DNA of 64,000 nt from contig CAYYHM010000001.1 in the NCBI GenBank assembly GCA_964471795.1, positions 20,780-84,779 of the forward strand, written 5' to 3'. Every line of letters begins with the position of its first letter. Position 1 is the first letter of the stretch. The position numbers were made by a program, and so were the translations under genes. This document shows, one piece after another, positions 1 to 64,000 of the stretch. Source of the DNA: an uncultured Chitinophagales bacterium (GTDB taxonomy: Bacteria; Bacteroidota; Bacteroidia; Chitinophagales; S012-47). Below the pieces are notes generated by a model. It had not been told where the DNA came from, did not search any database, and was given only the letters and a program-made list of their open reading frames with translations.

Positions 1-984
1 ATCACGGTTGGCCAGTGCCACTACGGAGAATGCCTCATTCACTTCAAATGCGTCCATATCAGAAATGCTCAGGCCTGCTTTGTCTAATGCCTTTGGCATG
101 GCCTTGGCCGGCGTAGTGGTAAACCACTCAGGTGCCTGTGCCGCATCGGCAAAGCTGCAGATCTTGGCCAGGGGTTGTATGCCCATGGCTTCAGCACGCT
201 CCTTACTCATCAGTACAACGGCTGCTGCACCATCGTTGATGTTGGAAGCATTGGCGGCGGTAATGGTGCCATCTTTCTGGAATACGGGTCGAAGGGTAGG
301 GATCTTGGAAAAATCCACCTTACGGATGTCTTCATCTTCTGTCATCAGCACAGGATCACCTTTTCGCTGAGGAATAGCCACGGGTGCGATCTCATTGGCC
401 AACCAACCATTATCGGTGGCAGCGGTGGCACGTTTGTAGCTCTCGATGGCATATTCGTCCTGCGCCTCACGGGTGTAGTGGCACACTGTGGCGCACAACT
501 CACCTGCATTGCCCATATGGTAGTCCTTGTAAGGATCCCAGAGGCCATCACGGATGATGGAGTCGATGGTCTTGCCATGCCCGAGACGGGCACCCCACCG
601 TGCATTGTCGAGGTAGAAGGGCGCATTGCTCATGCTTTCCATACCGCCGGCAACTACAACATCATTGTCGCCCAGTAGGATAGACTGTGCCCCCAGCATG
701 ATGGCCTTCATGCCTGACGCGCATACTTTGTTGATGGTGGTACAAGGTACGGTATTGGGGAGGCCTGCACCCAATGCTGCCTGGCGGGCAGGGGCCTGTC
801 CCTCATTGGCGGTCAATACATTACCCATGTACACTTCCTGTACATCTCCGGGCTGTATGCCGGCGCGCTCTACAGCAGCTTTGATTACATGACTGCCCAA
901 TTGTGGGGCGGTAAAGCCTGCCAGCGTGCCTCCGAAACTGCCGATGGGTGTGCGGGCAACGGCTACAATGTATACTTCTTTCAT
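1..984 (-). CDS. acetyl-CoA C-acetyltransferase (thiolase), first 328 codons; C-terminus lies beyond the window start
   Basis: Absent from the ORF track because no stop lies inside the window. Reverse complement of 901-984 reads MKEVYIVAVARTPIGSFGGTLAGFTAPQL. Codon 88 (721-723) sits in TTINKVCASGMKAIMLGAQSI, the thiolase active-site Cys motif. Reverse complement of 1-60 reads DMDAFEVNEAFSVVALANRD in the same frame. Confidence 0.93.
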   Translation of the reverse strand, partial: MKEVYIVAVARTPIGSFGGTLAGFTAPQLGSHVIKAAVERAGIQPGDVQEVYMGNVLTANEGQAPARQAALGAGLPNTVPCTTINKVCASGMKAIMLGAQSILLGDNDVVVAGGMESMSNAPFYLDNARWGARLGHGKTIDSIIRDGLWDPYKDYHMGNAGELCATVCHYTREAQDEYAIESYKRATAATDNGWLANEIAPVAIPQRKGDPVLMTEDEDIRKVDFSKIPTLRPVFQKDGTITAANASNINDGAAAVVLMSKERAEAMGIQPLAKICSFADAAQAPEWFTTTPAKAMPKALDKAGLSISDMDAFEVNEAFSVVALANRD

Positions 985-1102
985 AGGAAAACGTTTTGTC
1001 TGTGATAGGGTGGTCTGGCAGGTAACTAAAGGTGCCACAAAGTTAATTAGTTATCTTTAGCACGCTCTACAATCAGACAAATTAGGCCTGTCGACTTATC
1101 CT

Positions 1103-3175
1103 ATGAACAACGTGTGGGTTTATCTACGACAACATCATCAGGACATCTTTCGTATCCTACTTATCCTGATTGCTATCCTGTTGATTACGGACAGGTTTCC
1201 CCAGCACGGCACTTTCAAGTACGATTTTGAAGTAGGCAAGCCCTGGCCCTATGAGGACCTGATTGCCCCGACCAGCTTTCCCATTCTGAAAGCAGCCGAA
1301 GAGATGGCGGAAGAGGAAGCGCAGATTACCATCGCATCGCCCATCTATTTTCAGGTGAACGAAGGGGTAATGCCGGCATCGGCAGCATGCTTCAGTCAAT
1401 CCTTACAGCAAAGAATCGCTGCCGACCCTGATACGACAATCCGCCAAAAAGCGGGTGACGACTCCAGTCAATGGCTGCTGGTGGGGCGGCAATTGTTGCA
1501 GCAGTTGTACACGGAAGGTGTAGTTCCATCCATCTCCGATCTGCCCGGCAGCCAACCTGCGGGGATCATCAACGGGAATGTGGTACGCTCAGTTCCGGGT
1601 GCCGCAATCAGGGCCGTACCTCAGGCACAGCAGGAGTTAACGAAGCTGCTGGACTCTACAACCTTTTCTCCACAGGTACAGGCCATCTTGGCACAGTCCT
1701 TACAGCAATGTCTGCAGGCGAACCTCACCGTAGACAGTGCTACCTCCCAACAGTTGCTCGACGATGCCTTGTCGCAGGTTGCCCGCTACAGGGGGGCTAT
1801 CCAGAAGGATGAGTCCATCATACGGTATGGAGAAATCATCACAGGCGACAAGTACCAGAAGCTGTTGTCGTTCAGGGAGTTTTCGGAAGGGCAATACGGC
1901 ACTCGCAACCGATGGCTGGTAATGGGTGGCTACTTTATCCTTACATCGCTGCTGCTGACCATCTTCAGTTTCTTTGTGTGGCGGTTTGCTCCGGCAGTCT
2001 TTGTCAGCACGCGGAAGCTACTCTTCATCTTGTTTTTGATGGTGGGCATGTTGTACCTGGTCAGTTGGGCTGTGAAGGCTGACATTGACAGCTACTACGG
2101 CATACCCTTCTGTATCGTACCGGTGGTGTTGCGTACATTCTTCGGCACCCGACTTTCCCTGTATGCCCACATGGTAGTAGTGCTGCTGGCCGGGTTCTTT
2201 GTGCCATTGGGTATTGAGTATACCACGCTGAATCTGGTAGCCGGCATGGTGGCCATCTTCACCAACATAAAAGTTCATTACTGGTCGCAGTTCTTTATCT
2301 CCATCGGCTTTATCTTCCTGACCTATAGCACCGGATTTCTGGGTATTGCGCTGGTGCAGGAGGGGAGTCTAATGAGCCTCAATTGGGTGGATTTCGGTTG
2401 GCTGTCCATCAATGTGTTCCTTACGCTGTTGGCCTATCCGCTGATACCCATCTTTGAGAAATTGTTTGGGTATGTGTCGGATATCACGCTGATGGAACTG
2501 GGCGACCTGAACAAACCCCTGTTGAAGGAGTTGCAAATCAAGGCCCCGGGAACCTTCCAGCATTCGCTGCAGGTGGCCAATCTGGCTGAAGCAGCAGCCA
2601 GTGAAATCGGGGCCAACAGCTTGCTGGTAAAGGTGGGTAGCCTGTACCACGACGTAGGGAAGATGGAGAATCCTGTCTATTTCATCGAGAACCAGAGCAC
2701 ACGATACAACCCCCATGATGAGTTGCCTTTTGATGAAAGTGCCAAGGTCATCATCAACCATGTGTCCAAAGGCATCGATATGGCCAAGCAGGCTAAGCTG
2801 CCCGATATCCTCATCGACTTCATCCGTACCCACCACGGTACATTGCGGGTAGAGTATTTCTACCGCAATTACATTAAGAACTTTCCGCAGGAAGAAGTGG
2901 ATGAGTCGGTGTTCCGGTATCCGGGGCCGTTGCCCTACTCCCGCGAAACAGCTATCGTGATGATGGCCGATACCGTGGAGGCCGCTGCCAGGAGTTTGAA
3001 GCAGCCCTCCCGAGATAGTCTTGATCAGCTGGTGGAGACCCTGATCAACAGCAAGATTGAGCAGCAGCAGTTTGTGAATTCAAACATCACCTTCAAGGAG
3101 ATTACTACCATCAAGAAGGTGTTCAAGAAGATGCTGTATAGCATTTACCATGTGCGGATTGAGTATCCTGAGTGA
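1103..3175 (+). CDS. 7TM receptor with intracellular HD/HDIG phosphohydrolase domain (PgpH-like)
   Basis: 690-aa ORF with an N-terminal TM segment, an extracytoplasmic region and a multi-TM block. The C-terminus carries HD-domain motifs (FQHSLQVANL, LYHDVGK, FIRTHHGT). Confidence 0.85.
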   Translation: MNNVWVYLRQHHQDIFRILLILIAILLITDRFPQHGTFKYDFEVGKPWPYEDLIAPTSFPILKAAEEMAEEEAQITIASPIYFQVNEGVMPASAACFSQSLQQRIAADPDTTIRQKAGDDSSQWLLVGRQLLQQLYTEGVVPSISDLPGSQPAGIINGNVVRSVPGAAIRAVPQAQQELTKLLDSTTFSPQVQAILAQSLQQCLQANLTVDSATSQQLLDDALSQVARYRGAIQKDESIIRYGEIITGDKYQKLLSFREFSEGQYGTRNRWLVMGGYFILTSLLLTIFSFFVWRFAPAVFVSTRKLLFILFLMVGMLYLVSWAVKADIDSYYGIPFCIVPVVLRTFFGTRLSLYAHMVVVLLAGFFVPLGIEYTTLNLVAGMVAIFTNIKVHYWSQFFISIGFIFLTYSTGFLGIALVQEGSLMSLNWVDFGWLSINVFLTLLAYPLIPIFEKLFGYVSDITLMELGDLNKPLLKELQIKAPGTFQHSLQVANLAEAAASEIGANSLLVKVGSLYHDVGKMENPVYFIENQSTRYNPHDELPFDESAKVIINHVSKGIDMAKQAKLPDILIDFIRTHHGTLRVEYFYRNYIKNFPQEEVDESVFRYPGPLPYSRETAIVMMADTVEAAARSLKQPSRDSLDQLVETLINSKIEQQQFVNSNITFKEITTIKKVFKKMLYSIYHVRIEYPE

Positions 3176-3257
3176 TGGAAGTGACTGTGAGGGATATACC
3201 ATGACGGATCATCCCGCTACCCATAATCCGGGCGTAAGCGCATCTACCACGGAACAT

Positions 3258-3287
3258 AAAAAAGCGACACCCGTTGCCGGATGTCGC
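3258..3287 (-). terminator. rho-independent terminator downstream of the DUF4476 gene
   Basis: On the minus strand the sequence reads GCGACAtCCGgcaaCGGgTGTCGC followed by TTTTTT (the plus-strand A-run at 3258-3263). It lies 19 nt after the stop at 3306. Confidence 0.5.
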
Positions 3288-3305
3288 CAGGTGTAGCTAG
3301 GTTGG

Positions 3306-4079
3306 TTATCTTCTGCCACGGTCGATAAACCGCCTGAAGTCATGGACGCTGCTGGAAAATTCGAAGGCGTCATAAATGCGGAAGATGTTTTCCGGGTCTG
3401 TAACGTATGGGTAGGCCCATTTGGCAAACCGGAGGCGTGTGCTTTCGAAGCTGAACTCCTCCAGGATCTCCCGCAATTGCCTGCTGTTGATGTTATGATG
3501 GCTTACAGCAGTCTGCGCAATATCTTCCTTGCCGCTGTCGAATCCGTTGCGCTGCATGGCGCGGCGCAGGTCGGGCAGGTCCAGGGTGTTTTGTGAATAG
3601 TATCCGCCCTGCCAAGGGTCGGGGTTCCATCCATAGCCTGTCTGCCCATACCCTGCTGACTGCTGGTGACCGCAATGCTGACTGTGTGCAGTGCATGATC
3701 CGCAGCTTGTCTGACCATATCCATTCCATCCCCGGCTGTACCGTTGTCTGTCGATTTGTATCTGTCCGTTGCGGCCGATGACTACAGAAAGCTGTTCGTT
3801 GCCGTATACCTGAATGGTGCCGTGATACAGCAGGCGGTTGGCTTGTCTGCCTCCACGCCATTCTGGTACAAATACACGTACCTGCCTGTTGCCGGGAAAT
3901 ACATCGTGGATAATCACCGATGCATCGGGTCTGTGGTTCATCGTGTATCCGTCCATCTGCACCACGATAGGCGTTCTGTCGAACGTACGGATCTCCATAG
4001 CTGCCTGATTGCCGCCCCGGGCGAGTGCCAACAGAGGTGCCAGCATCAGGACTGTCCAAATTGTTGCTTGCCGTTTCAT
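3306..4079 (-). CDS. secreted DUF4476-like protein
   Basis: The ORF track gives 3306-4109. I prefer the ATG at 4079 (MKRQATIWTVLMLAPLLALA signal peptide) because AAGGAGGTG lies 4 nt upstream of it. The C-terminal segment (FSFESTRLRFAKWAYPYVTDPENIFRIYDAFEFSSS) matches my memory of DUF4476. Confidence 0.7.
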   Translation of the reverse strand: MKRQATIWTVLMLAPLLALARGGNQAAMEIRTFDRTPIVVQMDGYTMNHRPDASVIIHDVFPGNRQVRVFVPEWRGGRQANRLLYHGTIQVYGNEQLSVVIGRNGQIQIDRQRYSRGWNGYGQTSCGSCTAHSQHCGHQQSAGYGQTGYGWNPDPWQGGYYSQNTLDLPDLRRAMQRNGFDSGKEDIAQTAVSHHNINSRQLREILEEFSFESTRLRFAKWAYPYVTDPENIFRIYDAFEFSSSVHDFRRFIDRGRR

Positions 4080-4082
4080 AAG

Positions 4083-4091
4083 CACCTCCTT
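4083..4091 (-). promoter_or_regulatory. Shine-Dalgarno-like motif AAGGAGGTG upstream of the DUF4476 gene
   Basis: The minus strand reads aAAGGAGGTGcttATG, with the ATG at 4079. Confidence 0.5.
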
Positions 4092-4197
4092 TTTCCGATG
4101 GTAAGCCAACTATTGTGCCAAACTTTTCATGTGGAATTGAAGCGCAGGCATTTGCTGCCACAGAATAGCCCCTTTCCTGTAACTTAGCGTGTCCGTC

Positions 4198-6177
4198 ATG
4201 ATTCCACAGCATGTAAAAGATCAAATCATCGCTACTGCCTCGGTTGAGGAGGTGGTGGGGGATTATGTGGCCCTCAAGCGGCGTGGCTCCAACCTCATCG
4301 GGCTGTGCCCCTTCCATCAGGAAAAAACACCTTCGTTCACCGTGTCGCCGGCTAAGGGGTTCTTCAAATGTTTTGGTTGCGGTGAAAGTGGCGACTCCGT
4401 AAGCTTTGTGATGAAGCACGATCATCTGTCCTTTCCGGAAGCGTTGCGTGCTTTGGCGAGGCGCTACAACATTGAAGTGCCCGAAGAGGAGTTGACCCCC
4501 GAACAATTGCTGGTTGCCGATGAAAAAGAGGCGTTGTTCGTCGTGATGCAGTGGGCACAGCGGTGGTTCACCGAAAAACTCGACACTGACGAGGGGAAGA
4601 GCATTGCCGTTGCCTACTTCAAGGAGCGCGGCTTTCGGCAAGAGACCATCGAACAGTTTCAGTTGGGATATGCGCCCCCCGGCTGGGAGGCCATGCTGTT
4701 GGCGGCCCATGCGGCAGGCTATCCACAAGAGCGATTGAAGGAGGTAGGTCTGGTCGGCGAAAAGGATGGCCGGCACTTCGACTTCTTCCGTGATCGGGTG
4801 ATTTTTCCGATTCACAACATCTCGGGTAAGGTGATTGCCTTTGCCGGTCGCACGCTGAAATCGGATAAAAAGCAGCCCAAATACATCAACTCACCCGAAA
4901 CAGCCATCTACAACAAGAGCGATGTGCTGTATGGGCTGCACATTGCCCGGCAGGCCATTCGGCAGGAAGACAACTGCCTGCTGGTAGAGGGCTACACGGA
5001 CGTGATTTCGTTGGTGCAGGGTGGTGTGGTAAACGTGGTGGCTTCATCAGGTACGGCCCTCACACAAGGACAGATCAGGGCAATCAGGCGGTATACGCAG
5101 CGGATCACCCTGTTGTATGATGGTGACTCTGCCGGCATCAGAGCCGCCATGCGGGGTGTGGATTTGATTCTGGAAGAAGGGATGCAGGTAAAAGTGGCTG
5201 TACTGCCGGAAGGAGAGGATCCCGACTCGTTCATGAAAAAGAACGGCGCTGCCACCTTTCGCAGCTATCTGGAAAAAGAATCCCGTGATTTCATCTTCTT
5301 CAAGATGCAGTTGCTGTTGGAAGACCATCAACACGATCCGTTCCGGCGTGCTGAGGCCATACGGGAGCTGGTGCAGACCATAGCGCTGATACCCGATGCC
5401 ATGGTGCGGCAGGACTATGTGGCACGGCTGGCCGAAACCACCAAGACGTTGGAGTCTACCTTGCTGAATGAACTCAACAAGATGCTGATTCAGCGCAAGA
5501 AGAAGGCTGCCAAGGAGATGGGAGTAGCCATGCCGCCGCCGGAAGTGGAAGCACTGGTGCAGCAGGCCGATGCAGGCTATGAAGATGAAACGGAGGAGTT
5601 GCGGTCGCACACCGATATGCAGGAGCGTGACCTCATCCGAATCCTGTTGCAACATGCCGGTCACATGATGAAAGTGCCGGTGCAGCAACCGGACGCTACA
5701 CAGGAGGAGGAGTCTGTGCTGGATTTCATCCTCAACGAGATGGACACATTCGAACAACGAATGGGTGTAGACCTCACTTTCCATCACCCGATGTGTGGCC
5801 GGATCTTCCAGATGTACCGGCAGGCCATTGAAGAGGATGGTCGAATTTTGGATTCGTCCCATTTTATCCACCACGAAGAGGAGTCGGTGCAGCAGTATGC
5901 CATCGATGTGCTCACCGCCAAGTATGCACTATCAGAAAACTGGGAGCAGCGGCATCAAATCATTCTCGACAAGGTAAACATCGACCATGATGTGCGGTCT
6001 GCCTTCTTCCACTTTGTGATACGTAGGGTTAGGATGGCACGTGATGCCAACCGACAGGAGATGCGTAGAGCGGGGCTGCCCTATGAGGAAGAGCGGGCTT
6101 TGCAACAACGGGAAATGACACTGATGAAGGTGGAGTTCGAATTGGCGAAGGCGCTAAAGATCGTTGTGATGCGGTAG
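4198..6177 (+). CDS. dnaG: DNA primase
   Basis: CHC2 zinc finger (CPFHQEKTPSFTVSPAKGFFKCFGCGESGD) and TOPRIM (LVEGYTDVISL, LLYDGDSAG). The track starts at GTG 4189. The ATG at 4198 gives the typical MIPQ... N-terminus. Confidence 0.95.
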   Translation: MIPQHVKDQIIATASVEEVVGDYVALKRRGSNLIGLCPFHQEKTPSFTVSPAKGFFKCFGCGESGDSVSFVMKHDHLSFPEALRALARRYNIEVPEEELTPEQLLVADEKEALFVVMQWAQRWFTEKLDTDEGKSIAVAYFKERGFRQETIEQFQLGYAPPGWEAMLLAAHAAGYPQERLKEVGLVGEKDGRHFDFFRDRVIFPIHNISGKVIAFAGRTLKSDKKQPKYINSPETAIYNKSDVLYGLHIARQAIRQEDNCLLVEGYTDVISLVQGGVVNVVASSGTALTQGQIRAIRRYTQRITLLYDGDSAGIRAAMRGVDLILEEGMQVKVAVLPEGEDPDSFMKKNGAATFRSYLEKESRDFIFFKMQLLLEDHQHDPFRRAEAIRELVQTIALIPDAMVRQDYVARLAETTKTLESTLLNELNKMLIQRKKKAAKEMGVAMPPPEVEALVQQADAGYEDETEELRSHTDMQERDLIRILLQHAGHMMKVPVQQPDATQEEESVLDFILNEMDTFEQRMGVDLTFHHPMCGRIFQMYRQAIEEDGRILDSSHFIHHEEESVQQYAIDVLTAKYALSENWEQRHQIILDKVNIDHDVRSAFFHFVIRRVRMARDANRQEMRRAGLPYEEERALQQREMTLMKVEFELAKALKIVVMR

Positions 6178-6822
6178 GGGAACCCGTCCGGCTGTGTAGG
6201 CGATCATGTATTTATCCAGTTTCTTCACGTGAACCGTGTAGGGTTGGGACAGGCCACTTTTCAATATGTGTCCAATAAACAGTGTCTTGTCGGCCGTAGC
6301 CTCTGTCAGCAATTCCTTCCGGAAGTCCACAAGTCCCCTGCCATACAACTTGAACAGCGCTTCCTTTACGCACCAACGGGCAATGAGGTCTTCAACCAGT
6401 GTCGGGCTTTCCATGTCGATTGTTGCCAGTTCTTCGGGTGACAGAAACCGCTCTTTTACCTTCAGTACTTTGGGGTGAATCAACTCCAGGTCGATGCCGA
6501 CCTCCAGGGTGCTACTTATCATTACAGCAGCCATCTGGTTGGAATGGGAGATGGATACCTCGTGGGGGAAATTGATGAGCCTGGGTTTGGTGTTGGCATG
6601 GTTCTCCAGCTCGATGAAGGAATCTGTTTGGAGCATCCACCGCAACAAAACACGGCTTCCGAGCCAGTGCAGGTATCGCTTGTCGTGGGTGATGGTTTGC
6701 AGCCAGGTCTTCTCGGCGTCATTGAGCTGTAGCCGCTCGGTGAGGGTGTTTTCTGATTCGGTGATGTGCCATACCCCGATTTCGGTGTCACCTTCCAACG
6801 TTTCGTGCAATACCAATGGCAT
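6154..6822 (-). CDS. 4'-phosphopantetheinyl transferase (Sfp type)
   Basis: Motifs VGIDLE and WCVKEALFKLYG (W/F-x-x-KE-A/S-x-x-K) in a protein of about 220 aa. The 3' end overlaps the dnaG 3' end by 24 nt (convergent). Confidence 0.8.
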   Translation of the reverse strand: MPLVLHETLEGDTEIGVWHITESENTLTERLQLNDAEKTWLQTITHDKRYLHWLGSRVLLRWMLQTDSFIELENHANTKPRLINFPHEVSISHSNQMAAVMISSTLEVGIDLELIHPKVLKVKERFLSPEELATIDMESPTLVEDLIARWCVKEALFKLYGRGLVDFRKELLTEATADKTLFIGHILKSGLSQPYTVHVKKLDKYMIAYTAGRVPLPHHNDL

Positions 6823-6881
6823 AGTGTGATGATTTGGGTGGGGGAGTGGTGTTGGTTAATTTCGATGTCAATTTACGAAAT

Positions 6882-7802
6882 ATGCCTACCCTCGCCATTC
6901 ACAAGCGCCATCATTTTACCGGACATCGTAGTGCGGTATATGCGTTGGCATCAGGAACGCATGCCGCAGAGGTGCTGTCGTGCGGTGGGGACGGACTGGT
7001 GGCGGCCTGGGATGTGCGTTCGGGCGGAGACGCTCGTTTGGTAGCTACGGTGCCAACGCAGGTGTTTTCCTTGCTGCATTTGGAGGGCTATGGCCTGTTG
7101 GCTGCCGGGCAGATGCATGGTGGTATCCATATTGTCGACTTGCTGAAAGGTGCAGAAGTGCGTCATCTGTCGCATCATACAGGTAGCGTGTATGCCTTGT
7201 GTTATGATGCCCTTAGGCAGCAGCTGTGGAGTGGAGGCGGCGATGGTGCCGTGGCGGTATGGTCGGTGCCCGATTTCCGATTGCTGCATACCATCACCCT
7301 GAGCAAGAACAACATCCGTATACTCCGCCTGGCGCCTGATGGCAATACCGTGCTGGCAGGATGCAGTGGCAACTATGTACATATATTGGATGCTGCCACC
7401 AGCCGGCCGGTACAACAGTGGGAAGCCCATACGGCATCAGTTTTTTCTATCGCACACAACGATACAGGCAACTGGCTGTATACCGGATCCCGGGATGCCT
7501 ATCTCAAAATGTGGGATACCACTAAAAATCATGAACTTTACCACGCTGTTCCGGCCCACCTGTTAACCATCAATGATCTGGTTTACCTGCATGGGATGAA
7601 TCTGCTGGCATCTGCCGGCAGAGACAAACATGTAAAAGTGTGGGATCCCGCACAGCTAGCCCTGCTCAAAGTAATAGACCATGAACGGTTGCAGGGTCAT
7701 ACACATTCAGTCAACAGGCTATGGTGGATGCCTGATGCGCAATGTCTGGTCTCTGCAAGTGATGACAAGACGGTGCAGGTGTGGGCATTTGATAACGATT
7801 AA
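6882..7802 (+). CDS. WD40-repeat beta-propeller protein
   Basis: Repeated GH...WD-type units (VAAWDV, VAVWSV, LKMWDT, VKVWDP, VQVWAF). The track ORF begins at 6834, but the ATG at 6882 (MPTLAIHKRHHFTGH) is the likelier start. Confidence 0.8.
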   Translation: MPTLAIHKRHHFTGHRSAVYALASGTHAAEVLSCGGDGLVAAWDVRSGGDARLVATVPTQVFSLLHLEGYGLLAAGQMHGGIHIVDLLKGAEVRHLSHHTGSVYALCYDALRQQLWSGGGDGAVAVWSVPDFRLLHTITLSKNNIRILRLAPDGNTVLAGCSGNYVHILDAATSRPVQQWEAHTASVFSIAHNDTGNWLYTGSRDAYLKMWDTTKNHELYHAVPAHLLTINDLVYLHGMNLLASAGRDKHVKVWDPAQLALLKVIDHERLQGHTHSVNRLWWMPDAQCLVSASDDKTVQVWAFDND

Positions 7803-7813
7803 ACAAGCACAAC

Positions 7814-8350
7814 ATGATCCTGACGGATGCACGAATCTTGGAAGAGATTGAAAATGGGAATATCCTGATTGAGCCATTCAAGCGGGAATGTCTGGGGACC
7901 AACAGCTATGATGTCCACCTGGGGCGTTACCTGGCTACCTATCGGAACAGGGTGTTGGATGCCCGTGTCCACAATCAGATCGAAGAGTTCGTGATACCGC
8001 CGGAAGGATTTGTGCTGGAGCCGAACACCTTGTACCTGGGCGTTACGGAGGAATACACTGAAACCCATCGCCACGTTCCATTTTTGGAGGGAAAGAGCAG
8101 TGTGGGAAGACTGGGCATCGACATTCATGCTACTGCCGGCAAGGGAGATGTAGGGTATTGTAACACCTGGACGTTGGAAATCAGCTGTACACAACCGGTA
8201 AGGGTATATGCGGGAATGCCCATCGGGCAGCTCATCTACTTTGTGGTGGATGGTGATGTGGAGCGCCTGTACAACAGCAAGCGTGATGCCAAATACAATC
8301 AGCGCACGGTGAAGCCCATCGAATCGATGATGTGGCGGAATAATTTCTAG
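7814..8350 (+). CDS. dcd: dCTP deaminase
   Basis: 178 aa starting MILTDARILEEIENGNILIEPF, with the typical Dcd length and N-terminus. Confidence 0.92.
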   Translation: MILTDARILEEIENGNILIEPFKRECLGTNSYDVHLGRYLATYRNRVLDARVHNQIEEFVIPPEGFVLEPNTLYLGVTEEYTETHRHVPFLEGKSSVGRLGIDIHATAGKGDVGYCNTWTLEISCTQPVRVYAGMPIGQLIYFVVDGDVERLYNSKRDAKYNQRTVKPIESMMWRNNF

Positions 8351-8366
8351 GACGATAAATTAGGTG

Positions 8367-8404
8367 CTGGGCTGTTAACTTTATTCTTACGGGAAGTTAC
8401 CCAG
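8367..8404. terminator. possible bidirectional hairpin between convergent dcd and tolC-like genes
   Basis: Imperfect stem CTGGG(ctgt)TAACTT ... AAGTTACCCAG. No clean T-run follows, so confidence is low. Confidence 0.3.
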
Positions 8405-8418
8405 CAGATAATCGCATC

Positions 8419-9849
8419 CTACAACTCATTATACGTGCGGTGCAGCGTACCTGCAGACCACCGGAGGCCTGCCTGAGCCTTGCCCTGCTTGGCCTGAAGC
8501 TCTGCCAACTTCAGTGCAGCTTCCACGAATTTCGATTCCCGGCTGTTGACTAGAAAAAGTGAGCTTTCGCCTAAGAAGAACAACCTGCGCTCTGCATCCA
8601 GCATGATTTGATAGTTGGAAACCGCATCGGTATACAAATCCAGCTGACGATACAGGTTGTCCAGGTCGTTGTAGTAGGCTTGCACCTTGTTTTGTATCTC
8701 TAAGCTCTTCTGTGCACGCTCCAATGCCGCCTCCTGTAGCTTGATGTCTGCCAGCTGCAGGGCACCACGTTCCTTGCGCAGGAAAAGAGGCATGGAAAAG
8801 GTAATCCCGTACTTGTAGTTTTCCATGGTATTATTCAGCCACTCATTGGTGGTTACCGTAGTGGTGAGCGCATTGTAGGTGAGATCCAGAGAAGGTTTCA
8901 ATTGTTCCATCTTCCATCGGCGGTCAACTTCCAGCGCTGCAATCTTGAAATCGTACTGTATCAGTTCCGGATGGCTGACAGCCAGCCTACCCAGCACGTT
9001 GGCCAGCGAGTCAAGCGGTGGAAGTGCCTGAGTAGCGGTGTAGTCCTGTGCCACAGGTATAGCCGAGTTGTCCAGTTCCAGTGGGATGAAGTCGTCGAAC
9101 CACAAGAAGGTGCTCAGCATCAACGCCGAGTTGGTCCTGTTCACACGGGCATCATTCAGCAATAGTTGCAGGTTTTGTACTTGTATCCTGGCTTCAACAC
9201 TGTCTATCGCCGGTCGGTCGCCCTGATTGAAACTTTCCTGTACCGCTTGAAATCGGAACTCCGCCAACTCTACTGTCTCTTGCAGGATTTGCTCCTGATA
9301 GTAGGCCGTGTACCAGTCCCAGTATGCTTTTGCTGCTGCCAGCAACAAATCGTTCAAGATGGCTTGCTGCTGTGCCTCGGTAGCTGCGGCCATCAGTTGC
9401 GCCTGCCGCAGCATGTTTCTTCTTTCATCGATAAACAGCCCCTGCCCGATGGGGATGGAGATACCGGCTGCCCACAATCCGGCTTCGGGAACGTTGCGTT
9501 CCGGATTCAGGAACTGGCCGGTTGTGGTTTCATAGCCTACTTTGGCCTCAATGCCGAACCAGGTAGGTACCTTCAGCGCCCCTTCCCCGATGTTCCAGTA
9601 TAGTTTCTCATCGAATTCTTTTCTGGCAACACCGCCTTCCAGTTTGGGATCGAAGGCACCACGTGACTGTAGCAGGGCAGCATCACCCGCCCGCACAGCC
9701 AAAGCGGCTTGTTGCGCCATCGGATGATAGTCCAGCACTACTGCAAACAGATCCTGCAGCGAAAACACTCTACTGGTGTCCTGCGCTACGGCCGGACGAT
9801 GCAGGGCAATCAGGACCAGAATTATACACATGACTATCCGTAGCGGCAT
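8419..9849 (-). CDS. TolC-family outer membrane efflux protein
   Basis: About 476 aa with a signal peptide MPLRIVMCIILVLIALHRPAVAQD and long coiled alpha/beta repeats typical of outer membrane factors. The ATG at 9849 lies 4 nt after the hlyD stop. The track's 9930 start would overlap hlyD. Confidence 0.85.
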   Translation of the reverse strand: MPLRIVMCIILVLIALHRPAVAQDTSRVFSLQDLFAVVLDYHPMAQQAALAVRAGDAALLQSRGAFDPKLEGGVARKEFDEKLYWNIGEGALKVPTWFGIEAKVGYETTTGQFLNPERNVPEAGLWAAGISIPIGQGLFIDERRNMLRQAQLMAAATEAQQQAILNDLLLAAAKAYWDWYTAYYQEQILQETVELAEFRFQAVQESFNQGDRPAIDSVEARIQVQNLQLLLNDARVNRTNSALMLSTFLWFDDFIPLELDNSAIPVAQDYTATQALPPLDSLANVLGRLAVSHPELIQYDFKIAALEVDRRWKMEQLKPSLDLTYNALTTTVTTNEWLNNTMENYKYGITFSMPLFLRKERGALQLADIKLQEAALERAQKSLEIQNKVQAYYNDLDNLYRQLDLYTDAVSNYQIMLDAERRLFFLGESSLFLVNSRESKFVEAALKLAELQAKQGKAQAGLRWSAGTLHRTYNEL

Positions 9850-9853
9850 CGGC

Positions 9854-11221
9854 TTACTTTGAGGAGTCGGTGGTTGCAGTGGCGTTGGGTAGCACATCCG
9901 GGTTGGTGTAAAAATCCGGTGGGAATCCATTCAGCTGACGCCAGATCTCGTACCAAATGGGTACATCTTTCAGCAAGGCCATTGTGCTGGCACCGGATCC
10001 TACCCGAATGCCGTCAGGCCAGGGATAGGCGTCTTTATCGGGAGAAATCAGAATACGGTATTTGCCATTGTCGCTGATGAACTTATCAATGGCCACCACC
10101 CGGCCAGAGAACGTACCGAAAGAAGAATTGGGCCATCCGCTGAATACTATCGCCGGCCAGCCGTCAAACTGTATCATCACGCGTTGATCAATGGCGATCA
10201 GAGGTAAGTCCAGCGGTCGGATATACATCTCAACCGCCAGTTCGTTGTTGGCAGGCATGATGGTGAGGATGGCTTCCCCTTCCTTCACGGTTTCACCAAT
10301 ACCTGTTTTGATGGCCTTAGTGATGTAGCCATTCTGTGGTGCCGTGATGAAGTAGAATCCTGATCGCCGTTCATAATTGGCCAGTTGATTCTGCATCTTG
10401 GTAACCAAAGCCTGTGCATCGTATAGCATGGATAGGGTAGAAAACTTATCCGATTCGGCTTTGGCAAGCTTGTCACGGAACTCGTTGTCTACAGTGTTCA
10501 ACTCCATCGCGGCATTCAACAATTCATTTCTACTGGTAAGCAGCTTGTTTTCGGCACTTATTTTCTTGGCAATAGCATCTTGTAGTCGTATCCTGCGGCT
10601 TTCCAGATCAGTAAGCGCCTTCAAACCATCATTATACATGCTTTCCATACGCTTGTATTGACTGTCGGCGACGGCCAATTGCGTAATCGATGCTTGTAGG
10701 TCAATAGAGTCTGATTCTACTTTCAGACGGGCCTGTATCAATTTGTTGCGTGTCTGTTCAATCTTGAGTAGCCGATTCGCCCGCAGCGCCTGTATCTGCT
10801 GTTCCAGTGCTTGAACCTTGTCCTCATACGAGGCCACGGCTTGCTGCTTGTTGGCGATCTGGTCCTCCTGTCGGGTAATCAGTTGCGGATCAAAGTAGTC
10901 ATCCTTGATTTCAGAAACCTGCACTATGGTGTCTCCTGCCTGCACATAGTCGCCTTCCTGCACGTACCACTTCTCGATGCGGCCTGCAATTACCGATTGC
11001 ATAGTTTGAGGTCGCTTATCCGGCTGGAGTGAGGTTACATACCCACGTGCCCGGATGTTTTGGGTCCATGGCAAAAACATCATGGCCAAAACCAGTATCA
11101 AGGTTCCGATGAGAAACCTCGACAAAACCCTGCCGGACCGGGTCGGCAATATCTTGGTAAAAGCCGAATACCGGGATTCATTAATCCTTGAGGAAATATT
11201 GTTTTCGCTGATGTTAAGCAT
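9854..11221 (-). CDS. HlyD-family membrane fusion / secretion protein
   Basis: A single N-terminal TM (FLIGTLILVLAMMFLPW), a lipoyl-like hairpin (QEGDYVQAGDTIV) and a long coiled coil. The ATG at 11221 overlaps the ABC stop (ATGCTTAA). Confidence 0.85.
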   Translation of the reverse strand: MLNISENNISSRINESRYSAFTKILPTRSGRVLSRFLIGTLILVLAMMFLPWTQNIRARGYVTSLQPDKRPQTMQSVIAGRIEKWYVQEGDYVQAGDTIVQVSEIKDDYFDPQLITRQEDQIANKQQAVASYEDKVQALEQQIQALRANRLLKIEQTRNKLIQARLKVESDSIDLQASITQLAVADSQYKRMESMYNDGLKALTDLESRRIRLQDAIAKKISAENKLLTSRNELLNAAMELNTVDNEFRDKLAKAESDKFSTLSMLYDAQALVTKMQNQLANYERRSGFYFITAPQNGYITKAIKTGIGETVKEGEAILTIMPANNELAVEMYIRPLDLPLIAIDQRVMIQFDGWPAIVFSGWPNSSFGTFSGRVVAIDKFISDNGKYRILISPDKDAYPWPDGIRVGSGASTMALLKDVPIWYEIWRQLNGFPPDFYTNPDVLPNATATTDSSK

Positions 11222-12944
11222 CGAAGACCTCTTTAAACCAGCTGTTTTGCTGTAGTTCTGGGTAAGTTCCTTCCTGAACAATCTCGCCATTGTCCAGAAT
11301 GATTATCCGATCGCATCGTTTGGCAATATCACTTTCATTCGACACTACTACCAGCGTCCAGGCATTGGAGGCGTTGGTGAGACAGTCGAGGATACGCAGG
11401 CGTTCACGGGGTTCCAGTGCATTCATGGCATCCTCTATCAACAACAGCCGTGGCTTGTCGGCAATAGCGCGCGCCAGGATGATTTTACGAAGGACGGATC
11501 TGGGAAGTTTACGGCCTTCAGGGTCGATTTCTTCTTCATACCCTCGTGGCAGTGTCTTTACAAAGTCGATTAAGCCGACCTGCTGTACGGCCCATTTGAC
11601 ATTTTCCATGGTAGCTCTTTCCCTGCCAACGGCGATATTCTCGAGCAAGGTGCCTTTGAATATGTCTTCATGCGACAGGCTGTCCCCGATAAACGACCGC
11701 AGGCTGCCAATGTTCAGGTTGCCGATAGGCAAATCATTGTAGCTGATGGAGCCAATCGGACAGTCGTACAGACCGGCCAGCAGGTGCACCAGAGTAGACT
11801 TTCCCGAGCCGTTGTGCCCGGCAATACACAGCCGTTCGCCCGGCTTGATGGCCAGGTTCATGTCCCTGATGATAGGTTCCTGACTGTAGGGGAAAGAATA
11901 GGTCACCTTCTTTAGCTCTATCGCCATACCCTTTTCCTGCTCCTCATGGGTAAAACAGGCACCCTCCTCGTTTTCAAGGGGAAGGTCGGTTACATTGCCT
12001 ATCTTCTCCAGTGCGGTCAGCACGTCGTAGATGTTTTCCATGGTCAAGATCAGCTTCTCCACTGAGTTGATGATCAGCAGGATGATGATTTCGGCAGCAA
12101 CGAACTGCCCCAGATTCAGTTGCTGGTCAATCACCAGCAATGATCCTACAATCAAAAGACCTGCAGCTACCAGTAGTTTGAAGCCTACCATGTTGGCAAA
12201 CTGAATCACCAGCACCCGGAAATGCGATCGCCTGTACTTCAGGTAGTTGCCTACCAGGCCGTCTACGCGCTGCATCGGAAGATCAGTCTGCCCAGCCAGC
12301 TTGAAGGTGAACATGGTACGGGCTACTTCTTCCAGCCAATGCGCTACCTCATACTTGTACTTCGACTCCATGATACTGGTGCGCAATCCCTGTGGTCCGG
12401 TGTAGCGCACAATCAGCAGGATTATCAACACCAGCAATAGACCGAACACGATGAAGAATGGATGATACAGGCTAAGGAGAATGAGGCCGAAAATGATCTG
12501 CAGCAAGGCAGAACTCAGGTCTATCAGGATCTTGCTCAAGCCCTTTTGTACGGTTAGCGTATCAAAGAACCGATTCACCAGCTCCGGCGCATACGACTTG
12601 TACACGGCGGCGAACTTGATACGCGGGATGCGGTAGGCGAACTCGAAAGCCGAACGGGCGAAGATGCGCTGTTGAATGCTCTCGGAGATGACCATTTGCA
12701 TGATCTGCAGGAAACCGGCTGCCAGTATACCCAGCAGCACTACACCTACCAAAATACCCCATGACGTGCTTACCTCACCACCTTGTATGAGGTTGATGAT
12801 GGCCTGTATGCCCAAGGGTAGGGATAGGGTAACCAGTCCGGTGAAGATGGCATATAGGTAAATGTGCGTGATCTCACGCTTGTCAAGCGCAATGAGCTTC
12901 AATAGCCGCTTAAAGGGTGGTATGCCCGGAACAGATCCTGCCAT
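11214..12944 (-). CDS. ABC exporter half-transporter (TMD-NBD) with atypical nucleotide-binding domain
   Basis: 576 aa with an N-terminal six-TM exporter-type domain. The C-terminal NBD has Walker A GHNGSGKST, but the signature reads LPRSV and Walker B reads LLLIED. No C39 peptidase domain is present. Confidence 0.85.
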   Translation of the reverse strand: MAGSVPGIPPFKRLLKLIALDKREITHIYLYAIFTGLVTLSLPLGIQAIINLIQGGEVSTSWGILVGVVLLGILAAGFLQIMQMVISESIQQRIFARSAFEFAYRIPRIKFAAVYKSYAPELVNRFFDTLTVQKGLSKILIDLSSALLQIIFGLILLSLYHPFFIVFGLLLVLIILLIVRYTGPQGLRTSIMESKYKYEVAHWLEEVARTMFTFKLAGQTDLPMQRVDGLVGNYLKYRRSHFRVLVIQFANMVGFKLLVAAGLLIVGSLLVIDQQLNLGQFVAAEIIILLIINSVEKLILTMENIYDVLTALEKIGNVTDLPLENEEGACFTHEEQEKGMAIELKKVTYSFPYSQEPIIRDMNLAIKPGERLCIAGHNGSGKSTLVHLLAGLYDCPIGSISYNDLPIGNLNIGSLRSFIGDSLSHEDIFKGTLLENIAVGRERATMENVKWAVQQVGLIDFVKTLPRGYEEEIDPEGRKLPRSVLRKIILARAIADKPRLLLIEDAMNALEPRERLRILDCLTNASNAWTLVVVSNESDIAKRCDRIIILDNGEIVQEGTYPELQQNSWFKEVFDA

Positions 12945-12949
12945 AGTGT

Positions 12950-13627
12950 TTAGGATTGCAGCATGCTAAAGGCCATGCAGGTGAAAAATCGGGTGATGTC
13001 CTGATCATCTTTGCGGATGTCGCTGAGGGACGACAGATGTTCGGAAAAGAACTTCTGTTGGTGTGCGCCCTCAATGATGGTTGATACCAGTGTATTAGGG
13101 AACTCGTATCGGGGGTCCACCTCAACAATCATATCACTGATCCGCCTGCATAGCCTTTTGTAGCCGCTGAAATATCCTTCCTTGTTTTCGTTATCAATTG
13201 ATTTGGTGAAATAGGTCTTTGCCGATTCCTGAACTACAATCTGATACAGCAACACTTCATTGATGTGGCTGAAATCAGAGTCTTCCTTTACCGGCTCCGA
13301 CACAATCTGAATGGCTTTCTTAAGGCGTTCAACCGGATCACTTATGTTCACAGTGGAAAAAACCAAGCGGTATTCCATCCATCCCCAGTACCACGCAGTA
13401 AGGTAGACCAATAGTTTGTGCTTGTTTTCAAAATACCGGTAGATGGTGCTCTCCGGTGATTGAATTCGTTGCCCCAACTTCTTGAAAGTAAACTTCTCAA
13501 ATCCTATCTCATCAATCAGCTCAATGCTGTGTTGTATGATCTTCCTGCCCAATTCGCTGGAATCAGGATTCTTGAGGTACAACTTTTCATTGACGCGGAT
13601 AGTGATTTGACCCAACAACTCCTGCAT
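12950..13627 (-). CDS. TetR/AcrR-family transcriptional regulator
   Basis: 225 aa with an N-terminal HTH region (GFEKFTFKKLGQRIQSPESTIYRYFENKHKLL). It sits first in the operon, 5 nt upstream of the ABC gene. Confidence 0.85.
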   Translation of the reverse strand: MQELLGQITIRVNEKLYLKNPDSSELGRKIIQHSIELIDEIGFEKFTFKKLGQRIQSPESTIYRYFENKHKLLVYLTAWYWGWMEYRLVFSTVNISDPVERLKKAIQIVSEPVKEDSDFSHINEVLLYQIVVQESAKTYFTKSIDNENKEGYFSGYKRLCRRISDMIVEVDPRYEFPNTLVSTIIEGAHQQKFFSEHLSSLSDIRKDDQDITRFFTCMAFSMLQS

Positions 13628-13673
13628 GAATGCTACTTGATTTGCTTGCTATTGTAGATAGAATTAATGCACG

Positions 13674-13681
13674 CAAAAATA
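13674..13681 (-). promoter_or_regulatory. candidate Bacteroidota -7 box (TATTTTTG) for the tetR-ABC-hlyD-tolC operon
   Basis: The minus strand reads TATTTTTG, matching TAnnTTTG, 46 nt upstream of the tetR ATG (13627). Confidence 0.4.
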
Positions 13682-13694
13682 ATAGTAAAACTAT
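13682..13694. promoter_or_regulatory. perfect 13-bp palindrome ATAGTaaaACTAT abutting the -7 box (candidate TetR operator)
   Basis: Read directly from the sequence: ATAGT (13682-13686), AAA, ACTAT (13690-13694). Confidence 0.3.
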
Positions 13695-13856
13695 CATCTG
13701 TGCAAGTAACCATAACGAAATTTAACGCAAGGGTAGGAAACAAATAATACATAAAGTTCCGGTAGTATCGGTGGGTTATCTACTACTCACCGGATATTAT
13801 CAGCAAACTTGGCTATTGTATCCAGTGACGAATGCGAAGAGAATTTCCAGAGACAG

Positions 13857-14552
13857 TTAGCCCTCCAGATTGATCACAATCGCTACACTGCGGGTAAATA
13901 GATGTTGCAGCACTGTGGAGATAGTCAGGTTGCGATCCAGGGAGTGGACATCGAAAACCCCTTGAGACAGCCGCAGCTCGGGCGCAAAGATGAAGTAGGG
14001 GAAGTAGAACTCAAAGCCAAAGCCATACTCCAACAACAGGTCGTGCTGTGCTACCTTGATGAGGTCTTCCGCATTGCGGGCTTTCGCATTGGAGGCTAGG
14101 TCCAACGAATATTTGACGCCACCAAGCACATAGAACCGCATATCCTTGTAGGGATCACTTTTGAACTTCAGCAACAGTGGCAATTCAAAGTTGATGGATT
14201 CAATGGTCTGTTTAAACGTAGTATCCAGAAAGGTAGAATAGCTAAGGTTGCGTTCTGCGAAGGTCATAGAGGGCAGAAACCGGAAGTCGAAGTTCTTGCC
14301 AAGGTGTACGTTGGTGATGATGCCAAGGTTGAATCCGGGGCCTTTCAACGATTCGATGCCGGCAATGGAATCGTTGAACAGGAATCCTTCTGACTGACGA
14401 ATACGGAACTCTGAGCGATTGTAGCCCATCAGGATACCGAAGTGAGCCCATTTGTTGTCGAATCGCTGCGTAAACGACCAGGCATTGAACTGGCCTGCGG
14501 CCGTAGATGCCATGCCAAGAATCAGGATCGCTATCAGGATATGCTGCCTCAT
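13857..14552 (-). CDS. outer-membrane beta-barrel protein, PorT/SprT-like (OMP_b-brl_2 type)
   Basis: Signal peptide MRQHILIAILILGMASTAAGQ, alternating beta-strand pattern, the FELPLLLKFK motif and an aromatic-rich C-terminus. The track start at 14567 is TTG, so I prefer the ATG at 14552. Confidence 0.6.
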   Translation of the reverse strand: MRQHILIAILILGMASTAAGQFNAWSFTQRFDNKWAHFGILMGYNRSEFRIRQSEGFLFNDSIAGIESLKGPGFNLGIITNVHLGKNFDFRFLPSMTFAERNLSYSTFLDTTFKQTIESINFELPLLLKFKSDPYKDMRFYVLGGVKYSLDLASNAKARNAEDLIKVAQHDLLLEYGFGFEFYFPYFIFAPELRLSQGVFDVHSLDRNLTISTVLQHLFTRSVAIVINLEG

Positions 14553-14645
14553 GTTGCTGCTTTCCAACGCAAATCACAATCAGGTATTGTGGGAGCGCTG
14601 GCGATGAATTGTTGTCGCGTGCAAAGATAGCACAAGGCAAAACGA

Positions 14646-14653
14646 TATTTTTG
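14646..14653 (+). promoter_or_regulatory. candidate -7 box TATTTTTG, only 4 nt before the engB ATG
   Basis: The sequence reads TATTTTTGtgccATG, matching TAnnTTTG. Confidence 0.45.
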
Positions 14654-14657
14654 TGCC

Positions 14658-15299
14658 ATGCAAATCCGTTCCTCCGTGTTTACCGGCAGCTACACCCGGT
14701 TGGATGACTGCCCTGAGGCCATTCGTCCGGAATACGCTTTCATCGGTCGTTCCAATGTGGGCAAGTCATCGCTCATCAACATGCTGACCGACAAAACGCA
14801 GTTGGCCAAAACGTCACAGACGCCCGGTAAAACGCAGTTGATCAACTATTTCCTGATCAATCACGAGAAAGGCAAGCACGGCAGTGGGTGGTATCTGGTG
14901 GATCTGCCGGGGTATGGCTATGCCAAGGCATCCAAGACGTCGCGGCAGAAGTGGGAGAAGATGATTCGCAGGTATCTGGCCATGCGGAAATCCTTGCAGT
15001 GTGTGTTTGTGCTGATCGACTCCCGCATACCACCACAGGCCTTGGATCTGGAGTTCGTAAACTGGTTGGGAGAGATGGGTGTGCCCTTCATTTTGCTCTT
15101 CACCAAGGCGGATAAGCAAACGAACAAGAAGACGCTTGCGCAAACGGATGCCTTCCTGAAAGCCATGCAGGAGAGCTGGGATACGCTACCGCAACACATC
15201 ATCACGTCCGCACAAACCAAGCAGGGTAGAGAAGAAGTGCTGGCGTTGATTGCAGATGTCAACAGCCGGTTTGAGCCGGTAGTCGATCAGAAGATGTAA
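14658..15299 (+). CDS. engB: ribosome biogenesis GTP-binding protein YsxC/EngB
   Basis: G1 motif GRSNVGKSSLIN, G3 DLPGYG and NKxD-like TKADK in a protein of about 210 aa. Confidence 0.92.
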   Translation: MQIRSSVFTGSYTRLDDCPEAIRPEYAFIGRSNVGKSSLINMLTDKTQLAKTSQTPGKTQLINYFLINHEKGKHGSGWYLVDLPGYGYAKASKTSRQKWEKMIRRYLAMRKSLQCVFVLIDSRIPPQALDLEFVNWLGEMGVPFILLFTKADKQTNKKTLAQTDAFLKAMQESWDTLPQHIITSAQTKQGREEVLALIADVNSRFEPVVDQKM

Positions 15300-15877
15300 G
15301 AGAATCGCAGTGTAGCGATGTTGTTCACCATACCGCCACTCTTCAAATTGCTATTTGGGTTGTAGGCAATCGGCCATAGTGAATATGCGACACGGCCATT
15401 GATGCCGAAATGATCGCGGATAACGAAGGTGATTTCCCCCATGATGTTCCAGTCACGGTCGGAGGGAATAGGATCCCGCTCCGATGTGTCGATGCCATTT
15501 TCGATCCGCGTAAACCGGAATAGCTGGCTGTAGGAGACACCCGCGCCGAAGATCATGCCGTTCTTATCGTGATAATGCACCAGCAAGGGTATCTCTGCAT
15601 AGGTGAGGGTAAGGTTCGAATTGCGTCCGAAACTCTGGTCTACCCGGGAGGTCTTCGCCCCTTTTTCGGCATACAGTAGCTCGAAACTCAGCGACCACTC
15701 AGGCTGCAAGAAGGCATAGGCTTTTACGCCGGCATTCCAGCCCACTTTATCGAATCCCGCCAGATTATCCCCATCAATCTGCGCCATGTTGATGCCTCCC
15801 AGCAAGGCAGCACGGAATGTCTGGCCGGGTAGCCAGACAGCCATGGCCATAAGAGCGCACAGGATGATTGCTTTCAT
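15287..15877 (-). CDS. small outer-membrane beta-barrel (porin-family) protein
   Basis: Signal peptide MKAIILCALMAMAVWLPGQ, the YAEIPLLVHY motif and a C-terminal ...LRFSYIF. Its 3' end overlaps the engB 3' end by 13 nt. Confidence 0.7.
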   Translation of the reverse strand: MKAIILCALMAMAVWLPGQTFRAALLGGINMAQIDGDNLAGFDKVGWNAGVKAYAFLQPEWSLSFELLYAEKGAKTSRVDQSFGRNSNLTLTYAEIPLLVHYHDKNGMIFGAGVSYSQLFRFTRIENGIDTSERDPIPSDRDWNIMGEITFVIRDHFGINGRVAYSLWPIAYNPNSNLKSGGMVNNIATLRFSYIF

Positions 15878-15883
15878 AGGCTA

Positions 15884-15891
15884 CAAAGGTA
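15884..15891 (-). promoter_or_regulatory. candidate -7 box TACCTTTG, 6 nt before the ATG of the 15877 barrel gene
   Basis: The minus strand reads TACCTTTGtagcctATG. Confidence 0.4.
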
Positions 15892-15955
15892 GGAGTTGGA
15901 TGAATTCCACAGCACCAGCCTCGTAACTGAATCGTCAAAATCCACTTCCTTCCCC

Positions 15956-15963
15956 TACATTTG
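15956..15963 (+). promoter_or_regulatory. candidate -7 box TACATTTG
   Basis: Matches TAnnTTTG and lies 19 nt upstream of the ATG at 15983. Confidence 0.4.
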
Positions 15964-15982
15964 TTGATACATTGTAACCAGA

Positions 15983-16255
15983 ATGTTTAGGTACACACCG
16001 GCCACCTTAAAGAAAATGGAAGCCCTCATGAAGGAAATGGGGTTCCTGCTGCGCTATGAAAAGGGGCAGTTCCAAAGTGGTCATTGCCTGCTGGAAGAAA
16101 AGCGGGTGATTGTCATCAACAAGTTCTACACGCTGGAAGCCCGCATCAATGCATTGCTCGACATTCTAGGGCAGCTGGAGATTGATCGCAGCAAGCTTGA
16201 TGACGAACAGTTGGCCTACCTGGATCTGTTGTTGCTGCAAAACCAGTCTTCTTGA
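15983..16255 (+). CDS. hypothetical 90-aa protein
   Basis: The ORF has its own -7 box. Its TGA stop overlaps the TTG start of the next gene (cTTGAaa). I recognise no family. Confidence 0.5.
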   Translation: MFRYTPATLKKMEALMKEMGFLLRYEKGQFQSGHCLLEEKRVIVINKFYTLEARINALLDILGQLEIDRSKLDDEQLAYLDLLLLQNQSS

Positions 16256-17016
16256 AAATCACTTTTCTGGGAACGGGCACTTCGCAAGGCGTACCGGTTA
16301 TCGGTTGCAGCTGTGAGGTGTGTGCTTCGGCAGATGAGCGCGATCGACGCTTGCGCACTTCCATCCTTATTGAGAATGAACAAGGCACCATTGTAGTAGA
16401 TACCGGCCCCGACTTCCGGCAGCAGATGCTTACATACCGGGTACAGCGCCTGGACGCCATCCTGTTTACCCATGAGCACCGCGACCATACGGCTGGCCTG
16501 GATGATGTGCGTGCCTTTAACTTTAAGCAGCGGGCTGCTGCTGACATCTATGCCACAGAGCACGTACAAGGTGAGTTGCGAAAGCAGTTCGATTACATCT
16601 TTGCCAATTATGACTACCCGGGCGTGCCGAAGGTGCAGTTCCACAGTATAGATGCGGAGCCCTTCGAGTTACTCGGTATTCGCATCCAGCCCATCCGGGT
16701 ATGGCACTATCGGCTGCCCGTACTGGGTTTCCGGTTCAATGATTTCACCTACATCACCGATGCCAACCGGATAGATCCCGAAGAGCTGGAAAAGATAAAG
16801 GGCTCCAAAGGACTGGTGTTGAATGCCCTTCGAAAAGAAGAACACATCTCCCATTTTACCCTCGACGAGGCGGTGCGACTGGTGGGAAATACGGGTGTTC
16901 CGCAAGCCTGGTTTACACACATATCCCATCAGATGGGGTTGCATCAGGAAGTACAGCAAGCACTGCCTGCCCATATCCACCTGGCCTATGATGGGTTGAC
17001 GATTTCCATGCCATAG
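16252..17016 (+). CDS. MBL-fold metallo-hydrolase (PhnP-like)
   Basis: HxHxDH motif (THEHRDHTAG), an N-terminal MKITFLGTGTSQGVP and a CxCxxC cluster (GCSCEVC). The start codon is TTG. Confidence 0.85.
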   Translation: MKITFLGTGTSQGVPVIGCSCEVCASADERDRRLRTSILIENEQGTIVVDTGPDFRQQMLTYRVQRLDAILFTHEHRDHTAGLDDVRAFNFKQRAAADIYATEHVQGELRKQFDYIFANYDYPGVPKVQFHSIDAEPFELLGIRIQPIRVWHYRLPVLGFRFNDFTYITDANRIDPEELEKIKGSKGLVLNALRKEEHISHFTLDEAVRLVGNTGVPQAWFTHISHQMGLHQEVQQALPAHIHLAYDGLTISMP

Positions 17017-17067
17017 TTGTATTTTACAGCCTCATTTACTCATTATCCAGTCTTACGATTCCATTTC

Positions 17068-20000
17068 ATGAGATATCTCAGTAGCCTTATTCTGCTATTC
17101 CTTGCGCTGAACAGCCCGGCACAGGTGATGGACAAGCCTTCCCCCTATGATATAGAACGTGCACCTGCCTGGGCGCAATTGATGTATGGTGACAAACCCA
17201 ATGTTTTCGAAGTTGATAGAGCCTACAGGAGTTACTACGCAGTTCATGATTTCGAGAAAAGCTACCACACACAGTATTACAAGAGATGGCGCCGACAGGT
17301 AGAAGGATTCATCGATATGGATGGCTATGTGGTAGGCCCAACGGAGCAGGATGTGCTGACAGGGCGCAGTACTTTTAGGGCGGCAGGGGGCTCATCAGGT
17401 GCCGGAAACTGGTCGTTGGTAGGTCCGCTCATCGCCTACAACACCTCAGCCTCCCCAACAGCGGTACAATCCAACATCTACAGTATCGATCAATCGGCTG
17501 CTCATCCCAATATCCTATACTGTGGCTCAGAAACCGGCGAGGTATATCGGAGCAACGATGGAGGACAGTCATGGACAAACGTGAGCCTGTTGCAGGCATT
17601 CGACGGGGGTATCCTGTCTGTTGAAGTCCACCCGGCAGATACCAACACCGTGTTTGTAGGGTCGGGGAGCTACATCTTCAAGTCGACGGATGGCGGCAAC
17701 ACATGGAGCCAGTCGTTGTACAACTGGCAGCTGCAACCGCATGAGCTGTTGGTGATACCTTCGCAGCCCAATACGGTGCTGGCAGCAACCTCGAAGGGTG
17801 TTTTCAGAAGTACGGACGGTGGTCAGGTGTGGAGCCAGCTATATCCGGAGCGTGCCTTCGATCTGGCATGTAATACCGGCAACGACAGTATCTTGTATCT
17901 CCTGAAACACAATGATTCCCTCAACATCTGCCAGTTCTTGCGGTCTGCCGATGCGGGCGCAACTTTTTCTGTACAGTCTAATGGCTGGTATGCCTCTGTC
18001 GACCCCAATCGGAACGATGGCGGAGGCAGGCTGGCGGTCAGCAATGCCAACCCCAACTATGTGTATGCCTATCTGATCGGAGAATCAAAAGCGGATGACA
18101 ACGGCTACATCGGCGTGTACAAGAGCACGGATGGAGGCACTACCTGGACTCTCCCCAACGGGCCTGCCGGTGGACCGTACGATTCGGTGCACATCAACCT
18201 GGCCATCGGCACGGTAGGCTGGCAATACCATCAGGGCTTCTACAATTGTGCCATCATGGCCTCCCATACCGACCCCGAGCAGATCAGGGTAGGGGGCCTC
18301 AATCTATATGGCTCCGACGATGGCGGCGCCACCTTTTATCCACTGGCAGGGTATGTGGGCGGTCCCTACAGCATGCATGTAGACATGCAGGATTTCCGGG
18401 CTATCGGAAACACTACCTGGATCACCACGGATGGCGGCATCTATCGCTCTGATGATTTCTTCAATACCAACGGATTCGAGGTGCGTATGTATGGCATTCA
18501 CAGCGCTGATTACTGGGGCTTCGGAAGTGGCTGGAATGAAGATGTGCTAATAGGTGGTTTGTACCACAACGGAAATCTGTCGTTCCATGAAAACTACGGG
18601 CATGGCAATTTTCTGCAATTGGGCGGTGGTGAGCCGGCCAGTGGATATGTGAATCAGGGTGAAAACCGCCGGGTATATTCTTCGGACATCAATGGCAGGA
18701 TACTGCCACTTGTGATAGGTGACCCGGTGAAGGAGGTAGGGTTTGGCATCGACCCCAATGAGCGCTATTGGGCAGTAGAAAGTACCGAGTTGGAGTTCGA
18801 CCCGAGATGTTACTCCATCGCCTATACCGGTAAGGATCACCAGCTGTGGAAGACAGAGGACAAAGGTGCCACCTTCCGGCTGCTGGTATCATTCGGCACC
18901 GATCCGGACAATCGGATCACCTACATAGAGCCTTCCTGGTCCAACCCCGACGTGTTGTACGTGTGTCAGCAAAACATCAATCCAATTTCAAGAGGAATGG
19001 TGTGGAAGTCAACCGATGGTGGCAAGACCTGGCGAGCCATCAGCATTCCCAGCGTTGGCAATACCCGTAAGATGCTGTTGCAGGTGGACCCTACGGATGA
19101 TGACAATCTATGGATCGCATTTGCCGAAACCGGCAACGGACAAAAAGTCTACCGTTCTATCAATGGAGGCGCTACCTGGATCAATATCACCACTGCTACC
19201 CTCAACAATCAGTCGCCGCGATCATTAAACCTGATCGGTGGTACAGATGGAGGCGTTTACCTGACTACCCAACATGCGGTCTTTTATCGCAACAACACGA
19301 TGTCCGACTGGGTAGATGTCGGTAATGGGCTTCCGGTGGTAGTGAACAGTAACATTGCCCGCCCGTTCTATCGCGATGGCAAGATACGCATAGCCACCTA
19401 CGGCAGGGGCATCTGGGAGAGCGAGTTGTATGAGCCGCAAGACGTTCCCGTAGCGCAGATCATGGTCGACAAGTTGGGCGCAGTGAGCCACTGCGAGCCG
19501 GATACTTTCCGGTATGTATGCCATTCCATGTTGCAACACGACAATGCCACCTGGGAGTGGACGTTTCAGGGTGGTACACCTGACATAGCTACCACCTGGC
19601 AGGCAGACGTGGCGTATACAACACCCGGCACATACCTCACCACGCTGAAAGTGACTGATGCCGACGGTGATGTGAGCATCGATTCCTTATACATCACCAT
19701 AGAACCTTTTCAGCCGCTGGCCATGTTGGAGGAAGACTTCGAAATGGCTTTCCCTCCCCAAGGATTTTCCATAGTCAACCCGGACGAAAGCATAACCTGG
19801 GAGTTGAAAGATGATGTAGGCGGGTATGGCACTAGCAATCAGTGCATGTTCATCAGAGGCTACGACTACACAGCTGTAGGGCAGGATGATGATGCAGTAG
19901 TTAGCGTCGACATGACGGCAATGTATGATGCATGGCTCACCTTCGACGTGGCTTATGCCCGCTGGGGTGGGGGCTATTCCGATTCGCTGGAGGTATTGGT

Positions 20001-20499
20001 TTCCACGGATTGTGGCGCCACTGAGCAGACATTGTATTTCAAGGGAGGCACTGAACTGGCTACAGCGCCGGACTTTCAGGATGGCTGGTTTGTTCCTGCC
20101 GATACGCAGTGGCGAACCGACAGCGTGGATCTATCGGCATTCTTCGGGTACGAAGATGTCATCATCACGTTTCGCCATCATTGTGGGTGGGGGCAGAATA
20201 CCTACCTGGATAACATCAGTATTGAAGCACAATCCATCGTAGGTGTCCAAGAGCCTGATGTTGAAGAGTACCTCTTTGTATACCCTAACCCGGTTTCCGG
20301 TGATGGCCTCATACATATCGCCTCCAGTCTGGCAGAGCCAATTCAAGTTGACATCTATTCCATGGATGGCAAACGAGTGTATCGTGGTAGTCATGCAGCA
20401 GGCACAGCAATATCTTCCCATGGTGTATCATCGGGATCCTATGTGTATGTCCTGTCTGCCAGCCGGCTCATCCAAAGAGGGGTGTTGGTAGTTCCATGA
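17068..20499 (+). CDS. large secreted BNR/Asp-box repeat (sortilin/GH74-like) protein with PKD-like domain and type A T9SS C-terminal sorting domain
   Basis: About ten S-x-D-x-G-x-T-W boxes (SNDGGQSWTN, STDGGNTWSQ, STDGGTTWTL, STDGGKTWRA and others) and the signal peptide MRYLSSLILLFLALNSPAQV. The C-terminus reads LFVYPNPVSGDGLIHI...GSYVYVL.... The track start at 17017 is TTG. Confidence 0.85.
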   Translation: MRYLSSLILLFLALNSPAQVMDKPSPYDIERAPAWAQLMYGDKPNVFEVDRAYRSYYAVHDFEKSYHTQYYKRWRRQVEGFIDMDGYVVGPTEQDVLTGRSTFRAAGGSSGAGNWSLVGPLIAYNTSASPTAVQSNIYSIDQSAAHPNILYCGSETGEVYRSNDGGQSWTNVSLLQAFDGGILSVEVHPADTNTVFVGSGSYIFKSTDGGNTWSQSLYNWQLQPHELLVIPSQPNTVLAATSKGVFRSTDGGQVWSQLYPERAFDLACNTGNDSILYLLKHNDSLNICQFLRSADAGATFSVQSNGWYASVDPNRNDGGGRLAVSNANPNYVYAYLIGESKADDNGYIGVYKSTDGGTTWTLPNGPAGGPYDSVHINLAIGTVGWQYHQGFYNCAIMASHTDPEQIRVGGLNLYGSDDGGATFYPLAGYVGGPYSMHVDMQDFRAIGNTTWITTDGGIYRSDDFFNTNGFEVRMYGIHSADYWGFGSGWNEDVLIGGLYHNGNLSFHENYGHGNFLQLGGGEPASGYVNQGENRRVYSSDINGRILPLVIGDPVKEVGFGIDPNERYWAVESTELEFDPRCYSIAYTGKDHQLWKTEDKGATFRLLVSFGTDPDNRITYIEPSWSNPDVLYVCQQNINPISRGMVWKSTDGGKTWRAISIPSVGNTRKMLLQVDPTDDDNLWIAFAETGNGQKVYRSINGGATWINITTATLNNQSPRSLNLIGGTDGGVYLTTQHAVFYRNNTMSDWVDVGNGLPVVVNSNIARPFYRDGKIRIATYGRGIWESELYEPQDVPVAQIMVDKLGAVSHCEPDTFRYVCHSMLQHDNATWEWTFQGGTPDIATTWQADVAYTTPGTYLTTLKVTDADGDVSIDSLYITIEPFQPLAMLEEDFEMAFPPQGFSIVNPDESITWELKDDVGGYGTSNQCMFIRGYDYTAVGQDDDAVVSVDMTAMYDAWLTFDVAYARWGGGYSDSLEVLVSTDCGATEQTLYFKGGTELATAPDFQDGWFVPADTQWRTDSVDLSAFFGYEDVIITFRHHCGWGQNTYLDNISIEAQSIVGVQEPDVEEYLFVYPNPVSGDGLIHIASSLAEPIQVDIYSMDGKRVYRGSHAAGTAISSHGVSSGSYVYVLSASRLIQRGVLVVP

Positions 20500-20614
20500 T
20501 GCAGATGCTTTGGCAAATGGCATTTGACGGAACAGAGGTCGGGATGATTTTGCTGAATATTTATGGGGGTGAAAGTTTTCAAGTAATTTCAAGGCACAGA
20601 AACAAATAACATCT

Positions 20615-23539
20615 ATGAAGAAGTTGATGGTAATAATGGCGGCAGCCCTGTTTTCCTGTCAGTTTTTGACAGCTCAGGAAGGATTGTCGGATCCGGATCG
20701 GGGCAGGATTGTTTTTGCCGACAAGTCTATGTATGCAGATCCGGTGGTGCAGGAGCAGCTTCGGGAAGCCCCCTTCTGGCAAGGGTTTACTGCGGCACAT
20801 GGCAGCTGGTGGGTGCAGTTCAATGAAACCACCGGGTTGCCTCACAAGGCTACCGGCACATCGGTGGCACTGGCAGGATCGGATCCGGTAACCGCCGCAC
20901 AGCAGTTTGTGTCAACAGTGATGGATATGGCAGGCTATCAGATGCCCCATCTGGTGAACTGGCGGGCAACAGCAGCTAACGGCCATATCCTGGTAAACGC
21001 CGAACAAGAGATAGATGGTCTGCCGGTATTGTGGAGCCGGGCTACCTTCCGTCTTACGGGAGACCTCCGATTGATCATGTTCGGTCTGGATGTATATCCC
21101 GAAGCCACCAAACCTGATGGCCCTACCCTGGACAGGCAGTCGCTGGAAGCTACAGCAACAGCAGGGCTGGATGGCTCTGTCGTGCGCCTTGACTGGGGAC
21201 GGCAGGCGCTGATACAGGTTCCTGCAATGGAACAAGGCCATGCGATGCGGCTGGTACAGGAAGTGTGGGTATCAACGGACGTAGAAGGTCATCCCGGTCG
21301 TTACTACACGCTTGTAGACTTACACACCGGTAAGGTGTGGTATCGGGTCAACAAAGTACATACATGCGCCCCACGGCAAGCAGACGTCACCATTACCGGC
21401 AATGTAGTGGACAATCCCTTACGGGCGGCAGTGCCCTATGCATTTCCTGACCTGATGGTAACGATTGGTGCCGATACGTTCTACACCGATGCCGCCGGTA
21501 CGATCAATCTGCCCAATCTCACACAACCTGCAGTTGCCACTGTTTACATGGCAGGTCGCCATGCCAGGGTAGTCAATAACCAAACGGGCTTGACACCCTC
21601 CATCACTGACACCTTGTATCCGGGCAATAATCGGATCGATGTAACCGATCGCTTTCTACCATCCGAGTTGGCAGGCTACTACAATACAGACCTGATTCAT
21701 GACCACATGAAGTCATACACGCCGGCAGGATTCGACTACATGGATTCTGCCTTCACAGTGAATGTGGAACTTACCTCCGGCAATTGCAACGCTTTCTACA
21801 ATGGGATTTCCATCAATTTTTATGCACAGGGAGGTGGCTGTCCGGCTACAGCCTTGTTCAATGATGTAGTATTCCACGAGTATGGTCATGGCATCAACTA
21901 TGAGTTCTACGACTATAACGGGGGTTCTTTCGGCAATGGCGCTCAGCAGGAAGGATATGCAGACGTGTGGGCTATCAGCCGCACCTTCGATCCGGTGTTA
22001 GGGGCAGGTTTTCAGGGAGCTGCCGGCACCTATGTACGGCGCTATGACATGAACCGCAAGGTGTATCCCCAGGATCTGGTAGGGCAAGTTCATGCCGATG
22101 GCGAGATCATAGCAGGCGCCTGGTATGATACCTATCTGCTGTTGGGCAACATGGACACCATGATGCGTCTGTTCGTAGCGGCACAGCTCAACACGCCTGA
22201 TCAGCCCGATGGTTTTGAGGGGCAGCTCTATGCGGATATCCTGCTGGAGGCCTTACTTTCCGATGATGATGACGGCAACCTGTTCAACGGTACACCCAAC
22301 GATTCGGCAATCATTCATGGATTTGCGCTGCATGGCATATCGCTGATCACTAACGCAACACTTACCCACAACGATCCCATCATGCTACCTGCGGCGCAGC
22401 CCGTTACGCTTACTGCCAGGTTGGTTACGTCATTGCCGACCTACCTGGGCGGCGTATTCCTGAACTACCGCACAGACAGGACAGCACCCTATACAAAGGT
22501 GGCTATGACCTCATCCGGAGGAGCGAATTATGACTATCAGTTTTCCGCCTTGCCGGAAGGCACCTTGCTGGAATATTACTTCACTGCAGAAGATGTCTTT
22601 GGCATTGAAGCGCTGGCTGATCCGGTAGGTGCCAATGCAGCAGATCCCGGACTGCCGTATTATCTGCTGATCGGGTTTGAGCAGAAGCTGCGGGAAGATT
22701 TCGACATCAACTTTGGGGGATGGCTCGTGGACCCGTTTGGAGATGATGACGCTACCACGGGAGCCTGGGAGGTGAACGCACCCAATGCCTCTTTCGATAA
22801 CAGTAACATCATCGTGCAGACGGGGACAGATCATACGCCGGCCAACAACGACAACCTGTGTGCCTTTACGGGCAACGCAGCCAATGGTGCGCAGATGGGA
22901 GCCAATGACGTGGATCAGGGTAAGACAACCATCCAATCGCCGGAGTTCGACCTCTCAGGATATAAGGAGCCGGCAATCGGTTATTGGCGGTGGTTCATCA
23001 ATAATCCCGCAGGCGGCGCCAATCCGGGCAATGACCCCTGGCAGGTATTCATCTCCAATGATGGACAAAGTTGGGTGAAAGTAGAGCGTACATTCACCAG
23101 CGATAGAAGCTGGCGGCAAAAGGTGATACGGGTGGAGGAATACGTTCAGCCTACAGCCACCGTATCGCTGTTGTTCATTGCTCAGGATAGCTTGATACAA
23201 GGAGCCAACCTTAACGGTGGCAGCATCGTAGAAGCAGCTATAGACGACCTCACATTATTTGACCTGCCCTCTACACCAACGGGTTTGGCTGAATTGTCCT
23301 TGCAGCCGGTCATCTTCCCCAACCCGGGATCCAATATGCTGCAAGTATCACTACCCGGTCAGGATGTAATCCGTGCCATTGAAGTGTTCGATGTGTCCGG
23401 TAGACTATCCTGGCAGCAAACCATCGCTGATGAGCAGCAATACATGTTGTCTACTGAGCAGTGGGCGGAAGGTGTGTATCAAATCAGGATCTATGGCCGA
23501 ACCGGTGTGTTTACCGGCCAATGGGTGCTGCAACGATAG
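20615..23539 (+). CDS. secreted zinc metalloprotease (HExxH) with type A T9SS C-terminal sorting domain
   Basis: Signal peptide MKKLMVIMAAALFSCQFLTAQ and zinc motif VVFHEYGHGI. The C-terminus reads IFPNPGSNMLQVSL...GVYQIRIYG.... The peptidase family is not resolved by eye. Confidence 0.82.
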   Translation: MKKLMVIMAAALFSCQFLTAQEGLSDPDRGRIVFADKSMYADPVVQEQLREAPFWQGFTAAHGSWWVQFNETTGLPHKATGTSVALAGSDPVTAAQQFVSTVMDMAGYQMPHLVNWRATAANGHILVNAEQEIDGLPVLWSRATFRLTGDLRLIMFGLDVYPEATKPDGPTLDRQSLEATATAGLDGSVVRLDWGRQALIQVPAMEQGHAMRLVQEVWVSTDVEGHPGRYYTLVDLHTGKVWYRVNKVHTCAPRQADVTITGNVVDNPLRAAVPYAFPDLMVTIGADTFYTDAAGTINLPNLTQPAVATVYMAGRHARVVNNQTGLTPSITDTLYPGNNRIDVTDRFLPSELAGYYNTDLIHDHMKSYTPAGFDYMDSAFTVNVELTSGNCNAFYNGISINFYAQGGGCPATALFNDVVFHEYGHGINYEFYDYNGGSFGNGAQQEGYADVWAISRTFDPVLGAGFQGAAGTYVRRYDMNRKVYPQDLVGQVHADGEIIAGAWYDTYLLLGNMDTMMRLFVAAQLNTPDQPDGFEGQLYADILLEALLSDDDDGNLFNGTPNDSAIIHGFALHGISLITNATLTHNDPIMLPAAQPVTLTARLVTSLPTYLGGVFLNYRTDRTAPYTKVAMTSSGGANYDYQFSALPEGTLLEYYFTAEDVFGIEALADPVGANAADPGLPYYLLIGFEQKLREDFDINFGGWLVDPFGDDDATTGAWEVNAPNASFDNSNIIVQTGTDHTPANNDNLCAFTGNAANGAQMGANDVDQGKTTIQSPEFDLSGYKEPAIGYWRWFINNPAGGANPGNDPWQVFISNDGQSWVKVERTFTSDRSWRQKVIRVEEYVQPTATVSLLFIAQDSLIQGANLNGGSIVEAAIDDLTLFDLPSTPTGLAELSLQPVIFPNPGSNMLQVSLPGQDVIRAIEVFDVSGRLSWQQTIADEQQYMLSTEQWAEGVYQIRIYGRTGVFTGQWVLQR

Positions 23540-23570
23540 GGTTTGTCCACATACGGCAGATCAACCAAAA

Positions 23571-23595
23571 GGGGCTTTCCACAGCCCCTTTTTTT
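23571..23595 (+). terminator. rho-independent terminator after the metalloprotease gene
   Basis: GGGGCT-ttccac-AGCCCC followed by seven T. Confidence 0.7.
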
Positions 23596-23641
23596 GTCGT
23601 GCTGCTTCATTTGGATATTTTAGGGGCTAATCTTGGAAACT

Positions 23642-25474
23642 ATGGGTAGAATTTTGGTGATGTTGGTGCTGTGCTTTGGTCTGATGTTCCGTGTGCAGGC
23701 ACAGGATACTGTGTTGGTAAAGATGGCTACGGAAGACGAGCTGTCGATCGATGAACAGATAAATGCAAAGGTGGAACCGGTGACGAAGATGGTAGAAGAC
23801 ATCGTCTTCTTCAGTATACCGTTGACCAAGGAACTGGTGGTGAAAGAAGTGCGGGGGGATAAATCGGTTATTGTTGATGAAGCACCGTATGATATCACCT
23901 ACGATAACAGCAGTGACATCCCCACGGGCAAATCCTTCTCCATCACATTTATTAGCCCCACAAGGTACCAGCTGTCGTACAAGTATTTTGACGCCAGAGG
24001 GAACGAATACCGTATAGACAGGCAAGAAGATTTTGGAGAAGAAGTGGCACTGGATGGATTTCGGTTTACCGTATCTCACAATGAGCAGGTCCGCATTACA
24101 ACGGACTATCGTTTTGCGGTGCAGCAGGTTTCCATCCCCTTTGTGCTGATATGGTTGATTATCGGAGCAGTTGTTTTTACATTGGCCTTCCGGTTTGTCA
24201 ACATTACCAAGTTCCGACTGGCAGTCGATATCGTTCGCGGCAAGTATTCAGACCCCAGCGAGTCCGGTGAGGTATCCCATTTTCAGGCATTGACAGCGGC
24301 CTTGAGTGCCACGGTAGGCCTCGGTAACATAGCGGGAGTAGCCATCGCCATCAGTTTAGGTGGCCCGGGTGCTACTTTCTGGATGATTCTAGCCGGTCTA
24401 TTGGGTATGTCATCGAAGTTCGTAGAATGTACCCTCGGCACCAAGTTCAGGCGGATTGATGACAAGGGGGTAGTGCATGGTGGCCCTATGTATTACCTAA
24501 GCGAAGGACTGAAGCAGAAAGGTCTGGCTGGACTGGGTAAGGTGCTGGCAGTATTCTTCTCCATCATGTGCATTGGCGGTTCCTTTGGCGGTGGCAACAT
24601 GTTCCAGGTGAATCAGGCCTTCAAGCAGTTTGCCAACGTGATTCCTGTAGCCGGGCCTTTGGCGCAAGGTTGGGTGTTTGGCATCCTCATGGCCATCCTG
24701 GTGGCCTTGGTCATCATCGGCGGCATCAAGAGTATTGCCGGTGTTACGGAGAAGATCGTACCCTTCATGGTGGGGATATATGTGCTGGCAGCTCTGGTAA
24801 TCATCATTGGCCACATCCAGGACGTGCCGGCCACATTTGGGTTGATATTTTCAGGTGCTTTTGCACCAGAGGCCGTTACCGGAGGGGTAGTAGGGGTGCT
24901 GATACAAGGATTCCGTAGGGCAGCTTTCTCCAATGAAGCCGGCATCGGATCAGCCTCCATCGCCCACGCTGCCGTTAAGACAAATAACCCGGTAAGCGAA
25001 GGACTGGTGTCACTGCTGGAGCCATTCATTGATACAGTGGTGGTATGCACCATGACAGCTCTGGTGATCATCATCACCGGAAATTACCTGGATGCGGAGG
25101 TGTCGGATGGAATTGCGCTCACGTCGGCAGCCTTCAGCGATGTGATTTCCTGGTTCCCGTACATTTTGGCACTGGCCGTTATCCTGTTTGCTTTCAGTAC
25201 CATGATTTCCTGGTCGTATTACGGATTGCAGAGCTGGAAGTACTTGTTTGGTCATTCCCGGAAGGCTGACATCTCCTACAAGTTGCTTTTCTGTGTGGTG
25301 GTAATTATAGGTGCCTCGTTGGATCTGAATCCGGTAGTCGGGTTTTCGGATGCCATGATCTTTGCCATGTCATTTCCGAACATGCTCGGGATGTATTTCC
25401 TGTTACCGGTAGTGCGTCGGGAATTACAGGGTTATCTGGAGAAGATTCGTTCCGGCGAGATTGTACGACGGTAG
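23642..25474 (+). CDS. alanine/glycine:cation symporter (AGCS) family transporter with N-terminal insertion
   Basis: AGCS signature [23 protein letters not shown] and about 10 TM segments. The ATG at 23642 is preferred over the track's TTG at 23633. Confidence 0.88.
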
Positions 25475-25529
25475 GCACGGTATTTCCGCTTGGGTTGACT
25501 AACTTGGGAGGACAAATACCCTCAAGTAG

Positions 25530-26591
25530 ATGTCACTCCGAGAACTCTTCCTGTTCACCAACAAGGAAAAAAGAGGACTTGCCGTATTGCTGTTCCTCCT
25601 GTCCATGTCCATAGCAATCCCTACCTGGCTGGGGCAGGTAGTGCTGCAAAAACCGGAGCCCGTAAGCCCTGTTCCGCTCATCTATTCTGCGCCAGCAGCA
25701 GAGACTGGGATGGCTGATAGCCCACCAGCATACTTTGCATTCAATCCGAATGAACTTGATTCTATAGGCTGGCTCAAGCTTGGATTTACACCGGCGCAGG
25801 CGTCCACTGCAATGAAATACAGGCGCAACGGGGGCTATTTTCGTCAGCGGGATGACTTGTTGAAGTTATACTTCATTGACAAAGAGACCTATCTGGCACT
25901 ACGTTACTTCATCCGCATTGATGCAGAAAGGCCTTCAATTTCATCCGAAGCAACCACATCCACAGCCGCCATAGATATCAATGTGGCTACAGCCGAAGAT
26001 TGGGCAGCATTACCCGGTATCGGGCCGGTGCTCAGCAGCCGCATTGTTGCATACCGGAATAGCCTAGGTGGTTTCGATTCCATTCCTCAGTTGTTGCAGG
26101 TGTATGGCATCAAGGAATCGTGGCTGGCAGAAAACAGTAGCAGACTGCAGGTAAAGGCTCCTCCCGACAGGACTTCCAGTCCTGCCACCCCTGCCATAGT
26201 ACCAATCGATATCAACAGTGCTGACTCCGCCCAGCTGGATGCTTTGCCGGGAATAGGGCCCTATTTGTCCAGACAAATTGTGCAATACAGAAATCGGTTG
26301 GGCGGCTTTATCGATACGGCTCAAGTCAGGGAGGTTCCGGGTATCAGGCAGGAGCATATAGTAAAAGTGGCCCCCTATGTATCCATAGGATTACCACCGC
26401 GTCAATTATCGCTGAGCAATGCCTCTCAGGGAGAGCTGGCTCAGCATCCCTACATAGGAGCATCCCTGGCAGCGTTCATCGTAAGCTATCGGCTGCGGAA
26501 CGGCGGATTTACTTCAGTGGAGGAGTTGCTGAACTCGTATCAGGTGGATGCGGCAAGGCTCGAGCGGTTGCGACCTTACATTGTGCCCTGA
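25530..26591 (+). CDS. ComEA-like helix-hairpin-helix DNA-binding protein (tandem modules)
   Basis: An N-terminal TM is followed by repeated modules of the form ...LPGIGPxLSxxIVxYRNxLGGF.... Three are clear and a degenerate fourth is visible. Confidence 0.8.
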   Translation: MSLRELFLFTNKEKRGLAVLLFLLSMSIAIPTWLGQVVLQKPEPVSPVPLIYSAPAAETGMADSPPAYFAFNPNELDSIGWLKLGFTPAQASTAMKYRRNGGYFRQRDDLLKLYFIDKETYLALRYFIRIDAERPSISSEATTSTAAIDINVATAEDWAALPGIGPVLSSRIVAYRNSLGGFDSIPQLLQVYGIKESWLAENSSRLQVKAPPDRTSSPATPAIVPIDINSADSAQLDALPGIGPYLSRQIVQYRNRLGGFIDTAQVREVPGIRQEHIVKVAPYVSIGLPPRQLSLSNASQGELAQHPYIGASLAAFIVSYRLRNGGFTSVEELLNSYQVDAARLERLRPYIVP

Positions 26592-26862
26592 TTTGAGCAT
26601 CCGGTAAATAAGGGCGATTGGGGGAATTTTGCTGCCTGCTCGGCAGAATGCTAAGCGTATATGTGCCTTGTGGTACAATTTCTGTCAATGTTCGAGATAT
26701 TACCAATTGCCCCAGCATTCAGTAATGCGCCATATCTCGGCTGGGAAACATTTCCACCATGGCACTTCGTGTCCTTACCAATGCAGCTGCGGTTTAGGGC
26801 TGAAAAGGCTAAACAATCCGGCAGTTTCAATTGTCCTCCTAATTAGTCAGGTTAGTTTCAGG

Positions 26863-26870
26863 TATATTTG
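26863..26870 (+). promoter_or_regulatory. candidate -7 box TATATTTG
   Basis: Lies 19 nt upstream of the acyl-CoA dehydrogenase ATG. Confidence 0.4.
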
Positions 26871-26889
26871 AAGAAATAAACGCAAGAGC

Positions 26890-28029
26890 ATGTACTATCA
26901 ACAGACTGAGCAGCAGCAGATGATTGCTGCTATGGTTAAGGATTTCTGTGACGTTCATGTGCGTCCCCATGTAATGGAGTGGGACGAGGCGCAGCATTTT
27001 CCACTGCCGGTTTTCAAGGAGTTGGGAAAGCTTGGGTTAATGGGTATGCTGGTGCCCGAAACTTACGGTGGCGCCGGCTTGGGCTATCTGGAATATGTAA
27101 CGGCGATTGATGCGCTGGCACAAGTGGATCCTTCGGTGGGGTTGTCGATGGCCGCACACAACTCATTATGTACCGGTCATATTTTGCAGCACGCCAGTGA
27201 GGAGCAAAAGCAGAAGTATCTACCGAAACTTGCCACTGCCGAGTGGATAGGAGCCTGGGGGCTTACGGAGCCCAATACCGGCAGTGATGCCGGCAACATG
27301 CGTACTGTCGCTGTGCGTGATGGCGATTATTGGGTGATCAATGGTGCCAAGAACTTTATTACGCACGGAAAATCAGGTGATGTAGCTGTGGTGATTGTAC
27401 GAACAGGCGAGAAGGGTGACAGCCATGGGATGACTGCCTTCATCATCGAAAAGGGAACTCCCGGTTTTGCCGCCGGACGAAAGGAAAACAAGTTGGGGAT
27501 GAGGGCCAGCGAAACCACGGAACTCATCTTCGACAATTGCCGTGTGCACCACAGTCAGGTGATCGGAGAAGTAGGAGAGGGCTTTGTGCAGTCCATGAAG
27601 GTGTTGGATGGCGGGCGGATTTCTATTGCAGCGCTCAGTCTGGGTGTTGCCAAAGGAGCCTATCTGGCGGCGCGGCAATATGCCAAAGAGCGCCATCAGT
27701 TCGATAAACCCATTGCCAGCTTTCAGGCCATTAACTTCAAGCTTGCCGATATGGCTACCCGCATCGAAGCTGCCGAATTGCTGACTATGCAGGCGGCAGC
27801 CATGAAGAATGAGGGCTTGAAAGTAACCAGCGAGAGTGCCATGGCCAAGTACTATGCCAGTGAGGTATGTGTTCAGGTTGCCAATGATGCTGTCCAGATC
27901 TTTGGCGGATATGGCTTCACCAAAGATTTTCCGGTGGAGAAATTTTACCGTGATGCCAAACTATGCACCATTGGCGAGGGCACCTCAGAAATTCAAAAAC
28001 TGGTTATAGCCAGAGAATTATTGAGGTAA
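26890..28029 (+). CDS. acyl-CoA dehydrogenase (short/medium chain type)
   Basis: 379 aa with [23 protein letters not shown] and a C-terminal [15 protein letters not shown]. Confidence 0.92.
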
Positions 28030-28056
28030 AGAAGTTGTCTGCATGGTTATTTTGAT

Positions 28057-28064
28057 TATTTTTG
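28057..28064 (+). promoter_or_regulatory. candidate -7 box TATTTTTG for rpsU
   Basis: Matches TAnnTTTG and lies 27 nt upstream of the ATG at 28092. Confidence 0.4.
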
Positions 28065-28078
28065 CGCTCTCTAAACCG

Positions 28079-28087
28079 TAAAGAGGT
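28079..28087 (+). promoter_or_regulatory. Shine-Dalgarno-like motif TAAAGAGGT upstream of rpsU
   Basis: The sequence reads gTAAAGAGGTatatATG. Confidence 0.45.
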
Positions 28088-28091
28088 ATAT

Positions 28092-28283
28092 ATGCTGATT
28101 ATTGATGTAAAAGACAGCGACTCAATTGACAAGGCGCTGAAAAAGTACAAGAAGAAATTCGAGCGTGCCGGCATCCTGAAAGAACTTCGGGAGCGTCAGC
28201 ATTTCACCAAGCCTTCTGTAAAGAGAAGGACTGAGGTGCTGAAAGCCCGCTATCGCCAGCAGATGCAGAGCGACAGCGAATAA
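28092..28283 (+). CDS. rpsU: 30S ribosomal protein S21
   Basis: MLIIDVKDSDSIDKALKKYKKKFERAGILKELRERQHFTKPSVKRR... is a typical bS21 sequence. The track's upstream TTG start was rejected. Confidence 0.9.
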   Translation: MLIIDVKDSDSIDKALKKYKKKFERAGILKELRERQHFTKPSVKRRTEVLKARYRQQMQSDSE

Positions 28284-28339
28284 ACAGATGAGGCCGGGTG
28301 GCATGCTGGCATCCGGCATTCCTCCTATGAAGCCACGTC

Positions 28340-29218
28340 ATGTTGCTTGCGTCCTATCGTCAATACCTGTCCTTGGAAAAGCGCTACTCAGCGCATACGG
28401 TAGAAGCCTACTGTACTGATTTGGCACAATTCAGCGAATACCTACAATCCACTTATTCTTGTGAGTTAGAACAAGCGCAGCCACTCTTTGTCAGGAGTTG
28501 GCTGGTGCAGGTTTTGGCTGCCGATGTTACACCACGATCGGTCAACAGGAAAATCAGCTCACTACGGTCCTTCTACAGGTTTGCTTTACGGAAAAAGGCC
28601 ATCACGCAGGATCCTATGCGCAAGGTACAGGCGCCAAAGGTAGCCAAGCGGTTGCCACAGTCTGTGGGGGAGTCGCCCTTGCGGCATCTATTGGATATCA
28701 TGAGTGAGCAAACCGACTTCCCGGGCCTCCGCGACAGATTGGTAATTGAGCTATTGTACGCCACAGGAATCCGTAGGGCAGAGTTGATCTCGCTGACGGA
28801 TGGCAGCATTGATATAAGCAGTGGCCACATCAGGGTGCTGGGCAAAGGCAACAAAGAGCGCATCATCCCCATTGGTAATTCCCTGATACGTAGCATAGAG
28901 CAATACCTTACGGCCAGAGATCAGGCATTTCCTCAAGGCACACAATCATTCTTTGTTACGGACAAAGGCCAGCCGTTCTATCCAAGGATGGTATACAACA
29001 TTGTAACCAAAGCGTTGTCGCTGGTAACCACTGCCGATAAGAAGAGTCCGCACATCATGCGGCATTCGTTTGCCACCCATATGCTCAATGCGGGTGCTGA
29101 CCTGAATGTGATTAAAGAGTTGTTGGGACATGCCAACCTTTCCGCAACACAAGTGTATACTCATGTGGAGATGGATGCGTTAAGAGACATTTATAATAAG
29201 GCCCATCCAAAGGCCTGA
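28340..29218 (+). CDS. tyrosine recombinase XerC/XerD family
   Basis: N-terminal SAM-like domain (YLSLEKRYSAHTVEAYCTDL) and catalytic residues in ...HIMRHSFATHML...LLGHANLSATQVYTHV. Confidence 0.85.
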   Translation: MLLASYRQYLSLEKRYSAHTVEAYCTDLAQFSEYLQSTYSCELEQAQPLFVRSWLVQVLAADVTPRSVNRKISSLRSFYRFALRKKAITQDPMRKVQAPKVAKRLPQSVGESPLRHLLDIMSEQTDFPGLRDRLVIELLYATGIRRAELISLTDGSIDISSGHIRVLGKGNKERIIPIGNSLIRSIEQYLTARDQAFPQGTQSFFVTDKGQPFYPRMVYNIVTKALSLVTTADKKSPHIMRHSFATHMLNAGADLNVIKELLGHANLSATQVYTHVEMDALRDIYNKAHPKA

Positions 29219-29237
29219 CAAACCAAAAAATGATATC

Positions 29238-29537
29238 ATGGAAATCAGAGTAACCGCAGTACAATTCGATGCAGATCAAAAGTTGGTGGAGCTGATTGAG
29301 AAGAAGTTGACCAAGTTGCAAACTTTTTTTGATCACATCATCGATGCCGAGGCATTCTTGAAGCTTGAGAACAAGAGCACTCAGGTAAAGGATAAAACGG
29401 TGACCATAAAGCTGAATATCCCTGGTAAACAGATGGTTGCGGAGCAAACGAGCAAGGTTTTCGAGGAGGCTGCTGACGAAGCGGTTGAGTCACTTCGCAG
29501 GCAGTTGCAGAAGCACAAGGAAAAAATCAGAAATTGA
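29238..29537 (+). CDS. hpf: ribosome hibernation promoting factor / RaiA family
   Basis: 99 aa starting MEIRVTAVQFDADQKLVELIEKKLTKL..., with the typical short-HPF fold pattern. Confidence 0.82.
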   Translation: MEIRVTAVQFDADQKLVELIEKKLTKLQTFFDHIIDAEAFLKLENKSTQVKDKTVTIKLNIPGKQMVAEQTSKVFEEAADEAVESLRRQLQKHKEKIRN

Positions 29538-29570
29538 TGCTGATTTATTTCCACTCTAACTGAATTTTCA

Positions 29571-29578
29571 TAAATTTG
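29571..29578 (+). promoter_or_regulatory. candidate -7 box TAAATTTG for the tRNA-tuf operon
   Basis: Matches TAnnTTTG, with 49 nt between the box and tRNA-Thr (starts 29628). The same octamer precedes tRNA-Pro at 45812. Confidence 0.45.
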
Positions 29579-29627
29579 CAAGCCGATTTTGAGCACTTAG
29601 TACAAAAGTAGTGCCAAGATTGTTATT

Positions 29628-29701
29628 GCCGGTGTAGCTCAGCTGGCCAGAGCAGCTGATTTGTAATCAGCTGGTCGGGGGTTCGAATCCCTCCACCGGC
29701 T
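29628..29701 (+). tRNA. tRNA-Thr (anticodon TGT)
   Basis: Cloverleaf folded by hand: acceptor GCCGGTG/CACCGGC, anticodon stem GCTGA/TCAGC, loop TTTGTAA and T-loop TTCGAAT. Confidence 0.93.
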
Positions 29702-29723
29702 CAGTTCTTTGAACTATTTTATT

Positions 29724-29806
29724 GGGGAGATACCGAAGCGGCCAACCGGGACAGACTGTAAATCTGTTGTCTTATGACTTCGGAGGTTCGAATCCTCCTC
29801 TCCCCA
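29724..29806 (+). tRNA. tRNA-Tyr (anticodon GTA), long variable arm
   Basis: Acceptor GGGGAGA/TCTCCCC, anticodon stem ACAGA/TCTGT, loop CTGTAAA and a type II variable arm. Confidence 0.92.
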
Positions 29807-29822
29807 CCCTAAGGATGAATAA

Positions 29823-29895
29823 GCGGGAGTAGCTCAGTTGGTAGAGCGACAGCCTTCCAAGCTGTAGGTCGCGGGTTCGAACCTCGTCTCCCGCT
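29823..29895 (+). tRNA. tRNA-Gly (anticodon TCC)
   Basis: Acceptor GCGGGAG/CTCCCGC, anticodon stem ACAGC/GCTGT and loop CTTCCAA. CCA is encoded at 29896-29898. Confidence 0.9.
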
Positions 29896-29906
29896 CCACT
29901 TATCCT

Positions 29907-29978
29907 GCCGATGTAGCTCAGGGGTAGAGCGTCTCCTTGGTAAGGAGGAGGTCACGGGTTCAATTCCCGTCATCGGCT
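29907..29978 (+). tRNA. tRNA-Thr (anticodon GGT)
   Basis: Acceptor GCCGATG/CATCGGC, anticodon loop TTGGTAA and T stem ACGGG/CCCGT. Confidence 0.92.
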
Positions 29979-30033
29979 CACGTTGCATTTTGTTCTCGTA
30001 ACCCAATTTTAATTATTACTAAATGTCTTAGTT

Positions 30034-31221
30034 ATGGCAAAAGAAAAATTCGAACGGACGAAACCGCACGTTAATATCGGTACGATCGGCCACGTGGACC
30101 ACGGAAAAACCACGCTGACCGCTGCCATTACTAACGTGCTTGCGAATGAAGGTCTTGCTGAAAAGAAAGACTACGATTCCATTGATAACGCGCCAGAAGA
30201 AAAAGAGCGTGGTATCACTATTAACACAGCACACGTAGAGTACCAGACAGTGAATCGTCACTATGCTCACGTAGACTGTCCTGGTCACGCCGACTATGTA
30301 AAGAACATGGTTACAGGTGCTGCACAGATGGACGGTGCTATCCTTGTAGTGGCTGCTACTGATGGACCAATGCCACAGACCCGCGAGCACATCCTGTTGG
30401 CTCGTCAGGTAGGTGTTCCGGATCTGGTAGTGTTCATGAACAAGGTTGACCTGGTTGATGACCCTGAACTGCTGGAACTTGTGGAAATGGAAATCCGCGA
30501 ACTGTTGAGCTTCTACGACTATGATGGCGACAACATTCCAATCGTTAAGGGATCTGCCCTGAAAGCGCTGGAAGGTGAAGCAGGTGGTGTAGCAGCTATC
30601 AAAGAATTGATGGATGCAGTTGACAGCCACATCCCTACTCCAGTTCGTGATGTAGACAAGGACTTCCTGATGCCGGTAGAGGACGTATTCTCAATCACTG
30701 GTCGTGGTACTGTTGCTACTGGTCGTATTGAGCGTGGTGTTATCAACTCCGGTGATCCGGTTGATATCATCGGTCTGACTGCTGAAAACCTGAAGTCTAC
30801 CGTTACCGGTGTAGAAATGTTCCGTAAGATCCTCGATCGCGGTGAAGCCGGTGATAACGTAGGTCTGCTGCTTCGTGGTATCGACAAGAACGATATCAAG
30901 CGCGGTATGGTTATCATCAAGCCAGGTTCTGTGAAGCCTCACACCGAGTTCAAGTGCGAAGTTTACGTACTGAAGAAGGAAGAAGGTGGACGTCACACTC
31001 CATTCTTCAACAAATACCGTCCTCAGTTTTACTTCCGTACTACTGACGTAACCGGTGAGTGTGAGCTTCCTGCAGGTACCGAAATGGTTATGCCTGGTGA
31101 CAACATCTCATTGACTGTAAAACTGATCTACCCGATCGCTATGGAGAAAGGTCTTCGTTTCGCTATCCGCGAAGGTGGTCGTACAGTAGGTGCAGGTCAG
31201 GTAACTGAGATCCTGAAGTAA
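30034..31221 (+). CDS. tuf: elongation factor Tu
   Basis: [33 protein letters not shown]..., 395 aa. Confidence 0.99.
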
Positions 31222-31249
31222 TCACAAGAAAAGTTTGAATTTTTCTTAA

Positions 31250-31322
31250 ACGGGTGTAGCTCAATTGGTAGAGCAGCGGTCTCCAAAACCGCAGGCTGGG
31301 AGTTCGAGTCTCTCCACCCGTG
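31250..31322 (+). tRNA. tRNA-Trp (anticodon CCA)
   Basis: Acceptor ACGGGTG/CACCCGT, anticodon stem GCGGT/ACCGC and loop CTCCAAA. Confidence 0.92.
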
Positions 31323-31336
31323 CAGAATAAAGAACT

Positions 31337-31525
31337 ATGAATAGGATCAGGGGATATGTAATGGAATCTTACAAGGAGTTGGTAGGCAAAGTTACCTGGC
31401 CATCCTTGCAGGAGTTGCAAAAAAGTGCATTGGTAGTGCTGGTAGCATCTATGATTATAGCCCTGCTCCTGTTATTCATGGACCTTATATCTAACAAAGC
31501 TCTGGGCTTTTATTACGGCCTTTGA
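31337..31525 (+). CDS. secE: preprotein translocase subunit SecE
   Basis: 62 aa with a single C-terminal TM (ALVVLVASMIIALLLLFMD). It sits in the canonical position between tRNA-Trp and nusG. Confidence 0.9.
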   Translation: MNRIRGYVMESYKELVGKVTWPSLQELQKSALVVLVASMIIALLLLFMDLISNKALGFYYGL

Positions 31526-31551
31526 GATGAGTTGGAGCAATAATAGGCGGT

Positions 31552-32100
31552 ATGTCTGAAGAGAATAAGTGGTACGTCCTCAGGGTGCTCAGCGGCAAAG
31601 AACGCAAAGTAAAAGAGTACTTGGAGTCTGAAATCGACCGTTCAGGCTGGCAGTCTATTATATTACAGGTGTTTGTTCCTACAGAGAAGGTATACACCAT
31701 CCGTAATGGAAAGAAAGTTATCAAGGAAAAGAACTTCTTCCCGGGATATGTGATGGTAGAAACCTTCCCGGGTGTGGTTTCACCTGATATATTACAGGAA
31801 ATCCGCAACGTTCCGGGCGTAATCAACTTTCTGGGTGATAACCATCCTACACCTCTTCGGAAGGCTGAAGTAAACCGCATACTCGGAACCGTTGACGAGA
31901 TGAGTGAGTCCGGGGTGTCCATGAACGAACCTTTCATCATTGGTGAAACGGTAAAGATCACAGACGGTCCATTCAACGACTTCTTCGGTGTAATCGAGGA
32001 GGTTATGGAGGAGAAAAAGAAGCTGAAGGTAATCGTAAAAATCTTCGGCCGCCGTACGCCTGTAGAATTGAATTTTGTGCAAGTTGAAAAACAATCATAG
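31552..32100 (+). CDS. nusG: transcription termination/antitermination factor NusG
   Basis: NGN domain [19 protein letters not shown] and a C-terminal KOW motif ([21 protein letters not shown]). Confidence 0.97.
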
Positions 32101-32102
32101 CG

Positions 32103-32552
32103 ATGGCTAAGGAAATCGATGTATACATCAAATTGCAGATTAAAGGTGGACAAGCCAATCCCGCTCCACCCGTTGGTCCTGCGTTGGGTTCCAAAGGTGT
32201 TAATATCATGGAATTCACCAAGCAGTTCAATGCCCGTACACAAGATAAAATGGGACAACTACTGCCTGTTCTTATCACTGTGTACAAGGACAAATCTTTC
32301 GATTTTGTTATCAAGACCCCTCCTGCTGCTAATCTGTTAATGGATGTAGCTAAGTTGAAAGGAGGTTCTCCGGAGCCAAACCGTAACAAAGTGGGATCCG
32401 TTTCTTGGGACCAGGTGAAGGAAATCGCTGAAATGAAAATGCCTGACCTCAACGCATTTACTGTTGAGTCGGCCATGAAAATGGTAGCCGGTACAGCCCG
32501 CAGTATGGGTCTGAATGTAACGGGTACCGCACCGTGGGAGGTTGAAGGGTAA
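32103..32552 (+). CDS. rplK: 50S ribosomal protein L11
   Basis: [35 protein letters not shown]. Confidence 0.98.
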
Positions 32553-32591
32553 GCCCTGTCAGCCAATTATTTACCACAAACTTTTTAAACC

Positions 32592-33278
32592 GTGAATACG
32601 ACAAAGAAAAGAAAAGCGGTCAATCCAATGGTGAAGAAGGACACACTCTATCAGTTGAGTGATGCCGCAGCATTGGTAAAGCAGGTGAACACCGCGAAGT
32701 TTGATGCTTCTGTAGACCTGCACGTACGACTGGGTGTAGACCCCAGAAAAGCCGATCAGGCACTTCGTGGAACAGTTAGCCTGCCCCATGGAACCGGAAA
32801 GACCAAGAGCGTGCTGGTACTTTGCCAGCCCGACAAGGTAGCTCAGGCTCAGGCAGCAGGTGCGGACTATGTAGGCCTGGAAGAGTTCATGCAAAAGATT
32901 CAGGATGGCTGGACTGACGTGGATGTAGTGATCGCTACACCACAGGTGATGCCTCAGATTGCCCGTTTGGGTAAAATCCTGGGTCCCCGTGGACTGATGC
33001 CTAACCCGAAAGTGGGTACGGTAACGGAAAACGTGGCCGACGCTGTAAAAGACGTAAAAGGTGGCAAGGTGTCTTTCCGGGTAGATAAGTTCGGAATCAT
33101 CCACGCCTCTGTAGGTCGTGTATCGTTCTCTCCGGAACAGTTGTCAGAGAATGCACATGCACTCCTGGATACATTGAGCAAGATGAAGCCTAGCACCGCC
33201 AAGGGAACCTACTTCAAGTCAATTTACCTGGCTAGTACGATGAGTCCCAGCATTGCTATTGACAGTAAAACATTCTAA
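32592..33278 (+). CDS. rplA: 50S ribosomal protein L1
   Basis: [35 protein letters not shown], with a GTG start. Confidence 0.97.
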
Positions 33279-33284
33279 GGAGGA
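33276..33284 (+). promoter_or_regulatory. Shine-Dalgarno-like motif TAAGGAGGA upstream of rplJ (overlaps the rplA stop)
   Basis: The sequence reads TAAGGAGGAagcatcATG. Confidence 0.5.
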
Positions 33285-33290
33285 AGCATC

Positions 33291-33815
33291 ATGACACGAA
33301 ACGATAAGAATACTTCGATACAGGAGCTGAAGGGTGTGTTCGAGACTGCTAACACCTTTTACCTCACCGATGCTTCTACACTTACTGTAGAGCAAATCAA
33401 CAAGTTCCGCAGGATCTGCTTCGACAAGGGAGTAACCTTCAAAGTGGCCAAGAACACGTTGATCAAGAAAGCATTGGAATCTATTGACTCTGAGCGTTAC
33501 GCAGATTTATATGATCTACTGGCAGGGCCTACCTCAATCATGATTGCTGAGGGAAGCAGTTTGCCGGCTAAGATCTTGAAGGATTTCCGTAAAGACAATA
33601 GTCGCCCCATTCTCAAGGGTGCCTATATCGATTCGGCAATCTACAAAGGTGATGACCAACTCGACGTGCTTTCCAAGCTCAAATCGAAAGAGGAGCTTAT
33701 CGGCGAAGTTATCTCCCTATTACAGTCACCGGCCAAGAATGTGGTGTCCGCACTGCAGTCTGGTGGTGGCAAACTGGCAGGCATCTTAAAGACGCTGTCA
33801 GAACGAGAAGCATAA
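33291..33815 (+). CDS. rplJ: 50S ribosomal protein L10
   Basis: 174 aa in the canonical position between rplA and rplL. It has a typical L10 N-terminus ([40 protein letters not shown]). Confidence 0.95.
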
Positions 33816-33846
33816 AATAATTCATTTCATTAAAAACACTACTACG

Positions 33847-34233
33847 ATGGCGGATTTGAAAGCATTTGCCGAACAGCTTGTAAACCTTTCTGTAAAGGAA
33901 GTAAACGAACTGGCTGAGATTCTCAAGACCGAGTACGGTATTGAGCCAGCTGCTGCCGCTCCTGTTATGGTAGCCGGCGCTGCCGGTGGCGATGCAGGTG
34001 CCGGTGCTGCAGTTGAGGAGAAGACTGAATTCAATGTAATCCTCAAGAACCCCGGTGGCCAGAAGCTGGCTATTGTGAAGCTTGTGAAGGATCTTACAGG
34101 ACTCGGTCTGAAAGAGGCAAAAGAATTGGTTGACGGTGCTCCTAAGCCTGTAAAGGAAGGAGTATCCAAGGACGAAGCTGAGTCTATCAAGGCGAAGCTG
34201 GAAGAAGCAGGTGCTGAGGTTGAACTTAACTAA
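33847..34233 (+). CDS. rplL: 50S ribosomal protein L7/L12
   Basis: An Ala/Gly hinge followed by [40 protein letters not shown]. Confidence 0.98.
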
Positions 34234-34274
34234 GTTCACCTTGACTCCTACTTTTTTACTTACCAGATAATGTT

Positions 34275-34315
34275 AGGCCTATAACCGAAAGGTTATACGG
34301 CCTGATATTTTTTTT
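34275..34315 (+). terminator. rplL-rpoB intergenic hairpin plus T-run (attenuator/partial terminator)
   Basis: AGGCCTATAACC-GAAA-GGTTATAcGGCCT followed by gataTTTTTTTT. It sits in the position of the known rplL-rpoB attenuator in other bacteria. Confidence 0.65.
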
Positions 34316-34335
34316 ACTTAAAGTTCATTCGTTTT

Positions 34336-37300
34336 ATGGCAGACATCAAACCGAGCCAGAATGGCAGGGTAAATTTTGGAAAAATCAACCCATCCGTTGA
34401 TTATCCTGATTTGCTGGATATCCAAATCCAATCTTTTAAAGATTTCTTTCAATTAGAAACGACTCCGGAAAACCGGCAAAACGAAGGACTTTACAAGGTA
34501 TTTTCCGAGAACTTCCCTATCTCTGATGCCCGAAACATCTTCGTGCTGGAGTTCCTGGACTACTTTATAGATCCTCCCAGATATTCTATTGACGAATGTA
34601 TTGAACGCGGACTTACCTACAGCGTACCGCTGAAGGCCAAATTGAAGTTGTCCTGTAATGACGAAGAGCACGTGGACTTCGAAACCATCGTGCAAGACGT
34701 TTTTCTGGGTAACATCCCGTACATGACGCCTAAAGGTACCTTCATTGTGAATGGTGCTGAACGCGTTATTGTTTCTCAGCTGCACCGCTCACCCGGTGTA
34801 TTCTTTGGTCAAAGCGTGCATCCAAACGGTACGAAAATCTATTCTGCCCGGGTAATACCTTTCAAAGGTGCCTGGATGGAATTCGCTACCGACATCAACA
34901 ATGTGATGTATGCCTACATCGACAGAAAGAAGAAATTCCCCGTTACTACCCTGCTGCGAGCCATCGGCTACGAGACAGACAAGGACATCCTTGAACTGTT
35001 CGGCTTGGCAGACGAAATCAAGATCGTAAAGAAGAACATCAAATCCATCATCGGCAGAAAGCTGGCTGCACGTGTATTGCGCAGCTGGATCGAAGACTTT
35101 GTGGATGAAGATACAGGTGAAGTAGTATCCATTGAGCGTAATGAAATCATTCTCGAGCGTAACACCATCATCGATGAGGATGCTGTAGAGATGATCCTGG
35201 ACAGCGAGGTAAAAACTATCGTGCTGCAAAAGGAAGATGTTCAGGAAGACTACTCCATCATATACAATACACTGCAAAAGGATACTTCCAACTCCGAACT
35301 GGAAGCAGTACAGCACATCTACCGCCAACTGCGTGGTTCCGATCCACCCGATGACGAGACTGCCCGTGGCATTATCGAGAAGTTGTTCTTCTCCGATAAG
35401 CGCTATGACCTCGGCGAGGTGGGCCGCTATAAGATCAATCAGAAGCTGAACCTGTCTATCGATATCGATACCCGTGTACTTACCAAAGAGGATATCATCC
35501 AAATGGTGAAGTATCTGGTGCAGTTGATCAATCAGCGTGCTGAAGTTGACGATATCGATCACCTGAGCAACAGACGTGTACGTACGGTTGGTGAACAACA
35601 GTACGCACAGTTTGGTGTTGGTTTGGCCCGTATGGCTCGTACCATCCGCGAGCGGATGAACGTACGTGATAACGAGGTGTTTACACCGATCGATCTGATC
35701 AACGCACGTACGCTCTCCAGCGTAATCAACTCGTTCTTCGGCACCAGCCAGTTGTCACAGTTCTTGGATCAGACAAACCCGCTGAGTGAAATCACGCACA
35801 AGCGTCGTATCTCTGCACTCGGACCAGGAGGTCTTTCCCGTGAACGTGCCGGTTTCGAAGTTCGTGACGTACACTATTCCCACTATGGTCGTTTGTGTAC
35901 CATCGAAACGCCGGAAGGTCCCAATATCGGTTTGATCTCTACTTTGTGCGTACACGCCAAGATCAACAAGATGGGCTTCATCGAAACGCCATATCTGAAG
36001 GTGAAAGACGGTAAGGTAGACTTCACCAGCCCGCAATACCTGTCTGCCGACGATGAAGACAACATGCGCATCGCCCAGTCGAACGCACCGGTAAACGCTG
36101 CAACGGGCGAATACATCAACGACAAGGTAAAGAGCCGTCACCACGGTGAATTCCCGATTCTGCAGCCTGATGAGCTGGACTACATGGATGTAGCACCAAA
36201 TCAGATTGTGGGTGTATCGGCGTCGTTGATTCCATTCCTCGAGCATGATGACGCCAACCGTGCCCTGATGGGTTCTAACATGCAGCGTCAGGCAGTACCA
36301 CTAATGATTCCTCAGTCGCCTATCGTAGGAACCGGACTCGAAGGAAAAGTGGCACAGGATTCACGCATGCTCATCAACGCAGAAGGAAATGGCGTGATTG
36401 AGTACGTGGATGCTACCGAGATACATGTACGGTATGACCGTGACGAAAACGACCGTCTGGTAAGTTTTGAGGACGACAAAGTGGTGTACAAACTCACCAA
36501 GTTCCGCAGAACCAACCAGGGTTCCTGTATCAACCTGAAGCCTATCGTAAGAAAGGGTGACAGGGTGAAGAAAGATCAAATCCTTTGTGAAGGATACGCC
36601 ACCCAAAAGGGTGAATTGGCCCTCGGTCAAAACCTGAAAGTGGCCTTCATGCCTTGGAAAGGGTACAACTTCGAGGATGCTATCGTAATCAGCGAGCGTG
36701 TAGTGCGTGAGGACATCTTCACGTCCATCCACATCGAAGAGTATGACCTGGAAGTGCGTGACACCAAACTCGGTGAGGAAGAACTCACTCCAGATATCCC
36801 GAACGTTAGCGAGGACGCTACCAAGGATCTGGATGAGTACGGTATCATCAGAATCGGTGCTCGTGTTCGGGAAGGTGATATCCTGATCGGTAAGATCACG
36901 CCAAAAGGGGAAACAGATCCGACACCGGAAGAGAAACTGTTGCGTGCCATCTTCGGCGACAAGGCTGGTGATGTGAAAGATGCTTCACTGAAAGCGCCAC
37001 CATCAACAGATGGTGTAGTAATCCATAAGACCCTTTTCAGCAGAACCAAGAAAGACAAGTTCAGCAAGCAAAAGGAGAAAATAGCACTCGAAAAACTGGA
37101 TGTACAGCACGACAAGGCTTTGCATGAGCTGAAGACCGTAGTGGTAAACAAACTGTTGGCACTCACCAAGGGTAAAACCACCAATGGTATCTTCAACCTG
37201 TACAAAGAAGAACTGCTGCCCAAAGGCACCAAGTTGAATGAGAAGGTGCTGATGAGTCTGGAATATGACAAGATCGACCCGGCAAACTGGGTAAAGGATG

Positions 37301-38148
37301 AGGATACCAACTCTTTGATCAAGCGATTGCTGCACAATTATTCCATCAAGGTAAACGAAGAGCTGGGTCGCTACAAGCGTGAGAAGTTCAACATCACCAT
37401 CGGTGACGAACTGCCAACGGGTGTATTGAAACTGGCAAAGGTTTATCTGGCCAACAAGCGCAAGCTGAAGGTAGGAGATAAGCTAGCAGGTCGTCACGGT
37501 AACAAAGGTATCGTAGCCAAGATTGTACGTGATGAGGACATGCCGTTCCTCAACGACGGATCACCGGTAGACATCGTGTTGAACCCGCTTGGTGTACCTT
37601 CCCGTATGAACATCGGTCAGATCTATGAGACGGTGCTCGGATGGGCCGGTCTGAAATTGGGTGTTAAGTTCAGCACGCCGATCTTCGACGGAGCCAAGAT
37701 TGAGGAAATCCACGATTGGGTGGAGAAAGCCGATGTGCCGGAATTGGGTAGTACCTACCTGTATGATGGCGAAACCGGTGAGCGTTTCCACCAGCCGGCT
37801 ACCGTTGGTGTGATCTACATGTTGAAACTCAGCCACATGGTGGACGACAAGATGCACGCACGTTCTATCGGACCTTATTCACTGATTACGCAGCAGCCAT
37901 TGGGAGGTAAAGCCCAGTTTGGTGGTCAGCGTTTGGGTGAAATGGAAGTATGGGCATTGGAAGCATACGGTGCTGCCAATACCCTGCAGGAGCTGCTTAC
38001 CATCAAGTCGGACGACATCATTGGACGTGCCAAGGCATACGAGGCGATTGTGAAAGGTGATAACCTGCCCACGCCAAGCATGCCGGAGTCATTCAACGTG
38101 TTGTTGCATGAATTACGAGGTCTGGCCCTCGATTTGAAATTTGATTAA
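34336..38148 (+). CDS. rpoB: DNA-directed RNA polymerase subunit beta
   Basis: 1270 aa with conserved blocks ([54 protein letters not shown]). Confidence 0.99.
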
Positions 38149-38169
38149 TCCTTCACAATCCTAACAAAC

Positions 38170-38177
38170 AGGAGGTG
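38170..38177 (+). promoter_or_regulatory. Shine-Dalgarno-like motif AGGAGGTG upstream of rpoC
   Basis: The sequence reads acAGGAGGTGctgttATG. Confidence 0.5.
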
Positions 38178-38182
38178 CTGTT

Positions 38183-41100
38183 ATGCCTTTCAAAAAGGAC
38201 AATAAGATCAAGAGCGAATTCAACCAGGTGACAATCATGCTGGCCTCTCCGGATTCTATCCTGGAGCGCTCCTATGGTGAAGTGAAAAAGCCCGAAACCA
38301 TCAACTATCGTACCTACAAGCCGGAAATGGAAGGTTTGTTCTGCGAGCGGATTTTTGGGCCTACCAAAGACTATGAATGCTACTGCGGCAAGTACAAGCG
38401 GATACGTTACAAAGGTATCGTGTGCGACCGCTGTGGTGTGGAAGTAACCGAGAAGAAGGTGCGTCGCGAGCGTATGGGCCACATCAAGCTCACTGTTCCG
38501 ATCGTACACATCTGGTACTTCAAGTCGCTGCCCAACAAGATCGGATATTTGCTTGGATTGTCTTCCAAGAAGCTGGAATCCATCGTTTACTACGAGCGCT
38601 ATGTAGTAGTGCAGGCAGGTGTGCTGGAAGATCAGTTGTCGGTAAATGATTTGCTTACTGAGGAAGAATACCTGCAGGTAATGGAATCATTGCCTAAGGA
38701 GAACCAGCATCTGCCGGACGATGATCCGCAGAAGTTCATCGCCAAGATGGGTGCCGAAGCTGTTGAGATGTTGCTGAGCCAACTGAAGTTGGATGAACTG
38801 AGCTACTCGCTGCGTCATGCTGCCAATACTGAAACATCGCAGCAGCGTAAAGCTGAAGCGTTGAAGCGATTGAGTGTAGTAGAAGCATTCCGTGAAGGCA
38901 ACGAGAGGATGGAAAACCGTCCGGAGTGGATGGTGATTCGTTACTTGCCGGTAATCCCGCCGGAGTTGCGTCCACTGGTGCCATTGGATGGTGGCCGCTT
39001 TGCCAGCTCGGACCTCAATGACCTGTACCGCCGGGTAATCATCCGCAACAACCGTCTGAAGCGGTTGGTGGAAATCAAGGCGCCTGAGGTAATCCTTCGC
39101 AACGAAAAGCGCATGCTGCAGGAAGCTGTAGACTCACTGTTCGACAACAGCCGGAAGTCAAATGCGGTGAAGGCAGAAGGAGGTCGCTCCCTGAAGTCGC
39201 TGAGTGATGTATTGAAAGGTAAGCAAGGACGTTTCCGTCAGAACCTGCTCGGTAAGCGGGTTGACTACTCCGGTCGTTCGGTAATCGTGGTAGGTCCTGA
39301 GCTGAAGCTGCATGAATGTGGTCTTCCCAAGGACATGGCGGCAGAATTGTTCAAGCCGTTCATCATCCGTAAATTGATTGAAAGAGGAATCGTAAAGACG
39401 GTGAAGTCTGCCAAGAAACTGGTAGACCGCAAGGAAGCTGTCATCTGGGATATCCTCGAAAACATACTGAAAGGACACCCTGTTATGCTTAACCGGGCTC
39501 CTACACTCCACCGATTGTCTATTCAGGCATTCCAGCCTAAGATGATCGAGGGTAAAGCAATACAACTCCACCCGCTGGTATGTACTGCGTTCAACGCCGA
39601 CTTTGACGGTGACCAGATGGCCGTACACGTGCCACTGAGCCATGGCGCCATATTGGAGGCGCAAATGTTGATGCTTTCTGCACACAACATCCTGAACCCA
39701 CAAAACGGAACACCGGTAACACTGCCATCACAGGACATGGTATTGGGACTGTATTACATCACCAAGGGTAAGCGCAGCAGCGAAGAAGAGGGTGTTGTAG
39801 TGAAGGGTGAAGGGCTCAAGTTCTATGGTGCTGAGGAAGCCATCATCGCCTACAACGAAGGCCGCGTAGAACTGCATGCTTACGTGCATTGCCGCTTACC
39901 GGTAGAAGAAGACGGACAGATCGTACACAAGATGATCGAGACCACCGTAGGTCGCGTAATCTTCAACGAAGTAGTGCCAAGAGCAGTAGGTTTCTTCGAC
40001 ACACTGCTGACTAAGAAAGCACTGCGTTCCGTGATCGCCAAGGTAATCGAGAAGACGGACATCCCGACAACGGCTGCCTTCCTCGACGATATCAAGAAGA
40101 TGGGATTCTTCTGGTCATTCAAAGGTGGCCTGTCATTCAACCTGAAAGATCTGGTTATACCTGACGAGAAGTACCATTTGCTGGAGAAAGCACAAGCGGA
40201 AGTAGATGAGGTATGGGACAACTACAACATGGGTCTCATCACCAATAACGAGCGCTACAACCAGGTGATCGATATCTGGACACGTGTAAACAGCCGTATT
40301 ACCGATACATTGATCAAGAAACTGGCAACACACCGTCAGGGTTTCAACTCAGTGTACATGATGCTCGACTCCGGAGCTCGTGGTTCCAAGGAGCAGATTC
40401 GCCAGCTGGGCGGTATCCGGGGATTGATGGCCAAGCCGCGTAAATCTGGTAGCACCGGTGGTGAAATCATCGAAAACCCCATTCTGTCTAACCTGAAGGA
40501 AGGACTGTCGGTATTGGAGTACTTCATCAGCACGCACGGTGCCCGTAAGGGTCTGGCCGATACGGCACTGAAGACCGCCGATGCCGGTTACCTGACCAGA
40601 AGGTTGGTGGACGTAGCACAGGATGTTGTGATCACAGAAGTGGATTGCGGCACCTTGCGTGGTATCGAGACAAGTGCTCTCAAAGAAAACGAGGAAATCG
40701 TAGAACCATTGAGCGAAAGAATCATCGGTCGCACCAGCCTCCATGATATCTATGATCCGCTCACGGATGAACTGCTGGTTCGTTCCGGTGACATGATTGA
40801 CGAAAAAGTCGCCATGCGCATCGAGGATTCTCCGATTGAAACAGTAGAAATCCGTTCAGTACTTACCTGCGAGTCAAGACGTGGTGTGTGTCAGAAGTGC
40901 TATGGTCGCAACCTGACCAACAATCAGATCTCACAGATGGGTGATGCTGTAGGTATCATCTCAGCACAGTCAATCGGTGAACCGGGTACGCAGCTGACAC
41001 TCCGTACATTCCACGTGGGTGGTACGGCCTCCCACGCCGCATCGGAGTCTACCCTGCAGGCCAAGTTCGAAGGTGTTATCGAGTTCGATGGCATCAAGAC

Positions 41101-42481
41101 AGTGGACCACAAAGCCGACGATGGTACGGTGAAACGCATCGTCATCGGACGTACCGGAGAAATCAGGATACTGGACGAAAAGACAGGCAAGCAACTGTCC
41201 AACAACCACATACCGTACGGTTCTGTGTTGATGGTACAGGAGAAAGCAATTGTCAAGAAAGGTGATATGATGACCTCTTGGGATCCATACAATGCCGTTA
41301 TCATCTCTGAGATGGATGGTATTGTGGCCTTCGACAACATCATTGAAGGGGTAACCTTCAGGGAAGAAGCCGATGAGCAGACAGGTCACCGTGAAAAGGT
41401 AATCATCGAATCGCGTGATAAGACCAAGATTCCCGGAATCCGCATCGTAGATAAGAAAGGAGAAACCATCCGTACGTATAACATTCCTGTTGGATCACAC
41501 ATCAACGTGGACAACAACGAGAAGGTACGCAGTGGTCAAATCCTGGTGAAGATTCCACGTGTGATGGGTAAGATCAGGGATATTACCGGTGGTCTGCCAC
41601 GGGTTACCGAACTCTTCGAAGCACGTAATCCATCTAATCCTGCTGTTGTATCGGAAATCGATGGTGTAGTAGCTTTCGGGGGCGTAAAGCGTGGTAACCG
41701 CGAAATCGTTGTTACGGCGAAGGACGATCAGAAGAAGAAGTACCTGGTGCCGCTGACCAAGCACATCCTGGTGCAGGAAGGTGACTTCGTGAAGGCCGGA
41801 ATGGCACTGTCTGATGGTTCGATTACGCCGAACGATATTCTGGCCATCAAAGGACCATTTGCTGTACAGGAATACATTGTAAACGAAATTCAGGAAGTAT
41901 ACCGACTGCAGGGTGTAAAGATCAACGACAAGCACATTGAAGTGATCGTACGCCAGATGATGCGGAAGGTAGAGATCATCGATCCGGGAGATACCCGATT
42001 CCTGGAGGGCGATGCAGTAGATAAGTTCGAGTTCATCGACGAGAACGATCGCCTGTTCGACAAGAAAATCGTTACCGATCCGGGTGACTCCTCTAAGCTG
42101 AAGCAGGGACAGATTGTTTCACTGCGTCAGTTAAGAGAAGAGAACTCCTTCCTGCGTCGTAGCGACAAGAAGCTGGTAGAATACCGTGATGTAGTACTGG
42201 CCACGTCAAGGTCACTGCTGATGGGTATCACCAGAGCTTCCTTGGGTACCAGCAGCTGGATTTCAGCCGCTTCCTTCCAGGAAACAACCAAGGTGTTGAG
42301 CACAGCCTCTATCGCAGCTAAGCCTGATGACTTGATCGGTCTGAAAGAAAACGTAATCGTTGGTCATAAGATACCTGCAGGTACAGGCTTGCGTGAATTC
42401 GACAATCTGATCATCGGTAATGTAGAGGACTACGAGAAGTTGATGGCCAGAAAAGAAGCAATAGTAGAAGAAAACGTCTAA
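38183..42481 (+). CDS. rpoC: DNA-directed RNA polymerase subunit beta'
   Basis: 1432 aa with the zinc motif [23 protein letters not shown] and the catalytic motif [12 protein letters not shown]. Confidence 0.99.
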
Positions 42482-42501
42482 CCTGATAAACCGGAATTGT
42501 C

Positions 42502-42825
42502 ATGGCAGATGCCAACAAAGCCAATGAGCAACAGCTGAACATTGAGTTGAGCGAGGAGATTGCTGAAGGGATTTATTCCAACCTGGCAATCATCACACAT
42601 TCAAACAGTGAATTCGTGCTGGACTTCATCAAAGTGCTACCGGGTGTACCGAAAGCCAAGGTGAAAAGCAGGATACTGCTTACACCGCAGCATGCAAAGC
42701 GGCTGGTAAAAGCACTGCAAGACAATATCCGAAAGTACGAGCAGGTACATGGCGACATAGAAGAAGGCGGCGGTGGATTACCGGACTTACCCATGAATTT
42801 TGGAGGTCCTACTGCGCAGGCCTGA
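42502..42825 (+). CDS. DUF3467-like small protein downstream of rpoC
   Basis: 107 aa containing YSNLAIITHSNSEFVLDFIKVLPGVPKAKVKSRILLTPQHAKRL. The family name is from memory. It starts 20 nt after the rpoC stop and lies upstream of the first strong terminator. Confidence 0.75.
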   Translation: MADANKANEQQLNIELSEEIAEGIYSNLAIITHSNSEFVLDFIKVLPGVPKAKVKSRILLTPQHAKRLVKALQDNIRKYEQVHGDIEEGGGGLPDLPMNFGGPTAQA

Positions 42826-42843
42826 CATGTTGAAACAGCTATG

Positions 42844-42874
42844 AAAACCCGGCAAATTGTCGGGTTTTCTTTTT
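42844..42874 (+). terminator. rho-independent terminator ending the rpoBC-DUF3467 unit
   Basis: AAAACCCG-gcaaattgt-CGGGTTTT followed by CTTTTT. Confidence 0.75.
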
Positions 42875-43050
42875 AGCACTGTTCCTGATAGCCTCCGGTA
42901 TGCTTAGAAAGTCACATGAACTCTCATGCTAACAGGGGCGGGCTCAATTTCTTACAACCATCTATCATATTTGCAGTTACCGGATAGGGGAGGGTTTACC
43001 AATCCAAATGCCCAAGGTCCGCAGGAATTGGGCAGCAGCCAAACCACTCA

Positions 43051-44004
43051 CTACAGCCCGTAAAACCAGACAGTCATGGCATGGTACAATTGTATACCGA
43101 TGATGATGTTGAAGGGGAAGGTGATGCCCAGGGCTGCGGTGAGGTACAGCGTGGGATTGGCATCCGGGATGGCGGTTCGCACGGCAGCGGGGGCGGCAAT
43201 GTAGCTGGCGCTGGCCGCCAACGTGGCCAATACAACGGTTCCGCCCAGCGACAAACCGGTATAATACCCGATGACTATACCAATAAATGCAGCCAACAAA
43301 GGCATGGTAAGACCAAACAGGATGAGTTTGATGCCCACCTTCTTCAGGTCTGCAATGCGATCGCTGGTAACCACGCCCATCTCCAGCATGAATATGGCCA
43401 GAAATCCTTTAAACAGATCGATGAAGAATGAATTCAACTGGTGCTGATTGGTAAACCCGATATACATACCGATGAACAATCCACCCACCATCAGTAAGAT
43501 GCTTTTACCCAGAAACACATCATGCAGGAACTTGCGGATATTCAGTTTCTTTCGCTGATCTGGCAGCAGCGTTGACAGGCTTACGCCCACGATGATAGCC
43601 GGCACCTCCAGTAGCACAAGTAATACGGTCATGTAGGTTTCAAAAGGAACTGACTTTGCCTCCAGGTAGGTTTGCACTACAGCAAAGGTTACAGCACTTA
43701 CTGAGCCATAATGTGTAGCGATTGCAATACTGTCGCGCGGTGAAAACCGCCAGCCGTATTGTAGGATTACCTTAGCCAACAGGGTAACCAAAATGCCGAT
43801 AGCCACCGTGCCCAATGCCGGCAATGCAATGCTGGAAAGCTGGCTGTGCGATAGCTCGATTCCCCCTTTGATACCGATGGACAGCAGGAGGTAGGCGCTG
43901 AGTGTTACATAGATAGCCTTAGGGATCTTGAGGTCACTTTTCAACAGTCCGGAGGCCACGCCAAGTATGAAGAAAAGAATGACAGGATCCAGAAAGTGCG
44001 TCAT
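43051..44004 (-). CDS. sodium-dependent bicarbonate transporter family (SbtA-like, Sbt_1) permease
   Basis: An MTHFLDPVILFFILGVASGLLKSDLKIPKAIYVTLSAYLLLSIGIKGG N-terminus and about 10 TM segments. The ATG at 44004 is preferred over the track start at 44046. Confidence 0.72.
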   Translation of the reverse strand: MTHFLDPVILFFILGVASGLLKSDLKIPKAIYVTLSAYLLLSIGIKGGIELSHSQLSSIALPALGTVAIGILVTLLAKVILQYGWRFSPRDSIAIATHYGSVSAVTFAVVQTYLEAKSVPFETYMTVLLVLLEVPAIIVGVSLSTLLPDQRKKLNIRKFLHDVFLGKSILLMVGGLFIGMYIGFTNQHQLNSFFIDLFKGFLAIFMLEMGVVTSDRIADLKKVGIKLILFGLTMPLLAAFIGIVIGYYTGLSLGGTVVLATLAASASYIAAPAAVRTAIPDANPTLYLTAALGITFPFNIIIGIQLYHAMTVWFYGL

Positions 44005-44021
44005 GATAGCTGATGTTGAGT

Positions 44022-44029
44022 CAAATATA
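44022..44029 (-). promoter_or_regulatory. candidate -7 box TATATTTG for the SbtA-like gene
   Basis: The minus strand reads TATATTTG, 17 nt upstream of the ATG at 44004. Confidence 0.4.
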
Positions 44030-44090
44030 GGGGGTAAGCCCTCCATATTTTACCCTACATATGCACACGCTACAGGAGCGGCTAAGGTGT

Positions 44091-44098
44091 TACCTTTG
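44091..44098 (+). promoter_or_regulatory. candidate -7 box TACCTTTG, 5 nt before the purK ATG
   Basis: The sequence reads TACCTTTGcagccATG. Confidence 0.45.
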
Positions 44099-44103
44099 CA
44101 GCC

Positions 44104-45249
44104 ATGGATCCTCGGAAGCATGAAATAGGTATACTTGGTGGTGGGCAATTGGGTAAGATGCTCCTACAAGCAGCCTCACCGTGGCATCTGGTCAGTCATG
44201 TGCTGGATCCCACACCGGATTGCCCGGCAGCTGACCTGGCGACACATTTTACCTGTGGCTCCTTCAGGGACTATGAGCAGGTAATGGCATTCGGCAGGCA
44301 CCTCGATCGTATCACTATCGAGATAGAAGATGTAAACCTGCAGGCTTTGCGCGACCTACAGTCCATGGGCAAGCAGATTTATCCGCATCCTGATGCGTTG
44401 GCTATCATTCAGGATAAGGGCAGGCAAAAGCAGTTTTATTCGGATGAAAAGTTGCCTACCTCTTCCTTTCAGCTGTATGGCGGGAAAGCAGATGTGTTAC
44501 AGGCATTAGAGAACAAGGAAGTACGGTTGCCATTTGTGCAGAAGTTACGTACCGGAGGGTATGATGGCAGGGGCGTGCAAGTAGTGCGCAAGGACAGTGA
44601 CCTGGTGAATCTGTTTGATGCTCCTTGTGTGGTGGAACAGATGGTGGAGATAGACAAGGAGCTGGCAGTAATCGTGGCTCGTAACCGACAAGGTGAAGTG
44701 GCAGCTTTTCCGCCTGTAGAAATGGTATTCCATCCTACGGCCAATTTGGTGGAGATGTTGGCCGGTCCGGCTGATATTACAGAAGAACAGACCCGAGAGG
44801 CCACCGTCTTGGCCGTGCGCATCATCAAAGCCCTTCGAATGGAAGGCATATTGGCAGTTGAACTGTTCCTGGACAAGAGTGGTCATATATGGATCAACGA
44901 AATTGCTCCCCGGCCGCACAACAGCGGGCATCATACCATTGAGAGCTGCTACACGAGTCAATACGAGCAACACCTTCGTGCTATCTTCAACTGGCCGTTG
45001 GGTAGTACCACACAACATCATCCGGCTGCCATGATCAACCTGCTGGGTGAGCCGGGTCATGAAGGGCCTGCAGTATACCAGGGCTTTGAGCGATGTCTGG
45101 CACAAGAGGGTGTGTATGTACATCTCTATGGTAAGGCCACCACCAAACCATTCCGTAAGATGGGCCATGTAACCATTTTAGCTGCTACCTTTGACGATGC
45201 CGTTGACAAAGCGCGTCAGGTACGGCAACTCATAAAAGTAACCACATGA
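44104..45249 (+). CDS. purK: 5-(carboxyamino)imidazole ribonucleotide synthase
   Basis: IGILGGGQLGKML, an ATP-grasp body and NEIAPRPHNSGH. Confidence 0.95.
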   Translation: MDPRKHEIGILGGGQLGKMLLQAASPWHLVSHVLDPTPDCPAADLATHFTCGSFRDYEQVMAFGRHLDRITIEIEDVNLQALRDLQSMGKQIYPHPDALAIIQDKGRQKQFYSDEKLPTSSFQLYGGKADVLQALENKEVRLPFVQKLRTGGYDGRGVQVVRKDSDLVNLFDAPCVVEQMVEIDKELAVIVARNRQGEVAAFPPVEMVFHPTANLVEMLAGPADITEEQTREATVLAVRIIKALRMEGILAVELFLDKSGHIWINEIAPRPHNSGHHTIESCYTSQYEQHLRAIFNWPLGSTTQHHPAAMINLLGEPGHEGPAVYQGFERCLAQEGVYVHLYGKATTKPFRKMGHVTILAATFDDAVDKARQVRQLIKVTT

Positions 45250-45764
45250 GCACACCCAAAGTAGGAATCATCATGGGCTCTGACAGCGACCTGCGGGTGA
45301 TGGCCGATGCCGTCACTATGCTGGAGTCGTTCAACATCGCTTTCGAGTTGACCATCGTGTCGGCACACCGCACACCCGAGCGGATGATGGCCTATGCTAC
45401 AACCGCACACACGCGAGGCATCAGTGTGATCATTGCAGGCGCAGGGGGTGCGGCGCACCTGCCGGGAATGGTGGCCAGCCTTTCTCCCTTGCCGGTAATC
45501 GGTGTTCCGATCAAGTCTTCGAACTCTATTGACGGGTGGGATTCTGTGTTGTCCATCCTACAGATGCCCGCCGGAGTACCGGTGGCCACAGTAGCACTTG
45601 ACGGAGCAAAGAATGCCGCTATTTTGGCAGCACAAATCATTGGCGCCGGTGATGCGGATGTCCGCGATCGGGTTATCCGGTACAAGCAGAGCCTAAAGGA
45701 ACAAGTGCAGCAGAAGATATCAGACCTGCCTACAAAGGGATACCCGCAAGACTGGCAGGAATAG
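45246..45764 (+). CDS. purE: 5-(carboxyamino)imidazole ribonucleotide mutase
   Basis: VGIIMGSDSDLRVM, SAHRTP and AGGAAHLPGMVAS. The start overlaps the purK stop (ATGA). Confidence 0.96.
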   Translation: MSTPKVGIIMGSDSDLRVMADAVTMLESFNIAFELTIVSAHRTPERMMAYATTAHTRGISVIIAGAGGAAHLPGMVASLSPLPVIGVPIKSSNSIDGWDSVLSILQMPAGVPVATVALDGAKNAAILAAQIIGAGDADVRDRVIRYKQSLKEQVQQKISDLPTKGYPQDWQE

Positions 45765-45811
45765 CCGGTTTTTTCAGCAGTTGGATGTGATAAAGAAATC
45801 TGCGGATTCCG

Positions 45812-45819
45812 TAAATTTG
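45812..45819 (+). promoter_or_regulatory. candidate -7 box TAAATTTG for tRNA-Pro
   Basis: Matches TAnnTTTG, with 21 nt between the box and the tRNA start (45841). Confidence 0.45.
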
Positions 45820-45840
45820 CCATCCGCTGAAAACAGCCAT

Positions 45841-45913
45841 CGGGGTGTAGCTCAGTTGGTAGAGTACACGTCTGGGGGGCGTGTGGTCGCTGGTTCAAGT
45901 CCAGTCACCCCGA
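45841..45913 (+). tRNA. tRNA-Pro (anticodon GGG)
   Basis: Acceptor CGGGGTG/CACCCCG, anticodon stem CACGT/GCGTG (one G-U pair), loop CTGGGGG and T stem GCTGG/CCAGT. Confidence 0.88.
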
Positions 45914-45921
45914 CAGTTAAA

Positions 45922-45945
45922 AGGAGCCTGCATGGCTCCTTTTTT
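45922..45945 (+). terminator. rho-independent terminator after tRNA-Pro
   Basis: AGGAGCC-tgcat-GGCTCCT followed by TTTTT. Confidence 0.75.
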
Positions 45946-46184
45946 GTTTCCTGTCCGTACTGAAGTAAAGATGCCGACATGGGTATCCCTTCCTCGGTAG
46001 GTCATGTGCACCCCGGTTGTTTGGGATAGATGATTTGCCGTTCTGCTGATTTACCAATCAAGTTGCATACTGTTGATTTCATCGGGTAGTGATTTCTGTA
46101 GGGGAGATGCACCAATACCCAACACATTGTCGTTAATCATCAGGCACTACCTGTAAATTCACACTACCATTGCCGTTGTTCCGC

Positions 46185-46192
46185 TAACTTTG
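46185..46192 (+). promoter_or_regulatory. candidate -7 box TAACTTTG, 5 nt before the ATG at 46198
   Basis: The sequence reads TAACTTTGcgcctATG. Confidence 0.45.
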
Positions 46193-46197
46193 CGCCT

Positions 46198-48234
46198 ATG
46201 CAATTTCTCTATCCCGGTTTCTTATGGGCACTGCTGGCTTTGGCTATTCCTGTGATCATTCACCTCTTTAGCTTTCGTAAGTACCGGACCATCTATTTCT
46301 CCAATGTGGCATTTCTGCGGGAAGTACAGGAAGAGTCCTCGGCACGCAATCGCCTGCGTCATTTGCTGGTATTGATTGCCCGAATGCTGGCACTGGCATT
46401 CCTGGTGTTTGCCTTTGCACAGCCCATCTTACCACAGCAGGACGACAATGTGCGGCAAGGTGCACGGACGGTATCAGTATACATAGACAACTCATTCAGC
46501 ATGGATGCCAGCGGGGCTGAAGTTGACCTGCTGCAGCAAGCCAAGGAAATGGCTATAGCGCTGGCCGATGGATATCAGGAGACGGATCGGTTTCAATTGC
46601 TGACCAACGATTTCGAAGGGCGCCATCAGCGGTTGACAGACCGGGAGCAATTCAAGGCGCTGGTGGCAGAAGTAGCAGTTAGTCCGGCAGTACGAACCCT
46701 GGAACAGGTAGAAGAGCGTATGGAGCAGGCTACGCAGGGAGAGGAACAACCTGATTTCTACTTTCTTAGCGATTTTCAGGCCTCCACAGCCAACCTTGAG
46801 CCGGATACAGGTCATCAGATTTATCTGTTGCCGCTGTCAGCACGTGGGCAGGCAAACCTCTCCATCGATTCGGTGTGGTCTGCTGCACCCGTGCAGATGG
46901 TACAACAGCCGGCTACCCTGATGGTCAAGATTACCAATCACGGCAATCAGCCCGTTGAGGATGGTACTCTCTCACTTGTGGTCAACGGAGAACGAAAAGC
47001 AGTTGGTAGCTTTTCATTGGAGGCCGAAAGTAGTGTGGTGGATACCTTGACATTTACGGTTACGGAAGCGGGATGGAACGGGGCAACTGTTTCTGTAACG
47101 GATTACCCTATAACTTTTGACGACGAATATTCAGTCAGTTTCTTTGCCCCGGACGTGCTGAAGGTGATGGCCATACAAGATGAGCAGTCGCCTTACATGC
47201 AGGCGTTGCAGAATCAGGAGGTATTGGAGGTGCAGACCACCCGCAGCACACAGGTGGACTATTCCAGAATGGATGAGTACAGGTTGGTAATCCTGAATCA
47301 GCTCAACGGCCTGTCATCCGGGCTGGTGAGTGCACTTACGGCATATGTGGAGCAAGGAGGGAATCTTCTGGTTTACCCGGGCACAAACGCAGATTTGGCC
47401 GCCTATGAGTCACTGCTACGGCCACTAACCGGTGCTGCGTTGCTGCCATTGCAAGAAAAAGCACAGCAGGTGCAATCCCTATCACTGGAAGACAGGTTCT
47501 TTGCTGACGTGTTCACGTCATGGCCGGAGAATGTGCAATTGCCGGGGGTGAAACGAATGTATCCGATTGATCGACCTGCTCGCTCCCGGTTGATGGCATT
47601 ACTGACATTGCAGGATGGCAGCACCTATCTGGGCAAAGCGGTTTACGGAAATGGCTCGGTTGTGGTATGTGGCGCCCCGCTGCAGTCGGACTACAGTGAC
47701 TTGCCACGGCATGCCCTCTTTGCGATCATCGCTGTTCAGGCCGCCCTGGAAGGCAACAGCCGGCAGCCACTGTCTTTTGTGCTGGGACAGGATGAGGCCA
47801 TCACCATCACTGAACAGCTGTTACAGGACCAGCCGGTGCACCTGCGTGCACAGCGTGCAGATGCCGGCGTGGATTTCATTCCGCCGCAACAGCCTGTAGG
47901 CCGCAACACCATCATCCGATTCTCCGGTACCCTTGACATGATGCCAACCCCCGGATTGTATGAGTTATATAAGCCGGGTAATACGGACGTGCTATCCTTG
48001 CTGGCGTTCAATTATGACCGCACGGAATCGGCCCTGCAGTACCTGAGCAGTGAAGATTTGCAGACCTTATATCCGGGAGCAAACGTACAGGTAATTGAAG
48101 GGGATGACGCAAGCTTGTCAATACAGGCAGGCATAAACAGTAGGGGAATAAGCCTATGGAAACTTTGTGTTATTTTAGCACTGTCGTTCCTGGCAGCAGA
48201 AGTGTTGCTGCTTAGGCTGCTACCGGCCAGATAA
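46198..48234 (+). CDS. BatA-like membrane protein (N-terminal double-TM domain plus vWA-like domain)
   Basis: An N-terminal MQFLYPGFLWALLALAIPVIIHLFSFRK, a MIDAS-like DNSFS motif (VYIDNSFSMD) and a C-terminal TM. Confidence 0.65.
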   Translation: MQFLYPGFLWALLALAIPVIIHLFSFRKYRTIYFSNVAFLREVQEESSARNRLRHLLVLIARMLALAFLVFAFAQPILPQQDDNVRQGARTVSVYIDNSFSMDASGAEVDLLQQAKEMAIALADGYQETDRFQLLTNDFEGRHQRLTDREQFKALVAEVAVSPAVRTLEQVEERMEQATQGEEQPDFYFLSDFQASTANLEPDTGHQIYLLPLSARGQANLSIDSVWSAAPVQMVQQPATLMVKITNHGNQPVEDGTLSLVVNGERKAVGSFSLEAESSVVDTLTFTVTEAGWNGATVSVTDYPITFDDEYSVSFFAPDVLKVMAIQDEQSPYMQALQNQEVLEVQTTRSTQVDYSRMDEYRLVILNQLNGLSSGLVSALTAYVEQGGNLLVYPGTNADLAAYESLLRPLTGAALLPLQEKAQQVQSLSLEDRFFADVFTSWPENVQLPGVKRMYPIDRPARSRLMALLTLQDGSTYLGKAVYGNGSVVVCGAPLQSDYSDLPRHALFAIIAVQAALEGNSRQPLSFVLGQDEAITITEQLLQDQPVHLRAQRADAGVDFIPPQQPVGRNTIIRFSGTLDMMPTPGLYELYKPGNTDVLSLLAFNYDRTESALQYLSSEDLQTLYPGANVQVIEGDDASLSIQAGINSRGISLWKLCVILALSFLAAEVLLLRLLPAR

Positions 48235-48252
48235 CTGAATCGTTTGCACCTC

Positions 48253-49509
48253 ATGAGCTACCTCATCAAAGCAGCCCACATTGTAGACCCGGCATCTCCG
48301 CATCACCATTCTGTTACATCTATCCTCATTGAAAATGGCCTGATTAAGGCAATAGGAGACAACCTGTCAGCGCCGGACGCTGTGGTGTTGGCGGAAGAGG
48401 TGCATGTGTCACCGGGATGGGTGGATTTGTATGCACACTTCTGTGACCCGGGAGAAGAACACAAGGAGGACTTGCACAGTGGAGCGCAAGCAGCCATGAA
48501 GGGTGGGTTTACCGGTGTGCTGATCCGACCGGATACACATCCGGCGATCGACAGCAAAAGCGATATTGAATACATACGCCGCACACATGGATTGCCGGTA
48601 GAAATATGGCCTTCCGGGGCACTTACCCGGTCATGTGCCGGCAAGGAGCCCGCTGAGTTGTATGACCTGCACCAGTCGGGTGCTGTAGCTTTTGGCAACG
48701 GCGAGATTCCACTGGCACAGGGCGGCATGCTATTGCGGGCCTTACAGTATGTGCTGCCATTCAAAGGTGTAGTGCTGTACCGGCCGCACAAGTCGTCGCT
48801 TGGCGATGGCCCGGTGCATGAGAGCGCCATGAGTGTACGCCTGGGATTGAAGGGAAGCCCTTCCATGTCGGAAGAGATGGCCGTTCGGGAAGCGATAGAG
48901 TTAGCGCAGTATACGCAATCACACCTGCACCTGGTGAAGGTAAGTACCGCCGGTAGTGTGGCGCTCATCAAAGCAGCCAAAGCAAATGGTACGCCGGTAA
49001 CCGCCAGTGTAAGTGCGGCCCATCTGTTGTGGGAGGAAGATAAACTGGAGACCTTTGATGAGCTGTACAAACTGTCACCACCCTTGCGAAGTGCGGCTGA
49101 CAGGGCTGCTCTGATACAGGGCGTTATTGATGGCGTAATTGATGTGATTGTAAGCGATCACATGCCACAAGACGATGAAGCCAAAAAGGTGGAGTTCGAA
49201 TACGCTGCACCGGGAATCGCCTCGCTGCCTGCCACCTTCCACATGGCATGGCAGGCACTACAGCCACATACTGATATCGACACCCTTGTTGCCGCTATGG
49301 CCATACGGCCCCGTCAGCTTCTGGGCAGACCTGCGGCTACGATACAAGTGGGCGCAACAGCAAATCTTACTATCTTCCGACCCCGTGAGGAAACCCTGTT
49401 TACGCAGGACAACTGGGCCGGAAAATCCATCAACTATCCTTTGATGCAGCAGACACTGCCCGGCAGGGTAGTTGCTACCGTGTTGGGGAATCTTATCAAC
49501 CAAAACTGA
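48253..49509 (+). CDS. dihydroorotase-like amidohydrolase (HxH motif degenerate)
   Basis: About 418 aa with class I DHOase-like architecture (GWVDLYAHFCDPG, VTASVSAAHLLW, VSDHMP). The track start at 48244 is TTG, and the ATG at 48253 gives MSYLIKAAHIVDP. Confidence 0.75.
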   Translation: MSYLIKAAHIVDPASPHHHSVTSILIENGLIKAIGDNLSAPDAVVLAEEVHVSPGWVDLYAHFCDPGEEHKEDLHSGAQAAMKGGFTGVLIRPDTHPAIDSKSDIEYIRRTHGLPVEIWPSGALTRSCAGKEPAELYDLHQSGAVAFGNGEIPLAQGGMLLRALQYVLPFKGVVLYRPHKSSLGDGPVHESAMSVRLGLKGSPSMSEEMAVREAIELAQYTQSHLHLVKVSTAGSVALIKAAKANGTPVTASVSAAHLLWEEDKLETFDELYKLSPPLRSAADRAALIQGVIDGVIDVIVSDHMPQDDEAKKVEFEYAAPGIASLPATFHMAWQALQPHTDIDTLVAAMAIRPRQLLGRPAATIQVGATANLTIFRPREETLFTQDNWAGKSINYPLMQQTLPGRVVATVLGNLINQN

Positions 49510-49515
49510 TCTACT

Positions 49516-50055
49516 ATGGAACAAAACTTCAATAACATGGAACAAGAAATGCCGCAACCGGCTAAGAGCCCGATGCAGACGGCCATGAAGTATGGATTGA
49601 TTGGCGGTTTGGTATACGTAGCCTTGTCACTGCTCCTTTATTTGATTGACATGCAAGAGGTACAATGGTTGGGTATTCTTGTCAACCTGGCGGTATTATT
49701 TGGAGCAATCTATCTGGCACAAACATTTCATCGAGATAATGAACTGGGCGGGTACATCACCTACGGACGTGCAGTAAGCGTAGGGATGCTTACAGCGCTG
49801 TTTCTGGGAATAGTAGCTGCGGTATATACCGTTTTGTATTTCAACGTGATTAATCCTGCACAGATTGATGAAATCATTCTGGAAGCACGACAAAATATGA
49901 TTGATCAGGGGATGAGCGATGAGGAAATGGAGCAGGCGATGAAGATGACTAGTATGTTCATGCAGCCTTGGTTCTTTGCCATTTCAACCATCTTTAGCCT
50001 GGGTATCATCGGCCTGATCGTGAGTTTGGTTTCATCAGCCTTTACCCGCAAATAA
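49516..50055 (+). CDS. DUF4199-like membrane protein
   Basis: 179 aa with four TM segments and MQTAMKYGLIGGLVYVALSLLLYL. The family name is from memory. Confidence 0.7.
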   Translation: MEQNFNNMEQEMPQPAKSPMQTAMKYGLIGGLVYVALSLLLYLIDMQEVQWLGILVNLAVLFGAIYLAQTFHRDNELGGYITYGRAVSVGMLTALFLGIVAAVYTVLYFNVINPAQIDEIILEARQNMIDQGMSDEEMEQAMKMTSMFMQPWFFAISTIFSLGIIGLIVSLVSSAFTRK

Positions 50056-50064
50056 TACCTGACG

Positions 50065-51009
50065 GTGGTAGATGTATCCATAGTTGTTCCGTTGTACAAT
50101 GAGGAGGAAAGCCTTCCCGAGCTCATAGCCTGGATCGACAGGGTGTGTGCCGGCGAAGGACTGCGGTATGAGGTACTGCTGATTGATGACGGAAGCACCG
50201 ATACGTCCTGGTCTGTTATTGAGCACCTGAGCAACACCTTTGCAGGTGTGAAGGGCATAAAATTCCGCCGGAACTATGGTAAATCAGCAGCCCTGAACAC
50301 CGGATTCCAGGCGGCCACGGGGGAGGTCATCATCACCATGGATGCGGACTTGCAAGATAGTCCTGACGAGATTCCGGAGCTCTGCCGGCTGATCCGTGAA
50401 GAGGGCTACGACCTCGTAAGTGGCTGGAAGCAAAAACGCTACGACCCCATCAGCAAAACCCTGCCCTCCAAGTTCTTCAACTGGATTACCGCACAGATGA
50501 GTGGCATCGCCCTGCATGATTTCAACTGTGGTCTAAAGGCCTACAAACGGCAGGTAATCAAAAGCATCGAGGTGTATGGTGAGATGCATCGCTACATTCC
50601 GGTGATTGCCAAACAAGCCGGCTTCCGGAAGATAGGGGAGAAGGTGGTAGAGCACAGGGCCCGTAAATATGGTGTTACCAAGTTTGGCCTTGAGCGCTTC
50701 ATCAATGGATTCCTGGATCTGCTGAGTGTCCTCTTCATTACCCGGTTTTCACGCAGGCCTATGCACTTCTTCGGCGCACTGGGTACGCTCACCTTTTTCA
50801 TCGGTTTCGTTATCCTGCTATACCTGTCTGTCGGCAAGCTGTTGTATGCCGAATATGGCATGACCAAGCGACCCATTTTCTATTTCGGCTTATTGACGGT
50901 GGTGGTAGGTGTGCAGCTTTTCCTTACCGGTTTCATTGCTGAGTTGGTTTCGCGCAGCGCCAGCGACAGAAACCATTACCTCATCGATCAAAAGCTGAAG
51001 GTAGATTGA
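50065..51009 (+). CDS. family 2 glycosyltransferase (polyprenol-phosphate sugar synthase-like)
   Basis: VSIVVPLYNEEESLPEL, LIDDGSTD, MDADLQD and two C-terminal TM segments. The start codon is GTG. Confidence 0.88.
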   Translation: MVDVSIVVPLYNEEESLPELIAWIDRVCAGEGLRYEVLLIDDGSTDTSWSVIEHLSNTFAGVKGIKFRRNYGKSAALNTGFQAATGEVIITMDADLQDSPDEIPELCRLIREEGYDLVSGWKQKRYDPISKTLPSKFFNWITAQMSGIALHDFNCGLKAYKRQVIKSIEVYGEMHRYIPVIAKQAGFRKIGEKVVEHRARKYGVTKFGLERFINGFLDLLSVLFITRFSRRPMHFFGALGTLTFFIGFVILLYLSVGKLLYAEYGMTKRPIFYFGLLTVVVGVQLFLTGFIAELVSRSASDRNHYLIDQKLKVD

Positions 51010-52142
51010 AAAAGGTAATCCTGTTGGGGCCGGCACACCCGTTTCGGGGTGGTCTTGCCAGTTTCAACGAACGGCTGGCACAGGCTTTCCTGGATACCGG
51101 CCATAGTGTGCAGTTGGTGACATTCACCACACAATATCCCAACGTTCTCTTTCCGGGTAAGACACAATTCACCGATACACCGCCACCGGCACATATCCCG
51201 GTATCCCGGCAGCTCAGCAGCATACAACCCGTATCGTGGTGGCGCACCGGCAGGTGGCTCGCCAACCAGCAAGCCGATATCTTGATTCCAGCGTTTTGGT
51301 TGCCCTTTATGGGGCCTTCGCTGGGGACGGCTTCTATGCTGGCGCATCGCAACGGCAAGACGCGCAATATAGCTTTGGTGCATAACATGATTCCCCATGA
51401 GCATCGCCCCGGTGATCGGTTGTTGTCTGCATACTTCGTGAGGCAGATGGATGGATTTGTCAGCCTCAGCCACAGTGTGCTGGAGGATGTACGTCGGTTT
51501 ACAACTACCAAGCCCGCAGCCTGGTATCCACATCCGGTGTATGATCAGTATGGCCCACGGGTAGACAAGCAATTGGCCTGTCAGCAACTCGGCCTCGATC
51601 CCGAATACAGATACGTGTTATTCTTTGGTTTCATCCGACATTACAAGGGGCTGGACCTGCTGTTGGAGGCATTCCGGCAATCGCCTTTGTCTGCCATGCC
51701 CGACATTCGTTTGCTGATAGCCGGCGAATTCTACGAGGAGGAAAGCAAATATCAGTCCTTGTTGCAGTCGCCCGACCTCAAGGATAGGGTGGTGGCTCAT
51801 ACCCACTATATCAGCGATGAATCGGTGGCCGCCTATTTCAGTGTGGCAGATCTGGTAGCACAGCCCTACCGCAGTGCTACGCAAAGTGGGGTAGCACAGA
51901 TTGCTTACCATTTTGAGGTGCCCATGGTGGTTACCAGTGTGGGTGGATTGCCTGAGATTGTACCTCATCGCAAGGCAGGTTGGGTTGTGGAGCCTACGGC
52001 TACTGATATCAGTGAGGGCATCGCCTCATCGATGGATCCGGATACATTAGCGACACTGCAAAGCGGGGTAAAAAAAGAAAAACAGCGGTTTAGCTGGGAA
52101 GGACTTGTAGATACATTCATCAGCGTAGCCGAGCAAGCCTGA
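51006..52142 (+). CDS. family 4 (GT-B) glycosyltransferase
   Basis: 378 aa with a C-terminal E-x7-E-like region (SGVAQIAYHFEVPMVVTSVGGLPEIV). The TTG start overlaps the upstream TGA (aTTGAaa). Confidence 0.82.
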   Translation: MKKVILLGPAHPFRGGLASFNERLAQAFLDTGHSVQLVTFTTQYPNVLFPGKTQFTDTPPPAHIPVSRQLSSIQPVSWWRTGRWLANQQADILIPAFWLPFMGPSLGTASMLAHRNGKTRNIALVHNMIPHEHRPGDRLLSAYFVRQMDGFVSLSHSVLEDVRRFTTTKPAAWYPHPVYDQYGPRVDKQLACQQLGLDPEYRYVLFFGFIRHYKGLDLLLEAFRQSPLSAMPDIRLLIAGEFYEEESKYQSLLQSPDLKDRVVAHTHYISDESVAAYFSVADLVAQPYRSATQSGVAQIAYHFEVPMVVTSVGGLPEIVPHRKAGWVVEPTATDISEGIASSMDPDTLATLQSGVKKEKQRFSWEGLVDTFISVAEQA

Positions 52143-52177
52143 AATGCCGGTGGCCTATTCCTGCCGCCTGATACTGC

Positions 52178-54592
52178 TTACATGCTCATATCATCCATAT
52201 CGAAGTCGCCATACGGACGACCGGCACGCTTCTTCTTCTGGTTGATGCGATAATTGAAGGATACCAAAAATTGCCTTACACGCCACTGGAAGTCGCTGTT
52301 GAATTGGTATTCCGGTGTGTCGATGATCCAACGGAAGCGGCGGGAATTGAACACGTCACTCACCCGCGCACTCAGGGTGCCATTGCCTGCCAGTACATCT
52401 CGGCTTATGGCAAGGTCTAAGCTCGCCAACGACAGGCTACGTCCTTGTGTGGTCAACTGTGGTGCACTGTAGAAGAATGTAGCCTGCAAATCGTAGGATT
52501 TCATTACTGTCCACTTGCTCATCATCCTGGCAGTCCATGTGTAGGTGTCTCTGGAAAAGTTTTGACCCTCATAGATGCCATCAGTGATAGCACGGTAAAA
52601 GTTCACGTTGCCGTTCATACTCCACCAGGTAGCCGGGCGGTAGGATACGGTGAGTTCAGCGCCGAAATTGTTTTCGGTAGACAGGTTGATTGGAAAAATA
52701 CGTGCAAAACCTGTACTGTCAACCAACGTAATCCGCTCGATCACGTTGCTTCTGTGGCGGTAATACACACTGGCGAAGATGGATCCTTTGCTGAAGAATT
52801 GGATGAAGTTCGTTTCCAGGCTGTGGCTGAATTCAGGGTTCAGATCCGGGTTGCCACTAAAGAAGTTGCGGCTGTCACTGAAGCCGAAGAATGGCAACAA
52901 GGATCGGAATCCCGGCCTATTGATGCGCCGGCTGTAGCTGAATTGCAAGGTGCGTCCCTGCTTCATCTCATAGCCAAGATTGGCGCTTGGGAACAGATTA
53001 AAGAACTCGCGGGGATTGATGGAGCCTGCATCCACCAGCTCCGTTTCCAGGCCGGTATATTCCGCACGAAGCCCAGCCTGTACCGAAATCTTGCCGAATT
53101 TGTTGCCAGCCTGCACATAGCCAGCATGGATGTTCTCTCGATAGATGAAGAAGTTGTCGAAGGCAGGTAACGGCGACCAATCGTCACCGTTGGATAGCTG
53201 CTCTACCAGAAAGTCGTTTTCAATGATACGTACCGTACTGCGCCATCCGGTCTCGAACTTGCCACCCCGGCCAAAGGGATGTACATAATCCGACTGCAAC
53301 AGCCAGGTGCGCTCATCCTCTACATTGCTGCTGCGCTGCGTGATGTCCGGGTAGGCAGGATCATCTAGGGCAAACTCTCTCAGGTCTGCCCGTTCATTAT
53401 CGTCACTGATATTCCGGCGTAAGTCGATCGTAAACACCCGGTCTTGCTGAGGAAAAGTCTTGCGATAAGAAGCACTGATTTCTACATCGTGGCTGGCCTC
53501 ATCTTCTTCTTCGGTTCTGATAACATCCCGAAGCAAGTTGTCGTTGCCGTCAAAGTCACGATAAGTCAGATCTACCTGATTGAGATTGTCACTGAGGCGA
53601 TACAGCAATGCTGTGGTGATGATATTCCTGTCATTAAGGTAGATGTCGCTGCCAAACTGGAAATTGTTGGACAAGCCACCCCGTATCCTGTCTTGGTTGC
53701 GTTCGTAGCTGAAGATGGAATCGCCCAGCGCAAACGACTGAACAGAAGAACCACGCCCCGGACTTTGACGGTAGTTGGCACTAACCGACGTAAACAGGTT
53801 GATCCAGTTCTTCCGGTAGTTCATGTTGAAGCCACCGCCGAGGTTCTCCGGCCATCCGGCATTGATGTCAAAGGAACCGTTAAAGCCATCCCTTCTCTCC
53901 TTCTTCAATACGATGTTGATGATACCTACTTCACCTTCCGCCTCATACCTGGCCGAAGGATTGGTGATGATTTCAATGCTTTCAATCATACTGCCCTGCA
54001 GCTGCCGGAGTGCATCTGATCCGCCTGCACCAACCAGACCCGATGGCTTGCCATCAATTAGGATGCGTACATTCCCGGAGCCACGAAGCTGCACATTGCC
54101 ATCAACGTCAACCGTAACGGATGGTATGTTATCCATGATCTCCAGCACATTCCTACCCAGATTGTTGGGATCCTTGTTTACGTTGAATACCCGCTTATCC
54201 AACATCAGCTCCATCTCAGCACGTTCCCCCTCTACGGTAACTTCTCCCAGGCTGGTAGCTGCTGGTTGTAAGGTGATCATGCCCGCAAATACCGGTTGCG
54301 TTTCTACAGTGATTTCTGCACTCTCGTATTCGCCATAGGACAAAAAAGAGGCTTTGATGAAATACTTGCCTGCCTTGGTGGATAGAAAAAATCCGCCACG
54401 TTCGTTGGTAGTTGTACCATCGACCAGCGTAGAGTCAGGCAGACTGTACAAGGCGATGGTGACGTAGGGTATCGGGTTGTTGTCCTTATCGACGATTCGA
54501 CCGGCAATGCCGGGCCCTTCAGGTCGACCTTGTGGCTGCGACCAGGCAAATAGCGTGGCAAAAACCAATGTAATCGTAAAGAATATCCTCAT
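52178..54592 (-). CDS. TonB-dependent receptor / outer-membrane beta-barrel with CarboxypepD_reg-like N-domain
   Basis: Signal peptide MRIFFTITLVFATLFAWSQ, a carboxypeptidase-regulatory-like domain, a plug (NVLEIMDNIPSVTVDVDGNVQLRGSGNVRILIDGKPSG) and a large barrel. The ATG at 54592 is preferred over the track start at 54673. Confidence 0.85.
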   Translation of the reverse strand: MRIFFTITLVFATLFAWSQPQGRPEGPGIAGRIVDKDNNPIPYVTIALYSLPDSTLVDGTTTNERGGFFLSTKAGKYFIKASFLSYGEYESAEITVETQPVFAGMITLQPAATSLGEVTVEGERAEMELMLDKRVFNVNKDPNNLGRNVLEIMDNIPSVTVDVDGNVQLRGSGNVRILIDGKPSGLVGAGGSDALRQLQGSMIESIEIITNPSARYEAEGEVGIINIVLKKERRDGFNGSFDINAGWPENLGGGFNMNYRKNWINLFTSVSANYRQSPGRGSSVQSFALGDSIFSYERNQDRIRGGLSNNFQFGSDIYLNDRNIITTALLYRLSDNLNQVDLTYRDFDGNDNLLRDVIRTEEEDEASHDVEISASYRKTFPQQDRVFTIDLRRNISDDNERADLREFALDDPAYPDITQRSSNVEDERTWLLQSDYVHPFGRGGKFETGWRSTVRIIENDFLVEQLSNGDDWSPLPAFDNFFIYRENIHAGYVQAGNKFGKISVQAGLRAEYTGLETELVDAGSINPREFFNLFPSANLGYEMKQGRTLQFSYSRRINRPGFRSLLPFFGFSDSRNFFSGNPDLNPEFSHSLETNFIQFFSKGSIFASVYYRHRSNVIERITLVDSTGFARIFPINLSTENNFGAELTVSYRPATWWSMNGNVNFYRAITDGIYEGQNFSRDTYTWTARMMSKWTVMKSYDLQATFFYSAPQLTTQGRSLSLASLDLAISRDVLAGNGTLSARVSDVFNSRRFRWIIDTPEYQFNSDFQWRVRQFLVSFNYRINQKKKRAGRPYGDFDMDDMSM

Positions 54593-54719
54593 GTAGTGCG
54601 TTGATTGCTGACTCCTGATAAAGAATAAAGTGTACAAAAGGTTCAGCCGGAACAAATTTCCGAATTTAGACACGGAATTGAGTTGCAGGTTACTTGCAGC
54701 AACGTTAAGATTGGTTAAT

Positions 54720-55964
54720 ATGTCCGGATATCCCTACACAGTATTGAATCGCTTCCTTCACTATGTGACGATCGACACACAGTCGGATCCGAATTCATCA
54801 TCCGTTCCCTCCACCGAAAAGCAAAAAGATCTCAGCAGGCTGCTTGTGCAGGAACTGCAGTCCATGGGTATCAGCGATGCACAGATGGATGACAAGGGGT
54901 ACGTATATGCCACCTTGCCTGCCAACACCGCTGAGCAAGTGCCGGTGATCTGCTTTTGCAGCCACGTGGATACCAGCCCAGAGACTTCCGGTGCGCAGGT
55001 GAAACCGGTGATACACAAAAACTATGACGGCGGCATACTGCAACTGCCGGACAATGTGGATGTGGTGATAGATCCGCAAGCACATCCGTATCTCACAGCG
55101 TGTGTTGGGCATGATATTGTTACAGCCAGCGGCAACACCCTGTTGGGTGCCGACAACAAGGCGGGTGTAGCAGAAATCATGGACATGGTACATTACTTTA
55201 CCACACATCCTGAAGTGCCTCATGGTACGGTAAAGATCCTGTTTACACCCGATGAGGAAATCGGCCGAGGAGCCGACCATGTGGATATACAAAAGTTAGG
55301 AGCCGATTTCGGCTACACCGTTGATGGTAAGGACAGAGGTGAGTTGGAAGACGAAACCTTTTCTGCTGATATGGTGCACATCACTATCCATGGCGTTAAT
55401 ATCCATCCCGGTTTTGCCAAGGGTACCATGGAGAATGCACTGAAGATAGCAGCACGGTTCCTGGCAAGTTTGCCGGAAGATTCCTGGTCACCGGAGACTA
55501 CCGAAGGTAGGGAGGGATTTGTGCATCCCTATGAAGTAAAGGGTGGTGTAGAAAAGGTTGAGATCACCTTCATCATCCGGTCCTTTGCCGACGAAGAGCT
55601 ACCGCTCTTCGCCCAGCGGCTGGAACAACTCCTGCAGTCTGCCATGGTTGGGTTTCCTAACAGCAAATACGACTTCAAGGTTACACAGCAATACCGGAAT
55701 ATGAAGCGTATCCTGGATAAGCACCCACAAGTGATTGCCTATGCGGAGGAAGCCATGCGGCGTGCCGGTTTAGTTGTCCGGAGAGGTAGTATACGGGGTG
55801 GCACGGATGGATCCCGACTAACCTATATGGGCTTGCCTTGTCCTAATATCTTTGCCGGTGAGCAGTCTTTCCACTCCAAGATGGAATGGATCAGTGTGCA
55901 GGATATGGAGAAGGCAGTTGACACCCTGGTGCAGCTGGTACAGGTATGGTATGAACAGCGTTAA
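54720..55964 (+). CDS. pepT: peptidase T (tripeptide aminopeptidase)
   Basis: VLNRFLHYVTIDTQSDP, CSHVDTSPE, GADNKAGVAEIM and FTPDEEIGRGA. The ATG at 54720 is preferred over the track start at 54630. Confidence 0.92.
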   Translation: MSGYPYTVLNRFLHYVTIDTQSDPNSSSVPSTEKQKDLSRLLVQELQSMGISDAQMDDKGYVYATLPANTAEQVPVICFCSHVDTSPETSGAQVKPVIHKNYDGGILQLPDNVDVVIDPQAHPYLTACVGHDIVTASGNTLLGADNKAGVAEIMDMVHYFTTHPEVPHGTVKILFTPDEEIGRGADHVDIQKLGADFGYTVDGKDRGELEDETFSADMVHITIHGVNIHPGFAKGTMENALKIAARFLASLPEDSWSPETTEGREGFVHPYEVKGGVEKVEITFIIRSFADEELPLFAQRLEQLLQSAMVGFPNSKYDFKVTQQYRNMKRILDKHPQVIAYAEEAMRRAGLVVRRGSIRGGTDGSRLTYMGLPCPNIFAGEQSFHSKMEWISVQDMEKAVDTLVQLVQVWYEQR

Positions 55965-55973
55965 TTCAAAGAC

Positions 55974-56573
55974 ATGGATCGCATAGCAGTCATTAAGTCG
56001 GATATAGCAGCATCAATTGCCGTAAAGCAGTCGCTGATGCAGAACCATGATCTGCAAGTACAGATAGACAAGTCGGCTGATTTCTTGATACAGGCAATCG
56101 CCGGGGGTGGCAGGATCCTCATCTGTGGCAACGGGGGCAGTGCCGCTGACGCCCAGCATATAGCGGCTGAACTCACCGGACGATTCTATAAGGACAGGCC
56201 ACCTATTGATGCCGAAGCACTGCATGTCAATACTTCATACCTCACTGCTGTTGCGAATGACTACGATTTTAATTCGGTGTACGCCCGGTTGGTAGATGCC
56301 AAAGGTAGGGCCGGTGATGCACTGATCGCGATTTCCACAAGTGGCAACAGCCCCAATGTTTTGGCCGCCGCAAAGGCTGCCAGAACAAAGAACATGGCTG
56401 TAATCGGCCTTACCGGGCAGCAGGATAGCCAACTCGCCTCGCTGGCAGATGTACTTGTGCGGGTGCCCTCATCAGACACACCGCGAATCCAGGAATGCCA
56501 TATCCTTGTAGGGCACATCTGGTGCAAGTTGTTGGAATCTCACTTCTTCCCAACAGAATCTGCTGAGTCATGA
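55974..56573 (+). CDS. gmhA: D-sedoheptulose 7-phosphate isomerase (SIS domain)
   Basis: ILICGNGGSAADAQHIAAELTGRF and AISTSGNSPNVL. Confidence 0.88.
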   Translation: MDRIAVIKSDIAASIAVKQSLMQNHDLQVQIDKSADFLIQAIAGGGRILICGNGGSAADAQHIAAELTGRFYKDRPPIDAEALHVNTSYLTAVANDYDFNSVYARLVDAKGRAGDALIAISTSGNSPNVLAAAKAARTKNMAVIGLTGQQDSQLASLADVLVRVPSSDTPRIQECHILVGHIWCKLLESHFFPTESAES

Positions 56574-56953
56574 AACAAGTAACCCTGCTGTTGGCCATAA
56601 TGGGTTTGCTGACACTGCAGGCTCAATACAAACCACTGACCTTTTCTACGGATACCCTTTCTCTGGATGAGGTGGCCCAGCACATTGGTGCCTACAGGGT
56701 GGTGTGTGGTACTGTTTCATCTGTTAGCTTATCCCCCACATCCATAGAAGCTGTTTACCTGATAGGCGTGGGTACACCGGCACAGATATATCTGCAGGTA
56801 TGGGAGTCCGACGCTTCCCGTTGGCATCAGACACCGCCGGTATGGCTTCCGGTAGGAACAGAGATTTGCGTGCAGGGCCAACTCACCACATACGGCAGGT
56901 CGACAAGAATGGAAATCGGGAATCAAGGTCAGATACACAGGAAGGAGAACTAG
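56570..56953 (+). CDS. hypothetical secreted 127-aa protein
   Basis: Signal peptide MKQVTLLLAIMGLLTLQAQ. The start overlaps the gmhA stop (ATGA). I recognise no family. Confidence 0.5.
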   Translation: MKQVTLLLAIMGLLTLQAQYKPLTFSTDTLSLDEVAQHIGAYRVVCGTVSSVSLSPTSIEAVYLIGVGTPAQIYLQVWESDASRWHQTPPVWLPVGTEICVQGQLTTYGRSTRMEIGNQGQIHRKEN

Positions 56954-57279
56954 CGAGGCTTCTTGGCAGCATTCAACCGGTACGACGTATCGATCTGCTG
57001 CCTAAGGAATGCGTCAGACAAGCTTCCATCAACAAGTATGGTGTTCCAGTGAAGCTTGTTCATATGATAGCCGGGTTGGATGGCAGGATGCCTGTCGCGC
57101 AACAAGGCGGCCTCTTCCGGGTCGCACTTTACATTGAACTGCAGCGGAAAAGAATCAAGAGAAGCAATCAGGAACACATGGCCATTCACCTTCATCACCA
57201 ACGTGTCGGGTCCGAATGGCATGGATTCTGTGACGCCCGGTAACATCAGACAGTAGGCCCTGATTTCCTCGATATGCAT
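56950..57279 (-). CDS. MmcQ/YjbR-family protein
   Basis: A 109-aa protein starting MHIEEIRAYCLMLPGVTESMPFGPDTLVMKVNGHVF..., which fits the YjbR-like pattern. Confidence 0.75.
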   Translation of the reverse strand: MHIEEIRAYCLMLPGVTESMPFGPDTLVMKVNGHVFLIASLDSFPLQFNVKCDPEEAALLRDRHPAIQPGYHMNKLHWNTILVDGSLSDAFLRQQIDTSYRLNAAKKPR

Positions 57280-57326
57280 AGCATGCTTTTGGTTGCTTAG
57301 GTAAAGTTGAGCAACTTTGGCGGTAT

Positions 57327-57878
57327 ATGGAAGAACAGTTGCGTCGATTACCTGCTTTGTTCCTAGATCGCGATGGTGTGCTCAACAGGCGAATCATGGG
57401 CGGTTACGTAACCCAATGGCAGCAGTTCGAGTGGCTGCCTGGTGTGTTGGATGCGCTTCGGCTATTAGCGCCTCACTTCTATCCGATTGTTATCGTGAGC
57501 AATCAGCAGGGTGTGGCCAAAGGCCTAATGACGGAAGCGGACCTTGAAGTTGTGAATCAGCAAATGCTGCAGGAGATCACTCAGGCCGGGGGGCGGGTAG
57601 ACAGAATATTTACCTGCACTTCACCGGCAGCAGCGGACGATCCTCGTCGCAAGCCGGGCATAGGCATGTACTTCGATGCTTTAGCAGCCTTTCCAGACCT
57701 GCCATGGCAGCAGAAGATAATGGTAGGGGATACACTATCAGATATGCAATTTGGGCAGGCTGCCGGTATGGAATGTGTATGGATAGATTACGGTATTGAA
57801 GAAATACCCGGTCAATGGTTCAACCATCGATTTTCCGGATTGTTGGATTGGGCATATAGTTGGCTGAACAGGGAGTAA
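57327..57878 (+). CDS. gmhB: D-glycero-D-manno-heptose 1,7-bisphosphate phosphatase (HAD-IIIA)
   Basis: The HAD motif I LFLDRDGVLN, VSNQQGV and a GD motif (VGDTLSD). Confidence 0.85.
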   Translation: MEEQLRRLPALFLDRDGVLNRRIMGGYVTQWQQFEWLPGVLDALRLLAPHFYPIVIVSNQQGVAKGLMTEADLEVVNQQMLQEITQAGGRVDRIFTCTSPAAADDPRRKPGIGMYFDALAAFPDLPWQQKIMVGDTLSDMQFGQAAGMECVWIDYGIEEIPGQWFNHRFSGLLDWAYSWLNRE

Positions 57879-57927
57879 TTCACATCAGAATTACGGAAAA
57901 GCCTCCCAGCCAAAGCCAATCGGTTGG

Positions 57928-57935
57928 TATATTTG
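57928..57935 (+). promoter_or_regulatory. candidate -7 box TATATTTG for sdhCAB
   Basis: Matches TAnnTTTG and lies 30 nt upstream of the ATG at 57966. Confidence 0.4.
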
Positions 57936-57965
57936 TGGCACCGAAAAACAAAATGATTGCACTCA

Positions 57966-58655
57966 ATGGGCTGGACATCTACATTCTTCCAATCATCCAT
58001 CGGCAGGAAGTTCCTGATGGCGATATCGGGATTATTCCTGGTATTGTTCCTGGTTGAACACCTGACCGGGAATTTGTTGCTTCTGTTACCGGATAATGGT
58101 GAGGTATACAACCAATATGCCCACTTTCTGGCAACCTTCCCCTTGCTTCGGCCATTGGAAATCGTGTTGTTCCTGGGGTTCTTTGCGCACATCATCTACG
58201 GTATCATATTAGGGAGGGCCAATGCTGCTGCACGGCCGGTACGGTATGCGGTGAGCAATGCTGCTGCCAATAGTTCCTGGATCAGCAGGAATATGGTGCC
58301 AATTGGCTTGGTTATCCTGTTGTTCCTGGGTATACACATCGCCGGCTTTTTTGTGAAGGCAAGGATACTGGATGATGTGCCATATGTGACCATCAATGGC
58401 ACTGAGATGCACAACATGTACGAGGTGGTAAAAGCCAAGTTCGAAGTATGGTGGTATGTGGCGATTTATCTGGTAGGCTTTTTGGCGCTTGGTCTGCACT
58501 TGTGGCATGGCTTCCAGAGTAGCTTCCGCACGATGGGGCTGCGTCACCCGAAGTATATGCCTCTGGTGAAAGGAATCGGTATTTTCATTGCGGTGGTGAT
58601 ACCGATTGGCTTCGCTGTTATTCCGCTTTTTTTCCTGATTAAATCATCTATGTGA
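57966..58655 (+). CDS. sdhC: succinate dehydrogenase / fumarate reductase cytochrome b subunit (b558 type)
   Basis: [36 protein letters not shown] and five TM segments. The track's TTG at 57957 was rejected in favour of the ATG. Confidence 0.9.
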
Positions 58656-58656
58656 T

Positions 58657-60579
58657 ATGGCACAACTGGATGCTAAAATACCACAAGGCCCATTGGCTGA
58701 AAAGTGGACCAAATATCGCTCGACAGTACCATTGGTGAGTCCTGCCAACAAGCGTAAGCTGGACATTATCGTGGTAGGAACAGGGCTTGCCGGCGCAGCA
58801 GCTGCTGCCACGCTTGGTGAGTTGGGGTACAATGTAAAGGTCTTCTGTTTTCAGGATAGTCCCCGACGGGCGCATTCCATTGCGGCACAGGGTGGCATCA
58901 ATGCCGCCAAGAACTATCAGAACGACGGAGACAGCGTGTATCGCTTGTTCTATGATACCATCAAGGGTGGTGACTACCGTAGCCGTGAGGCCAACGTGTA
59001 CCGACTGGCTGAGGTAAGTGCCAACATTATTGATCAGGCTGTTGCACAGGGTGTACCGTTTGCGCGCGATTATGGTGGGCTTCTCGACAACCGATCTTTC
59101 GGTGGTGTGCAGGTAAGCCGTACTTTCTATGCGCGCGGCCAAACCGGCCAGCAGCTGCTCCTCGGTGCCTACAGCGCCTTGGAGAAGGAAGTGGCCAAAG
59201 GGTCTGTAAAACAATATGCCCGCCACGAGATGCTGGATGTGGTACTGATAGACGGGAAAGCACGTGGTATCATAGCCCGTAACCTCGTTACCGGTAAGAT
59301 TGAGCGATTTGCAGCCCATGCAGTAGTGCTGGCAACAGGAGGATATGGAAACGTGTTCTATTTGTCAACCAACGCTATGGGCTCCAATGTTACAGCAGCC
59401 TGGAAGGCTTACAAAAAAGGCGCTTTCTTCGGAAACCCTAGTTTTACACAGATACATCCTACCTGTATACCGCAAAGCGGCGACTATCAGAGCAAGCTGA
59501 CCCTGATGAGCGAATCGCTCCGCAATGATGGCCGTGTGTGGGTGCCCAAAAAAGCCGAAGACTGTAAGAAAGATCCGTTGGATATTCCCGAACAGGATCG
59601 TGACTATTACCTGGAGCGTATCTATCCGAGCTTCGGCAACCTGGTGCCACGTGATGTGGCCAGCCGCGCTGCCAAGAACGTATGCGACGAGGGTCGTGGG
59701 GTTGGAGCTACAGGAAGAGCCGTATACCTGGATTTTGCAGACGCTATCAAGCGGATGGGTAAGGATGTGGTTAGTGCCAAGTATGGCAACCTGTTCGATA
59801 TGTATGAGCTGATTACCGGCACCAATCCATACCAAAAGCCGATGATGATATATCCGGCAGTTCATTATACCATGGGTGGTTTGTGGGTAGATTATGAGTT
59901 GATGACTACTATCCCGGGATTGTATGCTACCGGCGAGTGTAACTTCAGCGACCATGGTGCCAACAGATTGGGCGCTTCAGCCCTGATGCAAGGATTGGCA
60001 GACGGGTACTTCGTGCTTCCAATGACCATCGGTAACTACTTGAGCAAGGAAATCAGGACAGCTCTGCCAGATACCAAGGCGCCGGAGTTTGTGGAAGCAG
60101 AAAACAATGTCAAGGGTATCATCAACAACCTTATCGGCATCAACGGAACCAAGTCTGTAGACCATTACCATCGTGAGCTGGGTAAGATCATGTGGGATTA
60201 CTGTGGCATGAGCAGAAGCGAAGAGGGGCTAACAAAGGCCCGTCGGATGGTGCAGGAGCTGAAGGCTGATTTCTGGCAGAACGTGAAGGTGACAGGTGCA
60301 GCCGATGAGCTGAATCCTGAACTCGAAAAGGCCATGCGTGTAGCAGATTTTCTCGAGCTAGGTGAGCTGATGATCGTTGATGCACTCACCAGAAATGAAA
60401 GCTGCGGGGGGCACTTCCGGGAGGAAAGCCAGACGCCGGAAGGGGAGGCCAAACGCGACGACGAACACTTTCAGTTCGTGTCGGCATGGTCATATGCCGG
60501 AGAAAATGCCGACCCACAACTGCACAAGGAAGACCTGGTGTTTGAAGTAGTGCAGCCAACCACTCGTAGTTACAAATAA
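58657..60579 (+). CDS. sdhA: succinate dehydrogenase / fumarate reductase flavoprotein subunit
   Basis: The FAD fold [16 protein letters not shown], a [14 protein letters not shown] motif and 640 aa. Confidence 0.97.
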
Positions 60580-60605
60580 ACCGACCACGCTAAAACTGAT
60601 ACGAT

Positions 60606-61361
60606 ATGCGTTTGACACTGAAAGTCTGGAGACAACGAAATGCCGGAGACAAGGGACGCTTCGAGACCTATAAGTTGGATGGAGTGAACACCCACATGTC
60701 CTTTCTGGAGATGTTCGATGTGTTGAATCAGCAATTGATCGAAGAGGGAAAAGACCCTGTAGCTTTCGACCACGATTGCCGCGAAGGTATCTGTGGATCC
60801 TGTAGTATGTACATTAACGGTAGGCCACATGGTCCGTTGCAGGAAGTTACTACCTGTCAGTTGCACATGCGCTTTTTCAATGATGGCGACACAATTGTAG
60901 TAGAACCTTGGCGTGCTAAGGCATTTCCGGTGATCAAGGATTTGGTGGTAGACAGAAGTGCTTTTGACCGTATCATGCAGGCTGGTGGTTATGTGTCGGT
61001 AAACACAGGTAATGCACAGGATGCCAACGCCATACCTATTGAAAAGAAAGATGCTGATGAGGCTTTCGAGGCAGCAGCTTGTATCGGTTGTGGTGCTTGT
61101 GTAGCGGCCTGCAAGAATGCCAGCGCCATGCTGTTCGTGAGCGCCAAAGTATCGCATCTGGCCAAACTGCCACAGGGAGATCCGGAGCGGGAAAGAAGGG
61201 TGCAGAAAATGGTAGCACAGATGGATGAAGAAGGCTTCGGCAACTGCACCAATACAGGTGCCTGCGAAGCAGAATGTCCGAAGGGAATTAAGATGACCAA
61301 CATCGCCCGTATGAACGCAGAATTCATCCGGTCGAGCTTGGGCTCAGAGACAACCGTATAG
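60606..61361 (+). CDS. sdhB: succinate dehydrogenase / fumarate reductase iron-sulfur subunit
   Basis: Cys clusters [22 protein letters not shown] and [12 protein letters not shown]. Confidence 0.97.
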
Positions 61362-61477
61362 TCTATTTACCCTTGTATAGGCAGCAGGGACGGGATTTTA
61401 CCCTAACCCGGTAAACGATTATCCGCATCGGGACGTTACTTATTTCGTAATTTAGAACGAATTATCATCCCGCCTGC

Positions 61478-64000
61478 ATGAAACACTGGCTACTCCTTTT
61501 GACCCTATCCTGTATGAGCGTGCTGGCTATGGCCACCCACAATCGTGCCGGGGAAATCATCTACAGGCATCTGGGAGGTCCTTCCCCTACCTATGAGATC
61601 ACCATCATCACCTACACCGAGTCAGCCTCACTGGCCGACAGAGACTCTCTAACGCTGGAGGTTTATTACCTGGGTCAGACCAATGCCATTTCAACCATCG
61701 AGGTAGGTAGGGATCAGATTACAGTGTTCGGTTCTAACCTGGGCATACAGGAAAACAGGTACATCGTTGAATCCTACACGTTCCCCGGTCCGGGGCAGTA
61801 CAAGATTGCCATGACCGATCCCAACAGGATTGACGGAATCATCAACATTGCACAAAGCGTAAATGAGGCTTTTTACATCGAAGACACCCTCTTTATCCGT
61901 GATCCCCAGTTTTATGCATTCAATAACTCGCCGGTGTTGCTGGAAAGCCCAATTGTGTTTACCCCCAGGTTCGCACAGTTCAGGTATAACCCGGCCGCCT
62001 ATGACCCGGATGGTGATAGCTTGGTGTTTGCGCTGGTAGATCCCAAGCAGAATCAGTTGAACAGTGTCAGTGGATACCGCTATCCGGATCATCCGGCTTT
62101 TGGTACGCCGGGCTTCCCCAACTCCTTTACCATCGACTCGGTTACCGGAGATATCCTCTGGGATGTGCCTACTGTGCTGGGTATCTACAACATAGCCATT
62201 CTGGTTCGTGAGTTCAGAGACGGCATCTTCTTGGGTTCTCTGGTACGCGACATGCAGATTATCGTGGTGAACAATCAATTCAACCCACCGGTGGTACAAG
62301 TACCCGAAGACACCTGCATCCTTGTAGGTGATCGCTTGACTGCACTGATCAGGGGGTCGGATCCCGATAATTTCCAAACCTTGACACTGACTGCGAATGG
62401 AGGACCATTTTTTGTAGACAACAGTCCGGCTACTTTTGTCAGCAATCCCGCTAAGGGAAATGTTACCGGCTTCTTTGACTGGCGTACTAACTGCAGCCAT
62501 ATCTCACCGGTTCCCTACACGGTTGTTTTTAAGGTGCAGGATGATTTTGTGAATGCTGCCGGAGCCAGTCAGCCATATTCAGATATTCGGTCGTGGCGTA
62601 TTCGTGTAGTAGCGCCTCCGGTAAACAACCTTACCGCTACTGCCTTGCCTGATGGCATAGATTTAAACTGGGAGGAACCCTACAGTTGTGCTGATGTGGA
62701 TACGTTTTTAGGGTTCAGTATCTGGCGAAAACGTGGTTGTGACAGTACGTTGCTTGATCCCTGCTTTACCGGGAGCCTTACTGCATATGGGTATCAACGT
62801 ATAGCGGGTCCGCTAAAGAGCTATAGTTATCTGGATACTACTATCAACAAAGGGGTGGTGTATGCCTACAGGATAGTTCCTGAATTCGCCAAGCCCATTC
62901 CGGGTAGTAGTCAGTTCACTTTCAACGCAGTATCCGGATTGCCATCCGATCAAGTATGTGCTGTAGTGAATGCAGATGTACCGTTATTTACACAAGTGGA
63001 CGTGGCGGCCACTGATGCCAACGCTGGAGTGATACTGCTGGCCTGGGTGGCGCCAAATGCAGACGTACTGGATACGCTACTTAATCCAGGGCCTTACAAG
63101 GTAGAATTGTATCGCCACACCGGTTTCCAAGCCATCCTCAATCCAATATTGCTGCAATCATACACCTACCCACAATTTGCGCAGTTTACACGTGAATCAT
63201 TTACAGATACGGGGTTGAATACTGTAGATGGTCCGTACAACTATGGCCTTACCTTCTATGGAACCCGAAACGGTCAATATTACGAGATCGGAAAAGCTAC
63301 CAATGCGTCATCCATTTACCTCAATACAGCTGCCGGGGGCAACCGGTTGGAGTTGCAATGGGAAGAGGATGTCCCCTGGATCAACTACCAGTATCAGGTA
63401 TTGAGGGAGCAAGCCGGTACACCGGGCACTTTCGATACCTTGGCAATGGTTACCACTAATAGGTTTATAGATACAGGGTTGGTAAACGGGGAAACATACT
63501 GTTATTACATCAGGGCTTTCGGGTCTTATTTCAATCCGTTTACACCGGATACACTCATCAACAGAAGTCAGATCAAATGCGATGTACCGCAGGATACCAT
63601 TCCACCCTGTGTGCCGGCGCTAACCGTAGAGAATGACTGCGCAGATATTCTCAGTGGCTCATTTCCGGAGGTGTTGACCAACAGTTTGATTTGGAGTAGC
63701 CCGGTAACGCGTTGTCAGGAGGATGCGCTGGTGGCCTATCGTATCTATTACAGTCCGTCTGCCAATGAACCATTGGCCATGTTGCGTGAGATCACGGACA
63801 TCTCCGATACCGTTTTCTTCCATACCGACCTGGTGAATCTGGCCGGTTGCTATGCCGTTACTGCCATTGATTCATTTGGGAATGAGTCAGACACCAGCAA
63901 CCGGGTTTGTGTAGATAACTGCCCGTATTATGTGCTTCCGAGTGCATTTAGTCCCAATAATGACGGCGACAATGATTTGTATACGCCCCGCTTTCCCTAC
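61478..64000 (+). CDS. large secreted adhesin-like protein; type B T9SS (gliding-motility CHU_C-type) sorting domain begins at the window end; 3' partial
   Basis: Absent from the ORF track because no stop is found. I translated the first 200 or so codons by hand: MKHWLLLLTLSCMSVLAMATHNRAGEIIYRHLGG...YNPAAYDPDGDSLVFALVDP. The last codons in the same frame (841 codons exactly) read SAFSPNNDGDNDLYTPRFPY, the start of the FSPNGDGxND-type C-terminal domain. Confidence 0.8.
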   Translation, partial: MKHWLLLLTLSCMSVLAMATHNRAGEIIYRHLGGPSPTYEITIITYTESASLADRDSLTLEVYYLGQTNAISTIEVGRDQITVFGSNLGIQENRYIVESYTFPGPGQYKIAMTDPNRIDGIINIAQSVNEAFYIEDTLFIRDPQFYAFNNSPVLLESPIVFTPRFAQFRYNPAAYDPDGDSLVFALVDPKQNQLNSVSGYRYPDHPAFGTPGFPNSFTIDSVTGDILWDVPTVLGIYNIAILVREFRDGIFLGSLVRDMQIIVVNNQFNPPVVQVPEDTCILVGDRLTALIRGSDPDNFQTLTLTANGGPFFVDNSPATFVSNPAKGNVTGFFDWRTNCSHISPVPYTVVFKVQDDFVNAAGASQPYSDIRSWRIRVVAPPVNNLTATALPDGIDLNWEEPYSCADVDTFLGFSIWRKRGCDSTLLDPCFTGSLTAYGYQRIAGPLKSYSYLDTTINKGVVYAYRIVPEFAKPIPGSSQFTFNAVSGLPSDQVCAVVNADVPLFTQVDVAATDANAGVILLAWVAPNADVLDTLLNPGPYKVELYRHTGFQAILNPILLQSYTYPQFAQFTRESFTDTGLNTVDGPYNYGLTFYGTRNGQYYEIGKATNASSIYLNTAAGGNRLELQWEEDVPWINYQYQVLREQAGTPGTFDTLAMVTTNRFIDTGLVNGETYCYYIRAFGSYFNPFTPDTLINRSQIKCDVPQDTIPPCVPALTVENDCADILSGSFPEVLTNSLIWSSPVTRCQEDALVAYRIYYSPSANEPLAMLREITDISDTVFFHTDLVNLAGCYAVTAIDSFGNESDTSNRVCVDNCPYYVLPSAFSPNNDGDNDLYTPRFPY

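What the first reader, a model, noticed from the sequence alone, without database searches (positions are those of the whole stretch)
11214..11927. Half-ABC exporter whose ATPase domain keeps Walker A but has diverged at every other catalytic motif
I aligned the C-terminal 237 aa by eye to the canonical exporter NBD pattern of the MsbA/HlyB type. Walker A (GHNGSGKST) is intact. The Q-loop Gln position reads Ser (IGDSLSHEDIF). The signature LSGGQ is LPRSV (11493-11507, reverse complement cttcccagatccgtc). Walker B plus the catalytic Glu (hhhhDE) reads LLLIED (11430-11447), with Asp and Glu swapped. The D-loop SALD is NALE, and the switch His is Asn (VVVSNES). Only one ABC gene sits in this operon, so a homodimer would carry two degenerate ATP sites. 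The degenerate sites I know of occur in heterodimers that keep one consensus site. The gene is intact, full length and translationally coupled (ATGCTTAA) to hlyD-tolC. It therefore looks functional rather than decaying. It may be a distinct exporter family with an altered or absent ATP-hydrolysis mechanism.
Basis: partly seen in the sequence, partly recalled or inferred. Interest (0 to 1): 0.6.

Follow-up and report, generated by a model that had tools for sequence, protein, structure and literature searches.

The report
ABC-fold efflux pump with dead ATPase
This gene encodes the inner-membrane part of a three-component exporter that looks like an ATP-driven ABC pump but, like hundreds of relatives, has lost the residues needed to split ATP, so the pump probably runs on another energy source.

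Summary
Walker A (GHNGSGKST) and the A-loop aromatic are intact. The Q-loop Gln is Ser, LSGGQ is LPRSV, Walker B plus catalytic Glu is LLLIED, SALD is NALE, and the switch His is Asn.

This is a family trait, not decay. More than 560 species genomes, almost all Bacteroidota, carry orthologues. The gene is always followed by an HlyD-type adaptor (75/75 loci) and a TolC-type channel (69/69). No second ABC gene lies nearby. dN/dS is about 0.02.

Conservation within the family is inverted. The membrane domain is 68% identical and the ATPase domain 47%. The catalytic positions drift, and only the P-loop and A-loop are kept. In the wider family only 56% of cluster representatives keep a full Walker A. 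Sphingomonadales relatives have no P-loop at all, yet keep the same three-gene module.

Because the chain is degenerate on both faces of the ATP sandwich, no partner could restore a consensus site.

Most likely reading: nucleotide binding without hydrolysis, with export energised otherwise, probably by protons through an invariant TM6 glutamate. That last step is inferred, not shown. The ten literature searches found no description of this family.

The parts
12950..13627 (-). TetR-family regulator, first gene of the operon; its stop lies 5 nt before the ABC start
   Evidence: Pfam TetR_N E=5e-7. A homologue sits directly upstream on the same strand in 35/73 related loci.
11214..12944 (-). ABC-fold half-transporter, 576 aa (6-TM domain plus degenerate NBD)
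   Evidence: AlphaFold model pLDDT 75.5 with six long helices plus an NBD. Foldseek best TM-score 0.77 to the PCAT1 core and 0.76 to HlyB.
11955..12917 (-). Transmembrane domain (residues 10-330), the most conserved part of the operon
   Evidence: Median identity to 118 homologues is 68%, against 47% for the NBD. 45% of columns are >=90% conserved, against 15%.
12090..12092 (-). Glu285 in TM6 (GQFVAAEI), a membrane-embedded carboxylate that is near-invariant across the family
   Evidence: 99% of 198 orthologues, in a hydrophobic core. 149/151 cluster representatives. Kept in Sphingomonadales relatives as GQLVAAEL. ComA has Asn here.
11217..11927 (-). Degenerate nucleotide-binding domain (residues 340-576)
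11892..11894 (-). A-loop aromatic residue (Phe351), retained
   Evidence: Tyr or Phe in 190/198 orthologues.
11793..11819 (-). Walker A / P-loop GHNGSGKST (376-384), intact
   Evidence: G376 and G381 in 198/198, K382 in 193/198, S/T383 in 193/198.
11673..11675 (-). Q-loop position: Ser424 in place of Gln
   Evidence: In the family this position is S/H/A/T/D/M/N, and Gln is not among the common residues.
11493..11507 (-). Signature position: LPRSV in place of LSGGQ
   Evidence: Family pattern is L(157)-P(164)/S(31)-x-S(155)-[IV] out of 198.
11430..11447 (-). Walker B strand LLLIED: Glu504 at the Asp position, Asp505 at the catalytic Glu position
   Evidence: In the family, position 504 is E125/T38/K11 and position 505 is D129/E34/N15.
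11412..11423 (-). D-loop position: NALE in place of SALD
   Evidence: Variable in the family.
11337..11339 (-). Switch (H-loop) position: Asn536 in place of His
   Evidence: In the family this position is N96/S33/D30/A11.
9854..11221 (-). HlyD-type membrane fusion protein, 455 aa. The likely start is Met24 of the long ORF, overlapping the ABC stop by 8 nt.
   Evidence: Pfam HlyD_3 and Biotin_lipoyl_2. NCBIfam type_I_hlyD scores 84 bits, below its cut-off. Homologues align from residue 19-24. Gene callers give 455 aa in L083/L084. Sequence.
8419..9849 (-). TolC-type outer membrane factor; probable start is Met28 of the long ORF
   Evidence: Pfam OEP E=6.5e-38 in two stretches. Downstream of the adaptor in 69/69 loci with enough flank.

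Best explanation
The gene encodes the inner-membrane component of a TetR-controlled tripartite exporter (ABC-fold protein, HlyD-type adaptor, TolC-type channel). It belongs to a large, uncharacterised, mainly Bacteroidota family. In this family the ATPase domain of a PCAT/T1SS-like type IV ABC exporter has lost all hydrolytic motifs, while the membrane domain became the most constrained part. In this subfamily the P-loop and A-loop are kept. The domain therefore most likely still binds a nucleotide but does not hydrolyse it at a useful rate. It would then serve as a dimerisation or regulatory module, like the degenerate site of heterodimeric exporters but at both sites. Export would be energised by something other than ATP hydrolysis, most plausibly the proton gradient through the invariant TM6 carboxylate Glu285 and neighbouring invariant polar residues. 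Shown here: the motif losses, their family-wide occurrence, purifying selection, inverted domain conservation, operon conservation, and P-loop-less relatives. Inferred: nucleotide binding without hydrolysis, the homodimer, proton coupling, and a small-molecule substrate (suggested only by the TetR gene).
For: The motifs were fixed by ungapped alignment to solved exporters and by the model's strand positions.

All 198 non-redundant orthologues lack a canonical Q-loop, signature, Walker B-Glu pair and switch His, but keep the Walker A Lys (193/198) and the A-loop aromatic (190/198).

Among 151 sequences (150 representatives of 50%-identity clusters plus the window protein), none has a complete canonical motif set. 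Only 84 keep a full Walker A. TMD residues E88, K197, W203 and K314 are 151/151, and E285 is 149/151.

TMD identity is 68% against 47% for the NBD. Omega is 0.018 for the gene and 0.032 for the NBD.

The ABC-adaptor-channel order holds in 75/75 and 69/69 loci from different species. A second ABC gene lies within 8 kb in only 1 of 80 loci, and that one is unrelated.

Sphingomonadales relatives score 169-182 bits on the family's TMD-only HMM, against 10-38 bits for canonical PCAT and other ABC exporters. They have no P-loop, no acidic Walker B and no Pfam ABC_tran hit, yet sit in the same three-gene module.

Published precedents exist. MsbA lacking its NBD performs delta-pH-dependent transport that depends on TM carboxylates (PMC4979069). 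Replacing the P-glycoprotein catalytic Glu residues with Asp leaves only residual ATPase activity (PMC7756269).
Against: No biochemical data exist for any member.

The tight conservation of Walker A in this subfamily shows the nucleotide site still matters, so slow or non-canonical hydrolysis cannot be excluded. An acidic residue is usually present at 504 or 505.

Proton coupling rests only on conservation of E285 and analogy. K256 and E296/K297 are not conserved in the Sphingomonadales clade.

dS is about 1, near saturation, so the omega values are approximate.

Whole genomes could not be scanned for partner genes.
Confidence: 0.55

Rival explanations
1. The pump is still ATP-driven. The divergent NBD hydrolyses ATP slowly, or by non-canonical chemistry, using the retained P-loop, the acidic pair at 504/505, and family-specific residues near the Q-loop (D421, E426).
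For: Walker A Lys is kept in 193/198, S/T383 in 193/198 and the A-loop aromatic in 190/198. D421 is present in 167/198 and E426 in 178/198. The NBD is under purifying selection, omega 0.032.
Against: No alternative catalytic residue is conserved. Positions 504, 505, 424 and 536 all drift, including Lys or Thr at the Mg-binding Asp position. D421 and E426 are not conserved among the 151 representative sequences (38 and 56 of 151). Walker A Lys is lost in 41/151 of them. Sphingomonadales relatives have no P-loop at all. Swapping the P-glycoprotein catalytic Glu for Asp leaves only residual ATPase (PMC7756269).
Confidence: 0.2
2. It is not an energised pump but a nucleotide-gated or constitutive conduit or scaffold. 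The ABC-fold dimer only docks the adaptor and channel and lets a substrate move down its gradient, with ATP binding acting as a gate, as in CFTR.
For: The P-loop is retained without catalytic residues. Strictly invariant residues lie in the cytoplasmic helical extensions (E88, K197, W203, R238, K314) and could lock a conformation.
Against: All characterised adaptor/TolC tripartite systems use an energised inner-membrane component (review PMC8277102). The invariant membrane-embedded Glu285 is more typical of ion coupling. P-loop-less relatives cannot be ATP-gated.
Confidence: 0.15
3. The protein heterodimerises with a canonical ABC half-transporter encoded elsewhere, giving the usual one-consensus, one-degenerate arrangement.
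For: Whole genomes could not be searched, and heterodimeric exporters with a degenerate site are common (PMC7756269).
Against: Each ATP site is built from the Walker A/B/H-loop of one chain and the signature of the other (established ABC structural knowledge). This chain is degenerate on both faces, so both sites would be impaired with any partner. There is no second ABC gene in the window and none conserved within 8 kb in 80 species. Long-form relatives also stand alone.
Confidence: 0.05
4. The gene is a decaying pseudogene, or its NBD is drifting neutrally.
For: The catalytic positions vary among homologues.
Against: The reading frame is intact and full length in all orthologues recovered. 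Omega is 0.018 for the gene and 0.032 for the NBD against a 97%-identical relative with dS about 1. Operon order and translational coupling are conserved in 75/75 loci. NBD structural core residues are conserved: N436 and R492 in 198/198, F429 in 195/198.
Confidence: 0.01

Closest known systems
Peptidase-containing ABC transporters and T1SS ABC exporters (PCAT1, ComA, HlyB)
   Same: Type IV exporter fold. Best structural matches are the PCAT1 core (TM 0.77) and HlyB (0.76). The only PDB sequence hit to the TMD alone is ComA. The closest NCBIfam models are NHLP/LssB/bacteriocin/HlyB exporters. It works with an HlyD-type adaptor and a TolC-type channel.
   Different: There is no C39 or C39-like N-terminal domain in this protein. 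It scores far below every curated family cut-off (for example 178 against 725 bits for HlyB). All hydrolytic NBD motifs are lost. No substrate gene lies nearby, and a TetR regulator is present instead.
Heterodimeric type IV exporters with one degenerate ATP site (TM287/288, TmrAB, BmrCD, Rv1273c/72c, CFTR, TAP)
   Same: The same kinds of substitution occur: Asp at the catalytic Glu position, a non-His switch and a non-consensus signature. In those systems the degenerate site binds ATP stably and acts structurally (PMC7756269).
   Different: Those systems split the degenerate elements between two different chains and always keep one consensus site. Here one chain carries all the degenerate elements and stands alone in the operon, so both sites are degenerate.
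MsbA and LmrA membrane domains working without their NBD (MsbA-MD)
   Same: An ABC exporter membrane domain can carry out proton-gradient-dependent transport using TM carboxylates (PMC4979069). This family has an invariant TM6 carboxylate.
   Different: MsbA-MD is an engineered truncation of an ATP-dependent transporter. This is a natural family, and its proton coupling is untested.
MFS-type and RND-type tripartite pumps (EmrAB-TolC, AcrAB-TolC)
   Same: The adaptor and TolC-type channel are coupled to an inner-membrane transporter that is not ATP-driven. The operon is TetR-regulated, as is typical of drug and metabolite efflux pumps.
   Different: The inner-membrane component here has an ABC exporter fold with a vestigial NBD, not an MFS or RND fold.

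Membership tests
ABC transporter superfamily, type IV (exporter type I) half-transporter | Six-helix ABC_membrane domain fused to an ABC_tran NBD | tested here: met
   Pfam PF00664 scores 40.3 bits (cut-off 28) and PF00005 scores 59.1 bits (cut-off 25). The fold matches PCAT1, HlyB, TM287/288 and Sav1866 with TM 0.7-0.77.
ABC transporter superfamily, type IV (exporter type I) half-transporter | Catalytic NBD motif set: Q-loop Gln, LSGGQ signature, Walker B Asp plus catalytic Glu, D-loop, switch His | tested here: not met
   The motifs read Ser424, LPRSV, Glu504-Asp505, NALE and Asn536. The same holds family-wide.
ABC transporter superfamily, type IV (exporter type I) half-transporter | Walker A P-loop and A-loop aromatic (nucleotide binding) | tested here: met
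   GHNGSGKST and Phe351 are present and conserved in 193/198 and 190/198 orthologues. Actual binding was not measured.
T1SS ABC exporter, HlyB family (TIGR01846) | Score above the curated NCBIfam cut-off; N-terminal C39-like domain | tested here: not met
   The score is 178 bits against a cut-off of 725.55. The protein starts about 20 residues before TM1.
Peptidase-containing ABC transporter (PCAT; TIGR01193) | N-terminal C39 peptidase domain; score above cut-off | tested here: not met
   The score is 183.8 bits against a cut-off of 523.85. There is no Peptidase_C39 hit.
Heterodimeric ABC exporter with one degenerate site | Two adjacent half-transporter genes and one consensus ATP site | tested here: not met
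   There is a single ABC gene in the operon and the window and in 79/80 related loci. The chain is degenerate on both faces.
Tripartite efflux / type 1 secretion assembly | Inner-membrane transporter co-encoded with a membrane fusion protein and an outer membrane factor | tested here: met
   Pfam finds HlyD_3/Biotin_lipoyl_2 and OEP. Synteny holds in 75/75 and 69/69 loci. Physical assembly was not tested.
Proton-coupled secondary transporter (functional class) | Transport dependent on the proton gradient and on a membrane-embedded carboxylate | not testable with these tools
   Only conservation of Glu285 in TM6 supports this.

The most novel reading that the evidence does not exclude
A large natural superfamily of ABC-fold inner-membrane transporters (Bacteroidota, with P-loop-less relatives in Sphingomonadales) has abandoned ATP hydrolysis and become ion-gradient-driven components of adaptor/TolC tripartite pumps. 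The NBD persists as a nucleotide sensor or as a purely structural relic. This would be a primary-to-secondary transporter transition caught at several stages of NBD decay.
Probability: 0.4. Interest if true: 0.85.

Novelty: new variant of a known kind. Interest (0 to 1): 0.68.

Why it matters
ABC exporters are defined by ATP-driven alternating access, and every tripartite ABC system described so far (HlyB, MacB, PCATs) uses ATP hydrolysis. Degenerate ATP sites are known only alongside a consensus site.

This family contradicts that picture. It is widespread and strongly selected. Both of its sites are degenerate, its membrane domain is the conserved part, and some of its relatives have lost the P-loop altogether. 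That is natural evidence that the ABC exporter fold can work without ATP turnover.

It bears directly on the long-running dispute over whether the proton-coupled activity of MsbA and LmrA membrane domains is physiological. It would also define a fourth energetic class of tripartite pump in Bacteroidota, and the family includes a member in the pathogen Riemerella anatipestifer. Several members are in cultured strains, so the question can be tested directly.

Tried and rejected
(1) Misalignment by eye. Rejected, because the phmmer alignments are ungapped through all motifs and agree with the model's strand positions.

(2) Pseudogenisation. Rejected by dN/dS and synteny.

(3) A nearby canonical partner. 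None is in the window. Among 80 loci only L078 has one, and it is unrelated.

(4) A conserved replacement catalytic motif. Rejected, because positions 504, 505, 424 and 536 drift.

(5) A curated family name. No NCBIfam model reaches its cut-off.

(6) Literature. Ten full-text searches and two reviews gave no description of an exporter with both sites degenerate or of this family. The library holds open-access papers only, so prior description cannot be excluded.

(7) Identity of the N-terminal extension of the long-form relatives. There is no Pfam hit and no PDB sequence hit, C39 and C39-like domains included. This remains unresolved.

(8) A K256-E285 salt bridge. From their helix positions the two residues lie at different membrane depths, and K256 is not kept in the Sphingomonadales relatives, so the idea was not pursued.

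(9) A matched canonical control for TMD-versus-NBD conservation was not run. The statement that NBDs are normally the more conserved domain rests on established knowledge. It is also consistent with the NBD-only HMM scoring canonical exporters at 128-169 bits while the TMD-only HMM scores them at 10-38 bits.
Full report
**What is in the sequence**

The minus strand between 8419 and 13627 carries four tightly packed genes:
- a TetR-family regulator (12950-13627);
- a 576-aa ABC-fold half-transporter (11214-12944);
- an HlyD-type membrane fusion protein;
- a TolC-type outer membrane factor.

Pfam confirms TetR_N, ABC_membrane plus ABC_tran, HlyD_3/Biotin_lipoyl_2 and OEP. The ABC_tran score is only 59 bits.

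The adaptor most likely starts at Met24 of its long ORF, at position 11221. Its ATG lies inside ATGCTTAA, which contains the ABC stop codon. Homologues align from residue 19-24, and independent gene calls on a 97%-identical contig give the same 8-nt overlap. The window holds no other ABC domain.

**Check of the observation**

phmmer against all PDB chains aligns residues 343-565 to both NBDs of P-glycoprotein with no gaps through the motifs. The result is:

| Motif | Canonical | This protein |
|---|---|---|
| Walker A | GSSGCGKST | GHNGSGKST (intact) |
| A-loop | Tyr | Phe351 |
| Q-loop | Gln | Ser424 |
| Signature | LSGGQ | LPRSV (480-484) |
| Walker B + catalytic Glu | ILLLDE | LLLIED (500-505) |
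| D-loop | SALD | NALE |
| Switch (H-loop) | His | Asn536 |

The AlphaFold model (pLDDT 75.5) puts a strand at 500-504 and another at 530-534. So Glu504 sits at the Walker B Asp position, Asp505 at the catalytic Glu position, and Asn536 two residues after the strand, where the switch His belongs.

**It is a family trait, not decay**

A protein search returned thousands of relatives. The best 120 are 54-100% identical and come from Bacteroidota. These include cultured Salegentibacter, Roseivirga, Putridiphycobacter and Flavilitoribacter.

In the 80 loci retrieved:
- the ABC gene is followed by the adaptor in 75/75 loci with enough flank;
- it is followed by the channel in 69/69;
- a TetR homologue lies directly upstream in 35/73;
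- a second ABC exporter gene lies within 8 kb in only one locus, L078, where it is unrelated and on the opposite strand.

Against a 97%-identical relative with dS about 1, omega is 0.018 for the gene, 0.011 for the membrane domain and 0.032 for the NBD. These values are comparable to the neighbouring genes. dS is near saturation, so the values are approximate, but pseudogenisation is excluded.

**What is and is not conserved**

In 198 non-redundant orthologues:

| Position | Residues observed (of 198) |
|---|---|
| Walker A Lys382 | 193 |
| Walker A Ser/Thr383 | 193 |
| A-loop aromatic 351 | 190 |
| Q-loop 424 | S/H/A/T |
| Signature 480-484 | L-P(164)/S(31)-x-S(155)-[IV] |
| Walker B Asp position 504 | E125, T38, K11 |
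| Catalytic Glu position 505 | D129, E34, N15 |
| Switch position 536 | N96, S33, D30, A11 |

So the nucleotide-binding elements are kept, the hydrolytic elements are gone, and no single replacement chemistry is conserved.

Domain conservation is inverted relative to ordinary ABC transporters, where the NBD is the conserved part (established knowledge). Median identity to the window protein is 68% in the membrane domain and 47% in the NBD. 45% of membrane-domain columns are at least 90% conserved, against 15% for the NBD.

**The wider family**

A profile search of 1.84 billion cluster representatives gave 150 family-like representatives, all with E <= 1e-171. Of the 151 sequences analysed (these plus the window protein), 86 are short forms and 65 are long forms with an N-terminal extension of about 150-190 aa.

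- None has a complete canonical motif set, and only three have two or more canonical features.
- A full Walker A survives in 84/151. The Lys is present in 110/151.
- Membrane-domain residues are almost invariant. E88, K197, W203 and K314 are 151/151, R238 is 150, and E285 is 149. K256 is 144 (plus 6 Arg), K297 is 149, Y160 is 149 and H161 is 141.
- Long forms sit in the same ABC-adaptor-channel module with no second ABC gene.

**P-loop-less relatives**

A tblastn search of plasmid and chromid records found more relatives. One is a Riemerella anatipestifer member with GDTASGKS, LPYST, LILLKE and a Gln switch. Others are Sphingomonadales proteins that NCBI annotates as 'ABC transporter transmembrane domain-containing protein'. 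Each of these is followed by HlyD-family and TolC-family genes.

The Sphingomonadales proteins share the family's membrane-domain hallmarks: NR[FY]FD, QKS, SFYHPFF, AHWLE, GQLVAAEL and FYD. They have no GK[ST] P-loop, no acidic Walker B and no signature. The one tested, from Croceicoccus marinus, has no Pfam ABC_tran hit.

A TMD-only HMM built from the window's family scores them at 169-182 bits, against 10-38 bits for four canonical PCAT/ABC exporters. The NBD-only HMM scores them at 28-48 bits, against 128-169 bits for the canonical exporters. They are therefore specific relatives whose NBD is vestigial, and they still keep the tripartite module.

**Why a partner cannot rescue ATPase**

Each ABC ATP site is a sandwich. 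One chain contributes Walker A, Walker B and the H-loop, and the other contributes the signature (established structural knowledge). Known degenerate sites distribute the defective elements over two different chains, so one consensus site remains (PMC7756269). This chain is defective on both faces. Any dimer that contains it, homo- or hetero-, has two impaired sites.

**Most likely mechanism**

Shown: the motif losses, their ancestry in the clade, purifying selection, inverted conservation, obligate linkage to adaptor and channel, and relatives with no P-loop.

Inferred:
- The protein is a homodimer.
- In this subfamily the NBD still binds nucleotide through the P-loop and A-loop, but does not turn it over. 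It would act as a dimerisation or regulatory module, as degenerate sites do elsewhere.
- Transport energy comes from elsewhere, most plausibly the proton gradient.

The best candidate coupling residue is Glu285, in the hydrophobic core of TM6. It is conserved in the Sphingomonadales clade too, and ComA has Asn at that position. Gln47, Gln149 and Tyr160-His161 are likewise conserved in both clades.

There is published precedent. MsbA without its NBD carries out delta-pH-dependent transport that requires TM carboxylates (PMC4979069). Asp substitution of the catalytic Glu in P-glycoprotein leaves only residual ATPase.

The TetR gene hints at a small-molecule substrate, but the substrate is unknown.

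**Rivals**

- Slow, non-canonical ATP hydrolysis (0.2). It is disfavoured by the drift at every catalytic position and by relatives that have lost Walker A.
- A non-energised gated conduit or scaffold (0.15).
- A heterodimer with a distant canonical partner (0.05). It is excluded in effect by the two-face argument and by synteny.
- A pseudogene (0.01).

**Comparison with known systems**

By fold and sequence, the closest relatives are PCAT and T1SS exporters: PCAT1 core TM 0.77, HlyB 0.76, and ComA as the only TMD sequence hit. The protein lacks the C39 or C39-like domain and falls far below every curated NCBIfam cut-off. It therefore should not be filed as a HlyB or PCAT family member.

It resembles the degenerate half of heterodimeric exporters but fails their defining features of two genes and one consensus site. 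Functionally it may be closest to MFS- or RND-type tripartite pumps, built on an ABC fold.

The ten full-text searches and two reviews turned up no description of this family or of an exporter with two degenerate sites. The library holds open-access papers only.

**Verdict**

This is a new variant of a known kind: an ABC-fold tripartite exporter family with non-catalytic or vestigial NBDs. Interest is 0.68. The energy source and the substrate remain to be shown by experiment.

Noticed in passing
P0122, P0128, P0132 and other long-form relatives; loci L085 7124-9310 and L086 8001-10244: About 43% of the family's 50%-identity cluster representatives carry an N-terminal extension of about 150-190 aa. 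It has no Pfam hit and no PDB sequence match, C39 and C39-like domains included. Its fold is unknown; it could be a very diverged C39-like domain.
   Followed up: partly
L088 5911-7593, L089 4980-6698, L090 3958-5664 (Croceicoccus, Novosphingobium and Sphingobium plasmids/chromids): Sphingomonadales relatives keep the family's membrane-domain hallmarks, including the TM6 Glu. They have lost the P-loop, Walker B acids and signature entirely. Each is followed by HlyD-family and TolC-family genes.
   Followed up: yes
L087 5953-10307 (Riemerella anatipestifer NZ_CP081938.1): A family member (WP_004920602.1) with adaptor and TolC genes occurs in this poultry pathogen. The record is labelled a plasmid but carries housekeeping genes (murB, rplU, fabG, rsmI), so it looks like a chromosomal fragment.
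   Followed up: no
window 9854-11290 and 8419-9930 (-): The longest-ORF starts of the adaptor and TolC genes overshoot by about 23 and 27 codons. The likely real starts are 11221 and 9849, which gives an 8-nt overlap and a 4-nt gap, consistent with translational coupling.
   Followed up: partly
window 17017-20499 (+): A 1160-aa BNR/sortilin-like protein whose 97%-identical orthologue carries a weak Por_Secre_tail (type IX secretion sorting domain) hit. With flanking OMP_b-brl_2 genes at 13857-14567 and 15287-15877, it marks the window as Bacteroidota, probably Saprospiraceae-like.
   Followed up: no
L078 3520-4629 (-): This is the only one of 80 related loci with a second ABC exporter gene within 8 kb. 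The gene is 26% identical and on the opposite strand, so it is probably unrelated to the module.
   Followed up: no
L012 (labelled Akkermansia sp. MAG) and L080 (labelled Glaciecola sp. MAG): Two family members at 50-54% identity sit in metagenome bins assigned outside Bacteroidota. This is probably mis-binning rather than lateral transfer.
   Followed up: no
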